Assembly: GCF_000284455.1 (NCBI RefSeq)
Contig: NC_017039.1
Coordinates: 2,550,001-2,582,000 of the forward strand
Source: Synechocystis sp. PCC 6803 substr. PCC-P
GTDB taxonomy: Bacteria > Cyanobacteriota > Cyanobacteriia > Cyanobacteriales > Microcystaceae
Reading direction: 5' to 3'
Length of the DNA: 32,000 nt
A model generated the notes under the pieces. It searched no databases and had not been told where the DNA came from. It saw nothing but the letters and a program-made list of their open reading frames with translations. The translations under genes and the position numbers were made by a program. Position 1 is the first letter of the stretch, and every line of letters starts with the position of its first letter. Positions 1-32,000 of the stretch are shown in pieces.

Positions 1-3
1 GCA

Positions 4-789
4 TTAATCTCCATTTTGGCTTTCGGCAAAGTAGGAGACTGGGTCATCGATGTGGGAGAAAGCATCGCTGATACTCTGTTTAAGATGATTAAAGGTCTCT
101 GTTATTGGGGAGTCTTGGTAGTCCGTGAACTCGATGATTTGAAAAGACTGGATTTCCATGTCATTCATTCTCCATTCGGCGTTCCCCCTGATGCCAACAA
201 TCTCATACAATCTTTGCCCAGCTTGACGAACGATCGCCTTTTTAGCATCACAGTAGAGTATTTTACCGGACATCATTTTGATCGCAACTTTGGGTTCACT
301 GCCGCCGACTCGAATGATTTCTCCGTAGAGTGTGGTTTCCCCTTGCATTGTAATAGATGCAGGAATTTCTAATGTTTGATTGATTGAGGTTAGATATTTA
401 CGACTCCCATTGACGGCATAAAATTCCGTATTAAATCCTCCTTTCTTAGAGAGTTGACGAATCTTGGCAATGCTTTCAACGGTTTTTGAGGGAAGAATTT
501 CGAGCTTGCGGGTCTCTATGCAATGGGAAACGGCTTCAAAGGCAGGAACCGTGATTTCGGGTAGACTAGGCTCATACTCCAGGATATAGCCATCACCTTT
601 AACGTTTTTCAGACCGACTATGATGTCATTGGTACGGATCTCGGAATGCTTATCATGAACGTAAGTGCTGATTATTTCTTCTGTCGCTGCAATTAATTCG
701 CCAATATCCTTCGACCTGACTTTGCCGGGGGATATCCCTGCTCCAGTCAAGCTTGTTTCAATCGTGGTATCTCCATAGCTTTGGGTCAT
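4..789 (-). CDS. hypothetical protein, 261 aa, no family recognised
   Basis: Complete ORF with ATG (revcomp of cat at 787-789) and TAA stop at 4-6. It is uninterrupted in a comparatively AT-rich stretch with no full GCGATCGC site. I can name no catalytic or binding motif. Any downstream partner genes lie off the left edge. Confidence 0.55.
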   Translation of the reverse strand: MTQSYGDTTIETSLTGAGISPGKVRSKDIGELIAATEEIISTYVHDKHSEIRTNDIIVGLKNVKGDGYILEYEPSLPEITVPAFEAVSHCIETRKLEILPSKTVESIAKIRQLSKKGGFNTEFYAVNGSRKYLTSINQTLEIPASITMQGETTLYGEIIRVGGSEPKVAIKMMSGKILYCDAKKAIVRQAGQRLYEIVGIRGNAEWRMNDMEIQSFQIIEFTDYQDSPITETFNHLKQSISDAFSHIDDPVSYFAESQNGD

Positions 790-901
790 TGTAGGTTGGC
801 ACGGAGTTGATTGCGTGGCCTCTACAGTGAGAATAACAAGTAATCGACTCTGTGGATAGATGGGAGAGGGTCAGCTTATTTGCTTTTTTTGACACTGCGC
901 T

Positions 902-1165
902 ATGGGATCATTCTGTCTTCCCTTTCTTACTCCGGAGTTGACGGGGCTTTTTCTTGGTGGTAGTCGCCAGTGCTACCGATTAATTGCCGGTGTGATTGAG
1001 TTATGTCCAGAATTGGAATTAATATTAAAGGAAATGAGGCGCTTGGGATGGACTGAAGAACGGGGGAGAGGTTATTTGCAGGAAAATTTTCGCAAGCGTT
1101 CTAGATATGAGTTAACAATTGAGGAATGTCAACTGTTTTTATTTTACCCACAAAATTTGCTGTAA
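902..1165 (+). CDS. small hypothetical ORF; if real, more likely the 43-aa product starting at ATG 1034
   Basis: The N-terminal half of the 87-aa ORF looks non-protein-like. The C-terminal part (MRRLGWTEERGRGYLQENFRKRSRYELTIEECQLF) is basic and helical, and is preceded by aaagga just upstream of ATG 1034. No family assignment. Confidence 0.25.
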   Translation: MGSFCLPFLTPELTGLFLGGSRQCYRLIAGVIELCPELELILKEMRRLGWTEERGRGYLQENFRKRSRYELTIEECQLFLFYPQNLL

Positions 1166-1273
1166 TTATTTAACCTTGCTAGTGAGTTTTTCCTGAATGA
1201 TTGTTTGCTTATTGAGCAAATCATTTCGCTAGGCATTGGTAACATCTCTACAACTGCAGTTTTTTGATCGTAG

Positions 1274-1281
1274 GCGATCGC
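1274..1281. repeat. HIP1 (highly iterated palindrome GCGATCGC); one representative of many dispersed copies
   Basis: Exact GCGATCGC. Further exact copies checked by hand at 2317-2324, 3540-3547, 5674-5681, 5831-5838 and 30795-30802, and within ggcgatcgcc strings near 18851, 19917 and 21261. HIP1 is diagnostic of many cyanobacterial chromosomes. Confidence 0.9.
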
Positions 1282-1321
1282 CAAAGGTACAGGTTAATTG
1301 GTTAACAAAAACTTTCTGGTT

Positions 1322-1615
1322 TTAAATAACAGGAAATACTTTGTAATAAATCATCACAAAAATAGTCAAGATATTAATGGCGTAGTTAAATAAAAGGGGC
1401 CACATATTAGCATCAGTTCTTGCCTGCTCATAAAGAACAAACACCAGCGTAAGGACTTCCCCGATAAACCACGATCCTAAAAACAAGGGAGACAAACCGT
1501 TAGCATTGCCATTCAGCCAACATTCGTAGGCCTGGGGGATGCCACAAACTGCCAACATGAAAGCGCCGATCCATCCTATGGCCCTGAGATTTTGATTTGC
1601 TGGTTCTTGTTGCAT
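1322..1615 (-). CDS. PQ-loop / SemiSWEET-like 3-TM membrane protein (97 aa)
   Basis: Size of about 100 aa with three hydrophobic segments. A PQ dipeptide sits in the first helix (AVCGIPQAYE), as in PQ-loop repeat / bacterial SemiSWEET proteins. Confidence 0.55.
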   Translation of the reverse strand: MQQEPANQNLRAIGWIGAFMLAVCGIPQAYECWLNGNANGLSPLFLGSWFIGEVLTLVFVLYEQARTDANMWPLLFNYAINILTIFVMIYYKVFPVI

Positions 1616-1787
1616 CGATGCTTTTTTAACGCTGGTTTAACAATGTGGAACGATTATCTGAATTTATCCAAATCCTATTTGCTCTAAAAGTTAATTAACC
1701 TTCCCATTTAGCCATTTTTAACCATTTGTTGACTTTCTCAGACTTTTTGGAGCCATGGGAGATTATTGTCAGTTTTTTGTTTTAGGG

Positions 1788-3266
1788 TCAATAAATTTCC
1801 TCCATTTTCTTGTCCTGGCCTAGGTTAAGCCGTTGGGCATTGGCCACTTCTCCACAACTGCGGGGGGTAGGAAAAAGCTTACCAGGATTAGCTAAGTTAT
1901 CAGGATTAAAACATTGTCTGACCCATTGCATTGTTTCTAAATCTACTTCGTTGAACATATTGGGCATAAAGCAATTTTTATCAATGCCAATGCCGTGTTC
2001 TCCGGATAAACTTCCCCCCAATTCCACACAGCGTTTAAGGATTTCTCCCCCCAATTCTTCCACTTTTTCCCAGGCTCCTGGTACTTTTTGATCATACAAA
2101 ATTAGGGGATGTAAATTACCGTCTCCGGCATGGAAAACATTGGCAATGGCAAAGCCATATTTCTTACTTAAATCATTAATGTCGCTTAAAATCTGTACCA
2201 ATTGAGTCCGGGGTACCACACCATCTTGGACAAAGTAACTGGGGCTTAGTTTACCCGCCGCCGCAAAGGCCGCTTTTCTTCCTTTCCACATTTTTAGGCG
2301 GGTTTCTTGGTCGTAGGCGATCGCCGTGTTGCGGGCTCCATTGTTGCGGCAAATTTCTTCTACTTTGGCTTGGTTTAATTCCACTTCGATGGGCAGACCG
2401 TCCAGTTCCACTAACAAAATGGCCGCCGCATCCCTGGGGTAACAATTGGTGGCCACCACGTCTTCCACCGCATTGATGCTGAAATTGTCCATAATTTCCA
2501 TGCCCGCTGGGACGATGCCCGCCGCAATGATATCGGCCACGGATTGGGCGGTGGCTTCGAGAGAAAGAAAATCCGCCAATACGACACAGATAGATTCTGG
2601 GGTTTTGAGAATTTTTAGGGTGATTTCTGTGGCGATGCCTAGGGTTCCTTCGGAACCAACAAATAAACCGGTTAAATCGTAGCCCGGCGTTTCGGGGACT
2701 TGCCCCCCTACTTCCACAATGGAGCCATCGGGAATAACCAGTTTCAAGCCCAGCACATGGTTGGTGGTGGTGCCATATTTCAAACAATGAACTCCACCGG
2801 AATTTTCCGCAATATTACCGCCAATGGAGCAGACAATCTGACTGGAAGGATCAGGGGCATAGTAAAAGCCAGCCCCACTAACGGTTTGGGTAACCCAGTT
2901 ATTCACCACCCCCGGCTGGACAACAATGGTCTGGTTGTCGTAATCTACTGCCAAAATTTGCCGCATGCGAGTGGTGACAATCAATAGGCTATCGGCCCCC
3001 GGCAAGGCTCCCCCCGATAACCCTGTGCCAGCCCCCCTGGCAATCCAAGGAATTTGGCGATCGTGACAAAGTTTCACTATTGTGGCTACCTGTTCCGTTG
3101 TGCGGGGCAAAACCACCAGGGCCGGCCGTTGTCGATAACCCGTTAAACCGTCGCATTCGTAGGTGAATAGCTCGTCTTTGCGTTTAATTACTCCATCCTG
3201 GCCAACAATTTTTTCGAGCTGGGGAATAATATCGGTAACGGCGTTGACGGGGGAGAAAATGGCCAT
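1788..3266 (-). CDS. glcD: glycolate oxidase/dehydrogenase subunit GlcD (FAD-linked oxidase)
   Basis: 492 aa. FAD-binding PCMH-type N-terminal domain (ARGAGTGLSGGALP). C-terminal FAD-oxidase domain (HAGDGNLHP, GSLSGEHGIG). Length and motifs are typical of GlcD. Confidence 0.9.
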   Translation of the reverse strand: MAIFSPVNAVTDIIPQLEKIVGQDGVIKRKDELFTYECDGLTGYRQRPALVVLPRTTEQVATIVKLCHDRQIPWIARGAGTGLSGGALPGADSLLIVTTRMRQILAVDYDNQTIVVQPGVVNNWVTQTVSGAGFYYAPDPSSQIVCSIGGNIAENSGGVHCLKYGTTTNHVLGLKLVIPDGSIVEVGGQVPETPGYDLTGLFVGSEGTLGIATEITLKILKTPESICVVLADFLSLEATAQSVADIIAAGIVPAGMEIMDNFSINAVEDVVATNCYPRDAAAILLVELDGLPIEVELNQAKVEEICRNNGARNTAIAYDQETRLKMWKGRKAAFAAAGKLSPSYFVQDGVVPRTQLVQILSDINDLSKKYGFAIANVFHAGDGNLHPLILYDQKVPGAWEKVEELGGEILKRCVELGGSLSGEHGIGIDKNCFMPNMFNEVDLETMQWVRQCFNPDNLANPGKLFPTPRSCGEVANAQRLNLGQDKKMEEIY

Positions 3267-3419
3267 GGTGGGGAAGGGAAAAGTACCTATGCCAAATTCT
3301 AGTGGATTTTGCGGTGGACAGCAGCGTCAGTAGTACAATAGGGAAACTAGCTAGCGAAATTACGATTATTTTCAGCTATCCATTTGTTCGGCCCAAACCC
3401 TCGTCAAATTTTCCCAAAT

Positions 3420-3743
3420 ATGAGCGAAGATTCCCCCAAACCAGAAAAAAAAGAACCTGTTCCTCCTACGCCCCTACGATGTTTGGTCGGTTCCGGCATT
3501 TCCGCGACCTTAGCTTGGGGTTTATATCTTTTGACTTCGGCGATCGCCGTTAGTTTTGCCAGTAAGCCGGTGTTGTCTGATAAGCCCATTGTCCAGCGCA
3601 TTGCTTCGGCGGTGAGAACTTTGGTGCTGGGATTAGCTTCCATGGGCACCTTTATTTTTGCCTTTGTGGCGATCGGCTTAATTTTGTTGATGGTTCAGTT
3701 AATTCTGCAAAAACAACCCGACCGTAATAATGGGGAAAGTTAG
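3420..3743 (+). CDS. small conserved cyanobacterial membrane protein (DUF3082-like), 107 aa from ATG 3420
   Basis: The ORF track begins at TTG 3384, and ATG 3420 (MSEDSPKPEKK...) is the more plausible start. A Lys/Pro-rich N-terminus is followed by two TM helices (PTPLRCLVGSGISATLAWGLYLLT; VLGLASMGTFIFAFVAIGLILLMV). Confidence 0.6.
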   Translation: MSEDSPKPEKKEPVPPTPLRCLVGSGISATLAWGLYLLTSAIAVSFASKPVLSDKPIVQRIASAVRTLVLGLASMGTFIFAFVAIGLILLMVQLILQKQPDRNNGES

Positions 3744-3907
3744 CTGGGGGAGTTTAGTTTTTCCAATCAACTTTAACGAAAAATCACCGTAAGAGCGTGC
3801 TTGAAAAGCCCCCAGCTCTAGCCATGGGGAGCATGTAAACCATGCAATTTGTAAAGTTGTGGAGCTAATTTCCCTCGTTATCTCTTCCATTTTAAACAAT
3901 TGATGGC

Positions 3908-4330
3908 CTAATTTAAATAAAGGATGCCCACGGCTAAGCCAATAATCATAGTAATAGCTATTAAAACTGAACTAAAAATCATAAAATTTCTGTCGAACTT
4001 GATAAACTGAGATACGAGTTTGTTTAATTTTGGATCATCGAATGAATCCATACTGTTGGAAAGTTTAATCAATGGTTTTAGGCGTTTATATCCCTTTGAA
4101 TAGGCCATATTGCCAACGTCTGGTTTCTGACGTATTTCCTCATAAATGTCCGGGTAATATTTTTTAATATATTCCATCAATTGATTATATTCTTGCAAAT
4201 ATTTGTAATTTAAAATGCAGACAGTAGCAGAAAAGACTAAAAGATAAAAAGCTATTGCCACTGGCACCGTAAGTTGTCCAATCTGAACTTTTCGACTGAA
4301 AATGGTAGTTATCTGATTAAAAGATGACAT
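3908..4330 (-). CDS. hypothetical 2-TM membrane protein, 140 aa, strongly AT-rich
   Basis: Clean ORF with TM helices at both ends and a Lys/Tyr/Asn-rich soluble loop. The codon composition is very different from neighbouring genes. No HIP1 site. No family recognised. Confidence 0.5.
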   Translation of the reverse strand: MSSFNQITTIFSRKVQIGQLTVPVAIAFYLLVFSATVCILNYKYLQEYNQLMEYIKKYYPDIYEEIRQKPDVGNMAYSKGYKRLKPLIKLSNSMDSFDDPKLNKLVSQFIKFDRNFMIFSSVLIAITMIIGLAVGILYLN

Positions 4331-4640
4331 TTAATTCCGACCTCCAATGAGTGATTGTAAGCAGATGATTATTCTGAGTTAAGTGTATATCTTAATAACA
4401 AACATTGGGTTGCTAATGTAATTTGAACAGAAACTAAAGAAATCATCATTTTCTTAATTTAAATTCACTATTTTACCATTGCCATTGGTCGGCACGGGAG
4501 TGTATAAATGGCACTACCATATTGTTGAAAAACTAGACAAGCTCAGAGAACTGTATCTGTTTTTATGGCTGAGTTTGTCAGGATATGGACAAAGTTAGCC
4601 TAGTCTTTTGCCACGGCCATTTCTTATTGGGATAAAAGCG

Positions 4641-6146
4641 ATGAGTTATCTGAACCTAGACACATTCATGACATTGGTTTTACCTAAACTCTTACGCATG
4701 ACCCTGGTTAGTTTTGTAATTGCCAGTGTTGTGGGGTCAGTGGTGGGCTGGATCGCTACTCTAATTTGGCGGGGAAAAAATTTATCGGATTTATCAGATT
4801 CTCCCAACCCCAGGGGATGGTTAATCAAACCGGCCATATTTGGCTCCTTCATTGGTATGGTACTCATCGGCCTATTACCCATCGAAGCGAATCCAGCTTC
4901 CCTTGTTGGTGGCCCCTATTCGGGGCTGTGGTTTTTGATGATGTTTGTGTTTTTAGCTCCCCTCGGTTCCATTGCTGGGGCCGTTATCGGTGCAACCCTG
5001 GGAACTAAGCAGTTTTCTCAAATTAAGCGGGAAAAGTTAATTGGCATTGTTTTACTGTTAACCTACTTTTTTGCCACTGTTGTCCTTTATGTTGGCCTGG
5101 CTCCCCCGGCATTGGTCATGGAAAAACCGACCGGAAATGATCCTTTTCCGGTGGTAGGTGAACTGAAGGGTTATGAAAGTGGGCCTAAAGACCTTGCCCT
5201 CAGTGATAACGGTCAACAACTGGCGGTGGTAACGGTGCGATATGGGGAAGACAAGGTTGAAATTTGGGATTTGCCCCGCAAAAAGGTTTTATATTCCTTT
5301 AAGACCAAGCCCAATAGCTCAGTAACCCTAAAAGATATTCTTTCATCTCTAGAATTTAGCAAGGATGGCCAACAGTTAATCACTGCGGCTGTTCAGCAAG
5401 TGCAGGTGCGGGATTTAACCAACGGTGCAGTGCAAATGCGCTTAGAAGGAGGAGAATTAGCCTATCCGATCGCCGATAATAAGCTGGTAACGTTGGCGTC
5501 GGTGGATGCCTGGGCAAATGAGCCAGAACCCCATAACATCAAGGTTTGGGACTTAGACACCGGGAAATTATTGCAAACCATTAATGCCGATCTGGCCCCC
5601 ACGGAACGATTCAGTGTGCCCATTGCAATTAGTCCTGATGGTCGTTTAGTGGCTTTTCCCCCCGGACTTTATAGCGATCGCATTGAAATTTGGGATATAG
5701 GCAACCAGAAACAAGTTACAGCCCTAACCAGTAACCAGCCAGCGGGGGTTTTGTCCCTGGCATTTTCCCCGGATGGAGAACAATTGGCCGTTGCTCTGGG
5801 TCAAGGTGCCCCCCTTTCCGTTTGGGATTGGCGATCGCCAAAGCAAGTCAAGACCATTGCCAAGGCTGACCGGGCTGAAGTTTTGTATTGGACGGAACAG
5901 GGAATTTTTGTGGGTAGCGATGGTGCTTTCCAGGTGTGGGATCCACAAACGGGAGAGGCTCGGCAAAAGCTGGATTTACAACCAACAGAGGAAAGGGCAA
6001 AGAGTGATCTCCGATTTCCCCTTGGCCCCTCGGCTCTGAGCGCTGACCGTACAACTCTGGCGGTTTATATTCCTCAACAAGGTATCCGGGTCTGGCGGGT
6101 TGAGGTGGCCCCAAAAAAGCGGACAGGGGAGAAAGCTCTAAACTAA
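4641..6146 (+). CDS. membrane-anchored WD40 beta-propeller protein
   Basis: The ORF opens at TTG 4608, and ATG 4641 (MSYLNLD...) is the likelier start. About 160 aa with roughly four hydrophobic helices comes first. Seven degenerate WD-like blades follow, each ending in a [VI]W[DR] strand: VEIWDL, VQVRDL, IKVWDL, IEIWDI, LSVWDW, FQVWDP, IRVWRV. Contains HIP1 sites at 5674 and 5831. Confidence 0.8.
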   Translation: MSYLNLDTFMTLVLPKLLRMTLVSFVIASVVGSVVGWIATLIWRGKNLSDLSDSPNPRGWLIKPAIFGSFIGMVLIGLLPIEANPASLVGGPYSGLWFLMMFVFLAPLGSIAGAVIGATLGTKQFSQIKREKLIGIVLLLTYFFATVVLYVGLAPPALVMEKPTGNDPFPVVGELKGYESGPKDLALSDNGQQLAVVTVRYGEDKVEIWDLPRKKVLYSFKTKPNSSVTLKDILSSLEFSKDGQQLITAAVQQVQVRDLTNGAVQMRLEGGELAYPIADNKLVTLASVDAWANEPEPHNIKVWDLDTGKLLQTINADLAPTERFSVPIAISPDGRLVAFPPGLYSDRIEIWDIGNQKQVTALTSNQPAGVLSLAFSPDGEQLAVALGQGAPLSVWDWRSPKQVKTIAKADRAEVLYWTEQGIFVGSDGAFQVWDPQTGEARQKLDLQPTEERAKSDLRFPLGPSALSADRTTLAVYIPQQGIRVWRVEVAPKKRTGEKALN

Positions 6147-6168
6147 AAACCGCAACCGAGGAAAGTTT

Positions 6169-6249
6169 ATGAGCCAAAAGAAAAGACAGTATAGCGCCGA
6201 ATTCAATGCCACTTTGGCCTTGCAAGCAGTACAGCAAAGAGCGAGATAG
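6169..6249 (+). pseudogene. 26-codon remnant resembling the N-terminus of an IS3-type OrfA (HTH_Tnp_1) transposase
   Basis: ATG 6169 ... TAG 6247-6249 encodes MSQKKRQYSAEFNATLALQAVQQRAR. The K/R-rich start followed by YSAEF.A..AL.A is the usual opening of HTH_Tnp_1 transposase ORFs. It is truncated after 26 codons. Confidence 0.4.
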
Positions 6250-6444
6250 TTAGGACAATTTTCTCAACGCTACATCAAATCCAGAAATCAGCGATTCTCC
6301 ATTACTAACAAGTTGGGAAACATAACGTTTTAGTTTCGCCCAGAACTTCTCAATTTTGTTCAAGTCCGGTGAATATGACGGTAAAAATATAACCTCACCC
6401 CCAGCTTTTGCTATATCACGCATAATCCCGATTAAAACCCCCAC
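6250..6444 (-). pseudogene. C-terminal fragment of an IS630/Tc1-mariner family DDE transposase
   Basis: VIFLPSYSPDLNKIEKFWAKLKRY matches the conserved LPPYSPDLNPIE.FW..LK block carrying the last acidic catalytic residue of IS630-family transposases. Only about 64 codons remain. No upstream catalytic region is present. Confidence 0.75.
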
Positions 6445-6481
6445 AGGACTTACGCAAGATAGATGAGGTTAAGGTGGTAGG

Positions 6482-6630
6482 ATGACTTTTTTCACTCGTT
6501 TAGATTACTGTCAGTATTTACTGAGCAGTCCAACTAACTACACCCTAACAAACCTTGCCAAGCATCTCGATGGCGTGAGCCATGACCGAATTAAACGTTA
6601 CCTACAGGGAGTAAAACTGACTCCTCTCAA
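6482..6630 (+). pseudogene. N-terminal fragment of an IS4/IS701-like transposase
   Basis: LDYCQYLLSSPTNYTLTNLAKHLDGVSHDRIKRYLQGVKLTP resembles the conserved N-terminus of a transposase family common in cyanobacteria (family name from memory, uncertain). Similarity is lost before the ORF runs into the aspC 3' end. Confidence 0.55.
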
Positions 6631-6646
6631 CGGGTTGGACGGTTGC

Positions 6647-7816
6647 TCAAGCCAAAGTGCTGACAAACCGCTCTAACTCGGCCAAACCCTGTTTAATGGT
6701 GTCCATATCGGTAGCGTAGGAAAAACGCACACAGTCATCGGCTCCAAACGCCGCTCCAGGAATCACCGCCACCTGGTGGGATTCTAATAATCGGGCACTG
6801 AACTCCAGGGAATTAAGCCCCGTTTTAGCAATGTCCACAAAAACATAAAATGCTCCTTTCGGATTAGGACAACTCAGCCCTGCAATTTGATTGATGCCTT
6901 CCACTATCACCTGTCGTCTTTCTGTGAAGGCTTTGACCATGGTCTCCACACAGGTTTGGGGATTTTCCAGAGCGGCGATCGCCCCGTACTGGGCAAAGGT
7001 ACAAACGTTGGAGGTGCTATGGCCCTGGATGGTGCTACAGGCTTGGATTAAGGGTAATTCCCCCGCCAGGTAACCCACCCGCCAACCGGTCATGGAATAA
7101 CTTTTGGCAAAACCGTTACTAATGATGGTGCGTTGGAAAATCTCGTCGTTCACCGCACCAATGCTGAGGTGCTCTGTGCCATCGTAGAGAATGCGCTCAT
7201 AAATCTCATCGGAAACTACGTATAAATCCTCATATTCCAAAATCACCGCCGCCAAAGCCCTAATTTCGGCAGGAGTGTAAACTGCCCCGGTGGGATTGGA
7301 AGGAGAATTCAGCACAAACAGCTTACTTTTGGAGGTAATGGCCTGCCGTAGTTGCTCTGGGGTGATTTTGTAATCCGTGGCCGCTGTGGTGTTGACAATA
7401 ACTGGGGTTCCTTCGGCTAAACGCACCATTTCTGGATAACTGAGCCAATAGGGGGCGGGAATAATTACCTCATCCCCCTGCTCAATCATGGCTAGCATTA
7501 GGTTAAACAGGGAATGTTTACCCCCATTGGTCACCAAAATATTGGCCGCCTCGTAGGGCAAATTATTCTTTTCCCGTAACTTTTTGGCGATCGCCTGACG
7601 GAGGGCCGGTTCTCCGGCGGCGGGGCCATAGCGGGTCTTCCCTTCATCCAAGGCTAATTTGGCCGCCTCCACAATGTGGGGGGGAGTGGTAAAATCCGGT
7701 TCCCCAGCGGTAAAGCTAAGCACATCAATGCCCTCAGTCCGCATTGCCTTGGCCTTTGCCGTAATTTCAAGGGTGATGGAAGGCACAACTTGGCTAACTC
7801 GCTGGGTTAGTCGCAT
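6647..7816 (-). CDS. aspC: class I PLP-dependent aspartate aminotransferase
   Basis: [17 protein letters not shown] carries the PLP-lysine motif. NPSNPTG and the overall length fit the class. The ORF track starts at TTG 7822, and ATG 7816 (MRLTQRV...) is the likelier start. Confidence 0.9.
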
Positions 7817-7938
7817 AATCAAAACATCCCTGGGGTAAACAACAGCAAAAAATGGCTAAGGCTAGTCAGACAGAGCATGCCAACCCCAGCAAGGGAGCTG
7901 GAATTGAGCCGATTTAGATCAACACGATTAAGCTCAGT

Positions 7939-9132
7939 TTAAATAATCGCATTGGGGTCTTCATTGCGGGCCACGGAAACTACCCGTTCTGTCATGGGAA
8001 CATAAGATAAATTATGGTCACCGATGTAAATTTGGGTAGGACGGTAAATTTTATTGACTGATAATTGTTCCTTCCAGTGGGCCAACCAACCCGCCACCCT
8101 GGCGATCGCAAATAGGGGCGTAAACAGATCGGCGGGGATGTCTAGCTTGCGGTAAACCAAACCGGAATAGAAGTCCACATTGGGGTAAATGCCCTTTTGA
8201 CCCACGTATTCTTCCACTACTTTTTCCAACTCCACTGCGATTTCGTAATATTCGTCGTGGCCCATTTTGGCAAATAACTGTTCAGCCAAATCCTGCAAAA
8301 TAATTGCCCGGGGGTCTTTGACTTTATAAACTCGGTGGCCAAAGCCCATGATGCGCTGTTTGTTGGCCAGGCATTTTTCCACGTAGGGGCGGACATTTTC
8401 CACTGAGCCAATTTCTTCAAGCATATTTAGCACTTCTTCGTTGGCTCCCCCGTGGAGCGGCCCCGCCAAAGTCCCCACCGCCGAGGCAACCACTGCATAG
8501 GGATCCGTGAGAGTAGAAGCCGTTACCCGGGCCGAAAAGGTGGACGCATTCATGGTGTGCTCAGCATGGAGGGTCAAACACACATCAAACACTTTGGCGG
8601 CAAAGGGGTCTGGCTCCTTCTCCGTCAGCATGTAAAGGAAGTTGGAAGCGTAATCCAATTTATCATTGGGCTGAATGGGATCGTTACCCTCCCGGATCAT
8701 GTGGAAAGCTGCCACCATGGTGGGGATTTTGGCTAACAGACGCACCACCGCCGCCCGGATATATTTGGGGTCATCCAAGGCCCGTCGAGCATAGAACAAT
8801 CCCAAGGCCGCCGCTGAAGTTTGCAAGGCATCCATGGGGTGCCCTGTTTCGGGAAAACATTTCATCATGTCCCGGATGTGGTACTTAATGCGTCGATGGG
8901 TGCGAATTTCGTACTCAAACTCTTCGATCTCTGCCTGGGTGGGCAATTTACCCCAGATGAGCAGATAGGCTACTTCGATAAAACTACTGGATTTGGCTAA
9001 TTCTTCGATGCGAATGCCCCGGTACTCCAAAATACCGTCGGTGCCATCCACATGGCTCACCCTCGATTTAGCGGCGGGGACTCCGGCTAGGCCTTCTTTA
9101 AACACTTCGTTATCAGTCATCATATAATTCAC
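7939..9132 (-). CDS. gltA: citrate synthase
   Basis: 397 aa with the citrate synthase signature GFGHRVYK and catalytic-His contexts (LHAEHTMNAST, GPLHGGAN). Confidence 0.95.
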   Translation of the reverse strand: MNYMMTDNEVFKEGLAGVPAAKSRVSHVDGTDGILEYRGIRIEELAKSSSFIEVAYLLIWGKLPTQAEIEEFEYEIRTHRRIKYHIRDMMKCFPETGHPMDALQTSAAALGLFYARRALDDPKYIRAAVVRLLAKIPTMVAAFHMIREGNDPIQPNDKLDYASNFLYMLTEKEPDPFAAKVFDVCLTLHAEHTMNASTFSARVTASTLTDPYAVVASAVGTLAGPLHGGANEEVLNMLEEIGSVENVRPYVEKCLANKQRIMGFGHRVYKVKDPRAIILQDLAEQLFAKMGHDEYYEIAVELEKVVEEYVGQKGIYPNVDFYSGLVYRKLDIPADLFTPLFAIARVAGWLAHWKEQLSVNKIYRPTQIYIGDHNLSYVPMTERVVSVARNEDPNAII

Positions 9133-9181
9133 CTATAACGGACAATGCCACTACTGTTGTTGCTTAGAGATTTGGATTAAC

Positions 9182-9207
9182 AAAAAATTGCGCCGGCCCG
9201 GGCCAGC
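9182..9207 (-). terminator. candidate intrinsic terminator downstream of sixA
   Basis: The minus strand reads gctggcccgggccggc gcaa tttttt. This is a GC-rich hairpin (5-6 bp including one G:U) followed by a T6 run after a 4-nt spacer. It lies between the sixA stop and the gltA promoter region. Confidence 0.4.
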
Positions 9208-9325
9208 CTGTCCCCATATCCATATTAGGGAATCTGAAGGAATTCTGGAAATTTACCTTCACCCCTGGATTGAGCCCAGTACTGGTCCGACGAGCTTCGA
9301 TCATTCGATCAATTGTGGGCTAGAT

Positions 9326-9820
9326 CTAGACCAGCCAACGGGGGGGAGTGAGCAAAAACAGTTGCCCTTCACCCGGTGGACAGTCCCAGGAAGGCAACGT
9401 TAAACCAATAATGCCAGCTTTCTTAACAATTAATTTGCCTTGGGGGCTACCAAAAGTGAGATATTCAGCCCAGTTGGCCAAATCCGGCTGATGACCCACT
9501 AGGGCAAGGCAACGGTGACTGCGGTGGCGATATTCTTCTTTTAAATCATTGATGCCTTGGGGAATGTCTTCCCCGGGGGCGAGGGAGGAAAAGGTTTCCA
9601 ATTGGGGTGCAAGCCCCTGGTCCATGAGAATCTGTGCTGTTTGTTGAGCTCGTACTAAAGGACTAGTGAGAATGAGGTCAAATTCCACTCCGATCGCCTG
9701 GAGGCGTTGGGCCACTCGCTGGGTTTTGTCCTTACCTTTTTTAGTCAACTGGCGATCGCCGTCGGGGATATCCGGGGACTGTTCCTGGGCAATGCCGTGA
9801 CGAATAAGGTAAAGTTCCAT
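9326..9820 (-). CDS. sixA: phosphohistidine phosphatase SixA (histidine phosphatase superfamily)
   Basis: 164 aa. N-terminal LYLIRHG catalytic RHG motif. [12 protein letters not shown] and a GHQP His context. The size is typical of SixA. Confidence 0.8.
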
Positions 9821-9882
9821 AGAAATGACCGATAAAATAGGGAAGTTAGAGGCGATGGGCCGGCAAACTCAAGCAGAAAGCC

Positions 9883-10686
9883 ATGGAAAAATACAACATC
9901 CAAGTTTTAGGTAATGTTAATTCCCAAGAAACCTTAGTTTTTGCCCATGGGTTTGGGAGTGAACAAAACGCTTGGCGCTCTATCTATCCGGCCTTTGAAG
10001 AAAATTATCGCATTGTTTTATTTGACTTTCCTGGCAGTAAACCCGCTAATAGCAAAGATTTTGATATTCAAAATTACAATTCCCTCAAGGATTATGCCGA
10101 TGATTTGATGGAGATCGCCCATTTGGCAGGGGTGCGTCAGGGAATTCTAATTGCCCACTCTGCTAGTTGCATGATTGGGGTGCTAGCCAGTTTGCGGGAT
10201 CCGAATTTGTTTAAGGGCATGGTTTTCATTTGTGGTTCCCCCCGCTATCGGGATGATGGGGATTATAAAGGCGGTTTTAGCCAAGAAAAAATCGCCACAA
10301 TTCTCAATGAAATGAGCCATAACTATGCCGAGTGGATTCGCACCTATGCCCCGGCGGCGGTTAATGATCCCAACAAGCCAGAATTGGTGGAAGAATTTTC
10401 CCATTGTCTTTTGCAACTGCGTCCTGACATTGGCTTGGTGGTATTTAGTCTCATCATCATGTCCGATTACCGTCGGGAGGTGGCCCAGGTGGAGATCCCG
10501 ACCTTAATCGTGCAACCCCAGGAGGACATTTTTGTGCCGCCCACAGTGGGGGCTTATCTTTACAGGATTATGAAAAATAGTGAACTTTATTGGATTGATA
10601 CTCCGGGGCATTTTCCCCATCTGGCTAACCCAACGGAAATCACCAAGGCGATCGCCGATTATTTACAGGAAAATGAATTCGTTTAA
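9883..10686 (+). CDS. alpha/beta hydrolase of the RsbQ / D14 / KAI2-like clade
   Basis: HGFGSEQNAWRSIYPAFEENYRIVLFD, the nucleophile elbow AHSASCMIG (Ser93 codon 10159-10161), FICGSPRY..D.DYKGGF, a lid region, MSDYRRE (Asp) and GHFPHLA (His). These follow the block order I remember for RsbQ and plant D14/KAI2. Confidence 0.75.
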   Translation: MEKYNIQVLGNVNSQETLVFAHGFGSEQNAWRSIYPAFEENYRIVLFDFPGSKPANSKDFDIQNYNSLKDYADDLMEIAHLAGVRQGILIAHSASCMIGVLASLRDPNLFKGMVFICGSPRYRDDGDYKGGFSQEKIATILNEMSHNYAEWIRTYAPAAVNDPNKPELVEEFSHCLLQLRPDIGLVVFSLIIMSDYRREVAQVEIPTLIVQPQEDIFVPPTVGAYLYRIMKNSELYWIDTPGHFPHLANPTEITKAIADYLQENEFV

Positions 10687-10779
10687 CTGGTGACCCTAAG
10701 ACAGGTTTATGGCGCGGGGCTTCTCGCGTTTTAAGCTAATATTTGGGGGACAGCTTTTGGGGCACTGGAGGGTTTAACA

Positions 10780-11976
10780 ATGGCTAAAGTAATGATTGTG
10801 GGAGCTGGGGGCGTGGGCAGTGTGGTGGCCCACAAATGCGCGGCTTTAGAGGACTTTACAGACATTCTTCTGGCTAGTCGCACGGTGGCCAAATGTGATC
10901 AAATTGCGGCTCACATTGGTTCCCCCAAGGTTAAAACTGCTGCCCTGGATGCTTTTCAGGTTAGTGACACGGTCAAACTCCTACAGGACTTTGGGGCCGA
11001 CTTGCTCATTAACGTGGCTTTGCCCTACCAGGACTTGGTGTTGATGGATGCTTGCTTAGAAGCGGGGGTGGATTACCTCGACACCGCTAATTACGAGCCT
11101 CCCGACGTGGCCAAGTTTGAATATAGTTGGCAGTGGGCTTACCAAGACAAGTTTAAGGATGCCGGGTTAATGGCTCTGTTGGGTTGTGGCTTTGACCCAG
11201 GGGTAACGGGAGTTTTTACTGCCTATGCCCTCAAGCACCATTTTGATGAGATCCATTACCTAGACATTGTGGATTGTAATGCGGGGAACCATGGTCAGGC
11301 CTTTGCCACCAATTTCAACCCAGAGATTAATATTCGCGAAATTACCCAAAAGGGCCGTTACCACGAAGATGGGGTTTGGCAGGAAATTGATCCCCTTTCC
11401 GTTCACCGGGATATTAACTATCCCCACATTGGCGATCGCCCTTCCTATTTGCTCTACCACGAGGAATTGGAATCCCTGGTGAAAAATATTCCTACCCTGA
11501 AACGGGCCCGCTTTTGGATGACCTTTTCGGAAGCTTACATTAACCATCTGCGGGTGCTGGAGGCGGTGGGTATGACCCGCATTGATGAAGTGGAATACCA
11601 GGGGCAAAAAATTGTCCCCCTACAATTTCTCAAGGCTGTGTTACCGGAACCCGCTTCCTTGGCGGAAAATTATTCGGGGCAAACCTCCATTGGTTGCTAC
11701 ATCAAGGGCGTTAAAGATGGTCAAGCCAAAACCTATTACATCTACAATAACTGCGACCATGCTGTCTGTTTTGCCGAAGTAGGCTCCCAGGCCATTTCCT
11801 ACACCACCGGAGTGCCCGCCGCGTTGGGGGGACTGATGATGGTACAGGGCAAATGGAAGCAAGCAGGGGTATTCAATGTGGAAGAAATGGACCCCGATCC
11901 GTTCCTCGCCAAATTGGGGGAAATGGGTTTGCCCTGGCACGAAGTAGTCAACGGCCCTTTTCCTTTTGACGATTAG
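10780..11976 (+). CDS. saccharopine dehydrogenase-family enzyme, most like carboxy(nor)spermidine dehydrogenase
   Basis: N-terminal Rossmann motif IVGAGGVGSVVAHK. About 400 aa. Conserved GCGFDPGV block. The length and blocks are typical of the polyamine-pathway CASDH/CANSDH group. Confidence 0.75.
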   Translation: MAKVMIVGAGGVGSVVAHKCAALEDFTDILLASRTVAKCDQIAAHIGSPKVKTAALDAFQVSDTVKLLQDFGADLLINVALPYQDLVLMDACLEAGVDYLDTANYEPPDVAKFEYSWQWAYQDKFKDAGLMALLGCGFDPGVTGVFTAYALKHHFDEIHYLDIVDCNAGNHGQAFATNFNPEINIREITQKGRYHEDGVWQEIDPLSVHRDINYPHIGDRPSYLLYHEELESLVKNIPTLKRARFWMTFSEAYINHLRVLEAVGMTRIDEVEYQGQKIVPLQFLKAVLPEPASLAENYSGQTSIGCYIKGVKDGQAKTYYIYNNCDHAVCFAEVGSQAISYTTGVPAALGGLMMVQGKWKQAGVFNVEEMDPDPFLAKLGEMGLPWHEVVNGPFPFDD

Positions 11977-12001
11977 TGATTAGTTTTTAACTCAATTTTT
12001 A

Positions 12002-12217
12002 ATGACTTCTGACCCCATTACCCTCCTCGTCAACGGCGATCGCCAAATCGCTTCTAGTCCAGTTACATTGCCGGATTTTTTGCAAAATCAAGGGTTTAAC
12101 CTCCGCTTAATTGCGGTGGAATACAACGGTGAAATTCTCCATCGACAATTTTGGCCGGAAACCCAATTGCAAAACGGCGATCGCCTGGAGGTAGTTACCA
12201 TTGTGGGAGGCGGCTAG
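12002..12217 (+). CDS. thiS: ThiS-type sulfur-carrier protein (ubiquitin-like fold)
   Basis: 71 aa. INGE-like core (VEYNGEIL), D.LEVV..VGGG with a C-terminal Gly-Gly. Typical ThiS length. Confidence 0.8.
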   Translation: MTSDPITLLVNGDRQIASSPVTLPDFLQNQGFNLRLIAVEYNGEILHRQFWPETQLQNGDRLEVVTIVGGG

Positions 12218-12291
12218 CTTTTAATGGGGAGTGGTATAGCACCGCCTAGAATGGTTCTTAGCCCCAAATTTTTTTTGTAAGCACTTTTTCT

Positions 12292-13272
12292 GTGGAAATT
12301 ACTTTTCTTGGTACCAGCTCCGGCGTTCCCACCCGTAACCGCAATGTTTCCAGCATTGCCCTCCGTTTACCCCAAAGGGCGGAATTGTGGTTATTTGATT
12401 GCGGAGAAGGCACCCAACACCAGTTTTTGCGCAGTGAAGTCAAAATTTCCCAATTGACCCGCATTTTCATTACCCATCTCCACGGCGACCACATTTTTGG
12501 GCTGATGGGTTTATTGGCTAGCTCCGGTTTAGCTGGCTCCGGTCAAGGTATTGAAATTTATGGCCCAGAGGGCTTGGGGGATTATTTAGAAGCCTGTTGC
12601 CGTTTTTCTAGTACCCACCTGGGCAAACGCCTCAAAGTTCACACTGTCCGAGAAAATGGGCTAATTTACGAAGATAAGGATTTTCAAGTCCACTGCGGTT
12701 TACTAAAACATCGCATTCCGGCCTATGGGTATCGAGTGGAGGAAAAGCAACGGCCAGGGCGTTTCAATGTGGAGCAAGCGGAAGCTTTGGGCATTCCCTT
12801 TGGTCCTATTTACGGCCAGTTAAAACAGGGAAAAACCGTCACCCTGGAAGATGGTCGCCGAATTCGAGGTCAGGACCTCTGTGAACCACCGGAACCGGGC
12901 CGGAAATTTGTTTACTGTACTGATACGGTCTTTTGTGAAGAGGCGATCGCCTTGGCCCAGGAAGCAGATTTGCTGGTACATGAAGCCACTTTTGCCCATC
13001 AGGATGCCCAGCTAGCCTTTGACCGGCTCCATTCCACTTCCACCATGGCAGCCCAGGTAGCTTTGTTGGCCAATGTCAAGCAGTTAATCATGACCCATTT
13101 CAGCCCCCGCTATGCCCCCGGCAATCCCCTGCAACTGGAAAATCTACTGGCGGAAGCCCAAGCTATTTTTCCCAATACCCGTTTGGCTAGGGATTTTTTA
13201 ACGGTGGAAATTCCTCGCCGCACAGCCGATCCTGCCATCGCAATGTCAACCCCTCAGGCATCCCCTGCATAG
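12292..13272 (+). CDS. rnz: ribonuclease Z (tRNA 3' endonuclease, metallo-beta-lactamase fold)
   Basis: GTG start. [14 protein letters not shown], the HLHGDH metal motif and a C-terminal HFSPRY block. Confidence 0.9.
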
Positions 13273-13937
13273 CCGACCTTAGCCCGATACAGTAAAGCTT
13301 CGCTGCGTCGGTAACCCACGTAACGCACCATCACCATGGTCCCAACGTCTGGCCGTGGCCCTGGACCGATAAATTCATGGTATTGGGGATCGTAGGGCAC
13401 CATTTCCCCCACAGTGGCGATCACCTCCACTTGCCATTGTTGAAGTAGGGTCGCGATGGGTTTAGTGAGGGGTAAAAGCTTTTGGGCTGGCCATTGGGGA
13501 TTTTGTTGGGCGGCGGCGGCGGCAGTGGGCCATTGCAGTAACCAAGGCTCAAGAATTTCTAGAGCTTTTTGTTGCCATTGACTTTCCAATTGCTGGGATT
13601 GATAGGTCAATTGCCGTTGCAGTCTGGTATATTCCCCTTGCAATGCCTTAATGGTCTGCTGTAGTTGTTGGTTTTCCTCGATCACCGCTTGATCTTGTTC
13701 TATTTTTCCTAATTCGTTTCCTCCACCCAATTCTTGCCACAACTCTTCTAGGGTTAAACCCAAGGCGATCGCCAATTTGACCATAACGCCCAGGGGAATT
13801 TGTGCTATCAAACCCCGCTCTAAACGGTAGAGATACCAAGTGGAAATGTCTGCCGTTTCTGATAGTTTAGACAGAGAAGCATAACCAGCTTGCTCACAAA
13901 GTCGTTGTAAATTTTCTCGGTAAGGAATATTAGTCAT
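13254..13937 (-). CDS. XRE-type HTH / Gln-rich coiled coil / GrpE-like C-terminal domain fusion protein
   Basis: The N-terminus [45 protein letters not shown] is an HTH_XRE. The middle is heptad-like and Q-rich ([34 protein letters not shown]). The C-terminus [22 protein letters not shown]...[23 protein letters not shown] follows the GrpE beta-domain pattern (.DP..H.A......G.V.....GY......R.A.V). Confidence 0.7.
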
Positions 13938-13968
13938 AGGGAATTAACAAAATGATTACGATCAAGTT

Positions 13969-14970
13969 TTAGCTTGACTTAAACTTATTTTTTACTTTTG
14001 TCAGTAAACTTTTAAACTTTAGCCAAGCAATTCTTCTTTGGGTTAAAGGTTCAATGGTTTGACTAAAACTGGGATGATAATCAAAAAATTCGTTAATATC
14101 TAATAAAATCACCCTTAACCGTTCTAAAATATTTTCCCGACGATACTCTGCCAACAAATTGGGGTCTACCCTGCGCCATTGCCTAGAACCTTTTACCACA
14201 CCTAGAATTCTTTGACAGTCGTAGTCCAGAGCGTAACCAGCAATTTTTTCGCAGTTAAATCCAGGGTCTAGATAATCGGAGAGCCCCCCATTGACACTAG
14301 AAAAAACATGACAGCCACAGGCCATGGCTTCCATGGGTTGCAGGCCAAAACCTTCACTTACTCCCTGTTGCGCCCAATATTCTGCTGAATCGTAAAGATA
14401 AACTTTAGCCCGGTTAAATATTCCCGTTAAATCTTCTACGTAACTGTCAATTACTTTTACGTTACATTGACTCTGTAAAGCCGGAATTAATTGTTTTAAT
14501 AAATAGTGGGATGATTTACGAGCTTGCACCAACACATCAATGTCCCGGACTAGGCCTAAATCACTGAAATCTTCGGAAATATGATTGGGTAAATAATACA
14601 GTAAAGAATGGGGCGATCGTTGTCCCCAATAACCCATGGTGTTGCGGCTAATGCAAACGATGGGCAAAGCTGTCGGTAAATCAAAGCCGTAGCCGGTACT
14701 GTGGGCGTGGTAAATTACCCGATAACCCTGCAATTTTTTTGCTAATTTGGGAATATCAAAGCCCCAACTAATCACAAAAATTACTTGACCTAAATCTCCC
14801 TGAGACAAAATATCATCTAAAAAAAGCGTGTTTGGTTCCCGCTGTTTATAGGTAACAATGGTGGCAGGACAAATTTCTTGTACCAGCTTGATGGTTTTTA
14901 ATTCTGCCCATAGGCCGCCACAGACGAATTTACCCCCTAATCCCGGTAATAAAAAGTAAAGTTTACGCAT
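13969..14970 (-). CDS. GT-B fold (GT1/GT4-like) glycosyltransferase, AT-rich
   Basis: The C-terminal half has the GT4-type EGFGLQPMEAMACGCHVFSS..GG motif. The N-terminus has LLPGLGGKFVCGG. The gene and its flanks are visibly AT-rich and carry no full HIP1 site. Confidence 0.6.
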   Translation of the reverse strand: MRKLYFLLPGLGGKFVCGGLWAELKTIKLVQEICPATIVTYKQREPNTLFLDDILSQGDLGQVIFVISWGFDIPKLAKKLQGYRVIYHAHSTGYGFDLPTALPIVCISRNTMGYWGQRSPHSLLYYLPNHISEDFSDLGLVRDIDVLVQARKSSHYLLKQLIPALQSQCNVKVIDSYVEDLTGIFNRAKVYLYDSAEYWAQQGVSEGFGLQPMEAMACGCHVFSSVNGGLSDYLDPGFNCEKIAGYALDYDCQRILGVVKGSRQWRRVDPNLLAEYRRENILERLRVILLDINEFFDYHPSFSQTIEPLTQRRIAWLKFKSLLTKVKNKFKSS

Positions 14971-15063
14971 TGAAGTTTGATTTAAATATACGGAATAAAA
15001 ATAAGTTAATAAATATTAAAACACTAAAATAAATCTTAGCTTTTGATCTGAATGTCACTAAAA

Positions 15064-15918
15064 TTAAGCAAACACCACAGTGCGGTTATCATAAACAAGA
15101 ATTCGATGTTGCAAATGTAAACGCACGGCCCTAGCCAGCACCACCCTTTCTAAATCTCTTCCCTTACGAATTAAATCGTCCACATTATCCCGGTGACTAA
15201 CCCTGACCACATCCTGCTCGATAATTGGACCCTCATCCAATTGGGCGGTGGCATAGTGGGCGGTGGCTCCAATGATTTTTACGCCCCGCTCATGGGCACG
15301 ATGGTAGGGATTAGCGCCGGGAAAAGCCGGTAAAAAAGAGTGGTGAATATTAATAATGTTGGGAAATTGAACCACAAAATCCGTGGTTAAAATTTGTAGA
15401 TATTTTGCTAACACCACTAGATCAATTTGGTACTGTTTCAACAAAGCCAATTCGGCCGTTTCCTGAGCTAATTTATTCTCTTTCGTAATGGGTAAACAAT
15501 GGAAATCAATGCCAAATTGGTCAGCAATGGATTTGAGGTCAGGATGATTACTAATAATGAGGGGAATTTCACAACGCAACTCTCCCGATCGCCAACGCCA
15601 GAGAATATCGAGCAGACAATGGTCTTGCTTGGACACCCAGAGGGCTAACCGGGGCAACTGGTCAGAAAAATGAATTTGCCAAGTAGCTTGGAGTTGCTCA
15701 GCCAATTGGGACCAAGCGGATAACAACTCCGGACGGGATAGGCGAAAATTGTCCAACTGCCACTCCACCCGATTTAAAAAAAGTCCACTGGAGAAGTCCG
15801 TGTGCTGGTCGGCATGGATAATATTGCCCTGGTTTTGATAAATAAACTGGGCAATTTGGGCCACAATGCCCGGTTGGTCAGGACAGGAAACAAGCAGTGT
15901 TGCGGTGAGATTTTGCAT
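15064..15918 (-). CDS. purU: formyltetrahydrofolate deformylase
   Basis: N-terminal ACT domain (LLVSCPDQPGIVAQIAQFI). Formyltransferase core (INIHHSFLPAFPGANPYHRAHERGVKIIGATAHY). The ORF track begins at TTG 15927, and ATG 15918 (MQNLTA...) is preferred. Confidence 0.9.
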   Translation of the reverse strand: MQNLTATLLVSCPDQPGIVAQIAQFIYQNQGNIIHADQHTDFSSGLFLNRVEWQLDNFRLSRPELLSAWSQLAEQLQATWQIHFSDQLPRLALWVSKQDHCLLDILWRWRSGELRCEIPLIISNHPDLKSIADQFGIDFHCLPITKENKLAQETAELALLKQYQIDLVVLAKYLQILTTDFVVQFPNIINIHHSFLPAFPGANPYHRAHERGVKIIGATAHYATAQLDEGPIIEQDVVRVSHRDNVDDLIRKGRDLERVVLARAVRLHLQHRILVYDNRTVVFA

Positions 15919-16095
15919 CAAAGACAAAGGAATACAGCCCTAGGAATATGAGACGATAGTCCACCTTGTCATTTTCCCACTTAGTGCCCCCAGGGAATTT
16001 TTCTGACTATGATGGGGAAAATTGAAAAATTTGCCCTAACTCAAAATACCTCAGTTTTTTTAGTTGTTCTTCCTGATACTCAGCTAAATTACCCC

Positions 16096-16800
16096 ATGGC
16101 TAAAATCCCTACTATTGATCGCCGTCAGTTAATCCAATATGGCGGAGCTTTCCTCGGCACTAGCTTGATGGCCACCATACTGGGCAATCAAATGGCTGGT
16201 AACCCGGCTGCCCAGGCCCAGTCTGCTAACCAAACGCCCCAGCAACTTTTAACGGAATTGATGGAGGGCAATGGACGTTTTGCCGCACAAAAAAGGGTTA
16301 AGGCCAACCAAGACCTCTATCGTCTTGCGGAAGTGGCCCAAGGTCAAAATCCCTTTGCCGCTATCCTTAGTTGTGCCGATTCCCGAGTACCGCCGGAGAT
16401 TATCTTTGATCAGGGTTTAGGGGATTTGTTCATCTGTCGCATTGCCGGCAACGTCGCAACCCCTCAGGAGGTGGGAAGCTTGGAATTTGGCACCCTAGTT
16501 TTGGGAGCAAAGGTGTTGATGGTTTTGGGACACCAAGGTTGTGGGGCTGTGAAAGCCGCCATGGATGGGGGAGATTTACCGGGACAAATTGGCAGTGTGA
16601 TCAAAAAAATTGATATCGGCTCTGTTACCGATGACAGCAGTAATGCCGCCAGTGTGGTCATGGCCACGAAAGCCAACGTTGAACACCAAATGGCAGTACT
16701 CATACAATCCCCGGTGCTAAGTCAATTGATAGCTGAAGAAAGGTTATTGATTATGGGCGCTTACTACAATCTAGAGTCGGGCATTGTAACACTGTTGTAG
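16096..16800 (+). CDS. ecaB: beta-class carbonic anhydrase with twin-arginine (Tat) signal peptide
   Basis: Zinc ligand motifs CADSRVPPE and GHQGCGAV. The N-terminus MAKIPTIDRRQLIQYGGAFLGTSLMA...AQAQ has an RR Tat motif plus an h-region. The ORF extends to 16009, but ATG 16096 places the RR motif in the normal position. Confidence 0.85.
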   Translation: MAKIPTIDRRQLIQYGGAFLGTSLMATILGNQMAGNPAAQAQSANQTPQQLLTELMEGNGRFAAQKRVKANQDLYRLAEVAQGQNPFAAILSCADSRVPPEIIFDQGLGDLFICRIAGNVATPQEVGSLEFGTLVLGAKVLMVLGHQGCGAVKAAMDGGDLPGQIGSVIKKIDIGSVTDDSSNAASVVMATKANVEHQMAVLIQSPVLSQLIAEERLLIMGAYYNLESGIVTLL

Positions 16801-16801
16801 T

Positions 16802-17572
16802 TCAATCAATCAAGACATCTTCCCCGGAATCGCTTTGGCTGGCTTCCCATTCCACATTGGGCATGGACTCGAAAGCTTGACGTACATAGGATTCCCACAG
16901 GCTACGCATTTTAGCCAGGTAGGGATCTCCCAAGCGTAGTTGTAGTGTATGGCGCACGGAAAAATGATTGGCCTCCACCATGGTCAGATTAATGGGGGGC
17001 CCAACGGAAATATTTGACTTCATAGTGGAGTCAATGGAAAGCAAGGCGCATTTGGCCATGGCTTCCAGGGGGGTGTCATAGGTGATGGTGCGGTCCAGCA
17101 ACGGCTTGCCATACTTAGTTTCGCCAATTTGTAGGAAGGGAGTCTCCTTGGTGGCTTGGATGAAATTACCCTGGGGATAAATCAAGTACAATTCCTGGTG
17201 CGGTTCCCCCTTAATTTGCCCTCCCAAGAGGAAATTGCACTGAAAATCAATGCCATCTTTTTCTAGCCATGGTCGGTCTTTTTCCTGCATTTCCCGCACC
17301 TTACCGCCGATGTAAGTGGCCACTTCGTGCATAGTGGCAATGTTGTGGAGATGGTCCCCGTCATCCCGCTGGATATCTCGGTCAATCTGATGGAGCACCG
17401 CCTGGGTAATGGCTAGGTTGCCGGAGGTGCAAAGAATTAAAATTCGATCGCCAGGGAGAGAATAATCAAATAATTTCTTATAGGCGGAAGTATAATCTAC
17501 CCCCGCATTAGTGCGGGAATCTGCCCCCATGACCATGCCAAAACGATTAATTAAACCCAAACAATAGGTCAT
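16802..17572 (-). CDS. Anbu-type proteasome beta-subunit homologue (peptidase T1 family)
   Basis: MTYCLGLINRFGMVMGADSRTNAG is the characteristic Ntn-hydrolase start, with Thr directly after Met. About 255 aa. The ORF track opens at TTG 17578 (MAM-T...), while ATG 17572 makes Thr the residue exposed after Met removal. Confidence 0.85.
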   Translation of the reverse strand: MTYCLGLINRFGMVMGADSRTNAGVDYTSAYKKLFDYSLPGDRILILCTSGNLAITQAVLHQIDRDIQRDDGDHLHNIATMHEVATYIGGKVREMQEKDRPWLEKDGIDFQCNFLLGGQIKGEPHQELYLIYPQGNFIQATKETPFLQIGETKYGKPLLDRTITYDTPLEAMAKCALLSIDSTMKSNISVGPPINLTMVEANHFSVRHTLQLRLGDPYLAKMRSLWESYVRQAFESMPNVEWEASQSDSGEDVLID

Positions 17573-17598
17573 AGCCAAAGTGTGATGATTTTAGTAAT

Positions 17599-20500
17599 TC
17601 AAGGGGAGGTGAGACAATTTTGCAACCAAGCGACAATGTCCGCCGCCGTAGTTTGGGATTCCCGCAACTGAAAATAGGGCAACACCACAGTTTTCGGGGC
17701 CGGCGTCACCCCCAAAATGGCGATCGGGCCATGGAAAGTGCCCAACTGCTGCCAAAGTTGTTCCAGGTCTAGGGGGGAGGGACTCAACTGTTCGAACAAC
17801 AGCAGAAGGGGATGACCTTGCTTCCGTTGTAGTTGATGCCAGTAGAACCGCAGTTTAGATAAATTATCAGGGATAGCTCCGTCAAATTCAGGACAATCTT
17901 GGTCAAGCATTTGGTCGTAGATATCCACACTGGGATTATCCAAGTTCAAAAATTGACTAGTATCAATCCAAATTATCCGACAACCATTGAGGGGATCACT
18001 TTCCCCCTGTAAAGTTTGGGCCAGGGAGTATCGGAAAAAGGATCTTTGTTTAGAACTTTTCCCAGGAATACTGGTGCCGGACACCGCCAGGGGAGTTTGA
18101 TGCCATGCTTGATAAAAGTCAGCATAGGTCATTTGTCGGGCACAGTACCAAAAAATTTGCCAATGGTCTGCCAAGTTTTCCCCTTGGGGCCGGGCACATA
18201 GCTCCCGCAACTGATAAACCACCGTGGGTAATAACTTACGGGGCACAATTTTGATCAAAGCCTGGGTTCCATCCTGACGGACCCGATCTTCAGGATTTTC
18301 CAGCAGTAATCCCACCAGGGCTTGGGTCACTTCCCGATTGTTAGAGCCGATTTGGGCCAAGGTTTTCACCACACCCCGGAGTATTTCTGCCTCAGTATCG
18401 GTGCCAACCACACGGATTAGGGCCGCCAACACAGCAGGATTATTTTTTCCCACCAGGGCTAAATCTTGGGCGGCCGCTAGGCGGATACTTTCGTTGTCGC
18501 CATTTTGCAGGAGATTGATCAGGGCCATGAGGGCAGAAAGGTTACCTGGATCAATGGTGGCTAGACTGGCGGCGGCCTGTCGTTGGCCATAGGGATCCTC
18601 CTTGTTACGCAATAGACGTAGGAGAGTATTAATGGCGATGGGATTACCTGGATCAATGCGGCCTAAAATTTCGGCCCAAGTTTGGAGATGCTCGCTGGTT
18701 TCGGTGTTTTCCAACAAATATACCAGGGAAGACAAAATGCCGACGTTCTGGGGATCGACTTTTAGCAGAGCTTGGATAGTTTCATTGAGCAACCAGTCCC
18801 CTTCTTCCGTGCGGGGTTGGGCCACGGCTTTTTCCACTAGGGTAGTTAGGGTGGCGATCGCCGAGGGGTCTCCCTGGCCAATTTTGGCCAGACTACTGAC
18901 AATTAACCAACGGACAAAAACATCCTCCTCCGCCATCAATAGGTCAGCTAAGCCAGCTACGACGGTGGGCGACGGCACTTCCACTTCCCCCAGACTATAG
19001 ATGGCTTGTTTTCGCAACGGTAGGGGTTGATCTGCTTGGATATGCCTTTGGAGAACGACCAGAGCAGTGGGGTTGCCGGGGTCAATTTTTTCTAGACTTT
19101 CGGCTGTCTGGCAGAGAAAAGCCCCAGGGGGATAAAGCCTTAGTTTTTGCAGCAGGCCGGCAATGACCAGGCTGTGGTTTTTGCCCACCACTTCCAAACA
19201 TTGCAACACCTGACGATGGTGCAGAACCGATAATTTGGGAGAAAGAAAATCCAGCAGAGCTTTAATCACCGGCAAGTTGCCCACGGCACAATGGGCTAAG
19301 GTCTGGAGGGCTAGGCTGTAATCTTTTTGGCCAGGGCGCAATGCCGCCAAGAAAGTAGCTACCCCGGGGGAACTATTGGGATCAATTAAAATCAGTGCGG
19401 AGGCAATGGCAAAGCGCAAACTAGATTGTTCATGGAGGGCTAACTGTTGCTCTAAAACTTCGATCGCCTGGGGAAATCCCTGCCCCCACTGTCCCAGCCA
19501 TTGGCAGCATTGACCATATATCCGGTCATCTTCGGTGGTTTGTAGAATTTTGAGCAGGGCTTGGAGCACTGGCGCGCGGTGGGTTTCAGTCAAAAGCGCC
19601 GTCACCCATTTTTGTTGACCCCCATTACCTGCCATGGGCGGCAATCCCTGGGCTAATAATCTGGCCACAATTTCATCGGCCTGGGCAAGGTCGGGACATT
19701 CCCTTAGGGCCAGGGCCGCACACTCCAAAGCCCTGAGTCCGTAAAAATTTTCCGGGCTACAACGGTCGTCAAACTCCAACATTGCCTGGAGAAAGGCTTG
19801 TTTATTGACTAAGCTGATATCTTCCCTTCCCCACCAAAAGGCCAATACCCTCTGCCACTCTGGATCGAAAATACGATACTGATGCCGATAAATATCTAGG
19901 AAAAAGTGCCAATCGGCGATCGCCAGGGCGGCAAAATAATCCCGAAAAGTGTCGTCGGCAAAGCCATAGCCCCTTTCCCAAACGCCTTTGCGCACAGCAG
20001 TCTTGGGAATTAACCAGCCCAATTGCAAAGCCGAACGCAACAGGGGGGAATCTTTGCCAAAAATTTTTTCCACTTCCACCGGGGCCAGGGGCCGATGGTC
20101 AGCTCGGTTTTCCCCCAGCATTTGTTTAGCTAATTGACCCAAAAGCTGGGCCAACTCATCCTGCTGTCCTGGTTTGGTAGGGGCCCATTCACTCTGCCAC
20201 AGATAAAAAGCCTTAACTAATTTGTTATACAGAGCTCCACTGCTGACGGGAAAGTCCCTCGGTTGATCTGCCCAAAAGCGACAGCACAGCATTAAGCGCC
20301 GGGGACGGAGGAGATAGGGACGTAAATACCTCACCGAGGGATTGGCCAGGGCCTCTTTCAAAGCATTGGCTAGGGCATTGGGCTTACCGGGGTTTTCCGG
20401 TTGACCCGGGCGATCGGCGCTGAAATAATCTTCAATGGCGATTTCCACGTTATCAGGATAGACCAGTGGCTCGATTTGATAACGGGTAAAACCGGCCAGT

Positions 20501-21318
20501 CCCCGGGGATCGTTGCGCCTGGTGTCCGGACGACAACTCAACAGCACCGGAGTGGTGGGCACTTCCGCCAAACTATCCTTGAGCCAGGTAAGGCTGCCTT
20601 GGGCCCCGGACATCTGGCTTGGGTCGGTAAAGGTGTAATCAATGCCGTCTAACACTAACCAAAACTGCCCCGTCTGGAGTCCCAGCAGTAAACTATCCCG
20701 CCAAGTTGCCGGGGGAATTTCTTCTTCGAGGGCCATGGCTTCTTGTAACCAAGGACCAAATAGATAGTCTTTGATGCTCCGGTGTTTAAAACGAGAGGGG
20801 TTAAGCCAGATGGGTAAGCAATGGGCCTGGCCTTCTTGGTGGCGTTGCCAGAGCCCCTGGGCAAAATGTTGCAAAAAAATTGTTTTCCCAGATCCCGCTT
20901 CCCCCACGATCGCCAGGTAACGGCTTTTTTCCCCTCCCTCGGCGATGGGAGTTAATAAACTGTCCAAAAATTCCAGGGGGCCATAGCTAGCCGGGGCGTT
21001 GTGGCCGCCGGTAGATCCGCTGGCAATAACCTTAAGGGAACGGGGAATGCGACCGGCTTTTTTCACAACCCATTCCGGCTGAGTTTGCACTGAGGTGCAG
21101 GGGAGAGCCCGGTAGAGCAACTGTTGACATACCGTGGCCCAGTCGGGGACATTCGGGGAACTTTCCTGGTTATTTTCTTGACCGTGGTGATTGTTCGCTG
21201 TCCCTGAAAGGCTGGAGGAGTGGACCATGGTAGTTGCCAACAAGGTGGGGAGGAAGCAGGAATTGGGGGCGATCGCCAGGAATTTTGGGTCACAGGCAGA
21301 ATAAATTCCCTCTGGCAT
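17599..21318 (-). CDS. STAND/NACHT-type P-loop NTPase fused to HEAT (PBS-lyase-like) repeats, 1239 aa
   Basis: ATG 21318. Walker A GEAGSGKT (nt 20881-20904). Walker B FWLVLDGID (nt 20638-20664). About a dozen repeats by eye of the type L..IDPGNP.A...L..LL....D...R..AA (EKIDPGNPTALVVL, GRIDPGNPIAINTLLRLL, ATIDPGNLSALMALINLL, LVGKNNPAVLAALIRVV, QIGSNNREVTQALVGLL). A C-terminal region of about 175 aa is unassigned. An alternative start exists at Met31 (21228). Confidence 0.85.
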   Translation of the reverse strand: MPEGIYSACDPKFLAIAPNSCFLPTLLATTMVHSSSLSGTANNHHGQENNQESSPNVPDWATVCQQLLYRALPCTSVQTQPEWVVKKAGRIPRSLKVIASGSTGGHNAPASYGPLEFLDSLLTPIAEGGEKSRYLAIVGEAGSGKTIFLQHFAQGLWQRHQEGQAHCLPIWLNPSRFKHRSIKDYLFGPWLQEAMALEEEIPPATWRDSLLLGLQTGQFWLVLDGIDYTFTDPSQMSGAQGSLTWLKDSLAEVPTTPVLLSCRPDTRRNDPRGLAGFTRYQIEPLVYPDNVEIAIEDYFSADRPGQPENPGKPNALANALKEALANPSVRYLRPYLLRPRRLMLCCRFWADQPRDFPVSSGALYNKLVKAFYLWQSEWAPTKPGQQDELAQLLGQLAKQMLGENRADHRPLAPVEVEKIFGKDSPLLRSALQLGWLIPKTAVRKGVWERGYGFADDTFRDYFAALAIADWHFFLDIYRHQYRIFDPEWQRVLAFWWGREDISLVNKQAFLQAMLEFDDRCSPENFYGLRALECAALALRECPDLAQADEIVARLLAQGLPPMAGNGGQQKWVTALLTETHRAPVLQALLKILQTTEDDRIYGQCCQWLGQWGQGFPQAIEVLEQQLALHEQSSLRFAIASALILIDPNSSPGVATFLAALRPGQKDYSLALQTLAHCAVGNLPVIKALLDFLSPKLSVLHHRQVLQCLEVVGKNHSLVIAGLLQKLRLYPPGAFLCQTAESLEKIDPGNPTALVVLQRHIQADQPLPLRKQAIYSLGEVEVPSPTVVAGLADLLMAEEDVFVRWLIVSSLAKIGQGDPSAIATLTTLVEKAVAQPRTEEGDWLLNETIQALLKVDPQNVGILSSLVYLLENTETSEHLQTWAEILGRIDPGNPIAINTLLRLLRNKEDPYGQRQAAASLATIDPGNLSALMALINLLQNGDNESIRLAAAQDLALVGKNNPAVLAALIRVVGTDTEAEILRGVVKTLAQIGSNNREVTQALVGLLLENPEDRVRQDGTQALIKIVPRKLLPTVVYQLRELCARPQGENLADHWQIFWYCARQMTYADFYQAWHQTPLAVSGTSIPGKSSKQRSFFRYSLAQTLQGESDPLNGCRIIWIDTSQFLNLDNPSVDIYDQMLDQDCPEFDGAIPDNLSKLRFYWHQLQRKQGHPLLLLFEQLSPSPLDLEQLWQQLGTFHGPIAILGVTPAPKTVVLPYFQLRESQTTAADIVAWLQNCLTSP

Positions 21319-21399
21319 TCACTGTACCAAATCTACCTACCCTAGAACCGTTGGCCGGGGCAAATAATTACCGACAAATTCGCACTTCCACCAATCATG

Positions 21400-21428
21400 T
21401 AGTTTATTTTGACTATAAAAATAAACTA
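21400..21428. repeat. perfect 11-bp AT-rich inverted repeat with 7-nt loop
   Basis: tagtttatttt (21400-21410), gactata, aaaataaacta (21418-21428). It lies between the GST stop (21476) and the NACHT-HEAT start (21318). It could be a weak terminator for GST or an operator in the NACHT-HEAT promoter region. Confidence 0.5.
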
Positions 21429-21475
21429 TGATGGGGCCATGGGGTTAGGGTTTCCCAGGTTGATCTGGTCACTGG

Positions 21476-22030
21476 TCAGCGGGCACCGATGGAAGCTTGG
21501 AAAGCCGGTCGTTGCACTAGGCCCTGGACGTAGGCCGCCACCGCAGGATAGTCGTCAAAATTAAGTTTGAGCATGATGGGGACATAGGCCAAAATTGAAC
21601 CGACGGCCACATCCACCACCGAAAATTTTTCTCCGAGGATAAATGGCGATCGCCCTAAAATTTTCTCCAAAGATTGCAACAGTCGGGGCATTTCCTTTTC
21701 CCGCACTGCTTCAATAAATAAACCATTGGCCAGGGTGGAATTGGCAAATAAAATCCACTGGTTAACTAGAGCTCTGGCCTGGGCATCGGCGGGAATGGTG
21801 CTAGCTTTTTCCGCTAAGTAAAGCAAAATTGCACCGGATTCCCAGAGATGAAAGTTCCCATCGGCGATCGCCGGCACCTTACCAAAGGGATTAATGGCTA
21901 AATAGGGAGCTTGGCGATGTTCCCCTTCCTTGAGGTTAACGTTGACGAATTCGTAGGGCAGGGATAATTCTTCTAAGTACCACTGAATGATGGAGGCTCG
22001 ACTTTGGGGGGCACCGTATAGTTTGATCAT
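21476..22030 (-). CDS. gst: glutathione S-transferase
   Basis: Thioredoxin-like N-domain (MIKLYGAP.SRAS, NPFGKVPAI, ESGAILLYLAEK) plus an alpha-helical C-domain. 184 aa. Confidence 0.9.
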   Translation of the reverse strand: MIKLYGAPQSRASIIQWYLEELSLPYEFVNVNLKEGEHRQAPYLAINPFGKVPAIADGNFHLWESGAILLYLAEKASTIPADAQARALVNQWILFANSTLANGLFIEAVREKEMPRLLQSLEKILGRSPFILGEKFSVVDVAVGSILAYVPIMLKLNFDDYPAVAAYVQGLVQRPAFQASIGAR

Positions 22031-22123
22031 GATTTTTTCTCCGATTTGATGCTGTTTAATCCTAGATGTTGTCCTGGCTTGGGAAACCGATCCCCAGCAG
22101 AGTTTTGCAAAAAAGTTATCGCC

Positions 22124-23071
22124 CTACGGAAGATTAAAAACCACCATATCCTGGCCCACCACCGGCGATCGGGCAATGAGATCCCCTTTTAGATCGTAAA
22201 TCCACAGTCGTCGGAAGGAAAGTTTTTGGGCCCTCTGCCATAGGGCATCTAGGAGGGTTTGTTGCTGTTTGGGGGACAATTCCTGCCAGGAATCGCCTAC
22301 CGTCAAGGTCAAGCGACTGGCTAAAAAGTTTGGTTCGATGCGCTCCATCAACTGGGGAGGATAAAGTCCTTCTAAATCTACTAATTCCCGCTGAATCACC
22401 GCCAATAAACTCTGTTCCGGAGTTAAGGGGGCCAGGGGCAGGGGGGAAACGGCCACGGGTGCGGGGGGAGAGGGGGCTTCCAGGACTGTGGGTAATCCGG
22501 TCTCTTCAACTAAATTGGTTGTCTTTTCGGGAGATGTATTGACGGTATTGGGCGTGGAATCGGCCAGGGGCACCGGGGGCTGCTCTTTAGTCGGCAAAAG
22601 CGTTGCTACATTAGCCCATTGGGTCGCTAATTGATCCCAAAGTGGCGGCAGATTAAGGGGGGGAATACCAATCCAAAGGACAATCCCCACCAAAATTCCC
22701 AACAGGGCAGTGGCAATGGTGGCCAAAATACCGAATTTCCCTTTTTTACGGGGTTTGACTTTATTAACTTGGGGGGAAGCGCTAACATCTGTTTCTACAG
22801 ATTCAGCAAAAAAATCGTCCCATTGTTCCGTTTGCAGATCACCAGGTAGGGGGCCTGGTTGCAGAGGGGCGGGGGCAGAAGTTGCAGAACTATTGACCAA
22901 CACCGCTAAGCGGCTAGCCGTGGCCTGGAGGCGGTCAACGGCTGCTCGGGGAAGTTGGATGCCTTGTTGGGGATTGGCCTGTAACTTTTGAATTACCTGT
23001 TCAAGTTGCCCCAGGGTAGCTTCCAGTTGGGATGCGAGGGAGGGGTCTGATGGAGAAAATCGATCAGCCAT
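22124..23071 (-). CDS. hypothetical single-pass membrane protein with Pro-rich linkers
   Basis: Coiled-coil-like N-terminus. Basic patch KPRKKGKF followed by the TM helix GILATIATALLGILVGIVLWIGI. Pro-rich spacer (APSPPAPVAVSPLPLAPLTPE). Ordered C-terminal domain of about 100 aa. No family recognised. Confidence 0.65.
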   Translation of the reverse strand: MADRFSPSDPSLASQLEATLGQLEQVIQKLQANPQQGIQLPRAAVDRLQATASRLAVLVNSSATSAPAPLQPGPLPGDLQTEQWDDFFAESVETDVSASPQVNKVKPRKKGKFGILATIATALLGILVGIVLWIGIPPLNLPPLWDQLATQWANVATLLPTKEQPPVPLADSTPNTVNTSPEKTTNLVEETGLPTVLEAPSPPAPVAVSPLPLAPLTPEQSLLAVIQRELVDLEGLYPPQLMERIEPNFLASRLTLTVGDSWQELSPKQQQTLLDALWQRAQKLSFRRLWIYDLKGDLIARSPVVGQDMVVFNLP

Positions 23072-23170
23072 GGAGATGTTTGCAAATACTGGGCAAAGAG
23101 CTCAGGACAACCCTGGGGAGACGTGCTTGAGGCCAATGGATATCAATGGTTAAAGAAGGAAGGATAGGCC

Positions 23171-23689
23171 CTAAAACTTGGATTCCAGGGATTTCAGATA
23201 TTCCGTATTGACGCCGGATTCCCGCACCAAAGCAATTTTGCCCGTTCGAGCCACCTCTTTAATGCCGAACTTGGCCAACATCTGGAGGATTGCTACCATT
23301 TTACCCGGGTCCCCCACCACTTCGATGGTGACGGTGTCTTCGGAGATATCCACAATGCGGGCCCGGAATACCTGGGCTAGCTCAATCACTTCCGCTCGGT
23401 TAGGGGCATTGGCGCTCACCTTCACCAGCATCAATTCCCTTTCCACACAGGGAGTTTCGGTGATGTCCTGTACTTTAATTACGTTAACCAACTTGTAGAG
23501 TTGCTTGGTCAGTTGTTCGATGGTGTTCTCATCCCCCGGCACCACCATGGTGATGCGGGAAACGTCCCCCTGTTCCGCCGACCCCACCGCCAAGCTCTCA
23601 ATGTTAAAACCACGGCGGGCAAATAGTCCGGCAATGCGGGTTAGCACTCCGGCTTCATCTTCAACTAAAACAGAGAGGGTGTGTTTCAT
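23171..23689 (-). CDS. ilvH: acetolactate synthase small (regulatory) subunit
   Basis: ACT domain start [36 protein letters not shown]. 172 aa from ATG 23689. The ORF track extends 16 codons further to 23737. Confidence 0.9.
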
Positions 23690-23918
23690 GGGGGGCAAAG
23701 AAGGCGATCGCCGGTGGCCATTGGGGTAAAATTCCACCGGTCTGGGTTAGGGCCCAGTCGTGCAAAGTTAGTGAAATTCGTTGATAAATCCAGCCTTATA
23801 TCCTACCATGCCCGCCGGGCAAGCTTGCATTTTGCAAAATTCCTCACTAGAGTTAGGGAAGCTGAAGAGTAGTCCGTCGGATCTTAAACGATTGTTTTTG
23901 CCCTTGCCATAGATTTTT

Positions 23919-24107
23919 ATGAGTGATTTACCCACCCCGGAAGCGCCGGAAATGACCAATCCTGCCCCAGCGGAACCCCCACCGACCTACGTTAAGTTGG
24001 CTATGCGTAATATGGTGCGCAAAAAGGGCAAATCCCTAACCCATTTTTTTCTGTCCGCCAGTGCCCTCCTCGGAGTGCTGGTGGGGATTTCCTACCTAAC
24101 CCGCTAA
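23919..24107 (+). CDS. small conserved membrane protein (62 aa), first gene of the ybeY cluster
   Basis: Pro-rich N-terminus, a basic stretch (MRNMVRKKGK), then one TM helix. Its stop lies 4 nt before the ybeY ATG, which suggests translational coupling. Family assignment is uncertain. Confidence 0.5.
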   Translation: MSDLPTPEAPEMTNPAPAEPPPTYVKLAMRNMVRKKGKSLTHFFLSASALLGVLVGISYLTR

Positions 24108-24111
24108 GGCC

Positions 24112-24651
24112 ATGGCCCCTACCTCTGTTAACAAGATTGCGGTGGAATTAAGCTTACAAACTGATTTGACTGGTTCCGCCATGGCGAGTTCAGGGGTGGA
24201 AGAGTTACTAACCAATCCCTGGCAAGGGTGGTGTCAACGCTGGCTGGAATACCTGGCAGATTGTCTTCCCCCCGCCTCCAGCTACGAACTCACCTTACTA
24301 TTCACCGGCGATCGCCGTATCCAAGAGTTAAATCGTAAATTTCGCCACCAGGATAAGCCCACCGACGTGTTGGCTTTTGCGGCCTTAGAAGGAGATTTTC
24401 CCTTAATAGAATCTGAAGAAACGGAGGAACCCCTTTATTTGGGTGATATAGTGATCTCCCTAGAACGGGCTGACCATCAGGCTAGGGAACGGGGCCATAG
24501 TGCAAAATTAGAAGTCGTGTGGTTAACGGCCCACGGCCTACTCCATCTCCTCGGTTGGGATCACCCCGACGAAGCCTCCCTCACCACCATGTTGTCCGAA
24601 CAATCCCATCTATTAACTTTAATCGGCCAAAATCCTCCCCTATTCACCTAA
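24112..24651 (+). CDS. ybeY: rRNA maturation endoribonuclease YbeY
   Basis: Zinc motif HGLLHLLGWDH (H..H.....H) and the DVLAF block. Confidence 0.9.
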   Translation: MAPTSVNKIAVELSLQTDLTGSAMASSGVEELLTNPWQGWCQRWLEYLADCLPPASSYELTLLFTGDRRIQELNRKFRHQDKPTDVLAFAALEGDFPLIESEETEEPLYLGDIVISLERADHQARERGHSAKLEVVWLTAHGLLHLLGWDHPDEASLTTMLSEQSHLLTLIGQNPPLFT

Positions 24652-24715
24652 AACTTGTAATCCAGGTTACATAGGAGAATTGTTCTGTCGACTACACTGC
24701 TCGGAGTCGTAGCTC

Positions 24716-25243
24716 ATGAAATCGGTATATCCCATGTCTTCCCCATCCTCGGCGGTTTTTGCTGATCAGGGTTTATCCGGCAAGGCTAATCAGACCCAGC
24801 CCCCTCCTCCCCTGGGTCTGGTGGTACCTGCCTCCAAGCCCGGTGCTAAAAAGCCGTTGAGAAAAAATGCCTGGCAGGTGGCCCCCAATCTCTTGGTAAG
24901 TTTTCGTTACGCCTGGGCCGGAGTTAGTTATGCCTTTGCCACCCAGCGGAATTTTCGTATCCATACCTTCACAGGGGTAGCGGTCATCACAGCGGCCTCT
25001 CTGTTGCATTTAGAGGCGATCGCCGTGGCGGTGCTGGCCCTGACTTCCTGCCTAGTAATGATTTTGGAGTTGTTAAATACAGCCCTGGAATCGGTGGTGG
25101 ATTTAACGGTGGGGCAGTCCTACCATGAGCTAGCTAAAATTGCCAAAGACTGTGCGGCCGGAGCAGTATTATTAGCGGCGATCGCCGCAGTGATAGTGGG
25201 GGGCTGTTTATTATTACCACCACTGCTATCCTTGATGGTCTAA
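24716..25243 (+). CDS. dgkA: diacylglycerol kinase (prokaryotic DgkA family)
   Basis: SFRYAWAGVSYAF..QRNFRIH, LELLNTALESVVD and IAKDCAAGAVLL motifs with three TM helices. A Pro-rich N-terminal extension of about 50 aa makes the exact start uncertain. Confidence 0.85.
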   Translation: MKSVYPMSSPSSAVFADQGLSGKANQTQPPPPLGLVVPASKPGAKKPLRKNAWQVAPNLLVSFRYAWAGVSYAFATQRNFRIHTFTGVAVITAASLLHLEAIAVAVLALTSCLVMILELLNTALESVVDLTVGQSYHELAKIAKDCAAGAVLLAAIAAVIVGGCLLLPPLLSLMV

Positions 25244-25279
25244 TCCCCGTCCACATTTGACCGTAAAGGAGCATTCCAG

Positions 25280-25870
25280 TTGATTCTGGTCATAGATAAC
25301 TACGACAGTTTTACCTACAACCTCGTTCAGTATTTAGGCGAATTGGGGCAGAAATACGCCGTAGCCGAAGATCTGAAGGTGTATCGCAACGATCAAATTA
25401 GCCTCGAAGAAGTTAAATCCCTCCAGCCCGATGCCATTGTTATTTCCCCCGGCCCTGGCCGTCCCGATGACGCGGGCATTTCCCTCCAGTTAATTGAAAA
25501 GCTCAGCGCCTCCACGCCGATTTTAGGCGTTTGCCTGGGGCACCAGAGTATTGGCCAAGTATTTGGGGGCAAGGTGGTGGCCGCCCCGGAATTGATGCAC
25601 GGCAAAACTTCCCAGATCTACCATCAACAACAGGGCATTTTTGCTGGTCTAGCCAGTCCCGTGCAAGCAACCCGTTACCACAGTCTGATCGTTGAGCGGG
25701 AGAGTTTGCCGGAGTGCCTGGAGGTGACGGCCTGGTTGGCCGACGGCATGGTAATGGCTTTTCAGCACCGGGACTATCCCCATGTGCAGAGTGTGCAATT
25801 CCATCCGGAAAGTATTCTCACGAAGGAAGGGAAGCAAATGCTGGAAAACTTTCTGCAGAGTCTCGGTTAG
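25280..25870 (+). CDS. trpG: anthranilate / aminodeoxychorismate synthase component II (class I glutamine amidotransferase)
   Basis: TTG start. [19 protein letters not shown], catalytic Cys in GVCLGHQ, and His/Glu in QFHPES. Confidence 0.9.
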
Positions 25871-26013
25871 GAACTTTCCTCTCAATTCGGCCTAAGTCGG
25901 TCAAGGTTTAACCCCCAACCAAGTTACCCCCATTGTTCCATGGCATTCCTAGCCCCAAGGGTGATAGGCTGGGTCAGTGTTTTTGGGTACGCTAGTCAAC
26001 CTTTGAATCATCT

Positions 26014-26988
26014 ATGTCTGACACACAAAATACCGGCCAAAACCAAGCCAAGGCTCGGCAGTTACTGGGCATGAAGGGGGCCGCCCCGGGGGAAAGTTCC
26101 ATTTGGAAAATTCGTCTTCAGTTGATGAAGCCCATCACTTGGATTCCCCTGATCTGGGGGGTGGTCTGTGGGGCCGCTTCTTCCGGGGGCTACATCTGGT
26201 CAGTGGAGGATTTCCTTAAAGCCCTCACCTGTATGTTGTTGTCCGGCCCGTTAATGACCGGTTATACCCAAACCCTCAATGATTTTTACGACCGGGACAT
26301 CGACGCCATCAATGAACCCTACCGACCTATTCCTTCCGGGGCCATTTCCGTGCCCCAGGTGGTGACCCAAATTTTAATTCTGTTGGTGGCTGGTATTGGC
26401 GTTGCCTACGGCTTGGACGTGTGGGCCCAGCACGATTTTCCCATTATGATGGTGCTCACCTTGGGGGGAGCCTTTGTTGCTTATATTTACTCTGCACCAC
26501 CGTTGAAGCTAAAACAAAATGGCTGGTTGGGTAACTATGCTCTGGGGGCTAGCTACATTGCCCTACCGTGGTGGGCGGGCCATGCTCTGTTTGGCACCCT
26601 CAATCCCACCATTATGGTCTTGACCCTAATTTATAGCTTGGCTGGTTTGGGCATTGCGGTGGTTAACGATTTCAAAAGTGTGGAAGGCGATCGCCAATTG
26701 GGGCTCAAGTCCTTGCCGGTGATGTTTGGTATCGGGACAGCAGCTTGGATCTGCGTGATCATGATCGACGTTTTCCAAGCGGGTATTGCGGGATACCTGA
26801 TTTATGTTCACCAACAGCTTTATGCCACCATTGTGTTGCTATTGCTCATTCCCCAGATAACTTTTCAGGATATGTATTTTCTCCGTAATCCCCTGGAAAA
26901 TGATGTCAAATACCAAGCCAGTGCCCAGCCATTTCTAGTTTTTGGTATGTTAGCCACCGGTCTGGCCCTAGGCCATGCGGGGATTTGA
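26014..26988 (+). CDS. chlG: chlorophyll a synthase (UbiA prenyltransferase family)
   Basis: NDFYDRDIDAINEPYRPIPSG (N...D...D) and the second Asp-rich motif context VNDFKSVEGD. About 9 TM segments. 324 aa, typical of ChlG. Confidence 0.93.
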   Translation: MSDTQNTGQNQAKARQLLGMKGAAPGESSIWKIRLQLMKPITWIPLIWGVVCGAASSGGYIWSVEDFLKALTCMLLSGPLMTGYTQTLNDFYDRDIDAINEPYRPIPSGAISVPQVVTQILILLVAGIGVAYGLDVWAQHDFPIMMVLTLGGAFVAYIYSAPPLKLKQNGWLGNYALGASYIALPWWAGHALFGTLNPTIMVLTLIYSLAGLGIAVVNDFKSVEGDRQLGLKSLPVMFGIGTAAWICVIMIDVFQAGIAGYLIYVHQQLYATIVLLLLIPQITFQDMYFLRNPLENDVKYQASAQPFLVFGMLATGLALGHAGI

Positions 26989-27033
26989 ACTCTCTAACTG
27001 AAAGATTAAATCACGCTCAAAAAGCGTGCAATT

Positions 27034-27077
27034 CCAAGCCCAGGAAGCTAGCAAAAGAGTAGACCGGGCTTGGTTTT
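27034..27077 (+). terminator. candidate terminator after chlG
   Basis: ccaagccc (27034-27041) pairs with gggcttgg (27066-27073) and is followed by tttt (27074-27077). The 24-nt loop is unusually large, hence the low confidence. Confidence 0.35.
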
Positions 27078-27134
27078 ACTATTCAATGGGAGAAATGGTT
27101 GGTCAATTATCCCCGGCGATCGCCGTCCTAAAAT

Positions 27135-27971
27135 CTAAAGGGGATCAACCCGCACCACATTGGTTTGGTCAATGTTGAACCATTCCTGGAGCAAATCATG
27201 GTTTTCCGTGCTAGAAATTACTTCATCCACAAAGCGTTTCCAGTCTCCGTCCCCCTGGGGCAGAATGCAAGCGTAAAGTTCCGTGGTAATGGGTTGATAA
27301 GGTCCTAGAGCGTATTCAGCTGGGTTTTTGCCCTGTTTAAGCAGTTCCCCCACTAGCAAAATGCCATCGCTGACAACGGCCTTCACCTGGCCCCCATCCA
27401 ATTTAGCAATGCCTTCCTCCCGGTCTTGCACTGGCACCCACTGGGCTAGGGGATAAATTTTGGGGATGATATCAAAGGTGGTGGTGTTTTGAATGTAGGC
27501 AATGGGAATGCCCTCCAGGGTGCCATTAATGTTAAAGCCCTCCACACTGCCTTGTTTCATCAAAAACTTGGCCCCGGAAATAAAGAATGGAGCTGAAAAA
27601 TCCACTAATTCCAACCGATCTTGGGTAATGGTGGTGGCTTCACAAACTATATCCAATTCCCCACTGGCGATCGCCTCAAAACGACTCTGGAGGTCAACCC
27701 TATCTAAATCAACCGTAATGGTCTTACCCATCTCTTCTGCCAACTTCAAGGCAATTAAGGCCATTAAATCAACCCCATAACCCTCCATTTCCCCATTGGC
27801 CATCTCAAAACCAAACGGGACAGCATCGGTGCGGGTTCCAGCCCGTAATTCCCCCGTGCGGGCCACCCTCTCCAACACAGTTTCCGCCTGGACCGGGGCG
27901 ATCGCCACCAGGCCAGTGGTAAAGGTCAAAGCCAACCAAGTAAAAGCACTTTTGAGCAACATAAATTTCAA
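27135..27971 (-). CDS. ABC transporter periplasmic polar amino-acid binding protein (SBP family 3)
   Basis: Signal peptide MKFMLLKSAFTWLALTFTTGLVAIAPVQA. GYGVDL and D.VCEATTIT.DR motifs are typical of His/Gln/Arg-type binding proteins. Confidence 0.85.
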   Translation of the reverse strand: MKFMLLKSAFTWLALTFTTGLVAIAPVQAETVLERVARTGELRAGTRTDAVPFGFEMANGEMEGYGVDLMALIALKLAEEMGKTITVDLDRVDLQSRFEAIASGELDIVCEATTITQDRLELVDFSAPFFISGAKFLMKQGSVEGFNINGTLEGIPIAYIQNTTTFDIIPKIYPLAQWVPVQDREEGIAKLDGGQVKAVVSDGILLVGELLKQGKNPAEYALGPYQPITTELYACILPQGDGDWKRFVDEVISSTENHDLLQEWFNIDQTNVVRVDPL

Positions 27972-28117
27972 TCCTTAAATTCGCTTGAATTTACTAAGGG
28001 TTTATCCAGGCTCAGGGTAGCGCAATTAGTTCGCTTGGGCCCAGATAAAATCCCATAGGAGACTGAAAATGTTCTAAAACGGCATAATCCCCGGGAACAT
28101 TTACCAAGAAATCAATC

Positions 28118-28384
28118 TCAAAAAGTGTTTTTATGTAACTTTGCCAACACGTCATAGGCCTTAAAATCCCCGGCCCGGCGTAGAAACCTCAGGCGATTTT
28201 CAATTAATAGTTTGGCATCCGCCCTGGTAATGGGTTCAAATTGGGTATTGTTCGGCGTCGTTTTTACCAAAAAAAATAACCTTTGGGCATAAAGGGTAGT
28301 AAAAATCTCCTGATTATCATCCAAGAAACAAATCTGATACAAAAGCCCGAAGGTCGGATGGTTAAGGTAAATTTCGTTACTCAT
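28118..28384 (-). CDS. pipX: PII-interacting protein PipX
   Basis: YLNHPTFGLLYQIC....FTTLYAQRLFFLV....FEPI.R.DAK.L.ENRLR.LRR is the PipX signature, recalled from the S. elongatus and Synechocystis proteins. Start taken at ATG 28384 (MSNEIYLNHP). The ORF track extends 12 codons upstream to 28420. Confidence 0.9.
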   Translation of the reverse strand: MSNEIYLNHPTFGLLYQICFLDDNQEIFTTLYAQRLFFLVKTTPNNTQFEPITRADAKLLIENRLRFLRRAGDFKAYDVLAKLHKNTF

Positions 28385-28536
28385 TGAGATCGGGGAGTTA
28401 GGGCAAGGACAAATTGCCAACCGAGATGGCTGTCACTGGCTAGAGAAATCTTACCCCTTCCTGTCCCTCCTTAAGCCGTTGGCACGAATTAACCTCAAAT
28501 TTGCTGTAGTTTTTGATACGGACCGATCCATAGGCA

Positions 28537-29724
28537 CTAAGGCCGGGGGGGCAGTGGTTGCACTTCTTCCTGGTTTTTAAAGTACAAAGGGTCTTGATTA
28601 TGGTCTGGGGCTGGCACCAAGGGCTTCATGCTGCGGATTGCTCCCAGGGCCTCCTTAATCATCACAGCCGAAGGCACAGCCACTATTACCCCCAGTAGTC
28701 CGCCGATTCTGGCCCCGGTTAACAGGGAAATCAAGACCCAAAAGGGATTTAATCCTGTCACACTGCCCAGTACCCTGGGGGCAATGCCATTTTCAACAAT
28801 TTGCTGGATCACTAGAGCCACCGCCAGCAGTTGCAACGCCATGCCAATGTCCCGCAGAGCTACCAAAAAAGTAACCAGCACAATGCCCACCGACCCACCA
28901 AAAGGAATTAGGGCCATTACTCCCACCGTGAGGCCAAAAAGTAAGCCAAAGGGAACTTTGAGCAGTAAAAAGCCAGAAATCAGCCCCAGGGCCATGCAGG
29001 TGGCGGACACCAATTGGCCGAGGAAATAGTTTTGGAAACTGCGGCGTAGAGTATCAGAAAAAGGTTTTTGGAAACGCTCTGGCAACCAACCTATGATGCT
29101 TTGCCAAACATCGTCGGTGTGGAGGAGGAGATAAAAGGTCAAAATTATCGTCAACAGTACGTCCAGCAAACGCACTACGGTGAAGACGGTCAAGCTTAGG
29201 GCGAGGTTGAGGGTGCTGCCAGCCAAGTTTTGTAATTCGGCCGCTAGGCGGCTGTTAATTTGGGGAATAAGACCATCAAAATTGACCGGCCAACCAAGAA
29301 TCTCTGCCTTTTGATCCAACAATACCAATTGTTTCTGCCCCGAATCGAGCCAATCCGGTAGGCGGGCCACCAGTTGTTGGGCTTGGGATAGGGCGAGGGG
29401 AATGAGGGTTACCCCCAGGGCGGTGAAAATAATCAGGGCGGTGAGGAAAACAAAACTAGCCGCCACAAAACGTTTAGCCCCTTGTTTTTCTAGCCAGGCC
29501 ACCGGGTAGTTGAGTAAAAAGGCGATGACGGAGGCAATGAGGCTAATAACAAAAAGGGATTCAAAATAACCAAAAATCGAGGACAGGGCCCTGGCATTGA
29601 GCACCATTAACGGGGCCCCCAGTACTAACACTAATAGGCGGGTGATGGCATTGAGGGAATTCCACCATTTGAACAACCAATTTTGCGGCGGGGGACTGGG
29701 ATGATTGTTGGCTGGTTCTGTCAT
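28537..29724 (-). CDS. AI-2E family transporter (UPF0118 / PerM-like)
   Basis: 395 aa with about 8 TM segments. Conserved C-terminal blocks (IPFGGSVG, GLNPFWVLISLLTGARIGGLLGVIVAVP) are typical of the AI-2E/PerM family. Confidence 0.85.
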   Translation of the reverse strand: MTEPANNHPSPPPQNWLFKWWNSLNAITRLLVLVLGAPLMVLNARALSSIFGYFESLFVISLIASVIAFLLNYPVAWLEKQGAKRFVAASFVFLTALIIFTALGVTLIPLALSQAQQLVARLPDWLDSGQKQLVLLDQKAEILGWPVNFDGLIPQINSRLAAELQNLAGSTLNLALSLTVFTVVRLLDVLLTIILTFYLLLHTDDVWQSIIGWLPERFQKPFSDTLRRSFQNYFLGQLVSATCMALGLISGFLLLKVPFGLLFGLTVGVMALIPFGGSVGIVLVTFLVALRDIGMALQLLAVALVIQQIVENGIAPRVLGSVTGLNPFWVLISLLTGARIGGLLGVIVAVPSAVMIKEALGAIRSMKPLVPAPDHNQDPLYFKNQEEVQPLPPRP

Positions 29725-29770
29725 AGTTGGCGGTCTCGCAGAGAGCCTCGATCCAGGGGTCGTGGGAGTG

Positions 29771-30220
29771 TCAAATCTTTAAGGTCTGGGGCCATTTAGC
29801 TTTGATTGTTTCCCTCAATCCGGAGTGACAAAATTTTTGCCATTGGGAAGAGTATCGCCAAAACAGGGTAGCTAAGCTCCCACAGGAGAGGGAAAGCCCC
29901 AACAAAATAAAGGTGACTGGGGTAATGACCCCAATACTGAACCAAGAAGCAACGTGGAGCACCATTACTCCACAGACGGTGAGGGTGGCAACGTAGGCAG
30001 TGTTAACTGACCAGCGGGGTTGCCCTAGGGCAATTAAAACGGCGCAAATGGTGGTCCAGAGTAAAATTGACGGTACCAGGGCGGCGCAAATGCCAACGCA
30101 GTGGCCTCGGGAAAAATCAGCTAACCAGGTAATCAAATTCATACTCTCAAAAAAAAGTTCGGCGGCGATCGCCCATAGGACCGTGCCGCCCATTATATAG
30201 CAACAGCCCAAGGAGGGCAT
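29771..30220 (-). CDS. hypothetical 4-TM membrane protein
   Basis: ORF with four hydrophobic helices. The start is ambiguous, with in-frame Met at codons 1, 10 and 27. No family recognised. Confidence 0.5.
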   Translation of the reverse strand: MPSLGCCYIMGGTVLWAIAAELFFESMNLITWLADFSRGHCVGICAALVPSILLWTTICAVLIALGQPRWSVNTAYVATLTVCGVMVLHVASWFSIGVITPVTFILLGLSLSCGSLATLFWRYSSQWQKFCHSGLRETIKAKWPQTLKI

Positions 30221-30372
30221 GGCAGTGGACTGGGGGCACCCAGAACTGAAAATTTAAAACGTTCACGATGGTTTTTGCTATGGTTGACGAGAAGGGCAAG
30301 GAGCAATGGAGTCGCCATTCTTCGCCTCAACTTTCGGCAAATTTTCAACTTTGTTCAATCCCGCAACCTTCC

Positions 30373-30696
30373 ATGGATACAAACGACTGGCTTAAACAAC
30401 TCTTGATGATCGGTGTTGGCACCACCACCCTCGTGGCGGAAAAACTCAGCGATGTGAGTGATCAATGGGTGAAGGAAGGCAAAATTAACGCCGACCAGGC
30501 CACCGCTTTTGTGGATGATTTGATGAACCAAATCAAAAACGAGCAGGGACAAATTGAAGCAAATCTGGAAAGACAACTGCGCAATATGCTCCAGGATTTG
30601 GGCCTACCCCGTCAGTCGGAAATGGACGAGTTGCGGGGACGTATAGATCGCCTAGAACGACAAATCCGTGACCTGGAAAATCAGCGTTGGCGTTAA
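30373..30696 (+). CDS. phasin-like coiled-coil protein (107 aa from ATG 30373)
   Basis: MDTNDWLKQLLMIGVGTTTLVAEKLSDVSDQWVKEGK....DELRGRIDRLERQIRDLE resembles PHA-granule-associated (phasin-family) proteins. From memory it corresponds to Slr0058 of Synechocystis 6803. The upstream 35 codons of the ORF look non-native. Confidence 0.7.
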   Translation: MDTNDWLKQLLMIGVGTTTLVAEKLSDVSDQWVKEGKINADQATAFVDDLMNQIKNEQGQIEANLERQLRNMLQDLGLPRQSEMDELRGRIDRLERQIRDLENQRWR

Positions 30697-30757
30697 CCCT
30701 GGGTGGGGCCCATTGGCCCTGGTGAACAGTGACAAAACAATTGCACGATAGAGTTTA

Positions 30758-30830
30758 TGGAGAATAGGGAACTCGAATCCCTGACCTCTGCGGTGCGATC
30801 GCAGCGCTCTACCAACTGAGCTAATTCCCC
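30758..30830 (-). tRNA. tRNA-Ala (anticodon CGC), CCA not encoded
   Basis: The reverse complement folds as a cloverleaf: GGGGAAT TA GCTC AGTTGGTA GAGC G CTGCG ATCGCAC CGCAG AGGTC AGGGA TTCGAGT TCCCT ATTCTCC A. The G3:U70 Ala identity pair is present. The anticodon CGC corresponds to plus-strand nt 30795-30797. The 3' flank reads TAA, not CCA. Confidence 0.92.
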
Positions 30831-30856
30831 GAACTGACCCTCCATTCTAGCATTCG

Positions 30857-31162
30857 ATGTTGCTGTTCGTTATCTGTTTTAATTTTGTCCTAGCCCTGGG
30901 CAATGTCTTCTTAGCCGTTAGGCTTTACTTTGTCTATCGACAGTTACAGCAACTCACCAAGCGTTTAGACCATTGGGAAAGCTGTTGCCATAACCTGTTT
31001 GCTCCGGCCCCTGCCCTGTTGACCAATTTGGCCCAAAAAAATCGACATTTACGTCAGCAGTACAATCTCTTGCTAAAACGTTGGTCTTTGATCAAAGGGG
31101 TGTTACAAATTTGGCAGTTGGCTAGTCAGGGTCGCTGGTGGGCGAACTTGGTTAATGATTAG
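30857..31162 (+). CDS. hypothetical small protein with one N-terminal TM helix
   Basis: 101-aa ORF with a TM helix (LLFVICFNFVLALGNVFLAVRLYFVY) and then a basic helical region. It lies between the phasin-like and patatin-like genes. Confidence 0.45.
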   Translation: MLLFVICFNFVLALGNVFLAVRLYFVYRQLQQLTKRLDHWESCCHNLFAPAPALLTNLAQKNRHLRQQYNLLLKRWSLIKGVLQIWQLASQGRWWANLVND

Positions 31163-31236
31163 GGAAAAATTAAGTTTTACAAAAATTTCCTGGCACAGTT
31201 GAAGAAACTTTCAGCAAATTAATCGCAGCAAAACCA

Positions 31237-32000
31237 ATGAAACCCAAAGTGGCGATCGCCTGTCAGGGTGGGGGCAGCCAAACTGCTTTCACCGCCGGTG
31301 TAATGAAGGCTCTGTTCGAGAACAAGATGCAAGACCACTTCGACATTGTGAGTTTGAGTGGTACTTCTGGAGGCGCTATTTGTGCCCTACTAATTTGGTA
31401 TGCCCTGAAAAAAGGAGAAAATCCGGTCTGGAAAAGATTGCTTGATTTTTGGCTGGATAACAGTGCCCAAACCTATCAGGAAAGATTTTTTAATGATTTT
31501 GTCATTAGGTCTCTGGAGTTGACCAGCAAAGGCATCGTTCCCCAGTATAGTGTGACTCCCTATTCTCCCCTAGCCCAGACCTGGTTAGCTTCGGCTACCC
31601 AAGGGTTACGGAGTCGCTTTATCAATTTAGAAGAATTGTTACAGGTTCATGTCGATTTTTCAGAGTTAGCAACTTGGGGCAAGCAATTAGAGCCCCCGGT
31701 ACTTTTAATTGGAGCTTGCAATATTCTGACGGGAAAACTAGATAAGTTTAATTCTCGCCAGGAAGCCATAAGAATAGAGCATCTGCTTGCTTCGGCCTGT
31801 GTGCCAAATATTTTTCCCACCGTTGTTATTGAAGAAGAGGGTGAAAAAAAAGCTTACTGGGATGGCTTATTTTCTGATAATCCTCCCATTCGTTCTTTAT
31901 ACAGGCAAGATTTTGTCGGTATTGAGAACATTCCCCAGGAAATTTGGGTAATTAAAATTAATCCGACCCAGACCGATAAAATTCCCACCGATGCCGATGA
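31237..32000 (+). CDS. patatin-like phospholipase/esterase (3' end outside window)
   Basis: ATG 31237. Oxyanion motif CQGGGSQTAF. Nucleophile elbow GTSGG (G.S.G). Catalytic Asp context WDGLFSDNPP. The ORF is still open at 32000. Confidence 0.85.
   Translation, partial: MKPKVAIACQGGGSQTAFTAGVMKALFENKMQDHFDIVSLSGTSGGAICALLIWYALKKGENPVWKRLLDFWLDNSAQTYQERFFNDFVIRSLELTSKGIVPQYSVTPYSPLAQTWLASATQGLRSRFINLEELLQVHVDFSELATWGKQLEPPVLLIGACNILTGKLDKFNSRQEAIRIEHLLASACVPNIFPTVVIEEEGEKKAYWDGLFSDNPPIRSLYRQDFVGIENIPQEIWVIKINPTQTDKIPTDAD

What the first reader, a model, noticed from the sequence alone, without database searches (positions are those of the whole stretch)
16802..21318. Giant NACHT-HEAT STAND NTPase apparently co-transcribed with an Anbu proteasome homologue
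Seen in the sequence: the 1239-aa NTPase/HEAT gene stops at 17599-17601, and the Anbu ATG is at 17572 on the same strand. The 26-nt spacer (minus strand ATTACTAAAATCATCACACTTTGGCT) has no hairpin and no room for a promoter plus terminator. Both genes carry HIP1 sites or native-looking composition, so this is not an obvious recent import. Established knowledge: Anbu is a proteasome beta-subunit homologue with no known substrate or regulator. In most bacteria it sits in an operon with ATP-grasp, alpha-E and transglutaminase-like genes, and none of these is in this window. STAND NTPases are nucleotide-driven oligomerising switches. HEAT-repeat proteins (Blm10/PA200) cap eukaryotic 20S particles. 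Inference: the pair could be a nucleotide-gated scaffold or activator for a proteasome-like protease, either as a signalling or quality-control module or as a STAND-type defence sensor with a protease effector.
Basis: partly seen in the sequence, partly recalled or inferred. Interest (0 to 1): 0.75.

Follow-up and report, generated by a model that had tools for sequence, protein, structure and literature searches.

The report
NACHT-HEAT gene beside Anbu: local synteny
In Synechocystis PCC 6803 a large NACHT-HEAT switch protein gene (sll0068) sits 26 bases upstream of the proteasome-like Anbu gene (sll0069), but this pairing occurs only in the Synechocystis genus and nothing else links the two, so it is most likely a local gene-order accident and not a new protease-regulator system.

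Summary
The window is Synechocystis sp. PCC 6803. sll0068 (NACHT + HEAT + NCC-H + NCAB1) stops at 17601-17599. sll0069, a clear Anbu (PDB 5loy, E 1.8e-76), starts at ATG 17572. The 26-nt spacer has no hairpin.

The proposed NTPase-protease module is not supported.
- Of 51 cyanobacterial Anbu loci, only 3 (all Synechocystis-like) have the NACHT gene upstream. 28 have a small zinc-ribbon gene there instead, and 10-13 have the classical ATP-grasp/Alpha-E/transglutaminase genes.
- On the NACHT side, the pairing is lost in one lineage nested inside the Synechocystis clade.
- Sister-clade orthologues are followed by moaE or other genes.
- None of 36 metagenomic relatives has Anbu within the up to 5 kb of flanking sequence held (26 with at least 900 nt downstream).
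- In a published sucrose gradient, Sll0069 runs in fractions 8-12 and Sll0068 appears only in the pellet.

sll0068 carries its own conserved extended -10-like motif and probably starts at M31 (about 1209 aa). Its Walker B glutamate is lost, it has no recognisable effector domain, and it is under purifying selection. Read-through into Anbu is plausible in PCC 6803 but unproven.

Verdict: two known-family genes in lineage-specific tandem. Interest is low to moderate.

The parts
16802..17572 (-). sll0069, Anbu (proteasome beta-subunit homologue), 256 aa. The stop codon is at 16802-16804. Thr2 becomes the N-terminal nucleophile after Met removal.
   Evidence: 5loy E 1.8e-76; 5nyw, 5lox, 5nyj and 5nyf E 1e-57 to 1e-64. 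One search gives an exact match to sll0069 of PCC 6803. All orthologues begin MTYCLGLINR.
17573..17598 (-). 26-nt spacer between the sll0068 stop and the sll0069 start. It has no hairpin. It contains a non-conserved -10-like TAAAAT at 17593-17588.
17599..21228 (-). sll0068 CDS from the conserved start (M31 of the maximal ORF) to the TGA at 17601-17599. About 1209 aa, NACHT-HEAT-NCC-H-NCAB1 STAND protein.
   Evidence: Orthologues in 6714 and L082 start MVHSSS or MSHSSS.
21229..21318 (-). The 30 codons at the 5' end of the maximal ORF. Probably 5'UTR and not coding. It contains a conserved HIP1 site.
   Evidence: The predicted transcription start falls at or after the ATG at 21318.
21321..21329 (-). 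Extended -10-like motif TGGTACAGT (TGnTAnnnT). It is conserved about 90-110 nt upstream of the start in sll0068 orthologues whether or not Anbu lies downstream. Putative promoter of sll0068.
   Evidence: L001, L002, L081, L082, L087, L083, L085, L088, L089, L091. Inferred from conservation, not mapped.
20416..20922 (-). NACHT NTPase module, residues 133-301 of the maximal ORF.
   Evidence: PF05729, 108 bits, cut-off 26.7.
20881..20904 (-). Walker A, GEAGSGKT (G139-T146). Intact.
20635..20661 (-). Walker B, WLVLDGIDY (residues 220-228). The NACHT signature D[GAS]hDE has lost its final Glu (Y228).
   Evidence: The E is lost in the whole sll0068 clade (Y/Q/F/S) and kept as DGVDE in remoter NACHT-HEAT-NCC-H relatives.
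18199..19638 (-). HEAT-repeat solenoid, about residues 561-1040. Presumed ligand- or partner-binding sensor.
   Evidence: HEAT_2, 2.5e-34, 4 stretches. One search gives weak CpcE/NblB-type HEAT matches.
18100..18171 (-). NCC-H motif, residues 1050-1073.
   Evidence: PF22730, 3.4e-10.
17617..18030 (-). NCAB1 C-terminal alpha/beta domain, residues 1097-1234.
   Evidence: PF22724, 4.3e-35. Model pLDDT is 84, a 3-layer alpha/beta fold. No PDB neighbour with E<0.01. No invariant polar residue.
21476..22030 (-). sll0067, glutathione S-transferase. It is the upstream member of the GST-NACHT-Anbu block kept in the Synechocystis clade. It probably has a separate transcript, given the 247-nt gap to M31 and the promoter-like motif in between.

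Best explanation
sll0068 and sll0069 are two genes with separate functions that became neighbours in the ancestor of the Synechocystis clade.

sll0069 is an ordinary cyanobacterial Anbu. It is an N-terminal-threonine peptidase that assembles on its own into a large homo-oligomer. In cyanobacteria its gene usually sits as the distal gene behind whatever lies upstream, most often a small zinc-ribbon protein gene.

sll0068 is a member of the cyanobacterial NACHT-HEAT-NCC-H-NCAB1 branch of STAND NTPases.
- It keeps its P-loop but has lost the Walker B glutamate.
- It has no recognisable effector domain.
- It is under purifying selection.
- It carries its own conserved promoter-like element and 5'UTR wherever it sits in the genome.

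Inferred mechanism for Sll0068: a nucleotide-binding, slowly or non-hydrolysing switch. Its HEAT solenoid binds a cellular ligand or partner, and its NCC-H/NCAB1 end mediates output or assembly.

Inferred transcription: it starts at the sll0068 promoter and probably reads through the 26-nt, hairpin-free spacer into sll0069 in PCC 6803. That would reflect compact gene packing, not a shared pathway.
For: Shown:
- Gene identities.
- From the Anbu side, the NACHT gene is upstream in only 3 of 51 cyanobacterial loci (L001, L002, L004). The zinc-ribbon gene c1 is upstream in 28. The classical CP_ATPgrasp_2/Alpha-E/transglutaminase set is present in 10-13. Proteobacterial loci have it in 27-29 of 29.
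- Anbu has a co-directional upstream ORF within 50 nt in 27 of 47 loci, from several unrelated families. A short spacer is therefore generic.
- From the NACHT side, GST-NACHT-Anbu is found in 6714 and L082. L087 has PsbU-NACHT followed by a convergent gene, and it is nested inside the clade in the NJ tree.
- L003 has Anbu at 85% identity but preceded by a squalene-hopene-cyclase-like gene.
- The sister clade is followed by moaE (L083/84, L089/90, L091) or other genes (L085, L088). The Snowella MAG carries the NACHT gene and Anbu on different contigs.
- None of 36 metagenomic relatives has Anbu within the up to 5 kb of flanking sequence held (26 with at least 900 nt downstream).
- Evolutionary rates are discordant: Anbu 83-98% identical versus NACHT 54-88%. 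dN/dS is 0.046 versus 0.11.
- A conserved TGnTAnAGT motif lies about 100 nt upstream of every sll0068 orthologue regardless of the downstream gene.
- Walker B E is lost and Walker A is kept.
- In the GradR sucrose gradient of PCC 6803, Sll0069 is in fractions 8-12 (peak 10), Sll0068 only in pellet fraction 20, and GST in fractions 2-6 (PMC12475003 Supplementary Data 2).
- The neighbourhood is housekeeping.
Against: - The GST-NACHT-Anbu block survives in at least three different flanking arrangements: 6803/6714/S. salina, L002 and L082. That is somewhat more retention than the flanks show.
- Sll0068 lacks any intrinsic effector, so it must act through something in trans.
- A second, unrelated STAND-TPR gene lies directly upstream of Anbu in Pleurocapsa CCALA 161 (L031).
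- Anbu has no known regulator, so absence of evidence is weak.
- The gradient data come from unstressed cells. Sll0068 was barely detected, so a transient or induced complex is not excluded.
- No transcript-level data could be retrieved.
Confidence: 0.7

Rival explanations
1. Sll0068 is a nucleotide-gated scaffold, adaptor or activator that recruits substrates to, or gates, the Anbu protease. The two would form a lineage-specific signalling, quality-control or defence module encoded by one operon.
For: - Co-directional genes with spacers of 24-87 nt in all six Synechocystis-clade lineages that keep the pair.
- The block is retained while both flanks changed.
- Sll0068 has no effector domain of its own, whereas relatives carry EAD4, CHAT, cyclase or SMEK N-termini.
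- NCAB1 has no conserved catalytic-type residue.
- An unrelated STAND-TPR gene sits next to Anbu in L031.
- The literature says no ATPase or interactor of Anbu is known (PMC3235984, PMC5666114).
Against: - The adjacency is absent from 44 of 47 other cyanobacterial Anbu loci and from all sister-clade and remoter NACHT relatives. It is lost once inside the clade.
- An equally tight NACHT-moaE pairing in the sister clade shows that such pairings arise without functional meaning.
- No co-sedimentation.
- No similarity to Blm10/PA200 and no HbYX C-terminus.
- The Walker B glutamate is lost, which argues against an ATP-driven unfoldase-type role.
- The major STAND surveys do not list proteasome-like effectors.
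Confidence: 0.12
2. Sll0068 is a stand-alone NLR-like anti-phage or conflict sensor, as shown for other bacterial NACHT proteins. Its position next to Anbu is irrelevant. Output would go through NCAB1 or an unlinked effector.
For: - NACHT module plus a repeat 'sensor' is the architecture of bacterial NLR-related defence proteins (10.1101/2022.07.19.500537).
- The NCC-H and NCAB domains were named in that survey.
- The gene evolves about 2-3 times faster than its neighbours.
- The gene travels with its own promoter to different genomic sites.
Against: - No significant match to a PADLOC defence model. The only hit is a weak HEAT-region match to OloA, 2.5e-05.
- Housekeeping neighbourhood with no mobile or defence genes.
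- Single-copy orthologue with stable synteny (GST upstream; moaE downstream in the sister clade).
- The HEAT region is the more conserved part (dN/dS 0.09) and the NTPase module the least conserved (0.18). This is the opposite of an arms-race receptor.
- Walker B E is lost and there is no effector domain.
Confidence: 0.2
3. sll0069 is transcribed mainly from its own promoter, located in the 3' end of sll0068 or in the spacer. An example is TTGTCT-18-TAAAAT at 17617-17588, which would give a very short leader. On this view the two genes are not an operon at all.
For: - A 9/12 promoter-like match ends 15 nt before the ATG.
- Cyanobacterial promoters often need only a -10 TAnnnT element (established knowledge).
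- Spacers of 68 and 87 nt in L004 and L082 leave room for signals.
- iBAQ levels of the two proteins differ strongly. Sll0069 is readily detected and Sll0068 is barely detected.
Against: - The count of promoter-like matches in the region is not above shuffled expectation (10 found versus 7.0 +/- 2.8).
- The TAAAAT hexamer is not conserved in S. salina (TGAAAT) or PCC 6714.
- No terminator or stable hairpin separates the genes.
Confidence: 0.3

Closest known systems
Anbu (ancestral beta subunit; structures 5NYW, 5NYF, 5NYJ, 5LOX, 5LOY; Valas & Bourne 2008, Fuchs et al. 2017)
   Same: - 40-60% class similarity over the full length to solved Anbu proteins (E 1e-57 to 1e-76).
- Thr directly after the initiator Met.
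- Length about 255 aa.
- Sediments as a large particle.
- No AAA+ partner encoded nearby.
   Different: - It is not in the classical CP_ATPgrasp/Alpha-E/transglutaminase operon, which is present in only 10-13 of 51 cyanobacterial loci.
- It is not preceded by the zinc-ribbon gene common in other cyanobacteria.
- In Synechocystis it follows a NACHT gene instead.
Bacterial NACHT / NLR-related proteins with HEAT sensors and NCC-H/NCAB C-terminal domains (Kibby et al. 2022/2023 survey; Pfam PF05729 + PF13646 + PF22730 + PF22724)
   Same: - Same domain order: NACHT-(winged helix)-HEAT-NCC-H-NCAB1.
- Intact P-loop.
- Cyanobacterial distribution.
- NCBI already names close homologues 'NACHT C-terminal alpha/beta 1 domain-containing protein'.
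   Different: - The Walker B signature D[GAS]hDE has lost its glutamate in the whole sll0068 clade.
- No N-terminal effector or EAD domain.
- The NTPase module evolves faster than the repeats.
- Housekeeping genomic context.
- No match to tested bNACHT defence models in PADLOC.
HEAT-repeat proteasome activators Blm10/PA200
   Same: Only the generic presence of a HEAT-type alpha-solenoid encoded next to a proteasome-fold peptidase.
   Different: - No detectable sequence similarity to any PDB chain.
- No C-terminal HbYX-type motif. The termini are ...LTSP, ...LTSS, ...FDQP and ...FDNA.
- Anbu has no alpha ring for such a cap to dock on.
- The proteins do not co-sediment.
Apoptosome/inflammasome-type STAND + protease pairs (Apaf-1/caspase-9; bacterial STANDs fused to caspase-like or CHAT peptidases)
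   Same: Conceptually this is a STAND switch next to a protease gene. Remote relatives of Sll0068 do carry an N-terminal CHAT peptidase (P0173).
   Different: - Here the protease is a separate, self-compartmentalising Ntn peptidase.
- There is no adaptor domain (CARD, EAD or Death-like) on either protein.
- The linkage is not conserved.

Membership tests
Anbu | Full-length sequence similarity to experimentally solved Anbu proteins | tested here: met
   5loy 1.8e-76, 5nyw 8.2e-64, 5lox 4.2e-62, 5nyj 7.3e-58, 5nyf 2.1e-57, covering residues 2-243.
Anbu | N-terminal nucleophile Thr directly after Met (no propeptide), plus the conserved Asp and Lys of the proteasome-fold active site | tested here: met
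   MTYCLG is invariant in all orthologues. GADSRTNAG and Y-K-K align with the consensus Anbu SDSRTNAG and F-R-K in the 5loy alignment.
Anbu | Operon with circularly permuted ATP-grasp, Alpha-E and transglutaminase genes | tested here: not met
   no homologue in the 32-kb window; present in 27-29 of 29 proteobacterial loci but in only 10-13 of 51 cyanobacterial loci, so this feature is typical and not obligatory.
Anbu | Self-assembly into a large homo-oligomer | tested here: inconclusive
   Published gradient: Sll0069 peaks in fraction 10 of 20, slightly deeper than PNPase at fraction 9. This is consistent with a several-hundred-kDa particle, but its composition was not determined.
NACHT-clade STAND NTPase | NACHT Pfam model above the gathering threshold | tested here: met
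   PF05729 at 108 bits versus a cut-off of 26.7, residues 133-301.
NACHT-clade STAND NTPase | Walker A GxxxxGK[ST] | tested here: met
   GEAGSGKT (139-146), conserved in all orthologues.
NACHT-clade STAND NTPase | Walker B signature D[GAS]hDE (as defined in 10.1101/2022.07.19.500537) | tested here: not met
   The variants are DGIDY in 6803, DGIDQ in 6714, DDVGQ in P0152 and DGID[FSY] in the sister clade. Remoter homologues keep DGVDE. The first Asp is kept and the final Glu is lost.
NACHT-clade STAND NTPase | C-terminal repeat or sensor region | tested here: met
   HEAT_2 in four stretches, followed by NCC-H and NCAB1.
Bacterial NACHT anti-phage defence systems (bNACHT) | Match to a curated defence-system model | tested here: not met
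   the only PADLOC hit is weak, OloA at 2.5e-05 on the HEAT region. Anbu gives no hit.
Bacterial NACHT anti-phage defence systems (bNACHT) | Effector domain, or location in a defence island | tested here: not met
   No effector domain is found. Neighbours are ilvN, GST, beta-carbonic anhydrase, purU, a glycosyltransferase, gltA, aspC and similar genes.
Bacterial NACHT anti-phage defence systems (bNACHT) | Protection against phage | not testable with these tools
   Needs cyanophage challenge of deletion or overexpression strains.
Proteasome activator of the Blm10/PA200 type | Sequence or structural relationship to Blm10/PA200, and a C-terminal HbYX docking motif | tested here: not met
   no PDB chain with E<=0.01; the C-termini LTSP, LTSS, FDQP and FDNA have no penultimate Tyr.
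Proteasome activator of the Blm10/PA200 type | Stable physical association with the protease particle | tested here: not met
   Sll0069 is in fractions 8-12 and Sll0068 only in pellet fraction 20. This was unstressed culture with weak Sll0068 detection, so a transient complex is not excluded.
Conserved two-gene module (functional operon) | Adjacency conserved across independent, distant lineages | tested here: not met
   The adjacency is confined to the Synechocystis clade, is lost once within it, and is replaced by NACHT-moaE in the sister clade.
Conserved two-gene module (functional operon) | Co-transcription | not testable with these tools
   The sequence is compatible with it: 26-nt spacer and no hairpin. 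No TSS or transcription-unit table could be read.

The most novel reading that the evidence does not exclude
In the Synechocystis lineage, an effector-less NACHT-HEAT protein with a disabled Walker B was recruited as a nucleotide-dependent adaptor or gate for the Anbu peptidase. It would replace the zinc-ribbon protein that precedes Anbu in most other cyanobacteria. This would be the first known regulator of Anbu and the first STAND switch coupled to a proteasome-fold protease.
Probability: 0.1. Interest if true: 0.8.

Novelty: already known. Interest (0 to 1): 0.28.

Why it matters
Anbu is a widespread proteasome relative with no known substrate, regulator or ATPase partner. A conserved link to a STAND NTPase would have opened that problem.

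The evidence here says the link is a genus-level positional feature, so it does not. The useful by-products are modest.
- A corrected start codon and a promoter candidate for sll0068.
- The finding that the sll0068 clade has a degenerate Walker B and no effector domain.
- The finding that the commonest neighbour of cyanobacterial Anbu is an undescribed small zinc-ribbon protein. That protein is a better lead for an Anbu partner than the NACHT gene.

Tried and rejected
- Literature. No paper in the library mentions sll0068 or sll0069 in its text. The search 'Anbu' + 'NACHT' returned only author-name noise.
- TSS and transcription-unit data. Supplements of Kopf 2014, the Grad-seq paper and the RNase E paper are not held. 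Supplements of PMC5386190 and PMC10349824 do not list the genes. Co-transcription therefore stays unresolved.
- NCAB1 fold. The model is good (pLDDT 84) but Foldseek against the PDB gives nothing below E 0.01 (TM <= 0.37). Possible vWA-, SIS- or ORC-like resemblances were rejected as insignificant.
- PDB sequence search with full-length Sll0068 gave no hit.
- PADLOC gave no defence-model hit.
- The spacer promoter (TAAAAT) was rejected as a conserved element because it is not conserved in 6714 or S. salina.
- The second STAND (c23, NB-ARC-like + TPR) next to Anbu in L031 was considered as independent support. It occurs in one locus directly and in two related loci three genes away. That is about what chance and shared synteny would give in STAND-rich cyanobacteria, so it is treated as weak.
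- Not used: the third homologue search, the representative-library search and the second structure job. None would have changed the verdict.
Full report
**Observation**

The window is part of the Synechocystis sp. PCC 6803 chromosome. The two proteins match sll0068 and sll0069 exactly.

A 1239-codon ORF occupies 17599..21318 on the minus strand, with its TGA at 17601-17599. The next ORF downstream starts at ATG 17572 and ends at 16802.

No terminator-like site lies near the spacer. The 111 nt around it fold no better than shuffled sequence (z = +1.08).

HIP1 density in sll0068 is 0.81 per kb, close to the window's 0.97 per kb.

**Gene identities**

sll0069 is an unambiguous Anbu. It matches five solved Anbu proteins, with E-values from 1.8e-76 (5loy) to 2.1e-57 (5nyf) across the whole length. 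Thr follows the initiator Met directly, and the DSRTNAG and Lys motifs align.

sll0068 carries four Pfam domains:
- NACHT, residues 133-301 (108 bits)
- HEAT_2, four stretches
- NCC-H, residues 1050-1073
- NCAB1, residues 1097-1234

The last two domains were named in the bacterial NACHT survey of Kibby et al.. NCBI already labels close homologues 'NACHT C-terminal alpha/beta 1 domain-containing protein'.

**Is the adjacency conserved? The Anbu side**

A scan of one genome per species with Anbu returned 51 cyanobacterial and 29 proteobacterial loci.

tblastn with the window's proteins finds the NACHT gene upstream of Anbu in only three loci:

| Locus | Organism | Anbu identity | NACHT identity |
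|---|---|---|---|
| L001 | S. salina | 98% | 88% |
| L002 | MAG | 93% | 63% |
| L004 | Synechocystis MAG | 84% | 54% |

The other loci show different upstream genes:
- Loci with Anbu 77-78% identical (L005, L006, L051, L042) have other genes upstream. Three of them have an NlpC/P60 gene 29 nt away.
- L003, with Anbu at 85% identity, is preceded by the end of a squalene-hopene-cyclase-like gene.
- Across the 47 loci with a readable upstream side, the co-directional upstream gene is a roughly 180-aa Gln/Met-rich zinc-ribbon protein (c1) in 28.

The classical CP_ATPgrasp_2/Alpha-E/transglutaminase genes are present in 10-13 of 51 cyanobacterial loci and in 27-29 of 29 proteobacterial loci. None of them is in the window.

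A co-directional ORF within 50 nt upstream of Anbu occurs in 27 of 47 loci and comes from several unrelated families. A short spacer is therefore a general habit of Anbu genes, not a property of this pair.

**Is the adjacency conserved? The NACHT side**

The sll0068 orthologue group comprises nine 90%-identity clusters. Their contexts are as follows.

| Locus | Context |
|---|---|
| PCC 6714 (L081) | GST-NACHT-Anbu, 24-nt spacer |
| L082 | GST-NACHT-Anbu, 87-nt spacer, both flanks different from 6803 |
| L087 (58% identical) | PsbU-NACHT, then a convergent gene; no GST, no Anbu |
| Sister clade: L083/84, L089/90, L091 | NACHT followed by moaE at 14-34 nt |
| Sister clade: L085/86, L088 | NACHT followed by unrelated genes |

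- In an NJ tree, L087 is nested inside the Anbu-adjacent clade. The pairing was therefore lost there.
- The Snowella MAG has the NACHT gene and Anbu on different contigs of one assembly.
- A metagenome scan with the C-terminal domains gave 36 more relatives. Of these, 26 have at least 900 nt of downstream sequence, and none has Anbu within the up to 5 kb of flanking sequence held.

The pairing is thus a genus-level feature. The equally tight NACHT-moaE pairing next door shows how little such spacing means for this gene.

One point favours the module idea. L002, L082 and the 6803 group have three different flank arrangements around an intact GST-NACHT-Anbu block.

**Transcription**

An extended -10-like motif (TGnTAnAGT; TGGTACAGT at 21329-21321) lies about 90-110 nt upstream of the conserved start of every orthologue examined. 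This includes orthologues without Anbu downstream.

The motif abuts the ATG at 21318. Orthologues begin at the equivalent of M31 (MVHSSS, ATG 21228). The real product is therefore probably about 1209 aa, with a roughly 90-nt leader that also keeps a HIP1 site. This is inferred from conservation, not mapped.

Read-through into sll0069 is plausible because nothing resembling a terminator intervenes.

A 9/12 promoter-like match (TTGTCT-18-TAAAAT, 17617-17588) exists. However, such matches are no more frequent here than in shuffled sequence, and the hexamer is not conserved in 6714 or S. salina.

I could not retrieve TSS tables.

**Physical association**

The GradR data set for PCC 6803 used a 10-40% sucrose gradient with 20 fractions, where fraction 20 is the pellet (PMC12475003). 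It lists all three proteins:
- Sll0069: fractions 8-12 in both gradients, peak at fraction 10 and just deeper than PNPase. This is consistent with a large homo-oligomer.
- Sll0068: only in the pellet fraction.
- GST: fractions 2-6.

There is no sign of a stable complex in unstressed cells. Sll0068 is near the detection limit, so this is weak negative evidence.

**What Sll0068 is**

- Walker A is intact (GEAGSGKT).
- The NACHT Walker B signature D[GAS]hDE has lost its glutamate throughout the sll0068 clade (DGIDY, DGIDQ, DDVGQ, DGIDF, DGIDS). Remoter NACHT-HEAT-NCC-H relatives keep DGVDE.
- The NTPase module is the fastest-evolving part and the HEAT region the slowest. Identity to P0152/P0153 is 40-47% versus 58-65%. 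dN/dS against 6714 is 0.18 versus 0.09. The whole gene is at 0.11, against 0.046 for Anbu. dS is near saturation, so these values are approximate.
- The gene is thus under purifying selection, and its repeats do not look like an arms-race receptor.
- There is no N-terminal effector. Relatives carry EAD4, CHAT, cyclase or SMEK domains there.
- The C-terminal 205 residues model confidently (pLDDT 84) as helices plus a three-layer alpha/beta domain. The model has no PDB neighbour below E 0.01. The family alignment has no invariant polar residue. NCAB1 therefore looks like a binding or assembly domain, not an enzyme.
- My inference is a nucleotide-binding, poorly hydrolysing switch whose output partner is unknown.

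**Genomic context**

The 32-kb window holds housekeeping genes. These include a FAD-linked oxidase (glcD-like), aspC, gltA, tRNase Z-like, purU, a beta-carbonic anhydrase, GST, ilvN, ybeY, dgkA, a UbiA family prenyltransferase and pipX. There are no mobile or defence genes. PADLOC gives no defence-model match.

- Full-length Sll0068 matches no PDB chain, including Blm10/PA200.
- Its C-terminus and those of its orthologues lack an HbYX-type motif.
- Anbu has no alpha ring (Fuchs et al. 2017).
- None of three STAND surveys mentions a proteasome-like effector.
- Valas and Bourne searched cyanobacteria for an ATPase matching Anbu's distribution and found none.

**Verdict**

The coordinates and identities are right, and co-transcription is plausible. 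The evidence favours two independently functioning genes in lineage-specific tandem (confidence about 0.7).

A real Sll0068-Anbu partnership restricted to Synechocystis is not excluded (about 0.1). It would be notable if true, because Anbu has no known partner.

Both genes belong to known, already annotated families, so interest is low to moderate.

Noticed in passing
L007 9440-10000 region and 27 other loci (e.g. L010, L013, L017, L021, L036, L043, L044); absent from the window: A gene for a roughly 180-aa Gln/Met-rich protein lies directly upstream of Anbu, co-directional, in 28 of 51 cyanobacterial loci. Gaps are 7-200 nt. The protein has the motifs SSPGQQQSQSSSF and PMQPMKMGNMSM and a C-terminal zinc ribbon (FCSQCG..GDRFCxSCG). 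It is the commonest neighbour of cyanobacterial Anbu and is not mentioned in the Anbu papers read.
   Followed up: partly
window 21321-21329 (-), and L001 1150, L002 6215, L081 5897, L082 5873, L087 1641, L083 5903, L085 5893, L088 5893, L089 5898, L091 1639: A conserved extended -10-like motif TGnTAnAGT lies about 100 nt upstream of every sll0068 orthologue. It is followed by a conserved leader containing a HIP1 site and CCCACCTTGTYGGCAA. This implies an autonomous promoter and a start at M31 (21228), not 21318.
   Followed up: yes
window 20635-20661 (-): The NACHT Walker B motif reads DGIDY. The catalytic-type Glu of D[GAS]hDE is lost in the entire sll0068 clade but kept in remoter NACHT-HEAT-NCC-H proteins. 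The NTPase module is also the fastest-evolving part of the protein.
   Followed up: yes
L083 9748-10245; L084 7247-7744; L089 9789-10271; L090 6383-6865; L091 5601-6071: In the sister clade, the sll0068 orthologue is followed at 14-34 nt by moaE (molybdopterin synthase subunit). This pairing is as tight as the NACHT-Anbu one and is kept across NACHT proteins only about 37-42% identical to Sll0068.
   Followed up: partly
L031 3159-5537 (+) and Anbu at 5707-6477; related genes in L012 and L016: In Pleurocapsa sp. CCALA 161, an unrelated STAND NTPase (NB-ARC/AAA_16-like P-loop plus TPR, 792 aa) lies directly upstream of Anbu on the same strand, with a 169-nt gap. The same family lies three genes away in two related MAGs. 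This is probably chance or shared synteny.
   Followed up: partly
window 16798-16804: The stop codons of the convergent genes sll0069 (Anbu, 16802-16804) and the beta-carbonic anhydrase gene (ORF ends at 16800) are separated by a single base. Their transcripts must overlap or terminate inside each other. In S. salina (L001) the carbonic anhydrase gene is absent and purU follows Anbu directly.
   Followed up: no
window about 21398-21428 (-): An AT-rich inverted repeat (TAGTTTATTTT ... AAAATAAACTA, 7-nt loop) lies 50-80 nt downstream of the GST stop. A similar repeat is present in S. salina but the region is deleted in PCC 6714. It is a possible GST terminator or regulatory hairpin.
   Followed up: no
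window 20401-20429 (+): The best promoter-like match in the region (TTGACC-17-AATAAT with an upstream TG, 10/12) points antisense into the NACHT-coding part of sll0068. This is a consensus match only.
   Followed up: no
L002 6258-9950: The sll0068 orthologue of this MAG is split into two ORFs of 651 and 598 aa. This is either a frameshift pseudogene or an assembly error.
   Followed up: no
window 22124-23071 (-): sll0066 (315 aa), between ilvN and GST, has no Pfam or NCBIfam match. It is syntenic in PCC 6714.
   Followed up: no
PMC12475003 Supplementary Data 2, rows 1084-1086: Both proteins are detected by mass spectrometry in PCC 6803. Sll0069 is a discrete mid-gradient particle that is insensitive to RNase. 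Sll0068 is seen only in the pellet fraction, which might reflect very large assemblies, membrane association or aggregation.
   Followed up: partly
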